From positions 2,464,001 through 2,528,000 of the forward strand of contig OX638351.1 in the NCBI GenBank assembly GCA_951813565.1: a stretch of 64,000 bases of DNA, given 5' to 3'. The notes under the pieces were generated by a model. It worked only from the letters and a program-made list of their open reading frames with translations. It did no database searches and was not told where the DNA came from. This document shows, piece by piece, positions 1 through 64,000 of the stretch; position 1 is the stretch's first letter, and each line of letters begins with the position of its first letter. The position numbers and the translations under genes were made by a program. Origin of the DNA: an uncultured Poribacteria bacterium. Lineage in GTDB: Bacteria; Poribacteria; WGA-4E; WGA-3G.

Positions 1-86
1 CTTCACTGTACCTCCCAAAACATTCCCGTGTCTGCCGTTGTAGGCACGGGAATCCTATGTAGCGTTTTGCTACGGTAGCAAACAGC

Positions 87-1967
87 ATGACTACCACGCC
101 AACTAAAAAAGAAAACTTCATAGAATCTCTAAAACATCGTGTGTTGGTGTGCGACGGTGCTATCGGAACAGAGCTACGGAAACGGATTCCGGCAAATCTG
201 CCTTGTGTAGATGTATGTAATGTCTCTGATGAGCATGCCGAAAAAGTTTTAGAGATACATCGCGCTTACGCTGATGTAGGTGCTGATGTAATCCAGACAA
301 ACACCTATCAGGCAAATAGAGAAGCATTAGCAATTCACGGGTTAGCAGATCAGGTTAAAGAGATTAACAGAGCAGGGGTAAGATTAGCACATAGTGCAGC
401 AGGGGAAACATGTTATATTGCTGGTTCAGTCGGTCAAATCCCGTTTCAAACGCAGGATCCAACTGAAACAAACACGGATCCACCTACGAAAACAATCCGT
501 CTTATCTTCAAAGAACAGATGGATGCGCTTGTTGATGAAGGTGTTGATCTGATTTTATTGGAGACTTTTGTTTCTCCCAAACAAGCAGAAATTGCCACAA
601 AGCAGGCTCTTACATACAAAATACCTGTCATCGTAGAGATAAGCGGAATTTCAGGTGGCACTGTTGGAACAGGTGTAGATGTCCGTGTCTTTGCTCAAGA
701 ATTGGAACAACTTGGTGCACATGCAGTTGGTATCAATTGTAGAGGCCCACACGATCTTGTTCAAGCGATGGAACTTCTCGCACCTGTCATCAGAGCCCCG
801 CTTGTTGTGCAACCGAACGCAGGAAATCCGCGGGTTGAACAAGGAGAAATTGCTGTTTCATATACCGTTGGCGCAGATGTTTTCACAGACTATGTTCATA
901 AATTAATCAAGCTTGGAGCGAACATGATCGGGGGATGTTGCGGGACGACTCCAGAATACACCGCTAAAATTCGACAAGCGGTTGCTGGAATAAAACCCGT
1001 TAAACGACATCCTCGTATCTTTGTTCTGCCTAAAAGTTCACCGACATACAAGACACAAAGGGATAACCCTGTGCAGCAGGTATTCGAAACGCGAGAACGA
1101 ATTGTGAGTGTAGAAACACGCGCAAATACGTTCCCGCAATTGCGAGCATTGCTGAAGGAAGCGAAGGTGCTTGCTGCAATAGGCGTAGACCTATTTGATG
1201 TAACCGATAATTCTGGTGCGGCGGTAAATATCGGTGCAGTTGGCACAGCGTTTCGGCTGCAACAGGCAACCCACATTCCAACCCTTATCCATTGGACAAC
1301 GCGATCCCGCAATCTTATCAGCATGCAATCGCATTTGTTAGAGGCAGAAGCGTTAGGGATACGAGGTATAGTCGCATTATCTGGGGACCATCCGAAAGCG
1401 GGACCGTATGAAGCAGCAAGTCTTGTGCCGGATGTGCGCGGTGCAGTGCAACTGATGAAACTTCTCTCCAGACTAAATCAAGGTGAGCTTGCCGATGGTT
1501 CGTCAATTGGAGACCCATGTGGTTTTTACTACGGCGGTGGTTTCACAATTGCAGAAAATCTTGACCCTCATGTTAAGCACTTGACGAATAAGGTGCAAGA
1601 AGGCGCAAAATTCGCCTATACGCAACCTGTATGGACTTTTGAAGACATCGCGCGTGCTCAGAAAGCAACAGCACATCTCAACATAAAAATTCTTTACGGT
1701 ATCCTACCTTTGACAAGTTTCCGCAGTGCGTCCTATCTACGCGATAATTTGGGTCTCTACATTCCACAGTTTATTGTGGACAAATTCCGAGACCTTGGTG
1801 ATACAGCAGGAAACGACCTTGGTATGCAGCTAACTTTAGACTTGGTTCAAGAAATACGCAATCAGGATACAATTCCAATTGACGGTATCTATCTTATCCC
1901 GCCTGCCCGTCTGAATTGGAAAAACAGGCGCGGTGTCATTTCAGAAATCGTTAAAACCTACCGTTAG
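87..1967 (+). CDS. Bifunctional homocysteine S-methyltransferase / methylenetetrahydrofolate reductase (YitJ-like)
   Basis: N-terminal DGAIGT, GINC and GGCCGTTP Zn-binding Hcy-MT motifs; C-terminal MTHFR-like half (DVTDN, LSGD, YTQP). Confidence 0.9.
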   Translation: MTTTPTKKENFIESLKHRVLVCDGAIGTELRKRIPANLPCVDVCNVSDEHAEKVLEIHRAYADVGADVIQTNTYQANREALAIHGLADQVKEINRAGVRLAHSAAGETCYIAGSVGQIPFQTQDPTETNTDPPTKTIRLIFKEQMDALVDEGVDLILLETFVSPKQAEIATKQALTYKIPVIVEISGISGGTVGTGVDVRVFAQELEQLGAHAVGINCRGPHDLVQAMELLAPVIRAPLVVQPNAGNPRVEQGEIAVSYTVGADVFTDYVHKLIKLGANMIGGCCGTTPEYTAKIRQAVAGIKPVKRHPRIFVLPKSSPTYKTQRDNPVQQVFETRERIVSVETRANTFPQLRALLKEAKVLAAIGVDLFDVTDNSGAAVNIGAVGTAFRLQQATHIPTLIHWTTRSRNLISMQSHLLEAEALGIRGIVALSGDHPKAGPYEAASLVPDVRGAVQLMKLLSRLNQGELADGSSIGDPCGFYYGGGFTIAENLDPHVKHLTNKVQEGAKFAYTQPVWTFEDIARAQKATAHLNIKILYGILPLTSFRSASYLRDNLGLYIPQFIVDKFRDLGDTAGNDLGMQLTLDLVQEIRNQDTIPIDGIYLIPPARLNWKNRRGVISEIVKTYR

Positions 1968-1995
1968 TAATTTCGCGTAAATCCCTTCGGATATT

Positions 1996-3924
1996 ATGAA
2001 CACTCAAGGAAGTAAAAACTCACCGACGCGTATCACAGGACGTTCTCTTCTTTTGGGTGTATTGCTTATCCCTATTAACGTCTATTGGATGACAATCGTT
2101 GAGGTGAAATACTACTCCCTTGATGGTTCATGTCTACCACTTTTTATTCAACCTATTTTCATAATGTTTGTGTGTGTTGTTGCTAACTTCCTTTTGAAAC
2201 GTATTGCACCACAACGGATACTACAGCAAGGTGAGTTGCTCACTGTTTACATTATGGTGGCGGTTTCCTGCACATTTGCTGGGCACGATACCATGCAAAA
2301 TATGTTTGGCAGTATCGCCCATCCTTTTCGGTTTGCGACAGAGGAGAATGAATGGCAAACCCTCTTTTTTCGGTATCTGCCTTCGTGGTTAACAATTTCT
2401 GATCCGCAGAGCTTGCAAGGATTTTATGAAGGAGAATCTAGCTTCTATACCAACCATAACTTTACCGTGTGGCTGAAACCTCTGGTATTCTGGGGACTTT
2501 TCTTCCTCATCATGATGTTTATGATGCTTTGCATCAACACACTTGTGCGGAAGCGATGGGCAGAACAAGAGAAGTTAGCGTATCCGATTATACAGCTGCC
2601 TTTACGACTGTCAGAGGAGGGTGGCACTCGCTTATTGAAAAATCGGATGATGTGGGCAGGATTTAGTATTGCAGTAATTATCGGGGTAGTAAATGGCGTT
2701 AATTATCTGTTTCCCCAGTTTCCTCAGATACCTTATATCAAACGGACAGCCGTGTTCCAAAATATCTTCACGGAACGCCCTTGGAGTGCTATTCGTGGGA
2801 CACGTATTTCTGTCTATCCGTTTGCTGTAGGATTAGCTTTTTTCCTTCCGCTTGATCTCTCGTTTTCATGCTGGTTTTTCTTTGTTGTACGTTTAGCAGA
2901 ATTTGTAATTGCGGCGGCACTTGGTACGCGCTATTTTCCTGCTCTAAACGAACAAGCGTACGGTGCATGGGTTGCACTTTTCCTACTGGCAGTCTGGGTT
3001 ACACGTCGTCATTTAATGGAAGTAGTAAAAAAAGCACTCGGTTTTAAATCACACCTTGATGATTCGGATGAACCGATGTCGTATCGCGCTGCCCTGTTAG
3101 GTATTATCGGTTCACTTGTTGCGCTTGGTATTTTTGCGAACATAGCAGGAATGGCGTTATGGATTGCGGGCATTTTCTTTGGAATCTATTTCCTACTCTC
3201 TTTTGCAATAACACGTGTGCGTGCGGAGCTCGGCACACCGCATGAGATTTACTTTGTCAATCCACACGATATGTTGGCAATGGTTGGCGGGACTCGGCAG
3301 TTTGATACCAGCAGCCTCACGATTATGTCGCTTTTTTATTGGTTCAATCGTGGCTACCGTAATCACCCGATGCCGAATCAGATTGAAGCGTTTAAGTTGG
3401 CAGAATCGACGGGAATGGGAAACCGACGTCTATGGGTGGCAATGTTAATTGCGATTGTGGTAGGCATTTTAGCAACTTTTTGGGCAAATCTTGACATTAC
3501 CTTCCGTAACGGTGCAGTTGCGAAAGCTGGTGGCTTCAAGGGATGGGTTGGCAGAGAGTCGTTCGGTAGACTGCAGCGGTGGTTACATAATCCAACTGAA
3601 CCAAACATGATCGGTATAGGCTTTATGGGTATTGGTGCGCTTTTGACGTTTGTGATGATGTATATGCGAATGCACTTCCTATGGTGGCCCTTTCATCCAG
3701 CTGGTTACGCGCTTGCCATCAGTTTTGCAATGGATTATTTCTGGTTCGCTTTCTTCGTGGCGTGGTTTCTGAAGTACATGATTTTACGGCATGGCGGTTT
3801 GAGGCTGCACCGACGGGTAGCACCACTCTTTTTGGGATTAATTTTAGGAGATTACGTGATTGGGAGTACGTGGGCAATTATTGGACCGGTATCCGGCTTG
3901 CGTACCTACAAAATATTTATCTGA
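1996..3924 (+). CDS. Polytopic membrane protein, OPT-like putative peptide transporter (DUF6785/DUF6784-type)
   Basis: 642 aa, many TM segments, motifs W..EKLAYPIIQLP and WWPFHPAGY; paralog of 25109..27040. Confidence 0.75.
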   Translation: MNTQGSKNSPTRITGRSLLLGVLLIPINVYWMTIVEVKYYSLDGSCLPLFIQPIFIMFVCVVANFLLKRIAPQRILQQGELLTVYIMVAVSCTFAGHDTMQNMFGSIAHPFRFATEENEWQTLFFRYLPSWLTISDPQSLQGFYEGESSFYTNHNFTVWLKPLVFWGLFFLIMMFMMLCINTLVRKRWAEQEKLAYPIIQLPLRLSEEGGTRLLKNRMMWAGFSIAVIIGVVNGVNYLFPQFPQIPYIKRTAVFQNIFTERPWSAIRGTRISVYPFAVGLAFFLPLDLSFSCWFFFVVRLAEFVIAAALGTRYFPALNEQAYGAWVALFLLAVWVTRRHLMEVVKKALGFKSHLDDSDEPMSYRAALLGIIGSLVALGIFANIAGMALWIAGIFFGIYFLLSFAITRVRAELGTPHEIYFVNPHDMLAMVGGTRQFDTSSLTIMSLFYWFNRGYRNHPMPNQIEAFKLAESTGMGNRRLWVAMLIAIVVGILATFWANLDITFRNGAVAKAGGFKGWVGRESFGRLQRWLHNPTEPNMIGIGFMGIGALLTFVMMYMRMHFLWWPFHPAGYALAISFAMDYFWFAFFVAWFLKYMILRHGGLRLHRRVAPLFLGLILGDYVIGSTWAIIGPVSGLRTYKIFI

Positions 3925-4055
3925 TAAGTTTTCTAAACAACATCGACAAGATATTTACACGTCTAAACTTGACACCTTGACACGCAAAGATGGTCTATGA
4001 TAACCTGTGAAACATAATTGAGAGCAGCGACGTGAATAAGATGTTATTGAACTAA

Positions 4056-5280
4056 CTAATGAACTTTGACAATCAAACGGGGTAATGTTATGATGGTATA
4101 ATCCAACATAAAAGGAGTATACCCTGGCAAAACAAAGAGAACTCATTCGGACAGAAGAAGAAAAACAGGAACTGATTGAATATCGAGATCATCACGACCG
4201 TCCTGATGTAAGAGAAAAAGCTGCTGCGTTGTTGAAAATAGCCGAAGGTGTTTCGGCACACTGGGTTTCGACCTATGGGTTACTCAAACGCCGCAAACCT
4301 GATACCATTTACAGATGGTTGAATATATATGACGAAGAAGGTTTTGATGGGTTAATCCAGCGGCAGCATGGCGGAGCAAGACAGCGATTTTCAAAAAAAA
4401 AGAAGAACTATTAGAACGTGTGCGCCAAACCCCAGATGAAGTTGTGGATAAAGCGAAAGGCGTTTCTACTGATGCGCCTATCCCAAGTCGTTGGACGCTT
4501 CGGACGCTGCGTGCGAGTCTTGATTGGTTAGAAGGTTACACGCTGAGTGGTGTATATAGAGTGGTGTCTCGTTGTGGTTTGCGTCTTCGCTCAGGTCGCG
4601 TGCAGCAGTATAGTCCGGATCCTGAGTATGCGGCGAAAGTATCACATCTATGTTCCTGTTTACAGCAGATCGTTCGCAATCGTGGTAAACAAGAACTGGT
4701 ATTTCTTGATGAGATGGGGTATTCTCGCTGGTCTGAAGCTGGACGGGTTTGGATACAAGCACCTCCGGGAAGTATTCCGGTGGCAGGTTGTGATGGAAAT
4801 AATCAGCAATGGCGGATCATTGGTGCGCTGAATGCGTTGACGGGACAGGTATGCTATCTTGATAACTACATTGTAGGGCGTGCCAAAGTGATTGAAATGT
4901 ATCAGAAGTTGACACAAGTATATCCGCAAGCAGAAACGCTTTATGTTGTTCAAGACAACTGGTCGATCCACAAACATCCGGATGTGCTTGATGCGTTATC
5001 AGAGTTGCCACAGATTGCGCCTGTTTGGCTACCGACTTATGCGCCGTGGTTGAACCCGATTGAGAAGTTATGGAGATGGCTGCGGGTTGATGTGTTTAAG
5101 ATGCATCGTTTTGTGAGCCAGTGGGAGGCGTTCAGAGCCCGGGTGAATAGATTTCTGGATCAATTTGCCACCGGTTCGGATGACTTACTCCGTTATGTAG
5201 GACTGAAAGGCGATGGGCTATTAGCTAACGCTTGTAGACCCATTTAGATTTTACCCAACTTGAACGTCAAAGTTCATTAG
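4056..5280 (+). mobile_element. IS630-family insertion sequence, copy 1
   Basis: Perfect 15-bp IR CTAATGAACTTTGAC (4056-4070) / GTCAAAGTTCATTAG (5266-5280) including terminal TA; HTH ORF plus DDE ORF. Confidence 0.9.
4124..5247 (+). CDS. IS630 transposase, OrfA (from CTG at 4124 after AAGGAG) joined to OrfB by -1 frameshift at A9 run (4393-4401)
   Basis: DDE motifs FLDE, VQDN, YAPWLNPIE; -1 slip gives SKKKEELLERVRQ, matching copy 2. Confidence 0.8.
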
Positions 5281-5387
5281 GTTAATGGAAGGTAATATAG
5301 AAAGGGTTTATAGGTTGAGAGAAATCTATGGAGATTCTAACTGGTATTCTTGTGGGAGGGCTTTATAAGCCCGATAGAATTACTTTC

Positions 5388-6179
5388 CTACATCAAATAC
5401 TCCCGCTCCCGAAAAATTCGGATAGCAAGCCACATTGCTCCTATCGTCAGCAAGCAGATTACTAACGCTGCCACCCATACTGTCGGAGGCGTATTTCCTA
5501 ACAAATCATCAAGCATGTTACGCTGTAAATTGAAATCTGGAAATAGTGTCATAAGGTAATGTGTTAGTGAAATTCGCTTGATTCCCATTGGCATTGGAGG
5601 AATTGTTGTAATTCGTTCCCAACCAAATACGAACAGCAACCCCCATAGCACCGGATGCTTAAACCGAACAGACAAAAGCACCGCGAAAGCACCGTAGGCT
5701 AACAATCCTAACGATAGTGCGCCTGTATAATAGAAACTCATTCCTACCACCAACAAGCGATCTTTTAGTTTCGGATGCGTTTCCATAATGCCCGTGAGAA
5801 GTAAGTGGGAAACACTAATCAGGGCGATACTTCCTATCAGGTAAGCTGCGAATTTGCTGAGTAGAATCAACGATTTACGGAGTGGTCGCATTTGAAGATA
5901 TGTCAAACCTCTGCCATCAATTTCATCCGAAACGATAGCTGAACCGTAAAATATCGCGCATAAATTTGTCAAAAATCGATATAAAATAAATGTCAGGTTT
6001 GGAATAAAAACGTTTACACTCGTCGTGCCTCGTGCCTTAAACCGAAATATAAGCGCGATGACAAGCGGCAGTACACACCCAATCAGAATTAGAAGTCCTC
6101 GCCGACTCCAGAATAGTTGACGGAGCGTCAGTTTAAATAGCGCAAAATAGGCAGGAAACGAATTGAGGTTGAAATTCAT
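5388..6179 (-). CDS. ABC-2 type transporter permease
   Basis: About 6 TM helices; SDEIDGRGLTYLQMRPL..K motif. Confidence 0.8.
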   Translation of the reverse strand: MNFNLNSFPAYFALFKLTLRQLFWSRRGLLILIGCVLPLVIALIFRFKARGTTSVNVFIPNLTFILYRFLTNLCAIFYGSAIVSDEIDGRGLTYLQMRPLRKSLILLSKFAAYLIGSIALISVSHLLLTGIMETHPKLKDRLLVVGMSFYYTGALSLGLLAYGAFAVLLSVRFKHPVLWGLLFVFGWERITTIPPMPMGIKRISLTHYLMTLFPDFNLQRNMLDDLLGNTPPTVWVAALVICLLTIGAMWLAIRIFREREYLM

Positions 6180-6267
6180 TGATAGTCTTTCAATAGTTGA
6201 ATTTTTCTACGTCCTATAGTAACATAAAAACGTAGAATTTACAATCTATTGTTTTGGAAGGACACAC

Positions 6268-7107
6268 ATGCTTAAAATTATTGACACCCACCAACATCTC
6301 TGGGACACATCCGACTTGGAATATCCTTGGTTAGATGGATTTGACCTACTCAGGCAGCAATATACGCCGCAGGATTATCGCGGCGCAATCGGAGACATAA
6401 ACGTTGTTAAATCGGTTCACGTGGAAGGCGATCCTGCCGAAACACACGTTGTCCAAGAGGTGGAATGGCTAACGCACATCGCAGAAACAGATGGAATGAT
6501 AGGCGCAATTGCTGCCGCGGCACCACTCGAAAAACCGAACGTTGAAGTAATCCTTGAACAACTCGCCGCGTTTGACCTTGTTGTGGGTATCCGTCGGATG
6601 GCATGGCACAACCCAGACAACCAATTCTACGCCACTCCCGATCTCATTAACGGTGTGAAATTATTAGGAAAATATAATCTTTCCTTTGAACTTTGTGCTA
6701 AACACGACCAACTCCCTGCTGCCATTGAGTTGGTAAAAGCCACACCTGAGATTATACACGCTGTCAACCATTGCGGTGGACCAAATATAAAAGACGGAGA
6801 GTTCCAGCCGTGGGCAACCCACATGCGCGAACTCGCCGCCTTTGACAATGTTTACTGCAAAGTATCCGGTATTGTGACAACTGCCAGCCAAAACTGGACA
6901 CCAGAGGAACTAAAACCTTACATCCGACATCTCGTAGAAGTATTCGGTTATGACCGCCTCATGTTTGGTAGCGATTGGCCCGTCTGCACCTTAGCCGCCG
7001 AATATCATGAGTGGTTTGAAGCATTACTTTTGGCTATTGAAGACGCATCCGAGGCAGAGAAAAACCGCTTTTTCTACCAGAACGCTTTAGAATTCTACAA
7101 AATGTAA
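6268..7107 (+). CDS. Amidohydrolase_2 family (L-fuconolactonase-like)
   Basis: IIDTHQHLW, KVSG, RLMFGSDWPV motifs. Confidence 0.85.
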   Translation: MLKIIDTHQHLWDTSDLEYPWLDGFDLLRQQYTPQDYRGAIGDINVVKSVHVEGDPAETHVVQEVEWLTHIAETDGMIGAIAAAAPLEKPNVEVILEQLAAFDLVVGIRRMAWHNPDNQFYATPDLINGVKLLGKYNLSFELCAKHDQLPAAIELVKATPEIIHAVNHCGGPNIKDGEFQPWATHMRELAAFDNVYCKVSGIVTTASQNWTPEELKPYIRHLVEVFGYDRLMFGSDWPVCTLAAEYHEWFEALLLAIEDASEAEKNRFFYQNALEFYKM

Positions 7108-7139
7108 AACATGTCGGGTTAAATTTGCAATGGACCAAT

Positions 7140-9086
7140 CTATTGAGGTGTGATCAGAACAGGTTCAACGCCTTGCGACTCCTGAATTTGCTGCTTGAGT
7201 TCTGATGCGTCTGGTCGGGCCGCGAATTCCCCAATTGTTACCCGATGCACTATCTTACCATTAATCGTCACAGTGTATATTTTCACTTTCTCATTCGGGT
7301 GTAAACGTTGCAAATTCTCAGCCAACATATCTGCATTACGCCGCTCAGCAAAAGACCCAACCATCAACGTTAGTTTAGGTTTTTCATTGCCTACCTGAGT
7401 TCCGCTATCAGTAGTAGTAGTAGTAGTTCCACCACCGAATTGCAACTGTGCTTGCTGAACACTTTTATTTCCAGCTATGTCTTGAACACTCAATGCGAAC
7501 TTGTAAGTTGTTTCTGGCAACTGTGGAACTTTGGTCAAAACTATCGCCTCTGGTGGCGAACCTCTACCTTCGCTCGTTTCAACCAGTTTATTATTCACAT
7601 CAAAAATTTCAAGTTTCCAATTAGTAATAGCGTTGATGTCCCACGTTTTTACACCGACGGTTCCCGGTGCTTTTTTGGAGATTTCTACCGTTGCCGGAAT
7701 TAGATCAACCGTTACCTTTTTGCTGTTTCTGAGATGCGGTGTGCCTTTCCCATCAATAATGTGTAGTTGTGCCACGTAGTCTCCATCAGGCACCAATTTG
7801 CCGCTACTTCCCATTCCGTTCCAGACAACTCCGTCTGTGGGAGAACCTGTGCCAGATTTTTCCCAAACTTGTTCCGTATATGCATCACGGAGTGTTAATT
7901 TCCATTTGTCATTTGATCGAACCTTAAAATGGAATGTTGTGCTATCTGCTACGTCATCACTGTTCGGTGAAATTGCGGTTTCGGAGAGTTGTAGTTCATC
8001 CGAAGATACCTCATTCCCCACATCTGGTTCAAGCGTTTTCGGCATCAGAATTGGCGGTGATACATCCATTTCAGGAACATCTTTAGGCTTTACCTTCGTG
8101 ACAGGAGTAGGAACCTTCGCAATATGAGTGGGGCTCTTTCCTTTTCCACCCCACCGTAACGTTGCAGAAATCCAATGTAGGCTTTGCCCTAACTCACCAC
8201 CCCTAACGTGAGCGTAATCCAACTGTCCTGTTGAGTTCCGGAAACTTATCCCTTGAGTCCATTCACCTGAACTAAATTTGTCGGATGCGGTTAAAGTGGT
8301 ATATCCTACACGCACGCCAAAATGGTTGTTCAACAACCAACGTTCTACACCGAAGTGTAACCGAAGCCGTTCGCCCCAACTCACATCATTTTGGCCACGA
8401 ATAGCAATATCTGCAGATAACAGAGTCGCGCTGTCCGGACGATATGTTGTTCCGAAACGCGCAGCTAACGGTAAACTTTCAATAAGCGCGCCATCCTCCC
8501 GAATGCCATTGCTCAACTCCGAAAGATTCATGCCTACCGTGACCGAATCCCCTAACTTTTCCATCGGATAGGTAAACTGCATTCCGACATCCACGCTCCA
8601 CAGGTAATTCGTCCTGATTGGTGTGCTGTTCTGATAGTAGCGTAGGTTCGCTCCTGCTGATGCCTGTTCACCTAATGCCAAGCCATATCCTAAAAGCACT
8701 ATCTGAGTTGACTCATTGTTATTATTGTTCCAACCATTGAACCAAGACGCTACAGATAGGTTTCCAACATTTTTATCGGTTAAACCCAACGTATTTGGGC
8801 TCGCCGCTAACGAGAACGCCTGATCCGGACCTGACGGTTCACCCGAAAACGGAATCCCGCCCATGTTCACTTCTAATCCATTCATAAATCCAAGTGAGGA
8901 AGGATTCCATAAAAAACCGTTATTTGCGGAAGGACCAGCAGTGAAGGCACTTCCCATACCGACTGCTCGCGCACTTGCACCAACAAAGATATCGCGATGA
9001 TCTATCCCAGAAGATCCCTCTGCAACCATAACATTCCCTAACATAAACACTACAAAACTGATAAGACCGAGTGCTTTCAATTTCAT
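7140..9086 (-). CDS. Secreted protein: PorV/PorQ-like barrel + FlgD-type Ig domain + C-terminal SPOR domain
   Basis: Signal peptide from MKLKALG (9086); GASARAVGMGSAF..WNPS; ISPNSD...WNG..VPDGDY; VGSFAERRNA...HRVTIGEF. Confidence 0.7.
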   Translation of the reverse strand: MKLKALGLISFVVFMLGNVMVAEGSSGIDHRDIFVGASARAVGMGSAFTAGPSANNGFLWNPSSLGFMNGLEVNMGGIPFSGEPSGPDQAFSLAASPNTLGLTDKNVGNLSVASWFNGWNNNNNESTQIVLLGYGLALGEQASAGANLRYYQNSTPIRTNYLWSVDVGMQFTYPMEKLGDSVTVGMNLSELSNGIREDGALIESLPLAARFGTTYRPDSATLLSADIAIRGQNDVSWGERLRLHFGVERWLLNNHFGVRVGYTTLTASDKFSSGEWTQGISFRNSTGQLDYAHVRGGELGQSLHWISATLRWGGKGKSPTHIAKVPTPVTKVKPKDVPEMDVSPPILMPKTLEPDVGNEVSSDELQLSETAISPNSDDVADSTTFHFKVRSNDKWKLTLRDAYTEQVWEKSGTGSPTDGVVWNGMGSSGKLVPDGDYVAQLHIIDGKGTPHLRNSKKVTVDLIPATVEISKKAPGTVGVKTWDINAITNWKLEIFDVNNKLVETSEGRGSPPEAIVLTKVPQLPETTYKFALSVQDIAGNKSVQQAQLQFGGGTTTTTTDSGTQVGNEKPKLTLMVGSFAERRNADMLAENLQRLHPNEKVKIYTVTINGKIVHRVTIGEFAARPDASELKQQIQESQGVEPVLITPQ

Positions 9087-9343
9087 TTTATAAACTCCAT
9101 CTATTTTTCTTATGCCAAATTTATTTAAAGCTAAATTCCTCTGCAATTTAAACGTCTAAACCACAAACTTGGGTACAAATCCGAAAGCAACTTAAGTTCT
9201 TACAAACAATTTCACAAATCACATGTTACTCTTTGGTGGCAAAATTTTTGGATTTGCTATAAAATCCATAAAATAATGCAACCTTTTTCAATTTAAAAAT
9301 CGTCACTTAAATTAAGTAGTGGTACTACTCTGGAGTGCTTTTT

Positions 9344-9681
9344 ATGCAAAATAGCGATTCCGAACTGATTCATCGGACATTAGACGGTGATCAAACGGCA
9401 TTTACTGCTCTCGTTGAAAAATACCAAAAGGGAATTCACGCGCTTGCGTGGCGTAAAATTGGAGATTTTCACATCGCGCAAGAAATTACGCAAGATGCTT
9501 TATCTCAGAGCATATGAAAGGCTCAGAACTTTGAAAGACCACAGCTTGTTCCCGGGATGGGTATATGTGATTGCGTCTCACCTATGCACAGAATGGCATC
9601 GGAAGAAGAAGCTTCTAATCCAATCTTTAGAAACTACTGACGTGGCGGAGATTGATCAAGTGTCATATTCACAATATATAG
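9344..9681 (+). pseudogene. ECF sigma-70 factor, frameshifted (about 9502) and truncated by IS5
   Basis: SDSELI..GDQTAF.LVEKY..EITQDA, then shifted frame LRAYERL..FPGWVYVIA; sequence ends at IS left end. Confidence 0.85.
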
Positions 9682-10558
9682 TACAGCGTATCTCATAAAT
9701 AGCAAAAAACATTAGATTGTCTTTTAATTATGGATCATTTCTGTTAAACTATTGTCCAGTATATATAATAGTTAGGAGATGATTTGAATGGAACTGAGTG
9801 ATAAAGAGTGGCAAATCTTGGAACCGCTGATGCCAGCACTTTCAACTGGACAAAAGGGGAGGCCCTGGCGTGAGAACCGAGAAGTGTTAGATGGCATACT
9901 CTGGGTGTTGCGGACAGGGGCACCTTGGCGGGATTTACCGAAGAAGTATCCGCCGTATCAAACGTGTCATCGTCGTTTTCAACAATGGTCTTCGGATGGC
10001 ACACTTAAAAAGGTGGGCACAACGATCACAGAAAAACTTGAGAAACGCCGTCACCTGAATATGAGTGAATGCAGCATTAATGCGAAGTTCGTTGCAGCAA
10101 AAAAAGGGTTTGTGTGTAGGAAAGACGAAGTGTGGCAAAGGGACAAAACTGGTAGCGATTACAGATAAGCGTGGCAGACCTGTGAGTGTTTTGATTGCGA
10201 GTGCCTCCTGCCATGAAGTCCGTTTGGTTGAACCGGCATTGGATGCGTGTTGGACTTCAGAACCGCCAGGAGTGTTGATAGGAGACAAAGCCTATGACTC
10301 GGATCCTTTAGATGCGTCTTTGCGGTGTCGTGGCACTGAAATGATAGCGCCCCATAAAAAGAATCGGAAGCGTCCTGCTACACAGGATGGTCGTCTACGC
10401 CGGTATAAACGCCGTTTCAAAGTGGAGCGTTTTTTCAGTTGGTGTGAAGACTTTCGGCGTTTGGTAGTGCGTTGGGAATATCATGCTGAAAACTATTTAG
10501 GGTTTGTGCTTCTGGCATGTCTACGGATGTTAATGAGGTATTTATGAGATACGCTGTA
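9682..10558 (+). mobile_element. IS5 family (IS427-like) IS, copy 1, with two-ORF transposase (9788..10168 / 10065..10547, A7GGG slip site)
   Basis: 20-bp perfect IR TACAGCGTATCTCATAAATA / TATTTATGAGATACGCTGTA including TA; ILWVLRTGAPWRDLP, GDKAYDS, VERFF motifs. Confidence 0.92.
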
Positions 10559-10924
10559 TAAATAACCCTGATTCCTATGACAGAGGGGTCAATTATCGGC
10601 TTATTACCTATTTTAGTCGAAATGTCGCGAGTTGGAGCTCGCTTGGACAGGAAGAAACTTTTGAAAGAAGTTAGAAACTGTTGGAAAATTGAATGACTCT
10701 GAGTTCAGGTATTCCATATCTTTCCATACAATCACTAAAGTTTGGACAATATTATTAAATTGAGGGTGTTTCATAAATAATAGTTGTCAAAAGTCAGGAT
10801 ACTGGGTATTCTTTCATTTTATATCACATAACTTGAAGGAGATACCCATGCAGTATCCTGACATGAGAGAGTATATCACATTTCTGTTTTCAATGTTAGA
10901 CGAGTTCTTGATATCTCAAGAAGA
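9682..10924 (+). repeat. 1.24 kb direct repeat, copy A (copy B at 17802..19044)
   Basis: Near-identical sequence at a constant 8120 offset; at least 4 substitutions seen. Confidence 0.92.
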
Positions 10925-11955
10925 TGTCTCAAAAAGAGGTAGACCCCAGACTTATCCGGATGCTTCGCTCATCGTCTTTTACACCGTTATGACGCTCAAG
11001 GGGATCACGGCTATGCGTGCCCAGCAGATTTATTTGTTTCATCATCCACTCTGGCTTGAAAGATGTCGACTGCCAGCATGTCCGTCTCACGTGGCGCTTG
11101 GTCGCAGATATAAGGCGTTGATGCCTAAACTCAAAGCGTTCACTGAATACATCGCAGCCTCTCAGTTCGCTCGGGAAGCCGGGTTTCTTCAAGAAGTCGT
11201 TTACGAAGATAAAAGCCTGTTCAAAGCTGCGGGGCCCGTCTGGCATCAGAAGGATCGTCTCAACGGCTATCTCCCTAAAGGCTTGCGAGGTGTTGATAAA
11301 ACTGCCACGTGGTCTAAAAGCGGATATCACGGATGGGTTTATGGATATGGACTCCATCTCACCAGCATCCGTAACGGCTTTCCAGTGATGTTTCAGGTGC
11401 TACCTGCCAACGTTAACGAGCGGAAAGTGTTGGATACTAAAAAAGACCGACTTATTGAAAAAGGCGTGCGATGTATCGTTGCTGATAACGGATATATTGA
11501 TAAAAAACGCACCGCAGCTTTTGCCGAAGCCCAAGTGCTTTTGCTAACCCCGAAGACGGCTTTAGCAGAAGCTAACGAACTCTTAGGCGCAGACCCACTC
11601 TATACCGCAACACAAGTTGCCACATGGCAGGTCGCACGAAAAACTGCGATTGAACCTGTCTTTGATTTGTTGAGCAAACTCTTGTCAATCACGGGGGCGC
11701 ATAAACCTTTACCGCTGCGAAATCTGGCGTATGTTTCCACCTTTTTGGGCATGGGTATACTGTTGCTGCAACTTTCAATGTTAATGAATGTCCGATGCGG
11801 GTTACCCACGCGAAATGTTACCTATATCAAAACTGTCTTTCGATAAAAAATAGCGATTTATGAAACACCCTCAATTAAATAACAGGGGTTTCATAATGCC
11901 AGGGTCTAAAGTTTAGTCGAAAGTTGTGTAAACCACAACAAGTTTCCATGACTAA
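10672..11955 (-). pseudogene. Remnant of ISL2-like (IS5/DDE_Tnp_4) element: transposase C-terminus and right end, split by the 10761 IS
   Basis: Minus strand about 11955-11875 reads LVMETCCGLHNFRLNFRPWHYETPVI*; IR-like TAGAAACTGTTGGAAAA at 10672. Confidence 0.55.
10761..11873 (+). mobile_element. DDE_Tnp_1-type IS (IS982/IS5-like) with intact transposase 10833/10848..11846
   Basis: 18-bp IR TGAGGGTGTTTCATAAAT / ATTTATGAAACACCCTCA; 7-bp target duplication ATTAAAT; GWVYGYGLH, ADNGY, R..IEP motifs. Confidence 0.85.
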
Positions 11956-13185
11956 GTGGTTTACTCGCTAAGTTTTAGGCATATTTTCAATCACAGAACC
12001 GTAGGGTCCTAACTGGTATAAAGGTTGCTTTTGCGGTGTCTCTTCCAGTGGTAAGGGCGTTTATGTGCGTTCCACCAACACACCGCACTATTCAGCGCAT
12101 CTGTCAGTTCCTCTTGCGTCTCAAACCTTCGCCCTTTCAGTGCCAAAGACTTCAACTGTCTCCACCACGGTTCTATCAAGTTCAACCAATACGCATATTT
12201 CGGAATAAACTGCACCCCAATCTCCGGCCACGCCAACAAAGCAGTCTTCACATTGTGACTGTGGTGAGTAGAAAGATTATCTTCAATCAGAAGCCACTTG
12301 TCTGATGGAAACTTCTCTATGACTTTCTCTATTAACGCAATATGGCTCACACTATCCCTCCGCTCCGAAATTACTATCTCCGCTTGACCCGTTGCCGGTT
12401 CAAACGCACCATGAACCCACACTTTTCCACGGCGACCATAGTCCGGGTCATAAGTCGCACGATCCGAACCTTGTTGCCAAACTTCACCCGGATACGTCTT
12501 AGCCGCTACCGGCCCCATTTCGTCAATACAAATTACACGCGTTTGAGGTGGACGATTGACATACGCCGCTATGATGGACCCTTTTTTGGACAAACGCCGC
12601 GTCTTGTTTCTTCGCTTCACGAAACCAACTTTGTTGACGCTTCCAATGCAATCCCTCTTCTTTCAGCCACTCCCAGATCGTTGAATCAGAAAGATGAATA
12701 CCTTGCCTCTCTTTAAACGCAGTTTGCAACCGGACGAGTGTCCACAACTCAAACGGATAACCGAGACTGCGCGGTTTTCGCAACGCTAAATCTATCAGTT
12801 GACCCCGCACCTCATCTGAATGGATGCGCGGTTTACCACTTTTCGGTTTATCGGTGAGCCCTGAGATACCCGCTTCATTGAAGCGTTTGACCCAACACGC
12901 ACCAGAGTTGCTTGATTTGAAACCTGCCTGTTGTGCTGCTTGGGTGGCTGTGAGCGTCTTATCATCAAGCATACTCACAACCAACTTCGCACGCTGCACC
13001 ATCCGATAGGCGTGTGTGCGTGAACTCGCAACTGTTCTGAGTTCTGATTCTTCTTCTTCACTGACTTCGCGTAAATGATGCACTCGCTTTCCCATCTAAA
13101 TGCTCCTGTCCATTTAATTCAATAGATAGAAGAAGTATACCATAAATAGAAAAATAATGACATAAAATCTTGGCGAGTCAACCAC
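11956..13185 (-). mobile_element. IS630-family IS, distinct from the 4056 family; OrfA 13095..12523 + OrfB 12620..12009 joined by frameshift at A6GGG
   Basis: Imperfect IR GTGGTTTACTCGCTAAG / CTTGGCGAGTCAACCAC flanked by TAA; CIDE, EDNLSTH, WLNLIE motifs. Confidence 0.85.
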
Positions 13186-13261
13186 TAAACTTAGGCATGT
13201 TCGTATTTGTCATTGGCGTCTCCTGTTTATTTTAATTTTGTAATTCCGATAGATGAACTGT

Positions 13262-13410
13262 TTAATCATGGTTTATCTGTAAGGGAAGGTTATCAATAAT
13301 CCGCGCAGATTCCACACTCACATAAACGATACGCTTAATTGCCGTAACCAAATCACGCGGATCAGCAAACCAACCGTTGGGGCCATTGACGGTGCCGCTA
13401 TCCCTATCGA
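13262..13410 (-). pseudogene. C-terminal fragment of a type ISP restriction-modification enzyme
   Basis: DRDSGTVNGPNGWFADPRDLVTAIKRIVYVSVESARIIDNLP resembles the DxxSGIxNDPN..W...RVxxVSxET..I..LP terminus of type ISP enzymes. Confidence 0.65.
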
Positions 13411-13468
13411 TGAGTGTTCTTCTTTCAATGTCTCTAGAACGCACAACTTTTCAGTCTGCATCTGATTT

Positions 13469-14290
13469 TCATTCCTTAAACGAAGCAGTAACCCGCGGAA
13501 TACTCTCCTCACAAGCAAACCGTTCAATGCTGGATGCGCCGACAAAACCGACTGTGTCAGTATTCTCATTGATATAAGCAGCATCTGGTGCCTTTGCGAT
13601 AGGACCACCGTGTGACAAGCAGATCACATCAGGATTCTGTGACTTTGCTGCATCACATATTTCTTGTACACGTACAGCTGCATCTTCAAGTGTGAAAGCG
13701 GATTCAGCTCCAATTGTACCACCGACCGTCGTGTTCATGTGTGCTATAATAACATCCGCACCGACCTTTGCCATATTCTCGGACTCTTCAGGGTTAAAGA
13801 CATAGACGATGGTGAACAGATCCATCTCATGTGCAATGCCGATTGTCTCTACCTCTTTATAGAAACCCATTCCTGTCTCTTCAAGGGTCACTCGAAAAGT
13901 GCCGTCAATCACGCCAACGGTGGGAAAGTTATTTACGCCGTCAAAACCTACATCGCGAACCTGCTTTAGAAAATTGCCCATCCGCCGCGTAGGGTCTGTA
14001 CCGTTTACACCAGCGATAACGGGGGTTTCCTTGACAACTGGTAAGACTTCTCGTTCACCCATCTCCATCACGATAGCATTTGCATCACCGTAGGCTAAAA
14101 GACCCGCGCACGAACCGAAGCCTGACATCCGATAGCGACCAGAGTTGTAAATAACAATCAGATCTGCGCCACCTTTTTCCGCGAATTTTGCGGTGATACC
14201 TGTTCCTGCCCCGACAGCGAGCAAAGATTTTCCCTTATCTAACTCCGATCTAAGTCGTCCTAACACTTCATTTCGTGTATAATCTGGCAT
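13469..14290 (-). CDS. TIM-barrel signal transduction / phosphoenolpyruvate hydrolase family protein
   Basis: GAGTGITAK, YNSGRYRM, GVNGTDP, NFPTVG, HGGPI, GASSIER. Confidence 0.9.
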   Translation of the reverse strand: MPDYTRNEVLGRLRSELDKGKSLLAVGAGTGITAKFAEKGGADLIVIYNSGRYRMSGFGSCAGLLAYGDANAIVMEMGEREVLPVVKETPVIAGVNGTDPTRRMGNFLKQVRDVGFDGVNNFPTVGVIDGTFRVTLEETGMGFYKEVETIGIAHEMDLFTIVYVFNPEESENMAKVGADVIIAHMNTTVGGTIGAESAFTLEDAAVRVQEICDAAKSQNPDVICLSHGGPIAKAPDAAYINENTDTVGFVGASSIERFACEESIPRVTASFKE

Positions 14291-14314
14291 TTAGTTTTCC
14301 TTCTCTTAATAGTT

Positions 14315-14406
14315 TTCGGCTATCGGTCATCAGCCTTCAGTGGTCAGTAAGAGGCATGTGGTTAAATCAGAAATCTCTTTACTGAAAACTGACAACTGAT
14401 AACTAA
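14315..14406. repeat. Heptamer tandem repeats forming an imperfect inverted pair
   Basis: TCGGCTA TCGGTCA TCAGCCT TCAGTGG TCAGT ... ACTGAAA ACTGACA ACTGATA ACTAAT. Confidence 0.6.
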
Positions 14407-14409
14407 TTT

Positions 14410-15804
14410 TTACTCATTCCGTGATTTTGCCTGTAAACGCGCTGCCTCGCCCGGATTTCCGATGTGCATTGTGTTATACGCCTGATCCGATGACTTAAAG
14501 GGACCCACACCTTTGTGACCGTGCCAATCGCCTTGATTCATAATCGGGTTGGGCAATCCTGTTTCTTTCTCACGCTGCAGAATCCAGTTCTTCATCCGCG
14601 TTTCCAAAACGTTGACTATATCCGGATGTTTTTCTACAAGGTTATCGTTCTCATCAGGGTCTTGGATGAGATTATAGAGTTCAACAGGCGGCTTGTAATG
14701 GAAATCAGGTTCAAGTGCAACGATGAGTTTCCATTCAGGAGTACGCCATCCGTGCTTGCGCATCCACGTACATTCTGTAATATAAAACTCACTTTCATAG
14801 GAAGCAATTTCACCACTTATTAAAGGCGTGAGACTATCACCATCAAATGCGATGTCTGTTTCAATATCTGCTAATTCAAGGAGTGTCGGGACAAGGTCTT
14901 TATGTTGGTTATATCCAGAGACTCGTCTGCCAGCAGGTACATGACCGGGATATCGGATAATAAGAGGTACATGCAAGGTAACATCGTAGAGTCCGTGATG
15001 GTCAAACCAGCATTCGTGGTCATAGAGGGTTTCGCCATGGTCACCGTTAATGACAACGATTGTTTCGTCCAGTACGCCACGCGTTTCAAGTGCATTAAAG
15101 AGCGTCTGAATACAGGCATCCATATAAGCAATTGCACCATCATATTGGGCAATGACGTAATCCTTGTCTGTAATTCCAACAGGCATCCATGAAGCAAAGT
15201 AATCACAGAACGGTTTGAACGACATCACAGGTTCCATAGATTTATTGCTCGGATCACATTCATCGCCATGGTAGAACATCCGTTCATAAGGTGCAGGAGG
15301 CAGATAGGGGGAATGCGGGTCCATGTGTCGTAAGAACAAGAAAAACGGCTTTTCATCGCTTTGGTCAATTAACCGATTCAACTCAGGAAGGGTTGTTTTG
15401 TTTAGGTTTTCAGCTTTGGGGCTACGTCCCGTATCATCAGGTCCCCATCCAGAGAATTCGAGATAGGTATCAAAGCCGCGCCCGCTCGGACCACCGAATC
15501 CAACGCAAGTAGTATCATAGCCAACGTCCTTCAGTATCTCCGCCAACGTTTTCACTTCTTCGCGTAGCGGTCCCTGGTGTCGGAGTGCTACAACTTGTGT
15601 ACTAAAGGTATCCATACCTGTGAGCATAGATGCATAAGCACTTGTTGTGGGGATGTGGGGACTATAGGTTTTCTCAAAAAGCGTGCCACTCTCCGCAAAC
15701 TTGTCAATGTGTGGTGTTGTCTGTCGGTGATACCCGTAACAACTCATGTGTGTGGCGAGAAGCGAATCGACACCCATCAGTACAATATTTGGCTGTTTTG
15801 CCAT
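14410..15804 (-). CDS. Sulfatase-like alkaline phosphatase superfamily hydrolase
   Basis: PNIVLMGVDSL, DPHSPY, GDHGE, HVPLII, ELYNL..DPDE; catalytic motif reads TTSAYASMLTG. Confidence 0.85.
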   Translation of the reverse strand: MAKQPNIVLMGVDSLLATHMSCYGYHRQTTPHIDKFAESGTLFEKTYSPHIPTTSAYASMLTGMDTFSTQVVALRHQGPLREEVKTLAEILKDVGYDTTCVGFGGPSGRGFDTYLEFSGWGPDDTGRSPKAENLNKTTLPELNRLIDQSDEKPFFLFLRHMDPHSPYLPPAPYERMFYHGDECDPSNKSMEPVMSFKPFCDYFASWMPVGITDKDYVIAQYDGAIAYMDACIQTLFNALETRGVLDETIVVINGDHGETLYDHECWFDHHGLYDVTLHVPLIIRYPGHVPAGRRVSGYNQHKDLVPTLLELADIETDIAFDGDSLTPLISGEIASYESEFYITECTWMRKHGWRTPEWKLIVALEPDFHYKPPVELYNLIQDPDENDNLVEKHPDIVNVLETRMKNWILQREKETGLPNPIMNQGDWHGHKGVGPFKSSDQAYNTMHIGNPGEAARLQAKSRNE

Positions 15805-15943
15805 GTTTTTTCTCCTTACATATCCATTCTGATTTATGATAAAACTTGTAATTTTCGGAAGACCTTTGATAGCGCGTTTACAAAACGCGCCTACAGAAAT
15901 GTGTAAGTACCCATTCTGATTTCAGTAAGGCAAGTTAGTGCAT

Positions 15944-16762
15944 CTATTTGTTATTTTTCCAATCATTGTGCCAAACAAGCGTATTCTGCACATCGTCGTC
16001 AAGCACATCACCAACTGTTAGTGAGTTAAAATAATCTTCGGGCAGGATGTTTCTTTTTCCGTTAAAAGTGCACCCATCAGGCATGAAACCACATGTCATT
16101 GCTCGGCGATGCGAAAACGTCATGTTTGCACCTGCACCATGTGCAGTCAATCCGTTATGCCATACCATAGAACCCGCAGGACACGGTGCTGATTGCGGTT
16201 CAAGTTTTTTCCATTCTGGGTAAACATTGAACAGCGCACCGATGTTTTCTCCGATGCCGACGTTATCAAAACGCGCTGTTTTGTGGGTTCTGGGGAGATA
16301 CCACATACAACCGTTTCCAAGTGTCGCGTCATCTAATGCAACCCAAAACGAGACGGCGTCACGCGAGTCAAATGACCAGTACGGGACATCAAGGTGCCAA
16401 GCGGTGGGGTTGCCATTAGGGGGTTTAATCAACGCTTGGTCGTGCCAAATTCGCATACCATCCGTCCCAGCCAATTGTGTTGCCATTTTTCCTATTTTGG
16501 GGTCATGCACTAACTTTCGCATGCCGGGGTGTGTATCTGAGAGGCGTAAACATTGGGTAAAGACCCGTGCATAAAAATTAGATGGGTCCAATTGGTTTGT
16601 GAAAAATTCAACGGAATTTCCAAGACGTTCAGTTACGGATTCATCTGTGCATCTACGCCATTCTGCTAATTCATCAGCATCCAAAAAATTTTTGATGACA
16701 AGGTATCCGTTTTCCTGATAAAAATCAATTTGTTCCGTGGTGAGTTCGTGCCGCATCTCCAC
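15944..16762 (-). CDS. Phytanoyl-CoA dioxygenase (PhyH) family Fe/2OG oxygenase
   Basis: FYQENGYL, WHLD, WVALDDAT..NGCM, HGAGAN...RRAM. Confidence 0.9.
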   Translation of the reverse strand: MEMRHELTTEQIDFYQENGYLVIKNFLDADELAEWRRCTDESVTERLGNSVEFFTNQLDPSNFYARVFTQCLRLSDTHPGMRKLVHDPKIGKMATQLAGTDGMRIWHDQALIKPPNGNPTAWHLDVPYWSFDSRDAVSFWVALDDATLGNGCMWYLPRTHKTARFDNVGIGENIGALFNVYPEWKKLEPQSAPCPAGSMVWHNGLTAHGAGANMTFSHRRAMTCGFMPDGCTFNGKRNILPEDYFNSLTVGDVLDDDVQNTLVWHNDWKNNK

Positions 16763-17023
16763 GTTCTCCTTCCATAAGTTCGGGTAATAATCTTTGCAAT
16801 TTTGAACCCGATTTCAATACGTCATTATGTAATTATCGTATCATGTAAAACGCAAATAGACAAGTGAAATTTATAGACCGTTCTTTTCTTCTGAAACATC
16901 CTCAACAAATGTTTGCAGTCTATTTCAATTGACACACTGTGTGAAATCTGTTATATTAAATTTATTCCGATTGTAACAAGTAAAAGGCAGTTTTGCCATA
17001 TATTTCTTTCTTATAACCTATCA

Positions 17024-17362
17024 ATGCGTAACACACAACTGAGAGAATTAGAATTCTACAGAACTCAAAATGGCAGAGAACCTTTCACTGAATGGTTTGA
17101 ATCAATCCGAGATAAAAATGTACTTAACAGAATTGAACGAAGAATTAACCGACTTGAAAGTGGTAATTTGGGTGACTGTAGTCCTGTTGGCGAAGGCGTT
17201 TTTGAACTACGACTCCACTTCGGTCCCGGTTATCGCATCTATTTTGGAGAAGTTGCAAACACGGTAATTGTCCTACTTTGTGGTGGTGATAAATCGTCAC
17301 AGCAGCGTGACATTGAACGCGCAAAAACTTACTGGTTAGAATATAAGGGAACACAACGATGA
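17024..17362 (+). CDS. Type II TA toxin, RelE/ParE-like addiction module killer protein
   Basis: GNLGD..VGEGVFELRLHFGPGYRIYF..LLCGGDKSSQ..DI. Confidence 0.9.
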   Translation: MRNTQLRELEFYRTQNGREPFTEWFESIRDKNVLNRIERRINRLESGNLGDCSPVGEGVFELRLHFGPGYRIYFGEVANTVIVLLCGGDKSSQQRDIERAKTYWLEYKGTQR

Positions 17363-17682
17363 GAAAATTTCGAAAATGGCACGATTATCTAATTGAACGT
17401 CTTGCCGCAAACAAAGAAGAGGCAATTGGTTATCTTGATGTAGCGTTGGAAGAATATCAAGAAGATGGTGATACATCCTTCTTTCTAAAAGGTGTTAGAA
17501 ATGTAGTAGAAGCGCAGGGTGGTGTTTCCGAGCTTGCCAAGAAGACGAAGATGTCTCCAGATGCCTTGCAAAAGATACTCTCAAGTGATAAGGCACCGCA
17601 TGTTGACAAGTTCGGAACCATTCTGAATGCACTCGGATGTCGATTGTCTGTTGTGCCGTTAGAAAACGAACATCCTTCATAA
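17359..17682 (+). CDS. Addiction module antidote protein (HTH antitoxin)
   Basis: ATGA overlap with toxin; YL..ALEE, AQGGVSELAKKT, ILNALG. Confidence 0.88.
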   Translation: MRKFRKWHDYLIERLAANKEEAIGYLDVALEEYQEDGDTSFFLKGVRNVVEAQGGVSELAKKTKMSPDALQKILSSDKAPHVDKFGTILNALGCRLSVVPLENEHPS

Positions 17683-17736
17683 AAAATTGTAGATGAAAAT
17701 TAGGAAGCGCTTGGGGTTGATTACGACGAAAAACTG

Positions 17737-17801
17737 ATGCATAACACACAACCGAGAGAACTACAGTTCTACCGGACTCCAAACGGTCAGGTGCCTTTTA
17801 C
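17737..17801 (+). pseudogene. Second RelE-like toxin, 5' end only, cut by IS5 copy 2
   Basis: MHNTQPRELQFYRTPNGQVPFT vs MRNTQLRELEFYRTQNGREPFT of the upstream toxin. Confidence 0.85.
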
Positions 17802-18678
17802 TACAGCGTATCTCATAAATAGCAAAAAACATTAGATTGTCTTTTAATTATGGATCATTTCTGTTAAACTATTGTCCAGTATATATAATAGTTAGGAGAT
17901 GATTTGAATGGAACTGAGTGATAAAGCGTGGCAAATCTTGGAACCGCTGATGCCAGCACTTTCAACTGGACAAAAGGGGAGGCCCTGGCGTGAGAACCGA
18001 GAAGTGTTAGATGGCATACTCTGGGTGTTGCGGACAGGGGCACCTTGGCGGGATTTACCGAAGAAGTATCCGCCGTATCAAACGTGTCATCGTCGTTTTC
18101 AACAATGGTCTTCGGATGGCACACTTAAAAAGGTGGGCACAACGATCACAGAAAAACTTGAGAAACGCCGTCACCTGAATATGAGTGAATGCAGCATTAA
18201 TGCGAAGTTCGTTGCAGCAAAAAAAGGGTTTGTGTGTAGGAAAGACGAAGTGTGGCAAAGGGACAAAACTGGTAGCGATTACAGATAAGCGTGGCAGACC
18301 TGTGAGTGTTTTGATTGCGAGTGCCTCCTGCCATGAAGTCCGTTTGGTTGAACCGGCATTGGATGCGTGTTGGACTTCAGAACCGCCAGGAGTGTTGATA
18401 GGAGACAAAGCCTATGACTCGGATCCTTTAGATGTGTCTTTGCGGTGTCGTGGCACTGAAATGATAGCACCCCATAAAAAGAATCGGAAGCGTCCTGCTA
18501 CACAGGATGGTCGTCTACGCCGGTATAAACGCCGTTTCAAAGTGGAGCGTTTTTTCAGTTGGTGTGAAGACTTTCGGCGTTTGGTAGTGCGTTGGGAATA
18601 TCATGCTGAAAACTATTTAGGGTTTGTGCTTCTGGCATGTCTACGGATGTTAATGAGGTATTTATGAGATACGCTGTA
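17802..18678 (+). mobile_element. IS5 family (IS427-like) IS, copy 2
   Basis: Same IRs and ORFs (17908..18288, 18185..18667) as copy 1. Confidence 0.92.
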
Positions 18679-18880
18679 TAAATAACCCTGATTCCTATGA
18701 CAGAGGGGTCAATTATCGGCTTATTACCTATTTTAGTCGAAATGTCGCGAGTTGGAGCTCGCTTGGACAGGAAGAAACTTTTGAAAGAAGTTAGAAACTG
18801 TTGGAAAATTGAATGACTCTGAGTTCAGGTATTCCATATCTTTCCATACAATCACTAAAGTTTGGACAATATTATTAAAT

Positions 18881-19044
18881 TGAGGGTGTTTCATAAATAA
18901 TAGTTGTCAAAAGTCAGGATACTGGGTATTCTTTCATTTTATATTACATAACTTGAAGGAGATACCCATGCAGTATCCTGACATGAGAGAGTATATCACA
19001 TTTCTGTTTTCAATGTTAGACGAGTTCTTGATATCTCAAGAAGA
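18881..19044 (+). mobile_element. Truncated left end of the 10761-type IS (IR plus first about 25 codons)
   Basis: TGAGGGTGTTTCATAAAT at 18881; identity to copy A stops at 19044. Confidence 0.85.
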
Positions 19045-19597
19045 CGTATTCGTTCATTCCGTTCAGCACGTCGAAGGCGATAAACTCTGCCTAATTCCCT
19101 TTCTTGCTTGAGTAAATCCCGCCACTTTACAACACCTGATCTCGTACTCATATCTACTGCCCCTGCTGCTTCCACTAATGAGCGACTTTGTGTCTCATAT
19201 TTCCTTTGAGCCTTCGAAAGTTCACTGTTAGCTTCATACACAAGCTTTGTGAGTTCATCTCCACTATACTTTGGCAGTTCAGCATCTGTAGGCAATTTAA
19301 CTGAAAAGTCAAAATGCCCCCCAGCAATAGGCACGTGCGCTCCCTCTTGCCACACATCAGGTGCGTCTATTCGCACTTGATGAAAATGGTCACCATGCGG
19401 GACCCATTTGTAGCCCTCTTTCGCGGAGGCAGGTTATTCTCTGCGACCAGTTTATCCTTTTCTTCAAGCATTTTCTCGTCTTGTGCAAGTTGTTCTTTGA
19501 GCTGCGCGACTTGTGACCACTGCCAATAGATAAAGCCACCAGCAGCAATCAGGACAACAATTAGGGCTGCGATGCCCCAATACATTTTGCGATTCAT
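19045..19597 (-). pseudogene. N-terminally anchored exported protein with HGDHFH His-triad motif; frameshift about 19425, 3' end replaced by the duplication
   Basis: MNRKMYWGIAALIVVLIAAGG TM; restoring one base gives PPAKEGYKWVPHGDHFHQVRIDAPD, joining ORFs 19367..19597 and 18996..19376. Confidence 0.7.
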
Positions 19598-19849
19598 CTA
19601 ATGATCCTCCTGTCTAAGCTTGTTGTTATCCCTGCTATTCGTTGTTTCCAGTGTGCAAGGTAGCGTTGGATTTGGGTTTGGACAAATCGGTTTTTGTCCA
19701 CGCTGTAAACATTCCGATCGGATGCTTCGTTCACGTACACAATCGGACGCATCTATCTGTGTCGCATCAAGCGTGCCAAACAGCAGCAGACCGAAGGCTA
19801 AAATCAATATAGGAATAATAAGCGTTGTGAGAGTGTAGTCTTGTCTCAT
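19598..19849 (-). CDS. Small Cys-containing membrane/secreted protein (83 aa)
   Basis: GAGGAGG RBS before ATG 19849; hydrophobic N-terminus; 4 Cys; stop abuts next ATG. Confidence 0.55.
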   Translation of the reverse strand: MRQDYTLTTLIIPILILAFGLLLFGTLDATQIDASDCVRERSIRSECLQRGQKPICPNPNPTLPCTLETTNSRDNNKLRQEDH

Positions 19850-20044
19850 CTTGTGCCTCCTCATTATTTGAGTAGGTTAATTGTTTTGACAGACTACAGA
19901 AATAGGTGGGGAATGCCTAAAGACGAATGCGCTTGGTAGAATACGCTTTTGGTATTCTACATGATTCGCCATGATTCATACCGTTGATTAGGTATCTATA
20001 AGTTTTAACTATCCCTGTAGAGGTCGCTGGTCTCTAAAGTAACA

Positions 20045-20073
20045 TTGACGCTTCAGAAGGTCTATGCTAAAAT
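20045..20073 (+). promoter_or_regulatory. Sigma70-type promoter TTGACG-N17-TAAAAT with extended -10 TG
   Basis: -35 at 20045-20050, -10 at 20068-20073, no ORF downstream. Confidence 0.7.
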
Positions 20074-20079
20074 AGATAC

Positions 20080-20150
20080 CAGCGCTGTCAGACTGTTCCT
20101 GGCAGTGCTTCGCATCGGCAGTGGGGTTAACACTGTCGGTGCATCTAAAA
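20080..20150 (+). ncRNA. Putative two-hairpin cis-antisense small RNA
   Basis: 11-bp stem 20081-20109 and 12-bp stem 20112-20142, each with two G-U pairs that only pair on the + strand; directly after promoter. Confidence 0.6.
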
Positions 20151-20206
20151 AGCACCTCCGACATTAAAAATCCGCATATACCGTGAATTTCTAATATCTA
20201 TAAGGT

Positions 20207-20235
20207 ATTATACACTTTGTGCATTTTTTGTGCAA
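20207..20235 (-). promoter_or_regulatory. Sigma70-type promoter TTGCAC-N17-TATAAT driving the 19849/19597 operon
   Basis: Minus-strand -35 at 20235-20230, -10 at 20212-20207. Confidence 0.65.
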
Positions 20236-20325
20236 CAACTTTTTTGAATTTTTTCACAAAATATAATCAGGACAGACGCATTCCCCCTTAATAAGAGGGA
20301 TTAGGAAGGTAAAAAGTCGCTATTT

Positions 20326-20586
20326 TTAGGAGTGACCTCCCGGTCGCGACTTTTCAGCAAAAACAAGTAAAATGCCCAAAACTAAATAACCATGCGCTAA
20401 AGCAACGGGGTCTTATAGTAAAATCTAAAAATACCTGGACATTTTCTTAAGGTTAGCGGCGTTTGTAGTCGCGCAATTCATTGCGCCTCTTCTTGTAGGA
20501 GCGACCTCCCGGTCGCGACTTTTCAGCTAAAAAACAGGTAAAATGCCCAAAACTAAATAACCATGCGCTAAAGCAACGGGGTCTTA
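20326..20586 (+). repeat. About 90-bp direct repeat (20326-20415 / 20496-20586) with REP-like palindromes
   Basis: TAGGAG(T/C)GACCTCCCGGTCGCGAC...AAATAACCATGCGCTAAAGCAACGGGGTCTTA twice. Confidence 0.8.
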
Positions 20587-20650
20587 ACACCGAAAATAAT
20601 AAACTTTCAATAAAGTTACACGTCTCATATTGCGCGATTAAAGGAACGAA

Positions 20651-21346
20651 ATGAGTATCAAGACAGATAGAGCCGTACTTACTGTAGCCTTTACCACATT
20701 TTTAACGTTCTTATTACTGTTTCTATTGCCGATCAGAGTGTTAGGAATCGGTGCTATCTGGAGGCTTTACCCAAACCTGCTGATTGCAATCGGATGGTTT
20801 GGTTATCTCATTCAATTAAATAGAAATATCACAGAGGATGAATCGTCTCAACTGCTATTCCATAGTGTTTTATTTGGAGTCGCAGCCATAGTAACATACC
20901 TGCCGATGGACTGGTTATTTTCAAGAAAAGTGCGGTTTATTGTCTACCGAAGCCCAGATTTTTTGGGGAATGTGACAACACCGATTGCTTTGATAATAAC
21001 TTGGGTTGTTTTGGCAACGTTAGCAGTTTATTGTTACCATCGGCTTCAGATGCTTGGCTTACCCCATTTTGTTGCTTCAGGGATAACAGGAATTGTTGCG
21101 GCGGTTGGAAGCATCGCTATCTACGGACTTGGAAAAGAGTTATGGGAATGGAACGCTTTGCGTGTTGATAATATTCCACACATTGCAACCGTTCCTATCT
21201 TTATCCCAATTACATTTTTGCTTACCTACACCTTATGTCCTTACTACTTTCACCGTAAGCAACATGCGTTGATAGCTGGGATACGGTGTGGTCTCTTCAT
21301 GGGAATAGTGATGTTTTTGAGTTTTCTCATCTTTTGGCGTATATAA
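20651..21346 (+). CDS. Hypothetical integral membrane protein
   Basis: 231 aa, about 7 TM segments, AAGGA RBS. Confidence 0.7.
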   Translation: MSIKTDRAVLTVAFTTFLTFLLLFLLPIRVLGIGAIWRLYPNLLIAIGWFGYLIQLNRNITEDESSQLLFHSVLFGVAAIVTYLPMDWLFSRKVRFIVYRSPDFLGNVTTPIALIITWVVLATLAVYCYHRLQMLGLPHFVASGITGIVAAVGSIAIYGLGKELWEWNALRVDNIPHIATVPIFIPITFLLTYTLCPYYFHRKQHALIAGIRCGLFMGIVMFLSFLIFWRI

Positions 21347-21461
21347 AAAGCAAGAAGCAGGATAATTAACGTTTGACAAATCACAGATTAGGCGCGCGGG
21401 TGTAAGCTCAGTCTCTTTAGAAAATCTGGCATGAAAGGATTCGTTAGCATTAGGAAAAAAC

Positions 21462-22025
21462 ATGTATAACTTACTTGAAAAGAAAAGTATGCGTTCAACA
21501 ACGATATTGGCGGTGCGCCGAAATGGACAAATCGCTATTGGTGGAGACGGTCAGGTCACATTGGGAAACACTGCAATCAAACACAGTGCCAGGAAAATTC
21601 GCAAGATTTATCAGGATCGTGTGCTTATAGGGTTCGCGGGGTCTGCTTCGGACGCGCTCACTCTCTATGAAAATTTAGAGAAAAAATTAGAACAGTACCG
21701 TGGTAACCTGCAGAAAGCTTCGGTGGAACTCGCAAGAGATTGGCGAAGTGATCGCATTCTTAGACGGACAGATGCCTTGATGATAGCGATCAATGAAAAC
21801 GATAGCTACCTGATTTCCGGCAACGGTGATCTCATCATTCCTGACGATGACATCCTTGCTATCGGTTCGGGTGGGTCTATAGCGCTCTCTGCTTCCAGAG
21901 CATTACTCAAATACTCAAAACTAACCGCCTCCGAAGTTGTCGCTGAAGCATTAAAAATTACGAGTGAAATCTGCATCTACACGAACGCACAGATTGAAAT
22001 TGAATCAATTGAGACTGAAGAATAG
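21462..22025 (+). CDS. hslV: ATP-dependent protease subunit HslV
   Basis: TTILAVRR, GDGQVTLG, AIGSGG, ICIYTN. Confidence 0.97.
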   Translation: MYNLLEKKSMRSTTILAVRRNGQIAIGGDGQVTLGNTAIKHSARKIRKIYQDRVLIGFAGSASDALTLYENLEKKLEQYRGNLQKASVELARDWRSDRILRRTDALMIAINENDSYLISGNGDLIIPDDDILAIGSGGSIALSASRALLKYSKLTASEVVAEALKITSEICIYTNAQIEIESIETEE

Positions 22026-22096
22026 TACACTCAAAATTTCTGTTATTTTGGTTAAGGCACAGAGACGTGTGTCTACCACCTTTTTAGGAGGTTACA

Positions 22097-23599
22097 TTGG
22101 AGAAATCAACTGTTGAAACGAAAATCTTAGCAGACGCGCTAACCCCCCGGCAAATTGTTGAAGAGCTTGATAAGTACATTATCGGGCAGTTTGAGGCAAA
22201 ACGGAGCGTTGCTATTGCGCTGCGTAATCGCGCACGCCGACAGATGCTTGCAGACGATATGCAAGATGAAGTTTCACCGAAAAATATCATCATGATTGGC
22301 TCAACGGGTGTCGGTAAAACAGAAATAGCGCGTAGGCTTGCGCGCCTTGTTGATGCGCCTTTCATTAAAGTCGAAGCTTCAAAGTATACTGAAATCGGTT
22401 ATGTTGGTCGCGATGTTGAATCAATGATCCGCGATCTTACAGAACTCTCAGTCAGCAGAGTAAAAGCAGAACAGACTACCGCTGTTGAAGAAGCAGCATT
22501 AGAATTAGCCGAAGAACGCTTGTTAGACTGTTTATTACCGATGCCGCGGGCATTAAAAAGCCAGGCTCGTAGCAAACCGACTGATGAATTTGATGCAGAC
22601 GAAGACATGGACATAGAGGAAATTGATATTGACGAAGATGAAGATGAAATCCAATTGCCGTTTGACTTAGAAACAACTGATGAACAAAACGAAGCTTTAG
22701 AAAAACAACGAGAACGGCACCTCAAGACGCGTGAAAAGTTACGGCAGCAGTTAAAGGAAGGCAAATTTGAAGATAGACCTGTTGAAATTAACATGAAAAG
22801 TCGGAGTATGCCGTTCGTTGAAATATTTTCGCCCGGTGGCATTGAGGAGATGGACATCAACTTCAAAGATATGTTCAGCAACATCCTCCCGAATCAGACG
22901 AAGAAACGGCGGGTGCCTGTTTCCGAAGCACGACAAATCTTGATGCAAGAGGAAGCAGAAAAATTAATCGACATGGATACTGTCATTAGTGATGCGATCG
23001 AACGTGTTGAAAATTCTGGGATCGTCTTCTTGGACGAAATTGATAAAATCGCAGGACGAGAATCTCGGCAGGGCCCGGACGTATCACGCGAAGGTGTACA
23101 ACGCGATATCCTACCAATCATTGAAGGAAGCACCGTCGCGACGAAATACGGTGCGGTGCGCACACACCACATTTTGTTCATCGCTGCGGGGGCTTTTCAT
23201 GTCTCTAATCCATCAGACCTCATTCCTGAACTTCAGGGGAGGTTTCCTATCCGCGTTGAACTCAAAAGTCTAAATAAAAGCGACTTTCAGTCTATTTTGA
23301 CAGAACCGAAAAACGCTTTGGTCAAGCAATATACAGCACTCCTCCAAACGGAGGGGATAGAAGCAGATATTACTGAAGATGCGATTGACGAAATCGCTGC
23401 GCTCGCTTTTCAGGTTAACGAATCTGTGGAAGATATCGGCGCACGTCGTCTACACACCATCATGGAAAAACTGTTTGAGAACCTGTTTTTTGACGCACCC
23501 GATCTTAAGAAAAAGAGCATTACTATTGATGCCGATTATGTCAGAGGTGAATTGGCAGAAATCGTTAAGGATCAGGATTTGAGTAGGTATATCCTTTAG
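22097..23599 (+). CDS. hslU: ATP-dependent protease ATPase subunit HslU
   Basis: [36 protein letters not shown]. Confidence 0.97.
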
Positions 23600-23644
23600 G
23601 TTAGAAATCGCAAGTCGTAGGTTGGGTTTCGCTGCGCTCTACCC

Positions 23645-23828
23645 CATAGGTGTCAATTTAAGGCATGCAATCCGGTTCACATCGTAGGGTGGGTCCCTGT
23701 ACTCCGCCATGTGTCAGGAACATGTCAAGCAACGGGCGGGCACAGGGACCCGCCCTACAATAAGGGTGAGGTTTGTAGGTTGTATTTAATAGCGTCCAAT
23801 CTGAAATAAATCCTTAAATTAACACCTA
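23645..23828. mobile_element. MITE with CATAGG(T/C)GTCAATTTAAG ends, inserted in a REP; carries an internal REP pair
   Basis: CATAGGTGTCAATTTAAGG ... CCTTAAATTAACACCTA; same ends as 30294..30460 and 63973-63990. Confidence 0.75.
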
Positions 23829-25050
23829 ATGAAATTTGACAATCAAAAAGGGTAATGTTATGATGGTGTTATCCAGCAAATAAGGAGTGCACCATGCCAA
23901 AACGACGCGAACTCGTTCTTACAGAAGGAGAAAAACAAAAACTCATTGAACATAGAGATCATCACTAACACCCCGATGTCAGAGAGAAAGCCGCTGCTCT
24001 ATTGAAAATAGCCGAGGGTGTTTCTGCACACTGCGTTGCGACCTCTGGATTGCTCAAACGCCGCAAGCCTGATACTGTCTACAACTGGTTAAATATATAT
24101 GCTGATGAAGGCTTTGATGGGTTAATCCGGCGGCGACATGGTGGTGCGAGACATCGGTTTTCAAAAAAAGAAGAGCTGATCGAACGCTTGCGCCAATCCC
24201 CTGGTGAAGTGGCGGAAAAAGTGCCAAAGGTTTTGCGGATACGCTTGCGCCGAGTCGTTGGACGCTTCGTAGGCTTCGTGAAAGTCTTGATTGGTTAGCG
24301 CCCTACACACTCAGCGGTGTGCATCGCGTGCCTTTCTCGGTGTGGTTTGCGTATTCGCTCTGGGCGTGTGCAGCAGTATAGCCCGGATGCTGCGTCCGCC
24401 AAGAAAGTCTATCACCTCTGTGATTGCTTGAGGCAAACAGCGCGTGCGCCTGACAGCCACTTGGTTGTGTTTCTTGATGAAATGGGATATAGACGGTGGC
24501 CGAAGGCAGGGCGGGTTTGGATGCAAGCCGCACCTACGGAAGTGCCGGTCGCCGGGTGTGGTGGCACCAATAATGCGCAATGGCGCGTCATTGGTGCGCT
24601 GAATACGATGACAGGTCAGGTGTGTTATCTTGACAATTACGTTGTCGGGCGTGCGAAAGTCATTGAAATGTATCAGAAGTTAACACAAGTATACCCGCAA
24701 GCAGAGACACTTTACGTTGTTCAAGACAATTGGTCGATCCACAAACATCCGGATGTGCTTGAAGCGTTATCAGAGTTGCCACAGATTGAGCCAGTTTGGC
24801 TGCCGACTTATGCGCCGTGGCTGAACCCGATTGAGAAGTTATGGCGGTGGTTGCGCCAGGATGTGTTGAAGACGCATCAATTTGGCAGTCAGGGGGAGGA
24901 GTTGAGGAGCCGGGTGAACGGATTTCTTGATCGCTTTGCGTTGGGTTCAGATACCTTACTCCGCTATGTCGGGCTGCAAGGCGATGGGCTGCTTGCTAAC
25001 GCTTGTAGACCCCTTAGACTTTACCCAACTTGAACGTCAAAACTCATTAG
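23826..25050 (+). mobile_element. IS630-family IS, degenerate copy 2 (premature TAA about 23966, frameshifts)
   Basis: IR CTAATGAAATTTGAC / GTCAAAACTCATTAG; clearly homologous to 4056..5280. Confidence 0.88.
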
Positions 25051-25108
25051 GATTCGCTTGTGCTCTACCCAACCTACGACTAATTTCTATTATAGCATAC
25101 TTCTGGAA

Positions 25109-27040
25109 CTAAAGGGAATGCCCTGCTCCTGAAGAAGGCATATAGAAATTCATCACAAAACTAATTAAACTCAGTATACTTCGTGGCACAAAATCGCCTA
25201 AAACTAATCCGAGGAAAAACGGAATTGCCCTGCGATAGGCTTGCCAGCCTGAAAACCTTAGAATCATGAACTTAATGAACCAACTCACCATAACAGGAAA
25301 CCAAAAGTATATCAAACCGCCCCACGAAGCACCGGAAAGGACATATCCAGATGGATGTAGTGTCCACCATAGCAGACGGGTGCGCAGAAAATTGAGAAGG
25401 AAAACAAAACCGAAACCTGCCCCCATAAATACAATCGAACCCAGATTTGCTTCCTTCGGATGCTGTAACCAACTTTGGAGTGGGTTGAAACTCTCCCATC
25501 CGAAATGACCAACATGCCCTTGACACCTTGCAAGCACACCGTAGTGGTAAGCGACATGCAAATATGTCCAAAACGTAGCCACTGCGCCAACCCCAATTGC
25601 AAGTGCCATGCTTAAAAGCAAGGTCTTGCCGGGAATCCGTGCCTGATTCCCAATTCGCAGTGATTCAATCTGGTTCGGCATCGGATGTGAACGGTTGCAG
25701 CGGTTAAAAGCGTACAGAAATGTCATTACGGTGAGGTTTGCTGCGCCCAAAGTGCGAGTTCCAAATATGTTCACCATCATTTGGCGTGGATTGATACCGA
25801 TTACTTCATGATAGGGTGGTCCTAATTCAGCGCGAACACGTCCGATTGCTAAGGCGAACGCAACAAATAACGCGTAAAATATAGCAATAACCCATAAAGA
25901 CATTCCCGCAAGATAACAAAAAGCAAACACTGCACCCACGCTGAGAATAGTGAGAATTGCTGTTGTCCGATAAGATAACGGTTCGGTGCTATCGTCGCCC
26001 CGTTCAAGTCCTATGACATGTTTGAAAAACCGGATGAGATGCCTCCTACCCATCCATAGAGTCAACACAGCAATACCAACCCAAGCCCCGGATGCACGGT
26101 CATTGAGGTGAAGTTTACTAATATTCGTCAAACCTACAGCACTCGCAATCACACGTTCTGCGCGTGTCAGCCAGAAGAAAAACCACGTGGAAAACGCAAG
26201 GTCAAGCGGCATAAAATAGGTCAATCCAACAATGGCAAGGTTGAAGGACATAGAGACATAACCGACAGCATTCCAAGGTCTTTCTGTTATGTGTGTATCA
26301 AGTCGGTAACTGGACGGAAAAGCGGGGATCACAGGAAACAGATCATGCAAGCCCGCGATGACGCGGAGCAATGCGGCAATACCAAACCCTATCCATAGCG
26401 AACGTGAAGTGAAAAAACTGCGCTTCGTTGTCATTTGCAACGGCAGCTGCGTTAATGGAAAGCTTAATTTTTCGCGTTCCATCCACTGTTTTCGGAGCAG
26501 CAGTCCTAAACATAGCAATGACCCATAGAGGAGAAAGATAAAACTTGACCAAATAAGTACTGGCTTCGCCCATACACGGAGATGTTCCGTCAAATAGAGG
26601 CTCGATTCCCCCTCATAATAACCGGCTAACCATTCGGATTCATGTGCAGTAAGCCACTCAGGGATATGGTGCAAAAAGAGTTGTGCCCACTCATTTTCAG
26701 CACTCGCAAACCAGAACGGATGTGCCAAAGTCCCCATCAGGATTGCCATCATTGCATGCCCAGAAATAGTGGAGACCATCGTCACCATGATGTAGATTAA
26801 TAAGAGTTCGGCGGGAGTAAAGGCGAGACGAGGTGTGATTTTACGCAGGACAACATTCAGCGCGAGTAGCACTACCAACGTAAAAACTGCATTAGAAAAA
26901 GGGGAAACAAGTGTGTAGACTGCGTACCAGAGTTCGCTGGCTATTCCGACCCAGTACGCATTGACGATGACGAGGATTAAACCAACAATTATCGCTTTTT
27001 TGGTGATAACCTCGGTGGTGTTCGAGGATTGCTGATTCAT
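25109..27040 (-). CDS. OPT-like polytopic membrane protein (DUF6785/DUF6784-type), paralog 2
   Basis: W..EKLSFPL.QLP, HPMPNQIE, WWTLHPSGY. Confidence 0.75.
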   Translation of the reverse strand: MNQQSSNTTEVITKKAIIVGLILVIVNAYWVGIASELWYAVYTLVSPFSNAVFTLVVLLALNVVLRKITPRLAFTPAELLLIYIMVTMVSTISGHAMMAILMGTLAHPFWFASAENEWAQLFLHHIPEWLTAHESEWLAGYYEGESSLYLTEHLRVWAKPVLIWSSFIFLLYGSLLCLGLLLRKQWMEREKLSFPLTQLPLQMTTKRSFFTSRSLWIGFGIAALLRVIAGLHDLFPVIPAFPSSYRLDTHITERPWNAVGYVSMSFNLAIVGLTYFMPLDLAFSTWFFFWLTRAERVIASAVGLTNISKLHLNDRASGAWVGIAVLTLWMGRRHLIRFFKHVIGLERGDDSTEPLSYRTTAILTILSVGAVFAFCYLAGMSLWVIAIFYALFVAFALAIGRVRAELGPPYHEVIGINPRQMMVNIFGTRTLGAANLTVMTFLYAFNRCNRSHPMPNQIESLRIGNQARIPGKTLLLSMALAIGVGAVATFWTYLHVAYHYGVLARCQGHVGHFGWESFNPLQSWLQHPKEANLGSIVFMGAGFGFVFLLNFLRTRLLWWTLHPSGYVLSGASWGGLIYFWFPVMVSWFIKFMILRFSGWQAYRRAIPFFLGLVLGDFVPRSILSLISFVMNFYMPSSGAGHSL

Positions 27041-27150
27041 TAATTTTTTGCCAATGGCACAAAGTTTGCCGAAAATCTATGTTCCAAGTACCTACCTTGT
27101 TGATATGAGAGGTGTGTATGGATAAATCAATGTCAATGGCTTAAGTAAAT

Positions 27151-27411
27151 GAGGGGTGTGCATAAATATTTGGCGCATCAACACAGACAGGGACAGACGC
27201 CAGGTGCCGCTTGATTTATAGAAATGCGTTTGTAGTCGCGCAATTCATTACCAAATCAACGCAGCATGCGCCAAATCAACGGTCCGAATACCTTATGGCA
27301 TTCCCCGTGTGGCATGCTGCGCCTCTTTGAACTTGTGGACGGAAACCCACGGCGTGTGCGGACTACCTTTAAGCGCATATTTAACATCGAAATTATTTAT
27401 GCACACCTCTC
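27151..27411. mobile_element. 261-bp MITE with 8-bp target duplication; ends resemble the 10761 IS
   Basis: IR GAGGGGTGTGCATAAATA / TATTTATGCACACCTCTC; AAGTAAAT on both sides; internal REP. Confidence 0.8.
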
Positions 27412-27476
27412 AAGTAAATAACTTCCGCGATTATACGCCACCCTTAGCAATAAATCGTACCTATTAGTTCTCACTT

Positions 27477-29018
27477 TTATGCCCCAGGAGCGTTCGCAAG
27501 GTTTTGCAATTCTTGTCCCAAAATCTTCAGCGTCTGATTAAGGGTACGGTATAGCTGAATAGTTTCTCCAACTTCTCCTGCTTTGATAATACTAATTGCT
27601 TTCTGTAGTTGTGTGTCATATTTTAAGTTCACAACCCGTTCAATGCCGACGTTGAGGTTAAACAGTTGTTCCGCACGCAGTGTCAACCACCGTAGGCTAA
27701 CCGGTAACCTATCTTTTGCGAGTGTTTCCCGAAACTGCGGAAGTTCTGTTTCAAGTAATCCAAAATCTTTAGGTATTTCGCCAGTACGTTTGATTTCTTC
27801 TTCAATCCAATCGGTAACAAAATTTTCAATGGCATTTTTTTCTACAACGAACCTTTGCATCACTTGTTCAATTCTATCGGGTTTAAATTCTGTAACAGCA
27901 ACCTGTGGTGAAATACCAGATTTATCAATTGATGTCCCATTAGGTGTATAATATGAGGAAATAGTGAGTGAAATTGCACCAATACCCGTTAATGGATAAC
28001 GTTTTTGAACAACGCCTTTACCGTAGGTTTTCTCGCCGACTAAGATGCCACGACCAGTATCTTTTATTGCACCTGCAACAATTTCGGAAGCACTCGCGCT
28101 ATATTCATCAACGAGTACAACAATCGGAATTTCAGGGGCGCACAAGATGTTAGAATGAGCAGGATACTCCTCATCAAATTCGCTTCTCCGTCCCTTGGTA
28201 GAAACGATAACGCCCTCACTGATAAATGCATCAGCAATGTGATACGCAGCGTCAAGGAGTCCACCTTGGTTGCTGCGCAAATCTAAAATCAATGCTTGCA
28301 TTCCGGCTTGTTTATGTGCCGCGAGTGCCTTGTTAAATTCTTCTTCTGTTCCGCCTGCCCGGTCTGTACCAATAAATTTTGTAATCCTAATGTAACCTAT
28401 TTTGTCTTCAAGCATGGTTGATGTAACACTCGGCACCGAAATTTTGGCTCGAGTAAGTTTTACCTCAAACGGTTCAAGGAATTTTCGCTGCACGGTAAGC
28501 GTCACATCTGTATTCACAGCGCCTCTAAGTAAATCAACGACATCGTCGAGTGTCATTCCCGTTCTTTCACCCAGATAAATTTGCTTTCCGTTGACTTTAG
28601 TAATATAGTCGCCAGCTTGTAGTTCAGCCGTTTCTGCGGGGGTACCTGGCATCGGTTTAGAAATTTTGATAAATCCGCGGTGATCAGGGTAAATACTAAC
28701 ACCGAGTCCTCCGAATTCCGCGTTGTATAGATTTTCTACGGAACGTTGATGATCGCGTTCGGATAGAAGGTAGGTGTAGGGATCTCCGACTGCAGCGAGT
28801 GCGCCTTTAATTGCGCCTTGGTACATTGCGTGTCTGTCTACCGGTTTGTAGTAATTTACCTCGGCGGTTTGGATAGCTTTCGCGAGTGCTTGGTTTAGCA
28901 TCCGCAACGTTATTCGCGGATCATCGCTCGCTGCATCTTTTTCACTGGAGTGTATGAGTAGCAAAGGAATCCCAATAGCGACAACTAAAACGATGAAGGA
29001 CAAAGTAAATCTTTTCAT
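27477..29018 (-). CDS. ctpA: Carboxyl-terminal processing protease (S41A, PDZ)
   Basis: DPYT, FGGLG, DLRSNQGG, SASASEI, TYGKG, YYTPNG. Confidence 0.9.
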   Translation of the reverse strand: MKRFTLSFIVLVVAIGIPLLLIHSSEKDAASDDPRITLRMLNQALAKAIQTAEVNYYKPVDRHAMYQGAIKGALAAVGDPYTYLLSERDHQRSVENLYNAEFGGLGVSIYPDHRGFIKISKPMPGTPAETAELQAGDYITKVNGKQIYLGERTGMTLDDVVDLLRGAVNTDVTLTVQRKFLEPFEVKLTRAKISVPSVTSTMLEDKIGYIRITKFIGTDRAGGTEEEFNKALAAHKQAGMQALILDLRSNQGGLLDAAYHIADAFISEGVIVSTKGRRSEFDEEYPAHSNILCAPEIPIVVLVDEYSASASEIVAGAIKDTGRGILVGEKTYGKGVVQKRYPLTGIGAISLTISSYYTPNGTSIDKSGISPQVAVTEFKPDRIEQVMQRFVVEKNAIENFVTDWIEEEIKRTGEIPKDFGLLETELPQFRETLAKDRLPVSLRWLTLRAEQLFNLNVGIERVVNLKYDTQLQKAISIIKAGEVGETIQLYRTLNQTLKILGQELQNLANAPGA

Positions 29019-29137
29019 GACAGTACCCCACTGCGGTTAATTTGGTTCACAGTTCTTGTATCATATAATCTCTTTACATTTTACCACAATTCCAACATTA
29101 GTGCAATTCAATTTTTCACGAAGGGTTTCAATGTCTT

Positions 29138-30061
29138 TCAATAGCGATTTTTTCTATTTTCTTCCTGATTCGGTTGTGTTTTCCATCGGTTGTGGAGCCA
29201 AAGCCACTGCTCCGGATATTTATGTATGTATTTTTCCAACTGTTTTATCAAATGTGTAGTATATAGTTCAATATCTCGCTTAAAATCGTCAGAGGATTCC
29301 AAATGGATCGGGGGAGAAATATAGACGTGATGTCGGTCATCCGGTTGCCGGATATCCAGTGAAAAAAGCATCGGTGCGCTGGTTTTGAGTGCAAGAGACA
29401 CGGGGCCTTTCGCTGTAGAAGCCGGTTTGCCGAAGAAATCTATGAACACACCCTGATCTCCGGCATTCTGATCCGCGAAGAACCCTACAGCATCGTTATT
29501 TTTTAGGGACCGTAGCGTGGCACGAATTGCGTTTTTCCGCGGAATTAATTCTAAGCTCAAAAGTTGCCGATATCGCCAAATTAAATCGTTCAGTCGTGCG
29601 TTTTTCAGCGGAAAAGCGATCGCTTTCGCCCGATTCGGAATGAGTGCGCCATAAACGAGTGATAGCAGTTCCCAATTCCCAAAATGTGGTAAAAAGACGA
29701 TTGCACCTTTTTCTTTTTCCAAAGCTGCATTGAGGTGTTCTCTGCCATGTACGGCAACTTCATCCCAGATATTCTCAGCATTGAATTTTGGGAATCGCAT
29801 GAATTCAATTATTGTCTTACTAAAATTAATGAAACTCGCCTTACAAATTTCTTGTCGACGTGTTTCTTTTAAGTCGTCTCCAAAGGCTATCTGCAAGTTA
29901 TTGAGCGCAATCTGTCTCCGTTTTTTGAGAATCCGATAGAGGAGTTTGCCAATAGCACATCCGAGGCACATCGCCCATTTTCTTGGGAGAATACGGCAAA
30001 CCCAACTAAAAACCAAAACAGTTAGATATACAAAATTATCTATCCATTTACTTCGCGCCAT
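29138..30061 (-). CDS. Lipid A biosynthesis lauroyl acyltransferase-like (LpxL/HtrB family)
   Basis: HFGNWE, DQ..G.FIDFFG, PEQWLWLHNRWK. Confidence 0.88.
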   Translation of the reverse strand: MARSKWIDNFVYLTVLVFSWVCRILPRKWAMCLGCAIGKLLYRILKKRRQIALNNLQIAFGDDLKETRRQEICKASFINFSKTIIEFMRFPKFNAENIWDEVAVHGREHLNAALEKEKGAIVFLPHFGNWELLSLVYGALIPNRAKAIAFPLKNARLNDLIWRYRQLLSLELIPRKNAIRATLRSLKNNDAVGFFADQNAGDQGVFIDFFGKPASTAKGPVSLALKTSAPMLFSLDIRQPDDRHHVYISPPIHLESSDDFKRDIELYTTHLIKQLEKYIHKYPEQWLWLHNRWKTQPNQEENRKNRY

Positions 30062-30293
30062 TGATGTGTCTCACCGAATACGTTAAGCTTTTGATGTTTA
30101 GAGTATATCACACATAGTTGTTGCAGGCAACTTGGGTAATAGGTTGGGTGTGTAAAGTTTTTGTAGAAATCCGCACAACTCCTATTGTAGGGGCGGGTCT
30201 CCGGGGAATGCCAAAAGGCATTCGGACCGTTGATTTGGTGCCTGCCCGTTGCATGGCACGTCCTGCGCAGTGGCGGGGCACAGGGACCCCGCC

Positions 30294-30460
30294 CATAGGC
30301 GTCAATTTCAGCACACAATCACCAGATTGCCTCTTGTGGGAGGGCTTTATAAGCCCGATTTATATGTATTTATCGGGGTTGAAAACCCGCAGCATGCCAA
30401 ACGCGCATGCTGCGTTGATTCACTCCCACAAGAGGGTATATCCTTAAATTGACGGCTATG
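30294..30460. mobile_element. MITE (CATAGGCGTCAATTT ends) inside a REP, flanked by a 19-bp duplication
   Basis: GGGCACAGGGACCCCGCCC at 30276-30294 and 30461-30479. Confidence 0.8.
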
Positions 30461-30612
30461 GGGCACAGGGACCCCGCCCTACAGTGGAAAACGCCGCGTA
30501 ATCATTGCAAATTGAACCTATGTAACCAAATATTTACACACCCAGAGAGACTTTTCAACTTGAAAGGTTTTAAGGGGTGTGATAGAATAGTGTAAAAAAA
30601 AGGAGGTTTGCA

Positions 30613-30918
30613 ATGGCAGAAACAGTAAGAACTGACATCAAGGGTATTGATCGGTTTGTTTTTGAAACCGGGGCAGACACGGAACAACTCCATCTACACA
30701 TCTCCGAAGTTGGACCGGGGCAACGTGCACATCCACCACATACACACGACGGACAAGAAATTTTCTATGTTTTTTCTGGGAAAGGCGAAGTCTTATTCGG
30801 AGAACAAACACACCGTGTCAGTGACAACGAAGCCGTGCATGTTGATTGCCAAGTTTTACACGGCATACGAAACGTTGGGGAGACAACACTTCGCTATGCA
30901 GTTATTATAGCCCGGTAA
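30613..30918 (+). CDS. Cupin domain protein
   Basis: HPPHTHDGQEIFYVFSGKG, HGIRN; AGGAGG RBS. Confidence 0.9.
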   Translation: MAETVRTDIKGIDRFVFETGADTEQLHLHISEVGPGQRAHPPHTHDGQEIFYVFSGKGEVLFGEQTHRVSDNEAVHVDCQVLHGIRNVGETTLRYAVIIAR

Positions 30919-30948
30919 AATGTAGTATTGAAGGTATCCTTACACCAC

Positions 30949-31380
30949 TTATTCAGAGGCCTCTGTGTGCAAGTCTTTTAGCAAACTTAAGATGCCGTAA
31001 ATACCACCGATGATTAAGAGAATGCCTATGCTGCTTATACCCCGCCGTATCCAAACAGGGTGTAATATCTGTGAGATGTTTAATATCAAGAGCGGTTGTA
31101 GCAGTCGAGATATCCCAATATTCACATAAAAAGCACCATAAGCGATGAGGCACAACTCACTGAGAAGTTGTTGTTTGAAGGCATTTACAGGCATACCAAA
31201 AGGGTTTATGAGGTAGTCTCCAGAAAAAATAAGGGTCAACCCAACTATAAAAAAAGTGATAAGAGTCATAGTCGGATATGCGGATCGTTGCAACACAATA
31301 GCTAAGAGGATACTGACAACGCCCAAAATAATGCTAATAACACCCTGAAAAATTTGTACCCCTCTGCTGTGTGTTACCAT
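30949..31380 (-). CDS. Hypothetical 4-TM membrane protein
   Basis: Hydrophobic 143-aa ORF downstream of, and co-oriented with, the barrel gene. Confidence 0.6.
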   Translation of the reverse strand: MVTHSRGVQIFQGVISIILGVVSILLAIVLQRSAYPTMTLITFFIVGLTLIFSGDYLINPFGMPVNAFKQQLLSELCLIAYGAFYVNIGISRLLQPLLILNISQILHPVWIRRGISSIGILLIIGGIYGILSLLKDLHTEASE

Positions 31381-31431
31381 TTATTTTATTATAAACCTTT
31401 TTGTACACTCGTGGATTATCATTGTGAAAGC

Positions 31432-32538
31432 CTAAAATGAATATAAAGCTGTTAAGGAGACAAGCGGACCAAATTCAAACGCATCGCTTTCTTCATATTT
31501 ACCATCAACAAACGCGTCACTATCATCATATAGTGTTTTTTGATGCAATGGTAACAAAAACGAAAGTGATAATGGGACATTGAATGGGGTTTTAATAGAT
31601 GTGCCGAGCGATGCCATGCCAAAAAGAAGTCCAGTATTTTTGTCTATTTCTCCATCCCAATGCGCAAAAGATTGATATATCCCAAGGTAACCTGATCGGA
31701 AAGAAAACCATTTATTCAGGCGATAGTTCAATCCTGCTGAATATGTAAGTTCATTTGAACCACGATATGTTTTGCTGTTCTCGTAGAAAGGTAATTTTGC
31801 GCGGACACTGGTATGAGATGCTAACCCCTTATAGATAGGCAGATTATAGTGTAGGTCTAAGATAGGGTTGAAAGTTCCAGTCCCAAATTGGATATGTAGA
31901 TGCTCCTCTCCCTTCTCTCCGAGTTTCCACGGGTCATCCTCAGTTTTTCCAAATGGAATCGACGTTCCGATATGCCCCATAAAATAATCACCCTCTGCCA
32001 AAACACCCAGTCTATAATATCCAAGAAAAACTTCTGAATCTGTTAGACCGGTGTAGGTTTCATTGCGATGATGGATAAACCCATTCTCTTCAATCGCTTC
32101 CCATTGTTCTTGAGTATATTCAACACCGTCAATCTTCTCAATAGTTGCTTCTTGAACTTTGGATTCATAAGGGAGGTTTGCTTCCAATATCCATTGAGAA
32201 CCGAGTAGATATTTTAACCCAACATCAAAGCGATAAACGTTTAAGACGACATGATGTCTATGCTCTGGGACTTTGTCTATTTTTCGGTTTCCGTTTAGAC
32301 TAATGAAAACTCCTTCATCTTCAAGATGTCCACCTTGTGCATCAAACCACCGCATCGTGCTGAAAGAGGCTTGAAATCTTTTGCTATCTGAAGTCAAACT
32401 GACTCCACCCATCCCGCCACGTGGGATTGCGGGATTGCTTCAGGCGCCTCAGCTTTCTTGCCCAAACACATTATGTAGAACACCGAAAGGAAAAAGAAAC
32501 TGAAGGATTAGTAGTGCGTAAAAAATTTTTGTTTCCAT
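31432..32538 (-). CDS. Putative outer-membrane beta-barrel, candidate selenoprotein with U-G-A-U motif (368 aa with two TGA read-throughs)
   Basis: ATG 32538 in frame with ORF 31432..32412; signal peptide METKIFYALLILQFLFPFGVLHNVFG; TGA at 32451-32449 and 32442-32440; C-terminal ..ALYSF. Confidence 0.7.
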
Positions 32539-32615
32539 AGAATTTTATATGCGACAGCATAAATATACGCCTACTCCTAACTTATTGTGAGCTGTTTTTA
32601 TAGTACAGAGGGTGT

Positions 32616-33563
32616 CTATAACTTTGTCTGTTCTGTTTTGAGGTTTAGCCACGCCATTTCATCGTGGGAGAGTTGAAGATTCAATGCGCCGAGGGAAGAT
32701 TTCATCTCTACTAAATTAGCTGGACCAACAATCGGAAAAATCGGAAAGGGAAGATTAATGCAATATGCAAGCGAGACTTGAATGGCGGAAAAGCCGTATT
32801 TTTCACCTAATTGTTTTGCGCGTGCCAGCCTTTCAAAGTTATCTTCGTTGTAATAGACACGCACCATATCTCCGTTATCTCTGTTTTCAGGCGTAAATGC
32901 ACCGCTGAAGAACCCACGTGCTTGGGATGACCATGGCATTAACGGAAATTGATTCTCCACATGCCAACGGCGTGCGTCATCATCAACGCAAACACATCCA
33001 CCCCACATCGGTTCCATTGGGACCGCGAGGCTGATGTTGTTACTACATGCAACGAACCCGCTTAACCCGTGTTCTTCGGCGTATGTATTTGCTTCAATAA
33101 TACGCTGGGGTTCCCAGTTAGAAGCTGCGATGGCTCGGATACGCCCTGCATCTATCTCTTCATTCAAATAATCAATTATTGTGCTAACCGGAATCTCTAC
33201 ATCGTCTCTGTGAAGCATATAAAGATCAATATAATCTGTCTGGAGACGTACGAGATTTTCGTCAAGGTCTTGTTTAACGTATTCTGGTGAAACGCGGCGT
33301 GGAACACCGCCTTGTGGGTGTCCTCCTTTATCTATTAAGAATACCTCGTCTCTATTTCCACGTTCCTGCATCCAAAGACCGATTAACTTTTGACTATTCC
33401 CGCCTCCATAGATGTGCGCCGTGTCCAAAGCATTTCCACCTACTTCAAAGAATGTATCAAGCATCTCGGTGCTGTGGTCGAAACTTGCAGGTGAATACAT
33501 CATAGTTCCCAGAATCAGTTGTGAAATTTCTTGGTCAACTCCGGGAATTTTTATACGCTTCAT
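32616..33563 (-). CDS. Aldo/keto reductase
   Basis: LDTAHIYG, DYIDLYMLHRD, ASNW, WSSQARGF. Confidence 0.9.
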   Translation of the reverse strand: MKRIKIPGVDQEISQLILGTMMYSPASFDHSTEMLDTFFEVGGNALDTAHIYGGGNSQKLIGLWMQERGNRDEVFLIDKGGHPQGGVPRRVSPEYVKQDLDENLVRLQTDYIDLYMLHRDDVEIPVSTIIDYLNEEIDAGRIRAIAASNWEPQRIIEANTYAEEHGLSGFVACSNNISLAVPMEPMWGGCVCVDDDARRWHVENQFPLMPWSSQARGFFSGAFTPENRDNGDMVRVYYNEDNFERLARAKQLGEKYGFSAIQVSLAYCINLPFPIFPIVGPANLVEMKSSLGALNLQLSHDEMAWLNLKTEQTKL

Positions 33564-33702
33564 TGAAATCTATTCCCTCACTTATACTTTTGATTTCTGC
33601 GTAGAATTCGTTCTTTCATACATGTTAAGGAATTCCACATCACAAAATTATACCACATTAGACGGACGATTTCAATGTAAAATTTGTAATATGGATACAC
33701 CG

Positions 33703-34662
33703 TTAGATTCTATTCTGGTAAATGGCTTCAACGAGTTCCATTGTTTTGACCGCATCAGCAAAACATGTTAATGGTTGTTGGTTTTGCTGAATACAATCCA
33801 CAAAATGTAGACTTTCTCCATAAAATCCATAAGTTTTGTGAGTTGCGTCAGAATCGGCAGCTTCCTCAGGTGTAATTTCAGTTATTCCGTCAGGAGTGTG
33901 AAGTATTGCGCTTCCACCAGCATCTGGGTTAATGTAAGCAGAAATTCCGTGTGCGTGCATTTCAAAAGTGTGGATACGTCCGCCGACAGCCCAATTTGTG
34001 CAGAGATATCCGGAGGCACCACTCGTAAACTTGACAAGTGCGTTGAAACTGTTCTCGCGATCGGAATAGAAGGAATTGATGTCGCTTGCAACAGCTTGAA
34101 TCTCGCCACCGCCAAGCCAACGGAGTGCGTCCACAGCATGAATTGCATCACAAGTTAAAACATCTATGACTCCGTCATAATAGAGCGCGTTTGCGGAATT
34201 TTTGTGGAAGGTAGACATGCATTGGATAATCGGCCCGTTTTCTTCAACTATCGCTTTGACTTTTTGCATCAGTGGAATAAATCGCCGGTTGAACCCTACC
34301 ATCGTTTTGCAGTCGTGCTTTTCAGCTGCTAAAGCCATTTCCTTTGTTTGATGAAGTGTTATGCCTGGTGGTTTCTCAATAAATACATGGTGTTTCTGCG
34401 ACAAGCAATGGATAACAAGCGGGAACAAGTGTTGTGGCGGCATCAAAATATAAACAGCATCAGGATTTGTTTCGTCAAGCATTTTCTTATAGTCCGTAAA
34501 GGTCTGTTCTATCTGAAACCTTTCTGCTGTGGCGTGAAGTTTCGCCTCTACCAGATCACACAATCCGACAAGATGGACATCTTCACATTCCGCGAGAGAT
34601 GGGTAGTGAACACCATTTGCCATCCCGCCTGCACCGATTAAAGCGATATTAATTTTTTTCAT
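33703..34662 (-). CDS. Gfo/Idh/MocA family oxidoreductase
   Basis: IGAGGMA, HVFIEKP, VGFNRRF. Confidence 0.9.
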   Translation of the reverse strand: MKKINIALIGAGGMANGVHYPSLAECEDVHLVGLCDLVEAKLHATAERFQIEQTFTDYKKMLDETNPDAVYILMPPQHLFPLVIHCLSQKHHVFIEKPPGITLHQTKEMALAAEKHDCKTMVGFNRRFIPLMQKVKAIVEENGPIIQCMSTFHKNSANALYYDGVIDVLTCDAIHAVDALRWLGGGEIQAVASDINSFYSDRENSFNALVKFTSGASGYLCTNWAVGGRIHTFEMHAHGISAYINPDAGGSAILHTPDGITEITPEEAADSDATHKTYGFYGESLHFVDCIQQNQQPLTCFADAVKTMELVEAIYQNRI

Positions 34663-34854
34663 CTTTTCCTCTGTTCTAATCAGGGTCATTGAATTTTCCA
34701 ATAGTTTCTTCCTGTAGGAGCGAGCTCCAGCTCGCGACCATGTCCTCTGTGTTCTAATGGTTTTTCTTGTATATTACAAAAGAAAATGTTAAAATGCAAC
34801 CAACTTCTGAATACAAAATTATCTCAACCCAAACATCAAGCGATACCATATCTT

Positions 34855-36432
34855 ATGAACTTTGACCCTATCAAATTAGAACTTTATAAGAACATACTCA
34901 CCTCAGTTTCAGAGGAAATGGGTGTTACGCTGCAACGTACTGCCTTTTCACCGAACATCAAGGAACGTCTCGATTTTTCATGTGCGGTTTTTGATGCTTC
35001 AGGACAGATGGTAGCACAAGCCGCACATATTCCTGTCCATCTGGGATCAATGCCGCTTTCGGTATTAGCAGCAATTGAGCATACCGAAATGGCACCTGGT
35101 GACATGGTTGTGCTAAATGATCCATATCGCGGGGGAACACACCTGCCAGATATTACTTTGGTAGCACCTGTTTTCGGAGAAAAGTCAACGAATCGTCCGA
35201 ACTTTTTTGTAGCAAACCGTGCACATCATGCAGATGTCGGTGGTATGACTCCAGGCTCCATGCCCCTTGCAACAAGTGTAATTCAGGAAGGTATCCGCAT
35301 TCCACCAGTGAAACTTGTCCGAGCTGGAGAACTGGACAGCGATCTGTGGGAACTAATTCTCGCGAATGTCCGAACGCCAACGGAACGACGTGGCGACATG
35401 GAGGCACAACTTGCCGCAAATCGCATCGGTGAACGTCGATTACAAGAGATTGCAACCAAATACGGCATGTCGGGAATTGAGGCGTATATGCAGGAACTCT
35501 GTGCATATTCCAGTCGGATGGTACGGTCGTTCTTACGAGAAATTCCTGATGGCATTTATACATTTTCAGATTTCCTTGATAATGATGCTATTACTGACGA
35601 ACCGATTGAAATCCGTGTTGCCATAGAAATTAAAGACGGGACCGCAATCGTAGATTTTACAGGCACATCGGGACAGGTACGAGGTTCAGTTAATGCTATT
35701 TACGCCATCACAGTCTCAGCTGTTTTTTACACGTTCCGATGTATTGCAGGTGAAGATGTCTCCTCCAATGCTGGGTGTCTGGAACCAATTCAAATTATTG
35801 CACCTGAAGGTAGTGTAATCAATGCAAAATTCCCTGCGGCGGTCGCCGGTGGAAACGTTGAGACTTCTCAACGAATTGTTGACGTGCTTTTCGGGGCATT
35901 AGCAAAAGCTTGTCCAAACCGAATTCCTGCCGCGAGTTGTGGGTCTATGAGTAATCTCACTGTAGGCGGGTATGATGTTTTACGCGGAAAAGATTTTACT
36001 TACTATGAAACCATCGCTGGTGGTATGGGAGCGCGCCCCAACTGTGACGGAATTGACGCCATTCATACTCACATGACAAATACGATGAATACTCCGATAG
36101 AAGCAATTGAGACAAGTTATCCGATGCAGGTGGAGCAGTATGCGATCCGACGTGCAAATGGCGGGGCAGGTGAATTTCAAGGTGGGGCAGGAATTGTGCG
36201 ATCTCTACGACTTTTGACAGACGCGGAGATTACAATCTTATCGGAACGCCGAGTGTTTCAACCCTATGGCTTGCAAGGTGGTGAAAAAGGGCAATTGGGA
36301 CGTAACGTCCTAATCCGTGATGGTAAGGAACAGCCTGTCGCTGGCAAAGCAACCTTTTCCATTAAAGAAGGCGATATTATTCAGATTGAAACGCCTGGAG
36401 GTGGTGGGTACGGGAAGAAAAATTTGAAATAG
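34855..36432 (+). CDS. Hydantoinase B / oxoprolinase family protein
   Basis: SPNIKERLDFSCA, HIPVHLGSM, NDPYRGGTHLPD, ETPGGGGYG. Confidence 0.93.
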   Translation: MNFDPIKLELYKNILTSVSEEMGVTLQRTAFSPNIKERLDFSCAVFDASGQMVAQAAHIPVHLGSMPLSVLAAIEHTEMAPGDMVVLNDPYRGGTHLPDITLVAPVFGEKSTNRPNFFVANRAHHADVGGMTPGSMPLATSVIQEGIRIPPVKLVRAGELDSDLWELILANVRTPTERRGDMEAQLAANRIGERRLQEIATKYGMSGIEAYMQELCAYSSRMVRSFLREIPDGIYTFSDFLDNDAITDEPIEIRVAIEIKDGTAIVDFTGTSGQVRGSVNAIYAITVSAVFYTFRCIAGEDVSSNAGCLEPIQIIAPEGSVINAKFPAAVAGGNVETSQRIVDVLFGALAKACPNRIPAASCGSMSNLTVGGYDVLRGKDFTYYETIAGGMGARPNCDGIDAIHTHMTNTMNTPIEAIETSYPMQVEQYAIRRANGGAGEFQGGAGIVRSLRLLTDAEITILSERRVFQPYGLQGGEKGQLGRNVLIRDGKEQPVAGKATFSIKEGDIIQIETPGGGGYGKKNLK

Positions 36433-36440
36433 CCGCGTTT

Positions 36441-36600
36441 GTAGTCGTGCAATTCATTGCGAAACTTTCTTGTAGGAGGGGTTTTCAACTCCGCAGCGTG
36501 CCACACGCGCACGCTGTGTTGATTTGGACAAATGCCATACGGTATGAGGCGTTGATTTCGATACAATCACTACATCGGGCTTGCAAAGCCCTCCCACAAG
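36441..36600. repeat. REP cluster with two tandem AATCAAC-hairpin inserts (36494-36560)
   Basis: GTAGTCGTGCAATTCATTGCG, GTAGGAGGGGTTTTCAACTCCG, TCGGGCTTGCAAAGCCCTCCCAC. Confidence 0.75.
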
Positions 36601-36634
36601 AGAGAGGTTGTAAATTGATATCTTATAGGTAGGA

Positions 36635-37984
36635 TTAAGATAACCCTTCTAAACTCCCTGTACTATCCCCTAATTGCTGCAAATTAACATCCATTCGATT
36701 AAGCATAGACAACCAAAGATTATTGAGCGGCGTTTCCTTTGGATATTGGATATGTCGTCCACTCTTAATCGTGCCACACCCTTGACCAGCTAATAGAATT
36801 GGAAGATCGTGATGGCTATGGCGGTTGCCATCAGAATTTCCACTACCGTATAAAATCATAGAATGGTCAAGTAGTGTTCCTTCCCCTTCAGGAATGGAGT
36901 CAAGTTTTTCCAGTAGGTATGCAAGCTGCTGTGTATGCAAAATGTCTATTTTCCGAATTTTCTCTATTTTTGCTTTATCTCCACCATGATGCGATAAATT
37001 ATGGTGTCCATCAGTAATATTGATAGTCGGATATGTCTTGTTACTACCTTCATTTGCTAACGTAAAGGTCACAATTCGGGTTACATCTGTTTGGAATGCA
37101 AGAGCAATCAGGTCCAACATCAGGTGAACATGCTCTTGGAAATCTGCCGGAATTTTCTCTGGTGCAGTGTAATCAGGATTTTCGATTGGTGGGAACTTTT
37201 CTGCCGATTCTATTCTCATCTCAATGTCGCGAATAGCAGAGAAGTATTCATCAAGTTTTCGCGCATCGTTTCCGCTGACCTGTCGAATCAGGTCTTTTGA
37301 ATCCTGTCTAACAAAGTCAAGAATACTTTTTCGTTCTTCATCGCGTTGTAGTTTTTCAGTGTTAGGCTCGGTAGAAAATAGGCGTTCAAAAGCGAGTTTC
37401 GGATTAACCTCTTTCGGAAGCGGTTGGGTTGCAGACTTCCATGCCATCGTTGCTGAATAGACGCAGCTATAACCGGAGTCGCAATTGCCGGCTCTGTAAC
37501 CGGGATCAATGCCAAGTTCAAGTGAAGGTAACCGTGTTTGATCGCCGATATGTGATGCTGCGGCTTGGTCGACAGAAATACCTGCGTGAATATCCGTACC
37601 GCTCGTTTTGCGCGGCTGTGCGCCTGTGAGGAACGCCGCCATTGCTCTGGCATGATCGCCTCCGCCATCACCATTGGCGCGTGCTTTATCGGCTGTCAAC
37701 CCACTGAGGACCAACATTTTTTCTTTTACGTTTACAAGCGGTTTTAAGATGTCCGTGAGTTCATAACTTGTCCCTACCTGTTTCGGTGTCCAATTCTCCA
37801 TGATTTTCCCATTGGGAACATAGAGGAATGCCATCCGATTCGGTGTTACTTGTTCTGTTACACCTTTCGTGGCTGCGGTTGCCCAACTTGTGAGTGGACC
37901 CATCGATTCTAACCACGGTAGTGCTATGCTGACACCTAACCCGCGTAAAAATGTTCTACGTGAAAGTTGTTTTGATTTTTTCAT
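36635..37984 (-). CDS. DUF1552 domain protein (Tat-exported, planctomycete type)
   Basis: SRRTFLRGLG, PNG, CDSGYSC, HHNLSHH, GTLLD. Confidence 0.9.
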   Translation of the reverse strand: MKKSKQLSRRTFLRGLGVSIALPWLESMGPLTSWATAATKGVTEQVTPNRMAFLYVPNGKIMENWTPKQVGTSYELTDILKPLVNVKEKMLVLSGLTADKARANGDGGGDHARAMAAFLTGAQPRKTSGTDIHAGISVDQAAASHIGDQTRLPSLELGIDPGYRAGNCDSGYSCVYSATMAWKSATQPLPKEVNPKLAFERLFSTEPNTEKLQRDEERKSILDFVRQDSKDLIRQVSGNDARKLDEYFSAIRDIEMRIESAEKFPPIENPDYTAPEKIPADFQEHVHLMLDLIALAFQTDVTRIVTFTLANEGSNKTYPTINITDGHHNLSHHGGDKAKIEKIRKIDILHTQQLAYLLEKLDSIPEGEGTLLDHSMILYGSGNSDGNRHSHHDLPILLAGQGCGTIKSGRHIQYPKETPLNNLWLSMLNRMDVNLQQLGDSTGSLEGLS

Positions 37985-38331
37985 AACTGTATCTTTTACT
38001 CCTTTGTCCTGTTTCATTTGCGAAACAGATCACAATTATAATCTGTGAATTTGTACGGAGTTGATGTTATATTATAATTCAATTTGTGATAATTTGCAAC
38101 TATAGTAAAATCTGAAAAAATATGGATATTGCCGATAAGTGCTCCGATTTAAGTTATACCATTTCCAAAAATAACTTCTCTTAAAGAAATAAACCGTCCG
38201 TAGTCGCGCAATTTATTGCGCCTCTTACATTTTTTCAAAAGAGAAAATAATTCATAGAATTGGTATTATATGACTAATTGCTGGCAGTAAATACTTAAAA
38301 TTTTTAATGCTACATAACGAAATCTAATAAA

Positions 38332-39381
38332 TTAAAAAAGTGGTGCTCCTTGTGCTTCAACATAAACCGAGTAGAGAGATTGACTCGCTGTCATAAAGAG
38401 TCTATTCCTTTTAACGCCACCGAAGCAGATATTGGAACAGATCTCTGGCAGATGAATCTTTCCGATAAGCGTTCCATCAGGTGCGAAGATATGCACCCCA
38501 TCGTAGCCTTCACCGACCCAACCTGCACCTGCCCACACATTTCCATCAGTATCACACCGCAGCCCATCAGCGTTGCCAGGTGCTGTCTCATAAAACACCT
38601 GTTTTTTACTTAACCGTTCACCGTCCACGACATCAAAGACAACGATGTTTTTTGGTGTGCCTGTATCGGCAACATAGAGTTTATCGTAGTTTGGTGAGAA
38701 GCATATCCCATTCGGTTTTTCCGGTTCACTCGTTACAACTGTGGCTTTTCCTGTATCTGGATTGAGGCGATAAACGGAAGTCGGTAGTTCAAATTCAGCT
38801 TTATGGCCTTCGTAATTGAACATGATCCCGTATCCAGGATCGGTAAACCAGATATGTCCATCGGGATGGACTACGACATCATTTGGTGCATTGAACCGTT
38901 TTCCCTCAAAGTTGTCAATCAGTACAGTAATCGTTCCATCATATTCGGTTCGTGTGACGCGCCGTGTACCGTGTTCGCAACTGATGAGTCTGCCTTGTCT
39001 GTCCCGCGTATGACCGTTGGTATAGTTAGACGGTTTGCGGTAGACGCTTACTTTACCAGTGGCTTCTTGCCATTTCAGAATTCGGTTGTTTGGAATATCG
39101 CTCCAGAGAAGAAATCCGCCATCGCCGAACCAAACAGGACCTTCGGACCACCGCGCACCTGTCCACAACCGTTCCACAACAGCGTTTCCGATTTTATATT
39201 TTGCAAAACGCGGATCAAGGACTTCTACTGCTGGGTCCGGGTAACGTTTTACGACTTTGCCGTCTGCAAATGTATCTGCCCAAGATGCCAGTGGACCCAT
39301 CGCACCGATACAAGGCAGCGCGACACTCACACCAAGTCCGCGTAAAAATGATCGACGTGACAATTGTTTTGAAGTCTTCAT
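38332..39381 (-). CDS. SMP-30/gluconolactonase family protein with Tat leader
   Basis: WSEGPVW, SDIPNNR, FNAPND, PNGICFSP, DGLRCD. Confidence 0.9.
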   Translation of the reverse strand: MKTSKQLSRRSFLRGLGVSVALPCIGAMGPLASWADTFADGKVVKRYPDPAVEVLDPRFAKYKIGNAVVERLWTGARWSEGPVWFGDGGFLLWSDIPNNRILKWQEATGKVSVYRKPSNYTNGHTRDRQGRLISCEHGTRRVTRTEYDGTITVLIDNFEGKRFNAPNDVVVHPDGHIWFTDPGYGIMFNYEGHKAEFELPTSVYRLNPDTGKATVVTSEPEKPNGICFSPNYDKLYVADTGTPKNIVVFDVVDGERLSKKQVFYETAPGNADGLRCDTDGNVWAGAGWVGEGYDGVHIFAPDGTLIGKIHLPEICSNICFGGVKRNRLFMTASQSLYSVYVEAQGAPLF

Positions 39382-39402
39382 AAGCATATCCATCGTTAAT
39401 GT

Positions 39403-39502
39403 CTATGGTGATTAAAAAAATAGACACTTCCCACCCTCGGTAGGTGAGGTTTTCTAACCTCGCCCGCGCAGAGCGTCCAGAAAATTCTACAATCTACCAT
39501 AG
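39403..39502. mobile_element. Short MITE-like element containing a REP
   Basis: CTATGGTGATT ... AATCTACCATAG imperfect IR; internal GTAGGTGAGGTTTTCTAACCTCGCC. Confidence 0.5.
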
Positions 39503-39531
39503 TTTACCAAACATCCAGTGTTTTTGTCAAA

Positions 39532-40602
39532 TTAATACCTCAGCAAATGGCCAAATTTACCGGAGACCGAATTGTTCTGCGTTAGATCTGACGAAATATA
39601 ACGTTGACCATACATAAGCATAATCCGATTATGAATGAAGTCATATTTCGCAGAGGAGCAGGAACGAAGTTTATCCGGATATACGAGATAATATCCGATA
39701 CTTTCCGCTAAATCCTCGTTCGGATTCTTTTCATAAGCATAATCCGTTACAAATTCTTCTCTATTTTTAGTAGTTGACCAACCCGATTCACTTTTTGAGT
39801 CTTTTTGCCATCCGCCAAGTTCTGCCCAATCTCGTTTAAGCTGGTCAGAAAATAGACACGTCCATAAAAAATGTGATTTCTCGTGCGCAATTAAGCGGCG
39901 AGTATCATCTGGAAAATCACGAGTAAAAAGGGTTTGTGAAAGTTCAATATAACCTTCACTTGTCCATGCTATACCAGGTGCTCTTATCTTATCATCAATT
40001 CTACGTACCACATATCTTAATTCAGGAATTTTATGTAGTGCTTTCGGGAATTCCTCAAGTATTGATATGAAGATCATCAGGTCTTCATTTTCAAAATCTG
40101 AATAATGTTCTGCTGTTTCCTGTGTGACGCGTTGCGTTAGTTGGGCATAAGACGGTATATCTACACTAATGCCATACCGCTCTTTTAGTATCAGTTTCAT
40201 TGCCTCAGTATTTGTTCCATTTTCCGTTATGAATTGAACAGCAGCGAAAAATAAACGTTTCTCCGGCAACAACATCTGTTGAGAGCCTTCAACTGGAAAA
40301 ACATCACTACTGATAGTAACGGATTTCAAACTGTTTTGAAATTCTATGGTAATATCTTCTTCTAAATCGCTGCTTATCTTCCATATAGAGGGGTGGAAAT
40401 TTCGGTCTGTAGAGAAGGATTCAAAAATATTTAAAAGCGAACCCGCTTGTTTTGTCGTCCACGTAACGTCTAAATACACAGAATATTTTTGTTTGAGTTT
40501 TAAAATCGGATCATCACTAAATGTCTCTAAATGAACTGTATAACAACCTAATAGAAAAACTGAGATGGTAAAGAGAAAAACATTAATAATTCGCATTATC
40601 AA
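39532..40602 (-). CDS. Lipoprotein, putative Zn-dependent metallopeptidase
   Basis: Lipobox LLGC; HEKSH; YA..NPNEDLAE third-ligand motif. Confidence 0.7.
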   Translation of the reverse strand: MIMRIINVFLFTISVFLLGCYTVHLETFSDDPILKLKQKYSVYLDVTWTTKQAGSLLNIFESFSTDRNFHPSIWKISSDLEEDITIEFQNSLKSVTISSDVFPVEGSQQMLLPEKRLFFAAVQFITENGTNTEAMKLILKERYGISVDIPSYAQLTQRVTQETAEHYSDFENEDLMIFISILEEFPKALHKIPELRYVVRRIDDKIRAPGIAWTSEGYIELSQTLFTRDFPDDTRRLIAHEKSHFLWTCLFSDQLKRDWAELGGWQKDSKSESGWSTTKNREEFVTDYAYEKNPNEDLAESIGYYLVYPDKLRSCSSAKYDFIHNRIMLMYGQRYISSDLTQNNSVSGKFGHLLRY

Positions 40603-43034
40603 TTAGCCTTTGTACCACGTCGTAACAGAAACGGATCGCTTTTAACAATTTCAGTAATCAAAACGGAACTTCTGTAATCGTTAGCCTCAAGCTCAGTGAC
40701 AATTCGGTCAACGGTTGGTTTGTCATAATATTCTAACCCTCTACCTAAAGCAAAGATAAGCATCTTTTCTGTTAAGCATCTGGCAAACTGCGTTTTTCTA
40801 TTTTTAAGAATCTGTTTTAAGTCTGTTATACCCTCAAACGAAGTCCCATCTGGTAATTGTCCGGCTGAATCAATATCTTGCTCTCCATCTTTCGTTCGGA
40901 ACTTGCCGATGGCGTTGTAGTTTTCCATTGCAAATCCGATAGGATCCATTTTGGCGTGACAGTTGGCACAAGCCGGATCATCGCGGTGTTGTTCAAGTCG
41001 TTCTCGCAATGTGGTTCCAGTAATAGCATCATGGTCTTCTTCCAATTCAGGGACATCTGGCGGTGGTGGTGGCGGCGGTGAGCCAAGTATCTGTTCTAAA
41101 ACCCAACGTCCTCTTTTCACAGGTGAGGTGCGGGTTGGATTGGAGGTTACCGTCAAGACGCTGGCTTGCGTCAGGATACCACCGCGTGCGGGATTTTTCA
41201 ATGGAACCCGCCGAAACGCGTCACCTTTAATTGGTTCTCCTTGTGCATCTCTCCAAATCTCATAATGTCCCCCTAAACGTTGATTGACAAACGTATAGTC
41301 TGCATCAAGCAGATTGAGGATACTCCGATCTTCACGAAAGATTGACTCCAAGAACAGTTCCGTTTCTTTCAACATCGCTGCGCGTAGTTTAGGATTGAAA
41401 GTTGGAAAACGTTTAGGATCAGGTGTGACGGTTTCCAATTGTTGGATTTGTAACCATTGTACACCGAAGTTGGTAGCCAATTCCCTTGCTTTTGGATCTG
41501 CCAGCATCCGCTTAACCTGTGCCTCAAGGTTTGCGGTCAGTAAATTTTTCTCCGCCAGTTCAAGGAGTTCATCATCAGGGATACTGCTCCATAAAAAGTA
41601 GGAAAGCCGCGAAGCGAGTTGAAACTCATCAATCGGACGTGGATCTTCGCTTTGTGGGCGGTCATCTAACTCCAATCGAAATAAGAACTTGGGTGAACAG
41701 AGGATGACTTTAATCGCCTGCTGAATACCTGCTTCCCATTTAGCACCGCCTGCTTGAACAGATTCCACAAACTGAACAAGCTGCTGCACTTCATTTTCAG
41801 TCGGGAGACGGCGATATGCCTTGCGAAGCAGTCGTGTTAGGACTTCACGAGTCTGCTCTGCTTGAGGAATGTCCGGTGTGCAGGCTAATATCTTGAGATG
41901 TGATTTAGGTCTGGTCTCCAACGGTCCTACCGACGTGATGGAACGAATTTGAAGTCTTGCTTGTAGTTCGCCATCTTCAGGTTTTACCATTGCAATTCCT
42001 GCAAATTCGATGTTCGCAATTCGGTTAACAAGGAACCTAATTGTTTGAAGTTTCTTTGGATCACGTGCAGTAATGTCAAATATCTTGAGGATCTTGATTC
42101 TGTTTCTTGTCGTAGGGTCATAACCGACTAACCGTGTAAGTTCATCTGGTGGGGATACATCTTTCAGATCATTGCCTTGAATGAATAGCGCGACCTGAAC
42201 AGGGGTTTCACTTTCTGTTTCAGCATAAAGCGTAGCACGGAAATATGTCTCTACATCGGATAAGAGTTTGAGTGGGACAGCATAAGTTTTAAATGGTCCT
42301 GATTTCCACGGTTCAGCTGCATTTGGATCAAGCAGACGGAAACGTCCATCAGGAACATCTTTGTGTCGCGGAATAAGATACTTTGTGTTTATATAGTTTG
42401 TGGACGGCTTCGGTGGATTTAATATAATAACACGTGTGGCAATTGCTTCTGCTGCTTGGAGATACCGCTCCATCAGCAGTGGTGACATCGTCAGTACATC
42501 ACCGATGTTATCAAATCCGTGTCCGACATCGTCTGCGGGAAAATTTTCAGTCGGATCAAAATCCGCCCACAACAAATCTCGAACGCTGTTTCTGTATTCA
42601 ATCCTGTTGAGTCTGCGAACAGTTATGCGCCCTGGATCCGGTTTTGCCGTGCGACTTGCGTCCTCAAAAATGGCATCAACGTGCTGAATAAAAGATTCCA
42701 CTTCCTCCATGAGAGGTTGCTCTTTCTCTGCTGGCGGCATTTGGCTTGTATCTAACATTTCTAAGACTCTTTCCCAAACATCGTGATTCTTGATCAACGA
42801 TAAGTTGTCTTTAAATGAGTCAAGCGCGAGACCCGCACTGGGTTCATCACCCGCATGGCAGCCGAAGCAGTACTGTTTTAAAAATGGTATACCTTCTTTT
42901 CCAAAGTCGGGAGTAATTTTTTCACCAGTACTGGGTGTCAGTGAAACAATCAACAGTAGCAAGATGAGAAAAAAGGGTAACGCTATGTATTTGAAACAGA
43001 TTACTGATTTCTTACGGAAAATGGTGTTTTTCAT
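40599..43034 (-). CDS. DUF1592/1588/1587/1585/1595 protein with c-type heme motifs
   Basis: CFGCH, CANCH, RRLNRIEY, LASRLSYFLWSS, TSPVKRG. Confidence 0.92.
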   Translation of the reverse strand: MKNTIFRKKSVICFKYIALPFFLILLLLIVSLTPSTGEKITPDFGKEGIPFLKQYCFGCHAGDEPSAGLALDSFKDNLSLIKNHDVWERVLEMLDTSQMPPAEKEQPLMEEVESFIQHVDAIFEDASRTAKPDPGRITVRRLNRIEYRNSVRDLLWADFDPTENFPADDVGHGFDNIGDVLTMSPLLMERYLQAAEAIATRVIILNPPKPSTNYINTKYLIPRHKDVPDGRFRLLDPNAAEPWKSGPFKTYAVPLKLLSDVETYFRATLYAETESETPVQVALFIQGNDLKDVSPPDELTRLVGYDPTTRNRIKILKIFDITARDPKKLQTIRFLVNRIANIEFAGIAMVKPEDGELQARLQIRSITSVGPLETRPKSHLKILACTPDIPQAEQTREVLTRLLRKAYRRLPTENEVQQLVQFVESVQAGGAKWEAGIQQAIKVILCSPKFLFRLELDDRPQSEDPRPIDEFQLASRLSYFLWSSIPDDELLELAEKNLLTANLEAQVKRMLADPKARELATNFGVQWLQIQQLETVTPDPKRFPTFNPKLRAAMLKETELFLESIFREDRSILNLLDADYTFVNQRLGGHYEIWRDAQGEPIKGDAFRRVPLKNPARGGILTQASVLTVTSNPTRTSPVKRGRWVLEQILGSPPPPPPPDVPELEEDHDAITGTTLRERLEQHRDDPACANCHAKMDPIGFAMENYNAIGKFRTKDGEQDIDSAGQLPDGTSFEGITDLKQILKNRKTQFARCLTEKMLIFALGRGLEYYDKPTVDRIVTELEANDYRSSVLITEIVKSDPFLLRRGTKAN

Positions 43035-43103
43035 TTTTTTGAATCGTAGATGATATTGGATTATTTGTTTTGTCTTATGTGTTTAGATAATAGCTTATGT
43101 GTT

Positions 43104-43280
43104 TACAATCTATCTCATAAATCGTGGGAGGATTCCTGAACCCGGTCTTTTTTTAAAGAGATGTTTACTTAAGCAAGAACGCGTTGGTAGTCGCGCAATT
43201 TATTGCGCCTCTTACATTAGTTTTTATGGTTTGAATTAGCGTAGTGAACTAACGAATTCCGATTTATGAGATGCACTCTA
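43104..43280. mobile_element. MITE with IS5-like ends
   Basis: ATCTCATAAATCG / CGATTTATGAGAT core shared with the 9682 IS IR; internal REPs. Confidence 0.65.
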
Positions 43281-43382
43281 GATAATAGACTGTAATGCCA
43301 TCGGAAATTTAGACAGTGGTATAAATTTCCAATGCCATTACAACCAAAAAAGCAGTTACCTTCTTATATTTCAATAATACTT

Positions 43383-44171
43383 TCAATTTTTAATCCTCCT
43401 TATCCCTCTAAGGGGCGTTTCACGAAATATTTTGTCATATTCAGCCCGAAGCCTATCCCTTTCAGGGCGTAATTCATCCAATGAAACACGAAGCATTTGC
43501 CGATACCCTTTCTCATTCTTAAACCTTGATACCTGATCCTCTAAGGATCCTGAATAAGAATGTTTCTCAACTTCGTTCATATATGTCTCAAGCTTTTCAC
43601 GACCGTTCGGATCGTTTTTAAAAACCTGATCCATTGCTTGCTCATACACATTAGAGGGTAATTTTCTAAGACTTCCGACTAAAATCGCCATTCCTGAATG
43701 ACTCGAGTTCATTAAAGCCTCTTCCATCTCGTTGCATGTATGAAGTACATCATTATATTCTTTTTTTGCCCCCTTTACACGTTTTCTCCAGAACTGCACA
43801 GCTTCAGGATAGGTCATACCTTTATAGATACCATCTTTAAACCGAAAAACTTCGCCATTAGCATCAGTGCCAACGGCAGCCGTTTCCGTTGTTTCAGTCA
43901 TGTTGTCACTCTCATTTATATTAACTGGATTGTTCGGTTCCACAGTTGTTTCCGTACCCTGTTCTAAATCCGAGATTCCAGCGTGTGTTCCATTATCAGC
44001 ATGAGAATGTTCATGGTCACGTTTTCCTTCCTCTTGTAATCTTTTCTCAGTTGCTTTTGCTTCCTCACGCATCTGCTTAAGTTCCATCTGGGCGGGAATA
44101 ATAAGCATAGAGAAACCTATAAGCAGAACAACTGCGAGAACACTAAATCCCAAGATCATTTTAGACCACAT
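43383..44171 (-). CDS. Hypothetical membrane-anchored exported protein with His-rich patch
   Basis: N-terminal TM, HEHSH, coiled-coil-like; AAGGAG RBS. Confidence 0.65.
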   Translation of the reverse strand: MWSKMILGFSVLAVVLLIGFSMLIIPAQMELKQMREEAKATEKRLQEEGKRDHEHSHADNGTHAGISDLEQGTETTVEPNNPVNINESDNMTETTETAAVGTDANGEVFRFKDGIYKGMTYPEAVQFWRKRVKGAKKEYNDVLHTCNEMEEALMNSSHSGMAILVGSLRKLPSNVYEQAMDQVFKNDPNGREKLETYMNEVEKHSYSGSLEDQVSRFKNEKGYRQMLRVSLDELRPERDRLRAEYDKIFRETPLRGIRRIKN

Positions 44172-44642
44172 AATATTCTCCTTTATAGAGTTATAGTTCT
44201 ATCTACATGCGATCGGCGCGCAGAGGGTAGCAGATATGCAATAGTTAAAAACAATTTTAGTGAGATTAAGAAACCCTGTCTTATCATATCTATTATTAAT
44301 TTGATGCAGTGCAGCACAGTTGGTTTTCACGATTCTTGCCCCATTATTTATAGTGGATTTTACAATAAACTGGACATCTGAGCTGTGAATCAACGCCAAT
44401 GCGCGTTTGGCGAGAGGGAACTCCGATTCCCGACTAACAATGGTTTCGTCGCGATTCGGAGATCGCTCCTACAGAATATATGAACTTATTTACATAATTT
44501 CCTATAACTAACATTCTGGAAACTTTTCGGGTCATTCTTTAGTTTTTCATATTTGCCATCTGTTAACCTTCAAATGTAATATTATAATACCATGAATGTC
44601 AAAGAAATGGTAGTTTTGTAATTCTCGCTCTTTTCCCATAAT

Positions 44643-45584
44643 TCAGCTGTCCTTTACAATCAAAAGTTCATGTGACTGCTTGACATGTCCTATTCCATTT
44701 TCAATCCGATTCTTACCGATACGGGTTTCGCCTTGTCCTAATGTGTACTGCCATTGCACCTCAAGAATCCTGAAGTCAGCGTACCACTGCCGAATAGTTT
44801 GGCAATCATTGTAAGAAAGGACGAAGCCTCCTTTGTGATTGTGAAGTAGGTCGCGCAGTAATTCGTGGTTAAAGCCTTTATGGTGGACAGGAAAATTCCG
44901 TTGCGGATAGATACCACGGAACATTTCTCCCTGATCAAGATAATAGGGAGGGTCGCAATACAGAAAGTCATCTGAATGGACTGGAAGAGTCTCCTCAAAT
45001 CTACCGGCATGAACGGCCAAGTTAGGACATCTGAAATTACGTACAGTCTGCAACGTCCGAATGTATCTCTCAGGAGATTCATAAATCTTTGACATCCAAC
45101 CGAGAAAACCGGGCCCATAAGATAGATTGTGATTAAACCAGTAATGCGCTGCCAATTCCAAAGGATCAGAAATGAATGTTTCGCTATTCCAGTGTGCTTT
45201 GAGGCGAGTCTTAACCTCTGCATATTGTGCTTTTGTAGGTTGCCACTGTTCAAGCTGTTCAGTAAGCGCACTGCCTAACGAAAGTTGGACCTGCCAATAG
45301 TTTACGAGAATATCAAAGATGTCATAAGCCCGAACCTGCATACCAAGTTCTTTGGCACATGCAATTTCAACTGCCCCGCCTCCCATGAACGGTGATACGA
45401 GTTTTTCTAACCCATCAGGAAGTTGCTCTACTATATGTCCAACTCCGAGACTTTTCCCGCCAGCATATCGTAGTGGGAGACCTCTATAACGTGCATATTT
45501 GTACTTACCTTGACTTCTGAGAGCATCTAAAAATAAAACTTTTAAGGATGCCCCAAAAAGATCAGAATCGGTTTGAACGATCAT
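44643..45584 (-). CDS. Orphan DNA adenine methyltransferase (Dam/D12 class)
   Basis: LRYAGGKS, SPFMGGG, YCDPPY, LSYND; no adjacent endonuclease. Confidence 0.88.
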   Translation of the reverse strand: MIVQTDSDLFGASLKVLFLDALRSQGKYKYARYRGLPLRYAGGKSLGVGHIVEQLPDGLEKLVSPFMGGGAVEIACAKELGMQVRAYDIFDILVNYWQVQLSLGSALTEQLEQWQPTKAQYAEVKTRLKAHWNSETFISDPLELAAHYWFNHNLSYGPGFLGWMSKIYESPERYIRTLQTVRNFRCPNLAVHAGRFEETLPVHSDDFLYCDPPYYLDQGEMFRGIYPQRNFPVHHKGFNHELLRDLLHNHKGGFVLSYNDCQTIRQWYADFRILEVQWQYTLGQGETRIGKNRIENGIGHVKQSHELLIVKDS

Positions 45585-45747
45585 AATATCTGAGTTGAAA
45601 TTATGAGAGAAGGTAAATTTGATACATTTGGTTCGGAGGGTTTCGAATTTACTATGTGAATGTAAGAGGCGCAATGAATCGCGCGACTACAAACGGCGTA
45701 ACTCCAAATATTGACCATTATTTCTTTGCTTCACTATAAAATAACTT

Positions 45748-46084
45748 GAGTTGAGAATAAGCCGGATTCTGTATATGATGATCATTCATCTGGGATCAAT
45801 GTTGCCATTAACCTCAAGCGGTTACCCGGGACGAGGCGGGCACACCTCTAAATGTCCACATTTTACCTTGCTCCAGATGGGGTTTACCAGCTCCATAAGT
45901 CACCTCATGGACTGGTGCGCTTTTACCGCACCGTTTCACCTGTACAACGTTTTTACGCGTTGTAGTCTACTTTCTGTTGCACTTTCCATAGCGTTGCCGC
46001 TCCTGGGGGTTACCCAGCACCCTTGCCCTGCGGAGTCCGGACTTTCCTCATCCCGAATACGGGACGCGACCATCTACTCAACTC
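45748..46084 (-). ncRNA. rnpB: RNase P RNA, type A
   Basis: Minus strand GAGGAAAGTCCGGACTCC ... ACAGAATCCGGCTTA; complementary GAGTTGAG/CTCAACTC P1 ends. Confidence 0.97.
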
Positions 46085-46331
46085 AAGCGCATCTTAAGGA
46101 TACCATATTTATGTAGGGTCGGCAATATGAATTTACAGGCATTTCAGAAGAATGCAATTTTCATGAACCCTTCTTGTGGAAGGGCTTTGTAAGCCCGATT
46201 GATTTGAGCTAATCCGCGCAAGACCGAGATTCAGAAAACAGCGGACGGCATACGGAGTATGCCTGCTACCATGTGTTGAGTTTCGCAAGCTCTACCCAAC
46301 CTACAAGTTTAGTCAAACACACATTAAAAAT

Positions 46332-46376
46332 AATAGGACTTACGTGAACCCTTGTTTGGGTAGTGTAAGTCCTATT
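46332..46376. repeat. 12-bp inverted repeat downstream of nrdJ (terminator or mini-MITE)
   Basis: AATAGGACTTAC ... GTAAGTCCTATT. Confidence 0.55.
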
Positions 46377-46394
46377 GGTATCAAAATGAAAGGT

Positions 46395-49300
46395 TTATGA
46401 ACAGCCGCTTGTTGCGCCACAGTTGGTGCATCGGTAGCAAATACCGCTTCGTATCATAATTGTACCACACTCGTGACAGGGAGGTGCGTCTCCGTATCGG
46501 AGTGTAATCAGTTTCTCGCGATCTGCCCATGGATTTGCGTCCCCGTTATTTCCGTGTGCATGTAGATCGGTTTCTTCGGGTAATGCCAATTGGTCATCTA
46601 ACTCAAGAACATCCATGGTATCTTCTTGCACTTCTTTCGGGAGGAACTCTTTTCCAAGCCAGCGGAAAACATAGTCAACAATTGATTTTGCCATCGGAAT
46701 ATCTGGGTCTTGGGTGAAACCCGATGGGTCAAACCGGACATGGCTGAACTTATTGACGAGTGACTCTAACGGCACACCGTACTGCAAAGCAACAGAGATG
46801 AGGATGGCAATAGAGTCCATGAGTCCTGAGATGGTAGACCCTTGTTTACTCATGGTAAGGAAAACTTCACCCGGGGTGCCATCTTCAAAAAAACCGACAT
46901 GCATGTATCCTTCATGACCACCAACGCTGAATTTATGTGTTCTCGAGTCTCGGGTATCTGCGAGCCGTCTCCTAATAGGACGTTCGCTGGCTTCACCCTG
47001 TGCGTCCTGCTGGCTACTGGTTGAGAGCGGTTGACTACCTTTACTCCCATCACGATAAATAGCAAGACATTTCACACCGAGACGCCACGCTTCAACATAA
47101 AGTTCTTTAATATCGTCGACAGTTGCTTCACGCGGGACGTTGACTGTCTTGGAGATAGCACCTGAAATAAAAGGCTGCACAGCTGCCATTAATTTCAGCG
47201 GTCCCATGTGATGAATAAAACGAGTGCCGTGCTTACCAGATTGAACAGCACAATCGAAAACAGGATAATGTTTAGAAGACAGATGTGGCGCGCCTTCAAC
47301 AGTCCCTGTACCACAAATGATTTCCTCTGCGGTTGCTATTTCACTCGGATTGAATCCCATGTAGGTGAGCAGGTCAAAATCTGGAGACGCAGCTTTATCA
47401 ACATTTATCCCTAATCTTTCAAGGCATTCTTCTCCCAGAAAACCGGGTGCGAAAGCGAGATTCAGATCAAAAGCACTCGGCAACATTTCTTCAACACGCT
47501 CAATATCTTCCTCTCTGAATCCTTTATATTTGAGGGATTCAGGATTGATATATGGCGTGCCCTCAAGTGTTCCTGTTCCGACGATGTGCGTGACAATCGC
47601 TTCTATGTGTTGCGGTATGTAGCCAAGTTTTTCCAAAGCGTCGCGAACACTTTGGTTCACAATCTTGATATAACCACCACCCGCCAACTTTTTAAATTTG
47701 ACAAGGGCAAATTCAGGTTCAATTCCAGTTGTATCACAGTCCATTAGAAGCGCGATGGTTCCGGTTGGAGCGATAACACTGATTTGCGAATTTCGGTATC
47801 CCCAATCTTCGCCTTTCTGCAGGCAGATATCCCAATCTTCGCGCGCTGCCTCCAAGAGATCAGATGGGCAAGTCGTCGCATCAATTTTATATGCAGCATC
47901 TCGATGCATGCTGATAACGCCTAACATTGAATCCTGATTCTTAGCATAACCAGAAAAAGTTCCGATACTTTTAGCGATTTCAGCACTCGTTTGGTAACCT
48001 TGTCCACTTAGAATAGCCGTAATAGCACCTGCATAACTACAGGCTTCTGCACTATCATAAGGGATACCTAATCGCATCAGGAGTGCGCCTAAGTTAGCGA
48101 ATCCGAGTCCAAGTGGACGATATTCATGAGATCGTCTGGCTATTTTGGCAGTCGGGTACGAAGACAGACTGACAATGATTTCCATCGCGGTGATAAACAC
48201 ACGAACAGTTGCTCTGAACCCATCAATGTCAAAAGTGTCGTCATCATTGAGATACTTGACAAGATTTATGCTCGCGAGGTTACACGCAGAGTCATCTAAG
48301 AACAGATATTCGCTGCAAGGATTACTTGCGTAAATGCGATCAGATTGTTTACAGGTATGCCATTTTTGAATCGTATCATCAAATTGCACCCCGGGATCAG
48401 CACAAGCCCATGCTGCCTCTGCGATCTTTTCCATCAGTGTTTTCGCTTCATACTCCTCGGCAACTTCACCACTGGTGCGATAAGTTGTTTGCCAAGGTTT
48501 TCCTTGTAGGTAGGCATCCATGAAAATATCTGGAATCCGCACCGAATTATTACTGTTCTGTCCACTGACAGTGCCATAAGCTTCACCATTAAAGTCTGCA
48601 GGGTACCCAGCAGCAATGAGTGCCTTCGCCTTCTCTTCCTCTTTCATCTTCCAGTCAATATAGTCAACGATTTCGGGATGGTCCATATCTAAAATGACCA
48701 TCTTTGCGGCGCGGCGTGTTGTGCCACCAGACTTAATACTGCCTGCCCATCTGTCGAATCCTTCAAGAAATGAAAGCACACCAGAACTTTCACCGCCACT
48801 GGAGAGGTGTTCACCTTTTGCGCGGACCTTACTGAAATTAGAACCGGTTCCGCTTCCGTATTTAAAGAGTCTTACCTCAGCCTTTTGCAGATCAAGCATG
48901 GAATCTAAAGAGTCATCAACACTTTGGATAAAACATGCTGAGTTTTGTGGGTGTTGATAAGCGTTTTGAGTGATATTAACTTTTTGTGCTTCCCTATCCC
49001 AATGGTAATTGCCACCGGCGCCCTTAATCCCGTATTCGTGCCATAAACCGCAGTTAAACCAGACGGGAGAATTGAAAGCACCTCGCTGCGTGACAAGGAT
49101 ATGTGTTAACTCCATTTCAAAAGTTTCCGCGTCATCGGAGGTCGCAAAATAACCTCCAATTTCTTCACCTGCACGGCGAAGTGTACGTGCAACGCGGGTA
49201 ACCAATTGGCGAACGCTGTCCTCTGATTCTACATCAGGAACACCAGCTTTTCGGAAATATTTTGAGGCAGCAATATCCGTTGCGAGTTGGGTCCAGAAAG

Positions 49301-49502
49301 CAGGAACTTCAACTTGGTCCTGTTTAAAAATGACATTACCTTTCTCGCTGTAGATAGCGGCATCGCGGCGTTCCCATTCGATCTCATCAAATGGGTGTAC
49401 CGCCGATTTCGTAAAATGCCGACCAAAGGTAAGTCCGGTTCCATCCCCTTCCACTGGATGGTTCGCTGCTTCATCAATTTCTTTGATATTATCAGCAGCC
49501 AT
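46395..49502 (-). CDS. nrdJ: Class II (B12-dependent) ribonucleotide reductase with TSCPD and Zn-ribbon C-terminus
   Basis: FNSPVWFN, ACFI, SNPCSEY, APTGTI, CHECG..CTNCGATSGCS. Confidence 0.95.
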   Translation of the reverse strand: MAADNIKEIDEAANHPVEGDGTGLTFGRHFTKSAVHPFDEIEWERRDAAIYSEKGNVIFKQDQVEVPAFWTQLATDIAASKYFRKAGVPDVESEDSVRQLVTRVARTLRRAGEEIGGYFATSDDAETFEMELTHILVTQRGAFNSPVWFNCGLWHEYGIKGAGGNYHWDREAQKVNITQNAYQHPQNSACFIQSVDDSLDSMLDLQKAEVRLFKYGSGTGSNFSKVRAKGEHLSSGGESSGVLSFLEGFDRWAGSIKSGGTTRRAAKMVILDMDHPEIVDYIDWKMKEEEKAKALIAAGYPADFNGEAYGTVSGQNSNNSVRIPDIFMDAYLQGKPWQTTYRTSGEVAEEYEAKTLMEKIAEAAWACADPGVQFDDTIQKWHTCKQSDRIYASNPCSEYLFLDDSACNLASINLVKYLNDDDTFDIDGFRATVRVFITAMEIIVSLSSYPTAKIARRSHEYRPLGLGFANLGALLMRLGIPYDSAEACSYAGAITAILSGQGYQTSAEIAKSIGTFSGYAKNQDSMLGVISMHRDAAYKIDATTCPSDLLEAAREDWDICLQKGEDWGYRNSQISVIAPTGTIALLMDCDTTGIEPEFALVKFKKLAGGGYIKIVNQSVRDALEKLGYIPQHIEAIVTHIVGTGTLEGTPYINPESLKYKGFREEDIERVEEMLPSAFDLNLAFAPGFLGEECLERLGINVDKAASPDFDLLTYMGFNPSEIATAEEIICGTGTVEGAPHLSSKHYPVFDCAVQSGKHGTRFIHHMGPLKLMAAVQPFISGAISKTVNVPREATVDDIKELYVEAWRLGVKCLAIYRDGSKGSQPLSTSSQQDAQGEASERPIRRRLADTRDSRTHKFSVGGHEGYMHVGFFEDGTPGEVFLTMSKQGSTISGLMDSIAILISVALQYGVPLESLVNKFSHVRFDPSGFTQDPDIPMAKSIVDYVFRWLGKEFLPKEVQEDTMDVLELDDQLALPEETDLHAHGNNGDANPWADREKLITLRYGDAPPCHECGTIMIRSGICYRCTNCGATSGCS

Positions 49503-49969
49503 ATTTTCACCCCCTAATTTACAGTTAAGAATTAAATCTTAACTGTTTCACAATTTTAATAGTTTGTAGTTTACCAAAGAATTTAAAATTTCGCAAGAAA
49601 AATAATATTATCAAACCTTAATTTCCTCAAAAAATTTGCTGAGGCGTCCATTTAAAACTTAACCTCTAACCAGAAGAAATTTACAAACAGTGCTATACCG
49701 AACGCTCACAATACTATATAAAATTATACACGGAAATGTGGTCAGCACCGTTCCTATTTCTTAACTTCAGTATGTAACGTTGGGTACAGAATATTTGGAA
49801 CAACATTGGGGCATGGAAAATTTATATTTTGCTGTGAATGCCTGCTATTTCTATGCAGACAGAACTATAGATTTTCAATACTCGTAACAAAATTGACTTG
49901 AGGAGTTTGGTGTGGTATAATTTCGGTTACTAAAATATGCTGATAAAATAATACACAAATGGAAATTTC

Positions 49970-51685
49970 GTGGATATGGATGAAATCAAATCAGAAATAT
50001 ACGATATATTAAAAGGCGCGATCCGTGCTGCAATTGAGTCGGGGGAACTTCCAATATCGGACGTTCCCGGAATCCCTTTTTCGCCTACTAAAACCCCCGA
50101 ACACGGTGATATAGCGACTCCAGTTGCTTTGGGATTGGCAAAAAGTGCAAAAATGGCACCACGGACAATAGCCGAGATAATTCGCAAGCATGTAGATAAA
50201 AATAAATACCCGCGTATCCGCAAACTTGAAATTGCTGGACCGGGGTTTATTAATGTCTATCTCTCCGATGAGTGGTTAGACGACACACTCAGGACAATTG
50301 TGGAAGCGGGTGATGCTTACGGAAATAGCGAAATAGGTATTGGCAAGCGGATTCAAATTGAGTTTGTCAGTGCAAATCCGACAGGTCCGCTTAACATTGT
50401 GAGTGGGCGCGCTGCAGCCGTTGGCGATACGCTTGTCAACTTGTTAAACGCGGTGGGTTATGAGGCTATCCGTGAGTATTACGTCAACGATGCGGGTGGG
50501 CAAGTTGAACGACTTGGAGAATCAATTGATGTGCGCTATCGGCAAGCGTCAGGTGAAAATGACTTAGAAATTCCAGAAGGTGGATATCAAGGAAAATATT
50601 TGCGAGAGTTTGCACAAACTATCGCCGATGAGGAAGGTGATGTCTATCTAAAACTTAGCCAAGAAGAGCGGGTTAAACTTTTACGAGATAAAGGAATAAG
50701 GCATCTACTTGGACAACAAAAAGCCTCTTTGGAACGTTTTGGTGTTAACTTTGATGTGTGGACAAGCGAAAAAGCGATCCGAGACAGTGGAAAGCCAGAC
50801 GAAATTATTGAAATGTTTCGTGAGAAAAATTATCTCTACGATGCAGACGGTGCGACATGGTTTCGGATGACGGACTTTGGAGACGATAAGGATTGTGTCG
50901 TAATCCGCACCAATGGTGAATACACATATTTTGTTCCAGATGCAGCATACCATCGTGATAAATTTGACCGTGGCTTTGACAAAGTGATTGACCTGCTTGG
51001 CCCAGATCATCAGGGGCATGTGTTTCGACTCAAGAATTTTGTGAAAGCACTCGGTTTGGCAGATGATTGGTTGGAAATTGATATTATTCAACAGGTAAAT
51101 CTGGTTGATTCAGATGGCACTCGGCGGGATATGTCAAAGCGTCAGGGGCAGTTCTTTACACTTGATTTACTCATTGACGAACTTGCGGATGCTGTAGGTG
51201 AAGGATTTGCTGTGGATGTAGCACGATACTTTTTCCTGATGCGCGCAAACAATACACACTTGGATTTCAATCTTGAATTAGCGGTTACGCAAGCGAATGA
51301 GAACCCTGTCTTTTACATACAATATGCACACGCGCGGTGCTGTAGTATTTTCCAACAAGGAAAAGAGCAGCGAATTGAGTTGAAACCGATCACAGAAGTT
51401 TCTCTTGCACTACTCACAGAAGCGCATGAACACGAACTGATCCGAAAGTTGGCAGAATTTCCAGCAATTGTCCTGTCCAGCGCAGAGGAACGAGAGGCAC
51501 ACCGCATTCCACATTATCTACACGAATTAGCAGGCATATTCCATCCGTATTACAATCAGCATCGGGTGCTTGATACGTCAAATATGGAACGGACTTATGC
51601 AAGACTCATCCTCATTCAAAGTGTGCAAACAGTGTTGGCAAATGGGTTGAGATTGTTAGGAATTTCAGCACCAGAATCAATGTAA
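49970..51685 (+). CDS. argS: Arginine--tRNA ligase
   Basis: EFVSANPTGPL, EYYVNDAG, MSKR, YIQYAHAR, SAPESM. Confidence 0.97.
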   Translation: MDMDEIKSEIYDILKGAIRAAIESGELPISDVPGIPFSPTKTPEHGDIATPVALGLAKSAKMAPRTIAEIIRKHVDKNKYPRIRKLEIAGPGFINVYLSDEWLDDTLRTIVEAGDAYGNSEIGIGKRIQIEFVSANPTGPLNIVSGRAAAVGDTLVNLLNAVGYEAIREYYVNDAGGQVERLGESIDVRYRQASGENDLEIPEGGYQGKYLREFAQTIADEEGDVYLKLSQEERVKLLRDKGIRHLLGQQKASLERFGVNFDVWTSEKAIRDSGKPDEIIEMFREKNYLYDADGATWFRMTDFGDDKDCVVIRTNGEYTYFVPDAAYHRDKFDRGFDKVIDLLGPDHQGHVFRLKNFVKALGLADDWLEIDIIQQVNLVDSDGTRRDMSKRQGQFFTLDLLIDELADAVGEGFAVDVARYFFLMRANNTHLDFNLELAVTQANENPVFYIQYAHARCCSIFQQGKEQRIELKPITEVSLALLTEAHEHELIRKLAEFPAIVLSSAEEREAHRIPHYLHELAGIFHPYYNQHRVLDTSNMERTYARLILIQSVQTVLANGLRLLGISAPESM

Positions 51686-51708
51686 AACTTTAACGGAGAT
51701 TTCCATAA

Positions 51709-53052
51709 ATGGAAGTAAATTATAGAGAAATTGACAAGGCACATGTTTGGCATCCACTGTTCCAACACCAACGTCTTGAGGAAACAGATTTGCTGGTTTT
51801 TAAATCGGCACATGGCACAACCCTGGTAGATGTAGACGGAAATGAATATTTAGATGCGTATTCAGCACTATGGAATGTCAATGTCGGTTACGGAAGACAA
51901 GAAATTGCGGATGCAGTCTATGCACAAATACAAGAATTATGTTATTATCCACATTCTCAGATTAATGTTCCAGCAACTGAATTAGCAGCGCAGTTGGCAG
52001 CATGTCTTCCCGGCGATCTGAATCACGTCTTTTTTTGCAATAGTGGCTCTGAAGCAAATGAAACCGCAATTAAAATTGCGCGACAGTACGGCAGACAGAC
52101 CTATCCGGGAGAGAATCGCTACAAGATAATTACCCGATATCGCGGCTATCACGGATTTACTTATGGCGCAATGTCAGCCACAGGACAAGCACGAAGACGG
52201 AAAGCGTTTGAACCGTTGGTACCAGGATTCCATCATGCGCATCCACCCTATTGCTATAGATGTCCACTCGGTTTAGAGTATCCATCGTGTAATGTTGCAT
52301 GTGTAAATGAAATTGAACGAATAATTCAGTCAGAGGGACCCGAAACTGTGATTGCGGTGATTGCGGAGCCAATCATCGGTGGCGGTGGGATAATTGTGCC
52401 GCCCGACGAGTATTTCCCAAAATTGCGAAAAATCTGTGATGATTACGGTTTATTACTTATTCTTGATGAAGTTATTACCGGTTTCGGACGAACAGGGAAG
52501 ATGTTTGCATGCGAGCATTGGGACGTACAGCCAGACCTCATCACGCTTGCGAAGGGATTGACGAGCGGATATATTCCACTCGGTGCATGTGTTGCATCAA
52601 CTCCTGTATTCAAGACATTTCTTGGGGATTCTGATGAAAATCGGGAATTTTCTCAAGTTTGTACCTATGGCGGACATCCTGTTGCTTGTGCAGCAGGTGT
52701 GGCAAATCTGAACATTTTGCAATCAGAACGTCTCTGGGAAAACGCTGAAAAGGTAGGTAGTTATCTGCTTGAAAAACTAAAGACTTTGGAATCACTACCT
52801 ATTGTTGGCGATGTACGGGGCAAAGGTCTCATGCTTGCTGTAGAGTTCATCAAAGCCGATGGCACACACCTTGAAACCGCGAAAACGAACCAAATTGTGG
52901 GACAATTGAGAGAAAAAGGTGTTATTGTTGGGAAGATCGGGCACGCTGTTGACGAGCCAGAGAATATCATTTACATTGCGCCCCCTCTTATCCTCACTGA
53001 ATCGGAGGCAGATAAAATTTACAATACTTTACGTCAGGTACTTGTCCAATAG
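51709..53052 (+). CDS. Class III PLP aminotransferase
   Basis: NSGSEANE, YHG, DEVITGFGRTG, AKGLTSG. Confidence 0.92.
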   Translation: MEVNYREIDKAHVWHPLFQHQRLEETDLLVFKSAHGTTLVDVDGNEYLDAYSALWNVNVGYGRQEIADAVYAQIQELCYYPHSQINVPATELAAQLAACLPGDLNHVFFCNSGSEANETAIKIARQYGRQTYPGENRYKIITRYRGYHGFTYGAMSATGQARRRKAFEPLVPGFHHAHPPYCYRCPLGLEYPSCNVACVNEIERIIQSEGPETVIAVIAEPIIGGGGIIVPPDEYFPKLRKICDDYGLLLILDEVITGFGRTGKMFACEHWDVQPDLITLAKGLTSGYIPLGACVASTPVFKTFLGDSDENREFSQVCTYGGHPVACAAGVANLNILQSERLWENAEKVGSYLLEKLKTLESLPIVGDVRGKGLMLAVEFIKADGTHLETAKTNQIVGQLREKGVIVGKIGHAVDEPENIIYIAPPLILTESEADKIYNTLRQVLVQ

Positions 53053-53892
53053 AAGTTTTAACTGATGTCGTTTAGCAATCGGAATCTTATCCGGTTGTGT
53101 AGCAATGGAAAATTGGAGGGCATTGGCACAAAAGCAATTACGTTGTTCATCTTGGATTTTTGACACTAAATTCCGGACAGCTTTCTTGGAGATTTCCACA
53201 TTTGAAAGTAGATTGTTCAGAATCATCTCAGTGGTAACGTGGTCGTGTTCGGGATGCCAGCAATCGTAGTCGGTAGAACATGCCAAGACAGCGTAACAGA
53301 TTTCTGCTTCGCGTGCAAGTTTTGCTTCCGGTGCTGCAGTCATACCGATAATGTCAAAACCGAGATTTCGGTATACATTGGATTCAGCTTGTGTAGAAAA
53401 CGCGGGTCCCTCCATACAGATGTAGGTGCCGCCATTGTGAACGGTCGCACCGACTTCTGTTGCTGCTGTGTATAATAGTGTACTTAGATGTGAGCAGAAC
53501 GGGTGTGCAAGGCTAATGTGGGCGGCAATACCGTCACCAAAAAAAGTAGATTCTCGGTTTTTTGTGTGATCGTAAAGTTGATCCGGTACGACGAAGTGGC
53601 GTGGTTCAATTTCTTGCTTGAGACTACCTACCGCGCTAACGGAGATAAGCCATTCTACACCCAACGATTTTAGGGCATAAATGTTGGCACGGACATTAAT
53701 ATCAGAAGGAAGAAGTGGGTGTCCTACACCATGACGTGGTAGAAAAACTACCGGTTGTCCATCGAGATTACCAAGAATTAGGTCATCACTCGGTTTGCCA
53801 AAAGGAGTGTCAATTTCGATTGTTTCAATGTCGGTCAAACCTTCCATTTGATAGAATCCACTACCACCGATTATGCCGATTTTGACATGCAT
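53029..53892 (-). CDS. mtnP: S-methyl-5'-thioadenosine phosphorylase
   Basis: IGIIGGSG, PRHG, MEGPAFST, GMT, TDYDCW. Confidence 0.93.
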   Translation of the reverse strand: MHVKIGIIGGSGFYQMEGLTDIETIEIDTPFGKPSDDLILGNLDGQPVVFLPRHGVGHPLLPSDINVRANIYALKSLGVEWLISVSAVGSLKQEIEPRHFVVPDQLYDHTKNRESTFFGDGIAAHISLAHPFCSHLSTLLYTAATEVGATVHNGGTYICMEGPAFSTQAESNVYRNLGFDIIGMTAAPEAKLAREAEICYAVLACSTDYDCWHPEHDHVTTEMILNNLLSNVEISKKAVRNLVSKIQDEQRNCFCANALQFSIATQPDKIPIAKRHQLKLLLDKYLT

Positions 53893-53942
53893 TTATTTTA
53901 TTCTCCAAAGGAAAAGCAAAAGAATTGTGCTTTTGATTAGTT

Positions 53943-54764
53943 ATGCCATTGCTACAATGTGGAAATTGGGTACTTGAGGGAAAATCAAGTTCAGCTGTTG
54001 CGACTTACATCAGGATAAAAGAACTTGACCTAATTTTTGATTTGGGCAGGTGCCCAATGAATTTCATCGGGACGAACCATGTTTTTATTTCACATTTCCA
54101 TCTTGACCACTATTTTGGGTTGCCGATCTATATAAGTCAACGTTGGCTTTCAGGAATGCCGCCGGGAAATATTTATGTTCCTTCAAGCGGGTTCAAGCAA
54201 TTGAAGAACATCCTTGACAGGATTTCTACACTGGATGCAGGGCGAAACTGGGGTTATCAAATAACACCAGTAGAAGCAGGTAATTCTATTCCGTTTCGGC
54301 AGAATTTAGTCGCACACATTCTAACGGGTAACCACAGCGTCCCAGCTGTCTCCTATCTGATTTGTGAAGTTCGAAAAAAACTGAAGCCCGAATACCGCGA
54401 TTTATCAGGAAGAGAAATCGTGGCACTCAAGCGTTCAGGTGTTGAAATTACAAATGAGGTGCAGTTACCTTTGGTCGCTTATTTGGGTGATACGCGCGGC
54501 ATTTCCCTTGACGCGCATCCGTTGCTCACACAATGTAAACTTCTGATTTGTGAATGCACCTTTATTACATCTGAACATCGTGAACGGGCTAAGAAAACGA
54601 AGCATTTGCATCTGGATATGTTACCTTCCTTGTTAGAACATTTTGAGAGTGAATATATTGTTCTAAATCACTTCTCACGCCGCTATACACCTGAGTTAAT
54701 CCGGCAAGAAGTTTTCAAACAGTTACCTGCTTCTGAACATGCCCGTGTTCACTTATTTCTATGA
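53943..54764 (+). CDS. Metallo-beta-lactamase fold nuclease, short RNase Z-like
   Basis: SHFHLDH, KKLKPEY flexible arm, GDT, ECTF, HFSRRY. Confidence 0.8.
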   Translation: MPLLQCGNWVLEGKSSSAVATYIRIKELDLIFDLGRCPMNFIGTNHVFISHFHLDHYFGLPIYISQRWLSGMPPGNIYVPSSGFKQLKNILDRISTLDAGRNWGYQITPVEAGNSIPFRQNLVAHILTGNHSVPAVSYLICEVRKKLKPEYRDLSGREIVALKRSGVEITNEVQLPLVAYLGDTRGISLDAHPLLTQCKLLICECTFITSEHRERAKKTKHLHLDMLPSLLEHFESEYIVLNHFSRRYTPELIRQEVFKQLPASEHARVHLFL

Positions 54765-54898
54765 CAATGCATTCATCGTATTCGGATTAATAATAGACTT
54801 TAGCTTAATGCTATTGTTAAAATTATAGGATGGTCACGTTGAAATAGTGATTGCTACCACTACGGTCCGCCCATCATAAGTTTAAAACATCAGAATCT

Positions 54899-56302
54899 TT
54901 AGTTTCCCGCTCCAGGTTGTGAGTTTGGATCTTGGTCAGAGGTGCCGTTTTCCTGTTCCTCATAGAACTTATAACCGTCTTGATCTTGGTCAAGTTCATA
55001 TTGGCGTACGATCTGTTCAGCCTCTCGAAGATAAGGCCTGTCACCTTTTGTGAGGCTTATATATGTTTTGAACCCTTTGTAAGCGGAACCAAATTCACGA
55101 ATAGCGCGATAGCAGACGGCTTGTTGATATACAGATTCATTTAGCCAAGTGGATTGTGGTGCATTTTCAAGCAGATCATCATAAGCTTGGATCGCACGTT
55201 CGTACTGACCACTTTGCTGGTAAAGTAAACCGACTCGGTATAGCGCATCTGAAATGGCGAACTTTTTGTGTGAAAGATCACGAATTAACACTTTATACGT
55301 TTCAATAGCGTTCGGATAGTTGCGGAGTGTTTGCCAATTCCGAGCGATTTGTTGATAATTCTGGACAACCAGGTCAGTTTTTCCCATCAGCCATTTTTCG
55401 GATGGAAGTATGTACCTCCCAAGTTTCTCAAACTCCACTGCTTTTGCGCTCTTGTTTCGCTGAATTTCATCTTGATCTTGTTTGATTTCAATTAAGAGTA
55501 TTTCTGTCTTGTTCAACAATACCCTAACCTGCTCAGCTTCGTAAGAGTCGGGAAATTTATCCGCGACTGTTACAAATGCACCCCAACCGCCAGCATTGGT
55601 GTAATCATACAATTTGTAAAAATAGATGTTGCCAACCTGAAATTGAGCTTGCGCGGCTTTGTCATGGTTATCAAATTCCTTAACCATTCTTTCAAAAGTT
55701 ACGATGGCTTCGGGAAAGTTTTCTAACGCTTCGTAAGCCTGAGCAACCTTATAGAGCGATTTTGCTGCAATATCATAGGTTTCATCACTCTTTTCAGTGT
55801 CATAAAGGGCTTTATAGTTTTGATAATTCGCGAGTTCCTGCGCAATTAATTCACGGTTTTTTCGAATACTCGCAATACCGCTTTTTGCTTCACTTGCATA
55901 GTATCCCGTTGGATCAAGTTCCACAATTGCTTGATAATGTTCATTTGCTTTATCCCACTCATAATGCTTCTTATAGATTTTTGCGATTTGATAGTGAGAC
56001 CGCTGAGCATATTTTCCTTTAACATCTCGGTCAATGACTTCCAGATAAAGAGACATCGCTCTATCATAAGCTTTTTGCTGTCTGGCACGTGCTTTTTGTT
56101 TCTCTTCAGGGTCATCGGAGCGGGTAGAAACAGCTTCGGCCTCGTCAAATGCGTTATCAGCATTTTGGATTTTCGCACTCAATGGTACGATGTTAACGCC
56201 GCCTATGCAACCGATATGTGTTATCACAAATATGCCAAGTATGAGAATAATAAGGTAGCTTATACCTAATTTCAGAACGGAACCGGGTGTGAAACGGATC
56301 AT
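54899..56302 (-). CDS. TPR-repeat lipoprotein
   Basis: Hydrophobic leader ending HIGC; repeated TPR helices. Confidence 0.8.
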   Translation of the reverse strand: MIRFTPGSVLKLGISYLIILILGIFVITHIGCIGGVNIVPLSAKIQNADNAFDEAEAVSTRSDDPEEKQKARARQQKAYDRAMSLYLEVIDRDVKGKYAQRSHYQIAKIYKKHYEWDKANEHYQAIVELDPTGYYASEAKSGIASIRKNRELIAQELANYQNYKALYDTEKSDETYDIAAKSLYKVAQAYEALENFPEAIVTFERMVKEFDNHDKAAQAQFQVGNIYFYKLYDYTNAGGWGAFVTVADKFPDSYEAEQVRVLLNKTEILLIEIKQDQDEIQRNKSAKAVEFEKLGRYILPSEKWLMGKTDLVVQNYQQIARNWQTLRNYPNAIETYKVLIRDLSHKKFAISDALYRVGLLYQQSGQYERAIQAYDDLLENAPQSTWLNESVYQQAVCYRAIREFGSAYKGFKTYISLTKGDRPYLREAEQIVRQYELDQDQDGYKFYEEQENGTSDQDPNSQPGAGN

Positions 56303-56578
56303 CGTTGTTAATCCTCCTAAGGAATGAAATATGGAAACCTGCCAGCAAATTGATGAAGTTTACTGGTTTTGATTTATGTTTCAGTATAACAAAAACACAA
56401 AAATTGTCAAGAAAAAACTTCTGTGTTAATAATTTTTTGGAAAGTGAGATAATCTATTGTTTACTGTTCAACAAAACTTGTTGACAAATCAAAGTAAAAT
56501 TTATACAATAATTCAATAGCAAACTCATAGTAAATTGAATTTCCTTTTGTGAATCTTGATTATAATAGGGAGGCGAAT

Positions 56579-57481
56579 ATGGCAAACGCAGACTATAAAA
56601 TCGGTGTAGTGGGTGTTGGTAGGATGGGGGCAAACATCGCCCGACACCTTAATGATGAAGGGTTCAAAGTCGTTGCTGTTTACGATACTGATAGTGAACG
56701 TGCCAATGAATTAGCATCGGAACTTAGTACAACGGCTGCTGACAAATTGGCACAGGTCACTGAACTTGCAGATTACATCATTACGGTTGTCACAGATAAC
56801 GATGCGATGCGGCAGATTTATTCTGATGATGCGGACGATAGTTTGCTCAAAGGGGCATCAGGCAAAGTTTTTATCAACTGTGCTACAATTAGTCCACAAG
56901 TTCATGTAGATGTTGAGAGTTTCGCGGAAAAGCACGGTGCTGAAAGTCTTGAGGGATGTATGGCGAGCAGCATTACACAGGCGCGCGAAGGCACGCTCTA
57001 TTTAATGTGTGGTGGCAAAAAGGCAACTTTCGATAAGGCACATGCGATTCTGGATTCAATGAGTGTTTCCCTACGTTATATCGGTGAAGCAGGCAAGGCT
57101 GCGCAAGTAAAAGCACTGGTCAACATGGTAATGAACATCAACACTGCGGGTCTCGCGGAAGGGCTTGGATTAGGTGCTGCACTTGGTCTGGATTTGGAAA
57201 TGTTGCAGGAAGTTTTCGCACAAACTGGGGCAAACTCTCGCGTTTTGGAAACTGACGGAGAAGATATGCAGTTACGCGATCATGAATGCTATTTTTCCGC
57301 TGCGCACGCATCTAAGGATTCTGGCATTGCGCTTGATCTTGCCGATGCTGCAGGCATTGCGCTTCCACTGGCACAAGCCACGAAAGATCAGTATGATCGG
57401 ATGATTGAATTGGGATTAGGTGATTTAGATAAGTCGGGTGTTGCTGAATTGACATTCCCTGGACGCGGAAAGAGCGAATAA
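56579..57481 (+). CDS. NAD(P)-dependent 3-hydroxyisobutyrate dehydrogenase family
   Basis: GVGRMG, ATISP, KALVN; GGAGG before ATG 56579. Confidence 0.88.
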   Translation: MANADYKIGVVGVGRMGANIARHLNDEGFKVVAVYDTDSERANELASELSTTAADKLAQVTELADYIITVVTDNDAMRQIYSDDADDSLLKGASGKVFINCATISPQVHVDVESFAEKHGAESLEGCMASSITQAREGTLYLMCGGKKATFDKAHAILDSMSVSLRYIGEAGKAAQVKALVNMVMNINTAGLAEGLGLGAALGLDLEMLQEVFAQTGANSRVLETDGEDMQLRDHECYFSAAHASKDSGIALDLADAAGIALPLAQATKDQYDRMIELGLGDLDKSGVAELTFPGRGKSE

Positions 57482-57541
57482 TAGCCCAAGCATAATGAGG
57501 TTCTGACGCGATGCTACGATAATTTCATCGGAAACTGACTA

Positions 57542-58285
57542 ATGCAGACAACCAAGAAAGAAGCGATGCTGAGAGGGGTAATTCTTGCGGGAGGTTTAGG
57601 CACCCGTTTATACCCGCTTACCAAGGTTACCAGCAAACATCTCCTACCTGTTGGCAATGAACCAATGATTTTTCACAGCGTTCGGCAACTTACGGCAGTT
57701 GGAATAACCGATATTCTTATTGTTACAAATCCCAGTTACGTAGGGAATTTTGTTAACGTATTGGGAAGTGGAAAAGATTTCGGTTGTGACTTCACCTATC
57801 GTGTGCAGGAGGAAGCAAAAGGTATCGCACATGCCCTCGCCTTAGCTGAAGGATTTGCTGCCAACGGTAGGATAGCTGTCTTACTTGGAGACAACATCTT
57901 TGAATCTTCAATTGAACAGGTTGTTTCTGATTTTCATGCGCAACAAGCCGGTGCTCGCGTTTTGCTGAAAAAGGTTGAAGACCCTGAACGTTATGGCGTG
58001 GCAACCTTAAATGGAAACCGAATTGTAAAAATTGAGGAGAAACCGAAGCATCCCAAAAGTGATTATGCAATAGTGGGTGTTTATTTTTACGATTCATCAG
58101 TTTTCGATATTATCCGCACCATTGAACCTTCATCTCGGGGTGAGTACGAGATAACAGATGTTAATAATGTCTATATTAATCGCGCACAACTCGAACATAG
58201 CTTCTTAAAAGGAAAATGGGTTGATGCGGGAACTTTTGATTCTCTTGCTGAAGCTCACCAAATTCTTTTAAATCGGAAGGAGTAA
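57542..58285 (+). CDS. Sugar-phosphate nucleotidyltransferase (glucose-1-phosphate thymidylyltransferase type)
   Basis: ILAGGLGTRLYPLT, LGDN, EKP, RGEYEITD. Confidence 0.9.
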   Translation: MQTTKKEAMLRGVILAGGLGTRLYPLTKVTSKHLLPVGNEPMIFHSVRQLTAVGITDILIVTNPSYVGNFVNVLGSGKDFGCDFTYRVQEEAKGIAHALALAEGFAANGRIAVLLGDNIFESSIEQVVSDFHAQQAGARVLLKKVEDPERYGVATLNGNRIVKIEEKPKHPKSDYAIVGVYFYDSSVFDIIRTIEPSSRGEYEITDVNNVYINRAQLEHSFLKGKWVDAGTFDSLAEAHQILLNRKE

Positions 58286-58287
58286 CA

Positions 58288-59511
58288 TTGGTCGCTACAC
58301 AGAAACCATATCTATCAATTGTTGTTCCTGTATACAACGAGGAGGAGAATGTCAAGCCACTGTATGAGAAAATTCGGACGGTATGTGAGTCAATTGGTGA
58401 AACGTATGAAGTTCTATTTGTAGATGATGGGAGCCGAGATAAAACTTTTGAAGTGCTTTCAGAATTGCGTGAAGGTGAACCACATTTAGCCGTAATCCGG
58501 TTCCAAAAGAACGCTGGTCAGACAGCTGCGATGGCAGCTGGTTTTGAATTTGCACAAGGCGAACGTATTATCAGCATGGACGGTGATCTACAAAATGATC
58601 CTGCCGATATTCCACATCTACTCAAGAAACTTGATGAAGATTATGACTTAGTATGCGGATGGCGGAGAGAACGACAGGATAAATTCTGGACACGCCGAGT
58701 TCCTTCTGTCGTTGCCAATTGGATAATTAGTCAGGTAACGGGTGTTGGAATTCATGACAACGGTTGTTCACTCAAAGCATACCGGGCTGAGGTTATCAAA
58801 CAGGTGCCACTTTATGGTGAGATGCACCGGTTCATTCCGGCGATGTCTACGGTTGTAGGCGCGCGCATTGCTGAAATTGTCGTTAAGCATCACCCTCGTC
58901 GTTTCGGAACAAGTAAATACGGTCTCGGTAGAATCTGGCGCGTTATGCTGGATATTTTAGCGTTTAAATTGATTCTCTCAGTTTTCGCGCGGCAGTCTAA
59001 TCAGAATGGTCACCCATCTACTCAACATTCCTACGGCAACCAAATGAACCCCAAATTTAATGTCTTTCGAGTCGCTGCGTTTCTAAGCCTTCCCTTCTTC
59101 ATTATAGGATTTCCTTTGATTAATGTCGCCATTATTGCAGCTCTCAGTTTTATCGGATTAGGGGTATCTCTAATAGGAATCAGTTTGATAACAGGATGGT
59201 CACTCGGCAAAGCACAACGTGAAGCTGCAGATTTAAGCCCACTGGCTTCTTTTTTTATTTATCGTTGTGCAAGACGTCCCATTCGGTGTTTCGGTCCCTC
59301 TGGTGCAACGATATTCGTATTGGGAGGTATTCTAATGATAGGATTACCAAACGTTGGCCCTATTCTGATGAGTATAGGAATTTTGACATTCTGCTGCGGT
59401 CTGTTCGGTGAAATTATAGCCTATGGAAACGCTAAACGGGTTAAAGATTACACAGTTGAAATATTTTTAAATGCAAAATACAATTACAAAGTTTTTGAAA
59501 ACATTTCCTGA
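58288..59511 (+). CDS. Glycosyltransferase family 2 (ArnC/DPM-like) with C-terminal TM helices
   Basis: VPVYNEE, DDGS, DGDLQND, HRFIP. Confidence 0.88.
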   Translation: MVATQKPYLSIVVPVYNEEENVKPLYEKIRTVCESIGETYEVLFVDDGSRDKTFEVLSELREGEPHLAVIRFQKNAGQTAAMAAGFEFAQGERIISMDGDLQNDPADIPHLLKKLDEDYDLVCGWRRERQDKFWTRRVPSVVANWIISQVTGVGIHDNGCSLKAYRAEVIKQVPLYGEMHRFIPAMSTVVGARIAEIVVKHHPRRFGTSKYGLGRIWRVMLDILAFKLILSVFARQSNQNGHPSTQHSYGNQMNPKFNVFRVAAFLSLPFFIIGFPLINVAIIAALSFIGLGVSLIGISLITGWSLGKAQREAADLSPLASFFIYRCARRPIRCFGPSGATIFVLGGILMIGLPNVGPILMSIGILTFCCGLFGEIIAYGNAKRVKDYTVEIFLNAKYNYKVFENIS

Positions 59512-60631
59512 TGAATGGCAAACCGAATTTCCGGTTACCAAATCCTATATCTATATGAACCATGCTGGTGTTGCACCATTATCGCGCCGGGTAAGGAATG
59601 CGATGATAGGCTTTGTAGAAGATGCTACCGTCAACGGTGCAGTAAATGTAGAATCTTGGGTGGAAACCGCTGAGGCGTGTCGAGCCGTTGCAGCACAACT
59701 GATCAACGCCAATACAACTGAAGTTGCGTTTATGAAGAACACAACTCAGGGAATACTCATCGCTGCGAACGGTATTGATTGGCGCGAAGGTGATAACGTC
59801 GTTACAACGGCGGTTGAATTTCCTGCAAATGTCTATCCGTGGTGGAGTTTGAAGGAACGCTACGGCGTTGAAACGCGCATGGTCTCTGAGCGAAATGGGA
59901 GCATTTATCTTGATGATATTGTTGATGCAATTGATGAGCGCACACGAGTTGTAACAATAAGCCATGTGGAATTCGCCTCTGGCTTCCGAAACAACATTAA
60001 GGCGATTGGTGAGATATGTCAAGAACGCGATATCTGGTTTGTCGTGGATGCAATTCAAAGTCTCGGTGCAATTGAGGTAGATGTGAAATCGTCACATATT
60101 GATATTCTCGCAGCAGATGGGCACAAGTGGTTGCTGGCACCGGAGGGAGCAGCAATTTTCTACTGTACTAATGACAAACTGGAACGGTTGATAAACACTA
60201 ATGTTGGTTGGGCAAGTGTCGTGAATCCACGCGATTTTCTCAATTATGATCTCACACAGAAACCGGATGCTACCCGTTTTGAGGAGGGGTCCTATAATAG
60301 CATAGGTCTATATGGACTGAAGGCAGCAATTGAGTTGTTACTTGAAGTTGGGATTTCAAACATTGAGACCTATATTTTAGAACTTACAGCAGGCTTAATT
60401 AAAGGATTGAAAGCCAAAGGGTATCACGTTATCACACCTGAAAAAGATTCAGATCGGTCAGGAATCGTGGTTTTTGAAAGCACGCGACACACACCTGCAG
60501 AACTCTATGCGCTACTCCATAAAAAAAATATAATTACAGCTGAACGCGGTAGCGGCGTTAGAGTCTCACCACATTTTTATAACACAGAATCGGAAATAGC
60601 ACGGTTGCTTGAAACCTTACCCGACTTATAA
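59471..60631 (+). CDS. Class V PLP aminotransferase / cysteine desulfurase-like
   Basis: NHAGVAP, VDAIQSLG, DGHKWLL, RVSPHFYN. Confidence 0.88.
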   Translation: MQNTITKFLKTFPDEWQTEFPVTKSYIYMNHAGVAPLSRRVRNAMIGFVEDATVNGAVNVESWVETAEACRAVAAQLINANTTEVAFMKNTTQGILIAANGIDWREGDNVVTTAVEFPANVYPWWSLKERYGVETRMVSERNGSIYLDDIVDAIDERTRVVTISHVEFASGFRNNIKAIGEICQERDIWFVVDAIQSLGAIEVDVKSSHIDILAADGHKWLLAPEGAAIFYCTNDKLERLINTNVGWASVVNPRDFLNYDLTQKPDATRFEEGSYNSIGLYGLKAAIELLLEVGISNIETYILELTAGLIKGLKAKGYHVITPEKDSDRSGIVVFESTRHTPAELYALLHKKNIITAERGSGVRVSPHFYNTESEIARLLETLPDL

Positions 60632-60670
60632 GGACTATTTCTATTTCACAGCATTCAATTTGATCTTCAA

Positions 60671-62125
60671 TTGAGGATAAAAAATTTGACTCTTCAAACA
60701 AAAAATAAATTTCACATTCATAGTGCGAAATGTAGGCTATCGGTTATTATAGGTTTTTTGATAATTTTTGCAGGTTGTACGTTACCGGGTGGTAAACAGC
60801 AGACAAACCGCATTCGCTTTACTATTCAAAATACGCTATCAATTCCTCGAAAAAACGTTCCAATTGTGATGACTTTGGCGCAGCTCCGAAAGGTCAGCCC
60901 CGATTTCTCTCTCCAGGCTTATTCTGTTGTTACCGGAAAAGCCCCGCGGGAGGCGATGATTCCCGCGCAAGCGGATGACTTAAACTATGACGGCGAACGT
61001 GACCAATTAGTTTTTCTCTTAGATCTTGAACCGGAGGAGACAAAAGAGATCGCAATTCTTTATGACCCAAATGTAAAGGCAACATTTACACTTGATGTAA
61101 AAAAACAGACGCGCGCAGGCATTTTTCCTGAACTGAATGTTATGGCGGCGGTAGAATCCGATTTAATCGCATATCTGCTGAAGCATAACGGTGCTGTCGT
61201 TGCTTATGGCAAAAAACGGGAAGAACTTTTTAGCGTTAATAACATGTTTCAGGGTGAATTAGTAGAGCGTGGGTCGCTATCACCGGAATTTAGGTTTCAT
61301 TTTGAAAGTCACAAAATCGCACTGACTCAAAAACCAAACGCCTTACATATAGAGGTAGAGAAGCCTGAACATCGATGGGTAATACATGATTTTGAGAATC
61401 AAGAGGATTACTTTGTCCGAAAATCTCAAGAGCAACTCACTCTCTATAAATCAATCGGTTTATCACTAAATGCCCTTTTAGACGCAGAAAACACAACCAT
61501 GGTTGCGTTAACACCTCAGGAAGGACTAATTGGGTGCGGTGGATTTGCACTATGGCATAAAGGGAAAAGGGAATTAATTCCGCTGCCAAATGAAGGGGAT
61601 TACATTCGGATTCTCGCTAATGGTGGCACACGTTCGGTTGTTCAACGAATTCTTCCGAGATGGAACATCAACGGTGAAACATATCAGCTCACATCAACTA
61701 CATTTATTTATGGTGGAAACCCGTGGATTGAACATCATATCCATGTTGACAGAGAATTGCCTTCGGATTATGCTATCATCGTAGGTATTCCGAAACTTGG
61801 GGAAACATCTGACGTTGACGAAGACCAAGGTTTATTATGGAGCTGGGGAACAGACCCAGGTGGAACATATTCGCTCGGCGTGGCACTAATTTATCCTACC
61901 ACACAGGCTGGAGAATTGATTGATACTGACCCATCCCTTATATCTATTGTCCTAAACCCGAATGCTGAAGGACGGATCAGTTATCGTGCGTTTGCTATCT
62001 GGGAAGGTGGAATTAATGGAATACAATCCAAAACGGAATTTGAGCAGCTGCTCCAATTCATGACAACGGAGATGAAGAATCTACCAAGTATCGAATTTTT
62101 ACTGTCAGAGGAAGGCAAAAAGTAG
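60671..62125 (+). CDS. Lipoprotein of unknown function (DUF4861-like)
   Basis: FAGC lipobox; QADDLNYDGERDQLVF; ESD.IAY; GCGG. Confidence 0.55.
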   Translation: MRIKNLTLQTKNKFHIHSAKCRLSVIIGFLIIFAGCTLPGGKQQTNRIRFTIQNTLSIPRKNVPIVMTLAQLRKVSPDFSLQAYSVVTGKAPREAMIPAQADDLNYDGERDQLVFLLDLEPEETKEIAILYDPNVKATFTLDVKKQTRAGIFPELNVMAAVESDLIAYLLKHNGAVVAYGKKREELFSVNNMFQGELVERGSLSPEFRFHFESHKIALTQKPNALHIEVEKPEHRWVIHDFENQEDYFVRKSQEQLTLYKSIGLSLNALLDAENTTMVALTPQEGLIGCGGFALWHKGKRELIPLPNEGDYIRILANGGTRSVVQRILPRWNINGETYQLTSTTFIYGGNPWIEHHIHVDRELPSDYAIIVGIPKLGETSDVDEDQGLLWSWGTDPGGTYSLGVALIYPTTQAGELIDTDPSLISIVLNPNAEGRISYRAFAIWEGGINGIQSKTEFEQLLQFMTTEMKNLPSIEFLLSEEGKK

Positions 62126-62144
62126 CAATTTCTCTTACCTGAAG

Positions 62145-62756
62145 ATGGAGAATTTTATGCTGAACAAGGAAGAATGTCTACAACTTATTGCAGCGCAGCG
62201 AACAGACGAAATCGTTGTTACCACAATGGGAATGGCTGTGCCCTGGGCCAAAATATCAACACATCCGTTAGACTATGCGTCTGTTGGAAGTGCAATGGGG
62301 CACGCTGCGGATCTCGCTCTCGGAATTGCACTTGCAAAACCTGAGAAAAAGGTTGTTGTGCTTAACGGGGATGGGAGCATGCTAATGTGTTTAGGAACAC
62401 TCGCAACGATTACAAGTTTGCAAAAACCACCTACGAACTATCTCCTTTTTGTTTGTGATAACGGCACGTACGAGGTAACTGGTAATCAACCTATTCCACG
62501 AAACGCAGACTTTAGCTGGACAACAATTGCGCGCGGGACAGGTTTTGAGCAGGTTTATGAATTTGATGACATAAATATACTTGAAACCGATCTGCCAAAA
62601 ATCTGGAATCAAGCCGGCCCCATTTTTGTGAATCTAAAAATTGCACAAGCACATGAACCACCACCTGACCGATGGGGTGGCTTTCCATACCCATATTTGC
62701 AGGAGTCGCTTTCAACGTCAACACATAGGCTGCGAAAAGCACTTGAGGAACAATAG
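62145..62756 (+). CDS. TPP-binding decarboxylase beta-subunit-like protein (sulfopyruvate/phosphonopyruvate type)
   Basis: GSAMG, GDGSMLM, DNGTYEVTGNQP. Confidence 0.85.
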   Translation: MENFMLNKEECLQLIAAQRTDEIVVTTMGMAVPWAKISTHPLDYASVGSAMGHAADLALGIALAKPEKKVVVLNGDGSMLMCLGTLATITSLQKPPTNYLLFVCDNGTYEVTGNQPIPRNADFSWTTIARGTGFEQVYEFDDINILETDLPKIWNQAGPIFVNLKIAQAHEPPPDRWGGFPYPYLQESLSTSTHRLRKALEEQ

Positions 62757-62781
62757 AAGCAGCTCTTTAAGGAATTTTATT

Positions 62782-63678
62782 ATGGCACAAAAATTGGAGA
62801 CTCTCCGAATGGGACGCACTGAGATGCGTCCGAATGCTTTAGCACTTGGCGCAGCATGGTTATGCCATAAACCGGATGCCGAAGTCATCGGTGCAATCCG
62901 ACGTGCTATTGAACTTGGTATCAACTATATTGACACCTATCCGGGGCACGCAGAACATCTTTGGGGAGAAGCGCTTTCTGACGGTTTGAGAGAAAAAGTC
63001 TACCTACAAGCCAAGGTCGGTACGCACCCTGAACGCAGAAAAGATTTTTCAGCGGATGGTACAAGGTGGAGTGTCAGCAATAGCCTCAAAGACCTTCGCA
63101 CAGATTACCTTGATGCTGTATTAATCCATGATCCAGAGAACATGGAGAGCGTGTTAGATAAAGGACGCGCGTTGGATACGCTTTTGGAGATGAAAGATAA
63201 GGGTTTAATCCGACATATCGGTGCGGGGGTACGTTCCCACGATTTTCATAGACAACTGATTGAGACAGGACATATAGATATCATTCTCACCTTCTTGGAT
63301 TATACGTTATTATCGCAATCCGTAGCCCAGACGACTTTACCGTTAGCGCGTAAACATGATGTCGGCATTATCCTTGCCAGTCCTTTAGGGATGGGGAGTC
63401 TCACTGGTGCAGAACCAAACGTTGAAGATGAACGGAGACGTAACCCTGATGCTGAACTCAAGGCTTATGCAATGTGGAAATGGTGTCAGGAACGCGATGT
63501 AAATATCCGCCACTTGGCAATGCAGTTCTGTCTTGCTGCGCCGATAGATGGGGTTGTAATGTTCGGTCCAGCGGATAAAGCGCAGGTGGAAGATGGATAT
63601 GAAGCTGCTACCGCTAACATATCGGAAGAAATTTGGGAAGCGTTTGAGGCAGAATTTGGAATCAAACGGGGGATGTAA
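62782..63678 (+). CDS. Aldo/keto reductase
   Basis: GINYIDT, SL..LRTDYLD..LIHDP. Confidence 0.88.
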   Translation: MAQKLETLRMGRTEMRPNALALGAAWLCHKPDAEVIGAIRRAIELGINYIDTYPGHAEHLWGEALSDGLREKVYLQAKVGTHPERRKDFSADGTRWSVSNSLKDLRTDYLDAVLIHDPENMESVLDKGRALDTLLEMKDKGLIRHIGAGVRSHDFHRQLIETGHIDIILTFLDYTLLSQSVAQTTLPLARKHDVGIILASPLGMGSLTGAEPNVEDERRRNPDAELKAYAMWKWCQERDVNIRHLAMQFCLAAPIDGVVMFGPADKAQVEDGYEAATANISEEIWEAFEAEFGIKRGM

Positions 63679-63687
63679 GCCAGTCCT

Positions 63688-63990
63688 CATAAATGTAAAC
63701 TTAAGAAAACAATGCTGGCTTATCTCTTGTGGGAGGGCTTTCTAAGCCCGATTTTGTGAGACTCAAGTTTTTAAATCCAAATCAACGGTATGAATTCCAT
63801 TTAGGCATTCCCCGTATGGCATTCATCCAAATCAACGCAGCATGCGCGTTTGGCATGCTGCCAAATCAACGCCAAATGCGCTTTTTGGCATTTGGCGGGT
63901 TTTCAACCCGATAAATACATATAAATCGGGCTTATAAAGCCCTCCCACAAGAGGCAATCTGGTAATTGTGTGCTTAAATTGACGCCTATG
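63688..63990. mobile_element. Third MITE of the CATAGGCGTCAATTT family containing an AATCAAC-hairpin array
   Basis: 63896-63990 is the near reverse complement of 30294-30389; right end CTTAAATTGACGCCTATG; degenerate left end at 63688. Confidence 0.7.
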
Positions 63991-64000
63991 GGCGGGGTCT

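Follow-up and report, generated by a model that had tools for sequence, protein, structure and literature searches.

The window analysed here, a 64,000-nt stretch of the genome of an uncultured Poribacteria bacterium, carries on its minus strand a frame of 368 codons that runs from an ATG at 32538 to a TAG at 31432 and is interrupted only by two TGAs. The strand reads METKIFYALLILQFLFPFGVLHNVFGQES-TGA-GA-TGA-SNPAIPRGG-MGGV...ALYSF-TAG, and the read-through protein has the motif QES-U-G-A-U-SNP directly after a hydrophobic leader (Kyte-Doolittle 11-residue maximum of 2.4). The ORF called mechanically starts only at 32412 and, as the initial annotation had pointed out, lacks a signal peptide; the proposal that two TGAs at CxxC spacing lie behind a leader, with no other stop, is borne out by the full frame (Table 1). 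The gene sits between an aldo-keto reductase gene and a gene for a small membrane protein on the same strand. An out-of-frame ORF of 29 codons (minus strand, 32560-32471), with an AGGAG about 12 nt upstream of it, overlaps the gene start. Scanning for promoters and terminators gave results near chance (14 found, 9.6 expected). A metatranscriptome contig of a relative spans 31420-32550; it shows neither strand nor transcription. Elsewhere in the window, two ORFs at 24002-25033 resemble, by eye, pieces of an IS630-type transposase.

Table 1 Features of the two-UGA barrel gene (positions in the window)
Feature	Position	Strand	Basis or remark
Full gene, 368 aa, TGA as Sec at codons 30 and 33, stop TAG	31432..32538	-	Read-through kept in relatives
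Truncated ORF as mechanically called, 326 aa, without signal peptide	31432..32412	-	Annotation artefact
Predicted signal peptide, residues 1-26	32461..32538	-	Hydropathy; cleavage between VFG and QES judged by eye
UGA1 (Sec30)	32449..32451	-	TGA in 109/121 loci, TGY in 12/121
UGA2 (Sec33)	32440..32442	-	TGA in 121/121 Poribacteria loci; Cys in the CxxC clade
Hairpin 1, register 1, ATCCCGC/GCGGGAT, 11-nt loop without G in its first two positions	32411..32435	-	Folding, pair counts
Hairpin 1, register 2, ATCCCAC/GCGGGAT, A.C mismatch, GUG loop at +20 after UGA2	32411..32427	-	
Hairpin 2, TGGAGTCA-GTT-TGACTTCA, 8 bp, GUU loop at +41 after UGA2, SECIS-like	32389..32407	-	Folding, covariation; missed in the initial annotation
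Low-confidence linker or plug, residues 34-54	32377..32439	-	pLDDT 38-65
12-stranded COG4313/FapF-type outer-membrane beta-barrel, residues 55-368, terminal Phe	31435..32376	-	AlphaFold, fold search
Invariant His71 and His95, long beta1-beta2 hairpin	32254..32328	-	41/41 and 77/77 rows
Invariant His156-His157 (HHRNE)	32068..32073	-	Both alignments
His213 and His215 (HLHIQFGTG)	31894..31902	-	Alignments of 41 and 77 rows

Both TGAs are genuine letters of the genome. An independent contig over 30954-33000 shows 2 letter differences, none within a TGA, and thus agrees with our sequence at both positions, which speaks against the sequencing errors that the initial annotation had named as a risk. 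Its premise that TGA is a normal stop elsewhere also stands, because 444 of 2,277 ORFs of at least 300 codons in this genome end in TGA. Genome-wide, 5,985 in-frame TGA-N6-TGA sites were counted, 12 of them preceded by a Met and followed by a long open frame; within these 12, a GU-loop hairpin of at least 6 pairs was present only in this gene and its paralogue. The double-TGA arrangement exceeds what is expected by chance. The paralogue (L153, C1:4586046-4587080) carries a second UGAU motif in the same genome and is about 55% identical.

A match to the barrel was found in 140 of 176 genomes of the phylum, and every full-length match listed has an in-frame TGA. The 110 Poribacteria loci of our first set all read U-x-x-U-S-N. 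With 36 divergent loci added, the non-redundant set reached 121 loci extending to about 35% identity, 109 with UxxU and 12 with CxxU; UGA2 was invariant, UGA1 alternated only with TGC or TGT, and a Met plus hydrophobic stretch lay ahead of the motif in 119 loci. Searching metagenomes with a distant alignment yielded 80 loci (54 UxxU, 17 CxxC, 2 CxxU), the remaining seven being cut by contig ends (4) or reading G-P-A-U (2) or U-P-A-G (1). Among distant database proteins, 10 of the 149 listed have a signal peptide with CxxC at the same place. Homologues with a motif call carried Cys or Sec at both positions, and the TGAs are conserved in relatives, in agreement with the initial reading of the motif; UxxC was absent from 184 non-redundant loci. 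In a quick IQ-TREE analysis of the barrel only (77 rows, midpoint root), the 12 CxxC rows formed one clade, and no fewer than four changes were needed to account for CxxU, each of them at the first position. UGA1 therefore appears to have reverted to Cys several times independently in relatives. One genome (G055, C1:6235483-6239058) holds two neighbouring copies, one with two TGAs and one with a single TGA, and gene copies in pieces were seen in two others (G039, C56:9090-10082; G090, C1:1198170-1198801).

These distributions bear on the possibility that the TGAs are true stops, so that the locus would be a pseudogene or would encode a short leader and, from Met43 or Met62, a separate cytoplasmic protein. 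Databases hold only the short product, with the UxxU motif included in none of the 120 homologues listed, and no Shine-Dalgarno-like motif lies just upstream of ATG 32538. Against this, signal peptide, TGA pair and SNP motif stay in one frame throughout the 121 loci and also in unrelated lineages, Met43 lacks conservation, and a barrel without a signal peptide would have no obvious route to the outer membrane. We give the true-stop reading practically no credence.

The genome is equipped for selenocysteine insertion. It encodes selA (E 1e-157), a selB wing domain adjoining the gene for tRNA-Sec (UCA), and a selD that itself has an in-frame TGA (CAGU); all four components, selA to selD, on which the initial annotation had made its proposal depend, were thus found. 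Across the phylum, selA was detected in 163 of 176 genomes, and the 8 of 140 barrel-bearing genomes that gave no selA match are all fragmented drafts. It is very probable, judging from these sequence patterns, that SelB-directed recoding places Sec at UGA1 and UGA2 and that the gene encodes a di-selenoprotein. The idea that a tRNA-ReC/SelC* system instead inserts Cys at one or both UGAs, or that Trp is inserted there, could draw on the enrichment of tRNA-ReC in genomes with UXXU hydrogenases (accessible part of PMC13582414) and on two database proteins, P0216 and P0266, that have Trp at a UGA position. The Trp of P0266 is probably a gene-calling artefact, because its close relatives L143 and L144 have TGA/TGC in the DNA, and in both proteins it probably reflects gene calling under another code. 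Moreover, across 121 loci TGA swaps only with TGY and never with TGG. ARAGORN found one UCA tRNA (the tRNA-Sec), one tRNA-Cys and one tRNA-Trp, and an RF01852 search gave a single match above the cut-off; by these models, which are not SelC*-specific, an extra SelC-like tRNA was absent from this 95% complete genome. We consider decoding as Cys or Trp highly improbable.

Downstream of the UGAs, the mRNA can form a hairpin in two registers, and the stems are those given in the initial annotation: ATCCCGC/GCGGGAT starts 13 nt past UGA1 and ATCCC/GGGAT 12 nt past UGA2. The bSECIS model describes a stem with a G[G/U] loop pattern 16-37 nt after the UGA. By our own scripts, the register-2 loop falls within this range for either UGA, at +20 from UGA2 and +29 from UGA1. 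At 13 of 14 other Sec sites in the genome, a hairpin loop with G first or second lies at +17 to +24, a few of the stems having only 4 bp, and the geometry of register 2 is, as far as sequence can tell, the SECIS geometry usual in this genome. Register 1 alone would be a poor SelB site, because a G at the start of its loop is missing in this gene and present in only 39 of 109 loci. A G at +20/+21 by itself was discarded as a SECIS criterion, being uninformative: 14 of 14 Cys loci also have it.

Both registers, scored as at least 6 of 7 pairs, were present in 89 of 109 Poribacteria UxxU loci, 3 of 12 CxxU loci, none of 14 CxxC loci and 5 of 48 other UxxU loci, and each register shows some double changes. 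When 12 nt behind each UGA were masked in folding runs, mimicking the ribosome footprint, the hairpin of this gene moved from register 1 (pair probability 0.96) to register 2 (0.93). The switch appeared in a little over half of 95 loci and was weak in the paralogue, which has hairpin 2 and a weaker hairpin 1 with an AAG loop. Folding of the single sequence gave a z of only -1.9. In naked folding of 72 nt, UGA2 pairs with the 3' arm of hairpin 2; this pairing was rejected, as most non-Poribacteria arms cannot form it. The suggestion that one sliding SECIS serves both UGAs is thus upheld in part: within Poribacteria the two registers are conserved and the slide is reproduced under the footprint mimic, but register 1 lacks the loop-start G here, the paired registers are rare outside the phylum, and a second hairpin downstream is better conserved.

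This second hairpin was present in 107 of 109 Poribacteria UxxU loci, 12 of 12 CxxU loci, 31 of 48 other UxxU loci and the only locus of a fifth class (1/1), and in none of 14 CxxC loci; the count was anchored on GT and is therefore partly circular, with a background of 122 in 919 windows. Unanchored RNAalifold on 117 loci also recovers it. In the alignment, 95.5% of cells pair and double changes occur at 6 of the 8 pairs; across 59 diverse loci, double changes occur at all 8, with a score of 0.453 compared with 0.275 after shuffling, although related loci are not independent in any of these statistics. In 13 Cys loci, covariation did not rise above shuffles, and the 59% of cells that pair do so from shared amino acids. 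RNAalifold energy was abandoned as a control, since the Cys alignment folds too (-10.9 kcal/mol), and named-pair counts and codon tests were used instead.

The codon test concerns the loop. All 116 Poribacteria loci located by protein pattern (5 were not located) have AGT or GGT as the loop codon of hairpin 2, the loop U being a synonymous third position, while the same genes use AGT and AGC at 411:321. At the homologous Gly codon, 2 of 12 Cys loci have GGT. Hairpin 2 thus seems to decay in the Cys clade, a loss that counts as one event, since all Cys forms fall into one clade. A single hairpin can suffice, given that 17 of 48 non-Poribacteria UxxU loci fail the hairpin-2 test and a 7-row clade has only hairpin 1, there with a GGUC loop. 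Conversely, a CxxU paralogue clade has a CCA loop on hairpin 1 and keeps hairpin 2. These two natural contrasts would fit a need for at least one GU loop.

How two UGAs three codons apart are decoded can be envisaged in two ways. We lean towards both hairpins acting in decoding. Hairpin 1 in register 2 would be the canonical SECIS for UGA2, within range of UGA1 as well, and hairpin 2 would provide a second SelB dock, with SelB binding presumed at each. As the ribosome moves on, hairpin 1 would slip from register 1 to register 2, and hairpin 2 would stay at a near-equal distance from the ribosome at both UGAs. Alternatively, one ordinary SECIS, hairpin 1 in register 2, could serve both UGAs; hairpin 2 would then pause the ribosome, protect the mRNA or the like, and the duplicated register would be a by-product of Pro-x-x-Pro codons. 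The position of the register-2 loop relative to both UGAs, the clade with hairpin 1 only and the scarcity of the double register outside Poribacteria all suit this simpler scheme. For UXXU hydrogenases, moreover, a single SECIS has already been proposed, with the decoding mechanism left open (accessible part of PMC13582414); the barrel gene differs in having two conserved hairpins. On the other side, the G[G/U] loop signature of hairpin 2 is fixed at a synonymous site in every Poribacteria locus located and decays with the loss of Sec, and the 6 of 12 CxxU loci whose hairpin 1 lacks a G at +20/+21 have all retained hairpin 2. If the hairpin served stability only, its loop would be free to vary. 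The single-SECIS scheme falls somewhat short of an even chance in our view, and we slightly favour the two-hairpin model. Compared with the bSECIS model, hairpin 1 in register 2 matches in stem, G-led loop and distance, and hairpin 2 fits in its stem and G[G/U] loop; it departs in that hairpin 2, whose loop is at +41 from UGA2 and +50 from UGA1, lies outside 16-37 nt, and the signal as a whole departs in having two tandem elements, the first with two registers in Poribacteria. The sequence of the linker encoded here is probably shaped in part by the two hairpins.

AlphaFold models and a fold search confirm the barrel that the initial annotation had deduced from the terminal Phe of ALYSF. Two models gave a confident barrel with pTM 0.82 and 0.86, and structural searches matched it to FapF (5o65, Z 24.7) and Pput2725 (4rl8, Z 24.4), with an rmsd of 2.5-2.6 over about 255 residues. 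These were the top two matches in both models (Z 23-25), the next best reaching 18-19.6. The N-terminal arm is poorly predicted (pLDDT 56-65 in one model); residues 34-54 overlap the N-terminal plug of Pput2725 in the structural alignment, at a position of low confidence. Searches at the sequence level placed the protein less clearly. Pfam and NCBIfam returned no match for the 368-aa protein (PF13557 included, at E 0.1), weak PF13557 matches occurred in 4 of 41 homologues (best 1.1e-6), and a PDB sequence search with the homologue alignment gave a chance match only. The ESM Atlas contributed clusters of hypothetical proteins and one look-alike cluster with 35% of members assigned to PF13557. 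Six histidines are conserved; His213 is invariant in both alignments, and His215 is kept in at least 90% of the 41-row alignment and invariant in the 77-row one. Strand order, used without coordinates, would put all six on the outer face. It is close to certain, in our judgement, that the signal peptide exports the chain and that BAM folds a 12-stranded barrel of the COG4313 type with QES-U-G-A-U at the mature N-terminus.

The metal-handling part of the initial proposal draws support from the gene neighbours of relatives, from which such a role may be predicted. Of 63 non-redundant metagenome loci, 39 have an HMA-thioredoxin gene directly upstream (CxxC forms 13 of 14, Sec forms 26 of 49); in 5 of the 24 without it, fewer than 200 bases of upstream sequence are available. 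The partner has a WCGPC thioredoxin domain, and one barrel homologue (P0133) is itself fused to an HMA domain. Domain-level tblastn of neighbours further revealed MerT, MerA, CusA, CopA/P-type ATPases, CsoR, multicopper oxidase and MbnP near Cys forms and some UxxU forms; YtkA, YHS or OEP flank 8 of 12 Poribacteria CxxU loci, but a neighbouring metal gene was present at only 4 of 79 Poribacteria UxxU loci; these counts are not unbiased, because the 20 queries were hand-picked from 248 scanned neighbour ORFs. A first count by cluster (17/35) was discarded as inflated by shadow ORFs. The HMA-thioredoxin fusion was absent from all 91 Poribacteria loci and from this genome, and no metal gene lay within the 13-18 kb examined around this locus or the paralogue. 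At two metagenome loci (L178:4357-4929 and L181:2506-3078) the HMA motif of the partner reads U-P-S-G-U with two TGAs, so that barrel and partner would both be di-selenoproteins. On another metagenome contig (L231:3363-4400), a Sec-containing selD (CGUAAK) adjoins a UPAU barrel gene.

Taken as a whole, a barrel plugged by a Sec pair that acts as a soft-metal gate, with outer histidines and a periplasmic HMA/thioredoxin system, is the reading we consider reasonably likely. We regard its functional core as probable with nearly the same reserve: a gated channel through the outer membrane that would carry a soft metal, for example Cu(I), Hg(II) or Ag(I). The six conserved histidines on the outer hairpin and loops would collect the metal ion, and the selenolate pair on the flexible N-terminal plug would bind it like the CxxC of an HMA domain. 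The ion could then be passed to, or taken from, a periplasmic HMA chaperone, in either direction, and the thioredoxin domain would keep the selenolate pair reduced. In most other lineages the chaperone-reductase would be the fused gene directly upstream; here, its part could be taken by exported Sec-HMA and thioredoxin-fold proteins encoded elsewhere in the genome. Throughout, we infer Sec insertion, export, the positions of histidines and plug, and the identity of the metal.

In the main rival reading, the same di-selenoprotein barrel could instead use UxxU as a redox switch or a structural diselenide, not as a metal ligand. The channel, of the COG4313 kind, would then import a small organic or organometallic molecule; its plug would be stapled or released by oxidation, with the thioredoxin partner resetting the switch. 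A UxxU diselenide is known from fish SelL, and the periplasm oxidises thiols. The closest folds are channels for hydrophobic solutes or peptides with an N-terminal plug, the partner has the WCGPC domain just described, and this locus is without metal neighbours. However, the six conserved histidines, the HMA fusion, the HMA domain of the partner and the mer/cus/cop neighbours point to metal, and we find the redox or structural role unlikely.

The proposal of a soft-metal gate can be extended to the family and its decoding. Tentatively, and with distinctly less confidence than in either part alone, these proteins may be widespread outer-membrane soft-metal gates that ancestrally had two Sec residues and are decoded by a tandem SECIS. 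Its two SelB-docking hairpins would pre-load two Sec-tRNAs, and in Poribacteria hairpin 1 would slip over the 9-nt advance of the ribosome so that the second dock keeps a fixed distance.

Comparison with known systems places the protein nearest to COG4313 (Pput2725, FapF; PF13557 Phenol_MetA_deg), with which it shares the 12-stranded barrel behind an N-terminal segment (rmsd 2.5-2.7 over about 250 residues across models). Identity to its members is only 10-14%, and the protein fails the PF13557 profile test. In Pput2725 about 14 N-terminal residues plug the lumen, and characterised COG4313 channels carry hydrophobic molecules or amyloid subunits (both from the accessible part of PMC4493636); UxxU, the six conserved histidines and the metal-gene neighbours of relatives are features of the present family, unlike the hydrophobic solutes or amyloid subunits by which COG4313 members are described. 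PcoB (7pge) is an outer-membrane barrel whose N-terminal domain is flexible and binds metal, and its gene is found together with copper genes (accessible parts of PMC12509749 and PMC9210255). It offers a works-like analogy only: the structural match is much weaker (Z 11.5-12.7), the arm of PcoB is rich in His/Met whereas the arm here has UxxU and no His, and no sequence relationship was detected.

Outer-membrane selenoproteins catalogued in the accessible part of PMC13188914 are a TonB-dependent receptor of the FCYXU type (NF049945) and the GSU2204/MtrB-PioB family (NF041027). These are predicted Sec-containing envelope proteins too, but they have one Sec each and belong to different families. 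Bacterial UxxU selenoproteins include the metal-binding protein NF041115, a Prx-like oxidoreductase, an FmdB-family regulator and Group 4 [NiFeSe] hydrogenases (accessible parts of PMC13188914 and PMC13582414); they likewise have two Sec at CxxC spacing and CxxU/CxxC relatives, but are soluble proteins or enzymes. NCBIfam 20.0 gave no family match for any of 77 read-through members. The family is absent from the 119-family Table 1 of PMC13188914, as far as that source was accessible, from the deep-Sep new-family table (PMC12013277) and from PMC9312934 and PMC13326102, within the accessible parts of these three. Neither the family nor a bacterial SECIS in tandem is described in the literature that our search returned; Haft and Tolstoy 2025 or BSepDB Table S2 could list the family. 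In the sources covered it is uncatalogued. The observation is real and conserved, and the gene combines a bacterial selenoprotein, built on a barrel of the COG4313 fold, with an unusual recoding signal made of two hairpins.

If so, a large selenoprotein family has been systematically mis-annotated in an unusual place, the outer membrane, with the two-Sec form as its common state and the Cys form as a minority clade. In sponge symbionts, and in many bacteria still uncultured, selenium use would be connected with the handling of metals at the cell surface. The gene also represents a compact natural cassette of about 65 nt, in which both hairpins covary and for each of which natural knock-outs exist; it suggests a testable way in which bacteria could insert two Sec three codons apart, and it may help the engineering of multi-Sec proteins.

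Further hidden selenoproteins were noticed in the genome. At eight TGA sites (G000:C1 660557, 5150303, 5151710, 4467097, 4296954, 4297404, 1111075 and 4948687; L235-L243) we found FdhA, three Prx-like proteins, two thioredoxin-fold proteins and a peroxiredoxin with two Sec in tandem; in most cases a hairpin with a G-led loop lies at +17 to +24. Possible unlinked partners of the barrel are two exported HMA proteins encoded side by side, with GMT-U-G-x-C (G000:C1 4462206 and 4462776; L235:6025-7008), and a cytochrome c-WD40-HMA fusion that shares this motif (G000:C1 360117; L238). A DUF5069-family protein with Y-P-U-P (G000:C1 1853941; L242:852-1061) has a G-loop hairpin at +20, and DUF5069 is absent from the 119-family table in the accessible part of PMC13188914. 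Finally, a secreted F5/8 type C protein carries a vicinal Cys-Sec pair (KWCU) followed by a GGA-loop hairpin at +21 (G000:C1 3348992; L241:953-1609).

Follow-up and report, generated by a model that had tools for sequence, protein, structure and literature searches.

The window analysed here is a 64,000-nucleotide stretch of the genome of an uncultured Poribacteria bacterium, a sponge symbiont, in which the leader CCAAATCAAC occurs three times close to the right end, at 63777, 63827 and 63861. The question raised by this locus is whether such leader-headed hairpins are mobile DNAs of their own and, if so, by which route they enter their sites. An earlier note, made from the letters alone, had read the locus as three units, each composed of a constant 10-nt head and a different hairpin, added before a fixed CG. 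The three leader positions were confirmed, whereas the unit boundaries had to be corrected, and the locus is now divided as follows:

63724..63777, plus strand: left host repeat arm ending at an AAATC^ insertion site
63778..63813, plus strand: class B unit of 36 nt, CA-AATCAAC leader and basal-bulge hairpin
63814..63827, plus strand: orphan right half (loop remnant and right arm) of a class A unit
63828..63861, plus strand: class A unit of 34 nt with a GCAGCATGC stem
63862..63896, plus strand: class A unit of 35 nt with a GCCAAATGC stem, at the C^G made by the last C of the previous unit
63897..63954, plus strand: right host MITE arm (GGGTTTTCAACCC ... CCCTCCCACAAGAGG)

The base following the last unit is a G at 63897. 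Of the three hairpins announced, the second and third stand out against shuffled sequences (z -2.45 and -3.59), whereas the first 50-nt block of the array, made up of the class B unit and the orphan class A half, folds no better than shuffles (z -1.22). The class B unit at 63778-63813 would at first have sat inside the loop of a class A unit; the left half of the latter was probably lost by leader-to-leader slippage, as suggested by intact nested copies at the same host site.

In the whole genome, 883 units with known arms are distributed over 444 loci. The unit is made of a 9-nt leader, NN-AATCAAC, and a bulged hairpin of 25-27 nt closed by G...C, and 604 of 611 simple units are 34-36 nt long. 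The constant part is AATCAAC rather than a 10-nt head, the two preceding bases being variable (CA, TG, CG, GG, TA or AG). Exact copies of CCAAATCAAC number 562 against 100 expected under an order-6 Markov model, and the next base is G after 519 of them. Within the window, 7 exact matches are found, and 14 with at most one mismatch against 7.2 expected, a count reached by 0 of 100 shuffles. In a structure-based genome-wide scan for AATCAAC followed by a stem-loop, as the earlier note had suggested, a closed hairpin follows 311 of 2358 AATCAAC sites, as against 1-8 sites for each of five control heptamers.

Two classes of hairpin are distinguished. Class A combines a stem of 9 bp with a bulged G, a C-G pair and a loop of 4-5 nt; among 81 distinct stems, positions 1, 3, 4, 5 and 8 switch between Watson-Crick pairs through compensatory changes, and position 2 is often a C-T mismatch. 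Class B carries a basal bulge, and about 120 class B units include a leader duplication (CAAATCAAG-AAATCAAC), once triplicated, that looks like slippage. The two classes use different sites. Indeed, when units were sorted as class B or not class B, copies not being independent, 89 of 92 units nested in a class A loop were class B, as against 0 of 171 units added after a unit end. A third form, a leaderless hairpin followed by ATGATT, is present in 95 copies, mostly nested, and also in 9 of 18 relatives of the genus; it shows recursive nesting inside units, and two stand-alone copies are perfectly palindromic. Leaders and left arms have a common NNAAT form, and no covariation was detected within units between leader bases and their own arm bases. 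Nested copies gave no match pattern that would indicate a class B 5' arm copying the target loop (GTAT/GTCC), and copies of the leader-hairpin-inverted-leader type number only 7.

Units lie between genes, as had been claimed: only 7 of the 883 known-arm units fall inside ORFs of at least 150 aa, two of them lacking the hairpin, although such ORFs cover 78% of the genome. Their neighbouring genes are unrelated housekeeping or metabolic genes. Thirteen leaders have no nearby closing arm; none of these was seen to open a gene-bearing element, and by eye they resemble decayed or deleted copies. An Rfam scan of the window returned only RNase P at gathering score, with no match to the unit. The RNase P RNA (RF00010; 45743-46085, minus strand) stands beside a gene for a D12-class adenine methyltransferase (44643-45674). 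Genome-wide, CTAG is almost absent (observed/expected 0.04), and GGCC and TCGA reach 0.26 and 0.43.

A census of the window gave 11 leader-headed units instead of the approximately 13 announced at seven loci, and every locus named does bear a unit. Those outside the 63777 array are the following:

30389..30422, minus strand: single class A unit with a TG leader, at a G^G site of the same MITE family as 63897-63954
30203..30237, minus strand: class B unit at a GGCAC site, in a GTAG-tagged REP loop
27252..27320, plus strand: class A unit in a GTAGTCGCGC-type REP, its loop holding a class B unit (27272-27306)
36493..36559, minus strand: two decayed tandem units (36527-36559 and 36493-36526)
44386..44411, plus strand: truncated unit with a TG leader replacing the GTAG tag of a REP
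19908..19991, minus strand: 84-nt class B composite with two nested leaderless hairpins, ATGATT-tailed form

The 63777 array and the unit near 30390 had been presented as a filled/empty pair. The pair is not a clean one, the left flanks being different host repeats, and true pairs are found elsewhere in the MITE family. In 16 of its 19 genomic copies, the left host repeat (63724-63777) continues into a GGGGTTGAAAACCC-type hairpin, 7 of them without a unit; two of the other three, including the present copy, run into the MITE arm, and one showed no clear continuation. The right host MITE family counts 24 copies, namely 4 empty, 1 with a single unit, 17 with 2-4 units and 2 chimeric, and all of its units (0-4 per copy) sit at one GGGAG^GGG site. 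Because its left flank belongs to another host repeat, the 63777 array is most simply understood as a recombinant joined within a shared unit, and the unit at 63828-63861 is the likely crossover point between the two host families. Among 29 loci fetched from relatives, 18 have both flanking genes adjacent, and no leader is found in the gap sequences covered (12 gaps whole, 6 in part); such a gap is not an empty allele at the level of the unit, because the whole host composite is missing. Just beyond the window end (L027:1640-2052) lies the 3' part of a gene pair, presumably carrying a PIN-like motif. The pair is whole in G002, G012 and G048; here it is devoid of its 5' part, and the repeat composite stands at the break.

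Filled and empty sites were then compared across the genome. A family was kept when at least four empty copies and a majority allele supported it, which reduced 225 sites to 48 families, the 'empty' allele being the commonest paralogous sequence, not the true ancestor, and families and contexts not being independent. The insertion is precise in 23 of the 48 families (19 at C^G, 4 at G^G), and precise empty alleles occur at at least 12 unrelated host sites whose flanks share no homology. In 17 of the 25 imprecise families, a G takes the place of the base preceding the target G, and up to 5 (mostly 0-2) further bases are lost. At 30203-30237, most empties read AG where the filled site reads GG, and the same junction of TAG to unit is seen in several REP families that are unrelated to one another. 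Thus, the target cannot be described as a fixed CG, since many sites are G^G or have lost bases; because of this junction pattern, the closing C must be regarded as the unit's own, with the G often travelling with the unit. As had been noted, there is no obvious target duplication: at most one base is shared at the junctions, without direct repeats or TIRs around the unit, and the ends are asymmetric.

The variable leader bases are linked to the base upstream. A CA leader is found in 16 of the 19 precise families at C^G and, across contexts, after C in 36 of 46 against 24 of 100 (p 7e-10), and TG or CG leaders are found after G in 29 of 46 against 13 of 100 (p 2e-9). The same coupling was obtained in relatives (CA, 15/17 against 8/39; TG/CG, 20/27 against 3/29). 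The link is partly circular wherever the leader bases might themselves belong to the target. The first leader base is identical to the first target base left unexplained in 12 of 24 imprecise families, a marginal and post hoc result (permutation p 0.034), and 7 of the 23 families with a CA leader are imprecise and show no match on the left.

In 64 simple arrays, the first leader is mixed, whereas all 98 later leaders are CA, as expected if arrays grow at the C^G regenerated at the 3' end, and 77 of 98 neighbouring units differ in their arms. The view of a very small non-autonomous unit building repeat/variable arrays is thereby upheld. Nested composites of 57-150 nt are found at several different host sites and, therefore, the ends rather than the length would define the moving DNA. 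Alternating dimers and leader duplications show slippage. Growth of arrays, nesting and later recombination of units are all observed. Most hosts are repeated, since a unique left 16-mer was found for only 216 of 965 candidates. The statement that units lie mostly in REP palindromes stands insofar as these host repeats are REP-like by eye, but a crude test revealed no palindrome excess at rebuilt sites (16/129 against 10.9% of non-ORF CG sites). The orientation of units relative to the lagging-strand template of replication gave 465/883 (p 0.12), GC skew giving no clear origin and a TnpB control being equally unbiased.

Empty alleles exist as paralogous families, but no presence/absence difference of a unit between strains was seen in the assembled contigs of four runs, which break at repeats and whose joints are confounded by other copies; stretches that no contig covers carry no information. 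The decayed pair at 36493-36559 is spanned without gap by one contig in each of the four runs. Substitutions between runs are seen at 36550-36560, in the decayed unit and its leader (C>T and T>C in X4 and X9, G>A in X4). At both edges of 30146-30543, the contigs of X4 and X9 run on into other sequence, which hints that the populations concerned lack this composite or have it in a different form.

Outside the source genome, in which it reaches 477 copies, the 18-nt pattern of the unit was found in all 37 other genomes of the genus, with 1-369 copies. It was detected in 45 of 60 genomes of the sister genus, with at most 19 copies, and in 7 of 47 genomes of other families, once each, which corresponds to background. 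Among the matches listed in a GTDB-wide scan, 78 of 80 titled records are Ca. Poribacteria. Sixteen viral matches in IMG/VR, all lacking the closing arm or hairpin, were judged to be chance. Different genomes fill different hosts with units. Altogether, the unit is a non-coding, non-autonomous mobile micro-element which, with high confidence, has moved among many host sites at some time.

How it moved is a more delicate matter. The reading preferred here, to which a probability of roughly 40% is given, is that short single-stranded donors are copied in under a microhomology clamp. This process would be a copy-in rather than a cut-and-paste. The donor would be a short ssDNA running from the leader to the hairpin foot, plus one flanking base at either end, and it would be captured where intergenic DNA, folded or repeated, is nicked. 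Its right end would be clamped by G(G) and its left end by the pre-leader base, often together with the first leader base, each clamp involving 1-2 matching bases. Adjacent matches would lead to a precise insertion, at C^G with CA donors and at G^G with TG or CG donors, and non-adjacent matches would cause the loss of the target bases between them, such as the A of a GTAG tag. As a fresh C^G would arise at the 3' end of each insertion, and a further one in its loop, arrays and nests would grow, and recombination between units would then shuffle arrays among host repeats, as at 63777. Some imprecise junctions may reflect rare precursors or result from later mutation, and the preference of each hairpin class for its sites lies outside what this model explains.

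No gene tested as a driver follows the unit: across the genomes searched, none of the Y1, RT, Cas1 and IS110 genes tracks it, nor do TnpB/IscB ends. IS110 had no match in the source genome, where the control worked; a Y2 profile likewise had no match, and its control had none anywhere. Three unit-rich single-contig relatives have no enzyme class in common among Y1, RVT_1 and Cas1, since G017 (246 leaders) and G021 are without RVT_1 and Cas1 matches and G023 is without RVT_1 and Y1 matches. Despite this present-day absence, such enzymes may have acted in the past, and divergent RTs or HUH proteins can escape profile searches. For the copy-in, a host repair protein or a family not yet recognised is a likelier nicking and copying enzyme than the products of the Y1, RT and Cas1 genes tested. 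Two further candidates were rejected. Integron attC sites are known for an AAC-hairpin-G motif that the unit recalls, but most copies have no GTT after the hairpin. A serine-recombinase route (IS607-type elements are present) was discarded by reasoning, a 34-bp double-stranded circle being implausible.

The earlier note had suggested HUH Y1 enzymes (RAYT or TnpA) acting in trans. These would cut and join single-stranded units, perhaps making one junction precise and leaving the other to repair. In its favour, the bulged hairpin with a 5' tag resembles REP anatomy (as set out in the available text of PMC8266576), the host repeats frequently carry a GTAG tag, AG/CT stands at the junction of many imprecise sites, and the right junction shows great regularity. 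The source genome has 10 Y1 matches, and its three RAYT genes of one clade all have a unit or remnant within about 200 nt upstream. Stem mismatches also show a weak excess tolerated on the bottom strand (39 against 21, p 0.027; not significant in relatives), which fits a single-stranded substrate. However, none of the 17 RAYT loci of relatives of the genus has a unit within 350 nt, and the presence of these genes fails to track that of the unit: Y1 genes occur in 42 of 47 other-family genomes, which lack the unit, and were not found in the unit-bearing G023, G001 and G010, and the RAYT clade occurs in 11 of 16 other-family genomes and was not found in G014, G023 and G001. Moreover, no GTAG stands at the 5' foot of the unit hairpin, which is preceded by AATCAAC, and no conserved tetranucleotide, nor any 4-5-nt target, lies 5' of either junction, only one base being common to targets. 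AG/CT is found at the junction of 78 of 150 imprecise sites, many of them poorly supported, but at 0 of 28 precise sites and in no precise family. The IS605 ends of the genome obey the IS200/605 guide rule taken from the accessible part of PMC5934647 (AAAC-TTAG 21/22, AAAT-TTAA 5/5, GAAT-TCAA 8), whereas the unit ends break it, as they do the GTAG/CT rule. The ends of resident IS200/605 elements (25 TnpB loci, 5 TnpA loci) do not match the unit, and a single hairpin could hardly serve the canonical two-ended TnpA reaction. This driver thus remains unproven and is considered doubtful. TnpB-domain matches number 51 genome-wide, with several guide/target pairs. Two similar ORF sets lie at 9387-10547 and 17359-18667 of the window, the second being an IS5-type split transposase (DUF4096 and DDE_Tnp_1).

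That few insertions ever took place, units being ancient REP or MITE modules that were carried along by their hosts and rearranged through recombination, gene conversion and slippage, is unlikely. Host amplification does provide much of the copy number, as in the 24-copy MITE, the 63777 locus is chimeric, dimers and duplicated leaders attest to slippage, and the 36493-36559 pair is fixed in 4/4 runs. Such a history would explain the shuffling of arrays but not the first entry into a site, and it is at odds with precise empty alleles at unrelated host sites, with hosts filled differently between genomes and with copy numbers ranging from 1 to 477 within one genus. Retro-mobility, in which a small RNA would be reverse-transcribed at a nick, as is said to occur for Nostoc SDRs, appears quite unlikely. 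Target-primed copying of retroelements leaves one precise and one variable junction, and such an outcome would suit the junctions of the unit, the 1-2-base priming and the mobile composites. The genome has an RT beside Cas1 and a Drt4-like RT, but RVT_1 has no match in 14 of 24 genus genomes, including the single-contig G017, G005, G021 and G023. Besides, orientation relative to transcription is without clear bias (42 sense, 60 antisense), G-U-type pairs are not favoured on the leader-first strand, and none of 125 CRISPR spacers, those of the RT-Cas1 array included, is unit-like. An off-target Cas1-Cas2 integration is largely refuted and highly improbable. It was attractive for the agreement between unit length and that of spacers (34-41 nt), but units show no repeat-length duplication, composites far above spacer length move, and Cas1 was not found in 8 of 24 genus genomes, including G017, G021, G006 and G016, while being present in 11 of 16 genomes of other families.

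The loci concerned are as follows. An RT gene and a cas1 gene lie beside an array of 54 repeats of 37 nt (G000:C1:3989138-3996000; L011, L013, L244), and a 511-aa RT is encoded at L012:1066-2601, its best PADLOC match being Drt4 (E 9e-157). Elsewhere (G000:C1:2828445-2831810; L024), an RRXRR-domain ORF, a 519-aa open frame matching PF14239, adjoins a CRISPR array of 26 repeats of 30 nt; we take it to be a CRISPR-associated IscB-like locus.

Compared with known systems, the unit belongs to none of the GTAG REP, IS200/IS605 and MITE families. It shares with GTAG/CGTC REPs, BIMEs and REPINs, as far as the available text of PMC3733652, PMC3116915 and PMC8266576 describes them, an intergenic hairpin of 20-40 nt, an unpaired end tag, an irregular stem and hundreds of copies; CGTC REPs are presented in these same sources as having no dedicated transposase, like the unit. 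Unlike REPs and their RAYTs, the unit has AATCAAC as its tag (7-9 nt), moves singly, both into REPs and into other copies of the unit, does not flank RAYT genes across the genus and has precise junctions at C^G or G^G, not CT or CA. With the ends of IS200/IS605 elements and their non-autonomous derivatives (portions of PMC5934647), it has in common a hairpin near a short motif and the absence of target duplication, but it has a single hairpin in place of two ends, lacks a conserved tetranucleotide in the target 5' of the insertion and departs from the guide rule, and target bases are often lost. Like MITEs (in the accessible text of PMC3184786), it is non-autonomous and has filled and empty sites, but it is 3-5 times smaller, lacks TIRs and direct repeats, and here MITEs are its hosts.

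The closest known system is that of the small dispersed repeats of Nostocaceae (SDR1-8). Elhai et al. in 2008 reportedly described them as 21-27 nt long, self-nesting and subject to compensatory changes, with no enzyme identified. What defines that kind of repeat is also found in the unit, namely a structure kept by compensatory changes and a precise insertion into repeats and into itself, with empty alleles. Being compared by description, the two differ in that the unit is 34-36 nt long against the 21-27 nt reported for SDRs, bears a fixed AATCAAC tag, belongs to a different phylum, uses many host sites and not HIP1, couples its leader to the target and forms tandem arrays. A literature search retrieved no description of the unit, and the SDR report may already cover such junction rules. 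SDR5 is stated to insert at a fixed point of HIP1 in the available part of PMC4390886, and Nostocaceae SDRs are also treated in PMC5861425, while the SDR report is cited in PMC3116915. On the evidence of these partial sources, both are very small, structured, lineage-restricted and precisely inserted into other repeats.

How DNAs of less than 40 nt move has been a standing question since the SDR report. With its hundreds of copies, its dozens of filled/empty families, its two structural classes using different sites and its explicit junction rule, the unit leads rival mechanisms to different predictions. Should a host enzyme or a new one write in short hairpin oligonucleotides guided by 1-2 bases, genomes would have a new route by which to change, perhaps usable as a minimal insertion tool. 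The unit could be the substrate of such an undescribed route, in which a 34-36-nt ssDNA would pick its site by its own end bases and be written in by a host or unrecognised enzyme, a proposal that is possible but rather speculative. Were it true, ordered arrays would be built without Cas1 or any known transposase, and the same route may also move the SDRs of Nostocaceae and other ultra-small hairpins across phyla.
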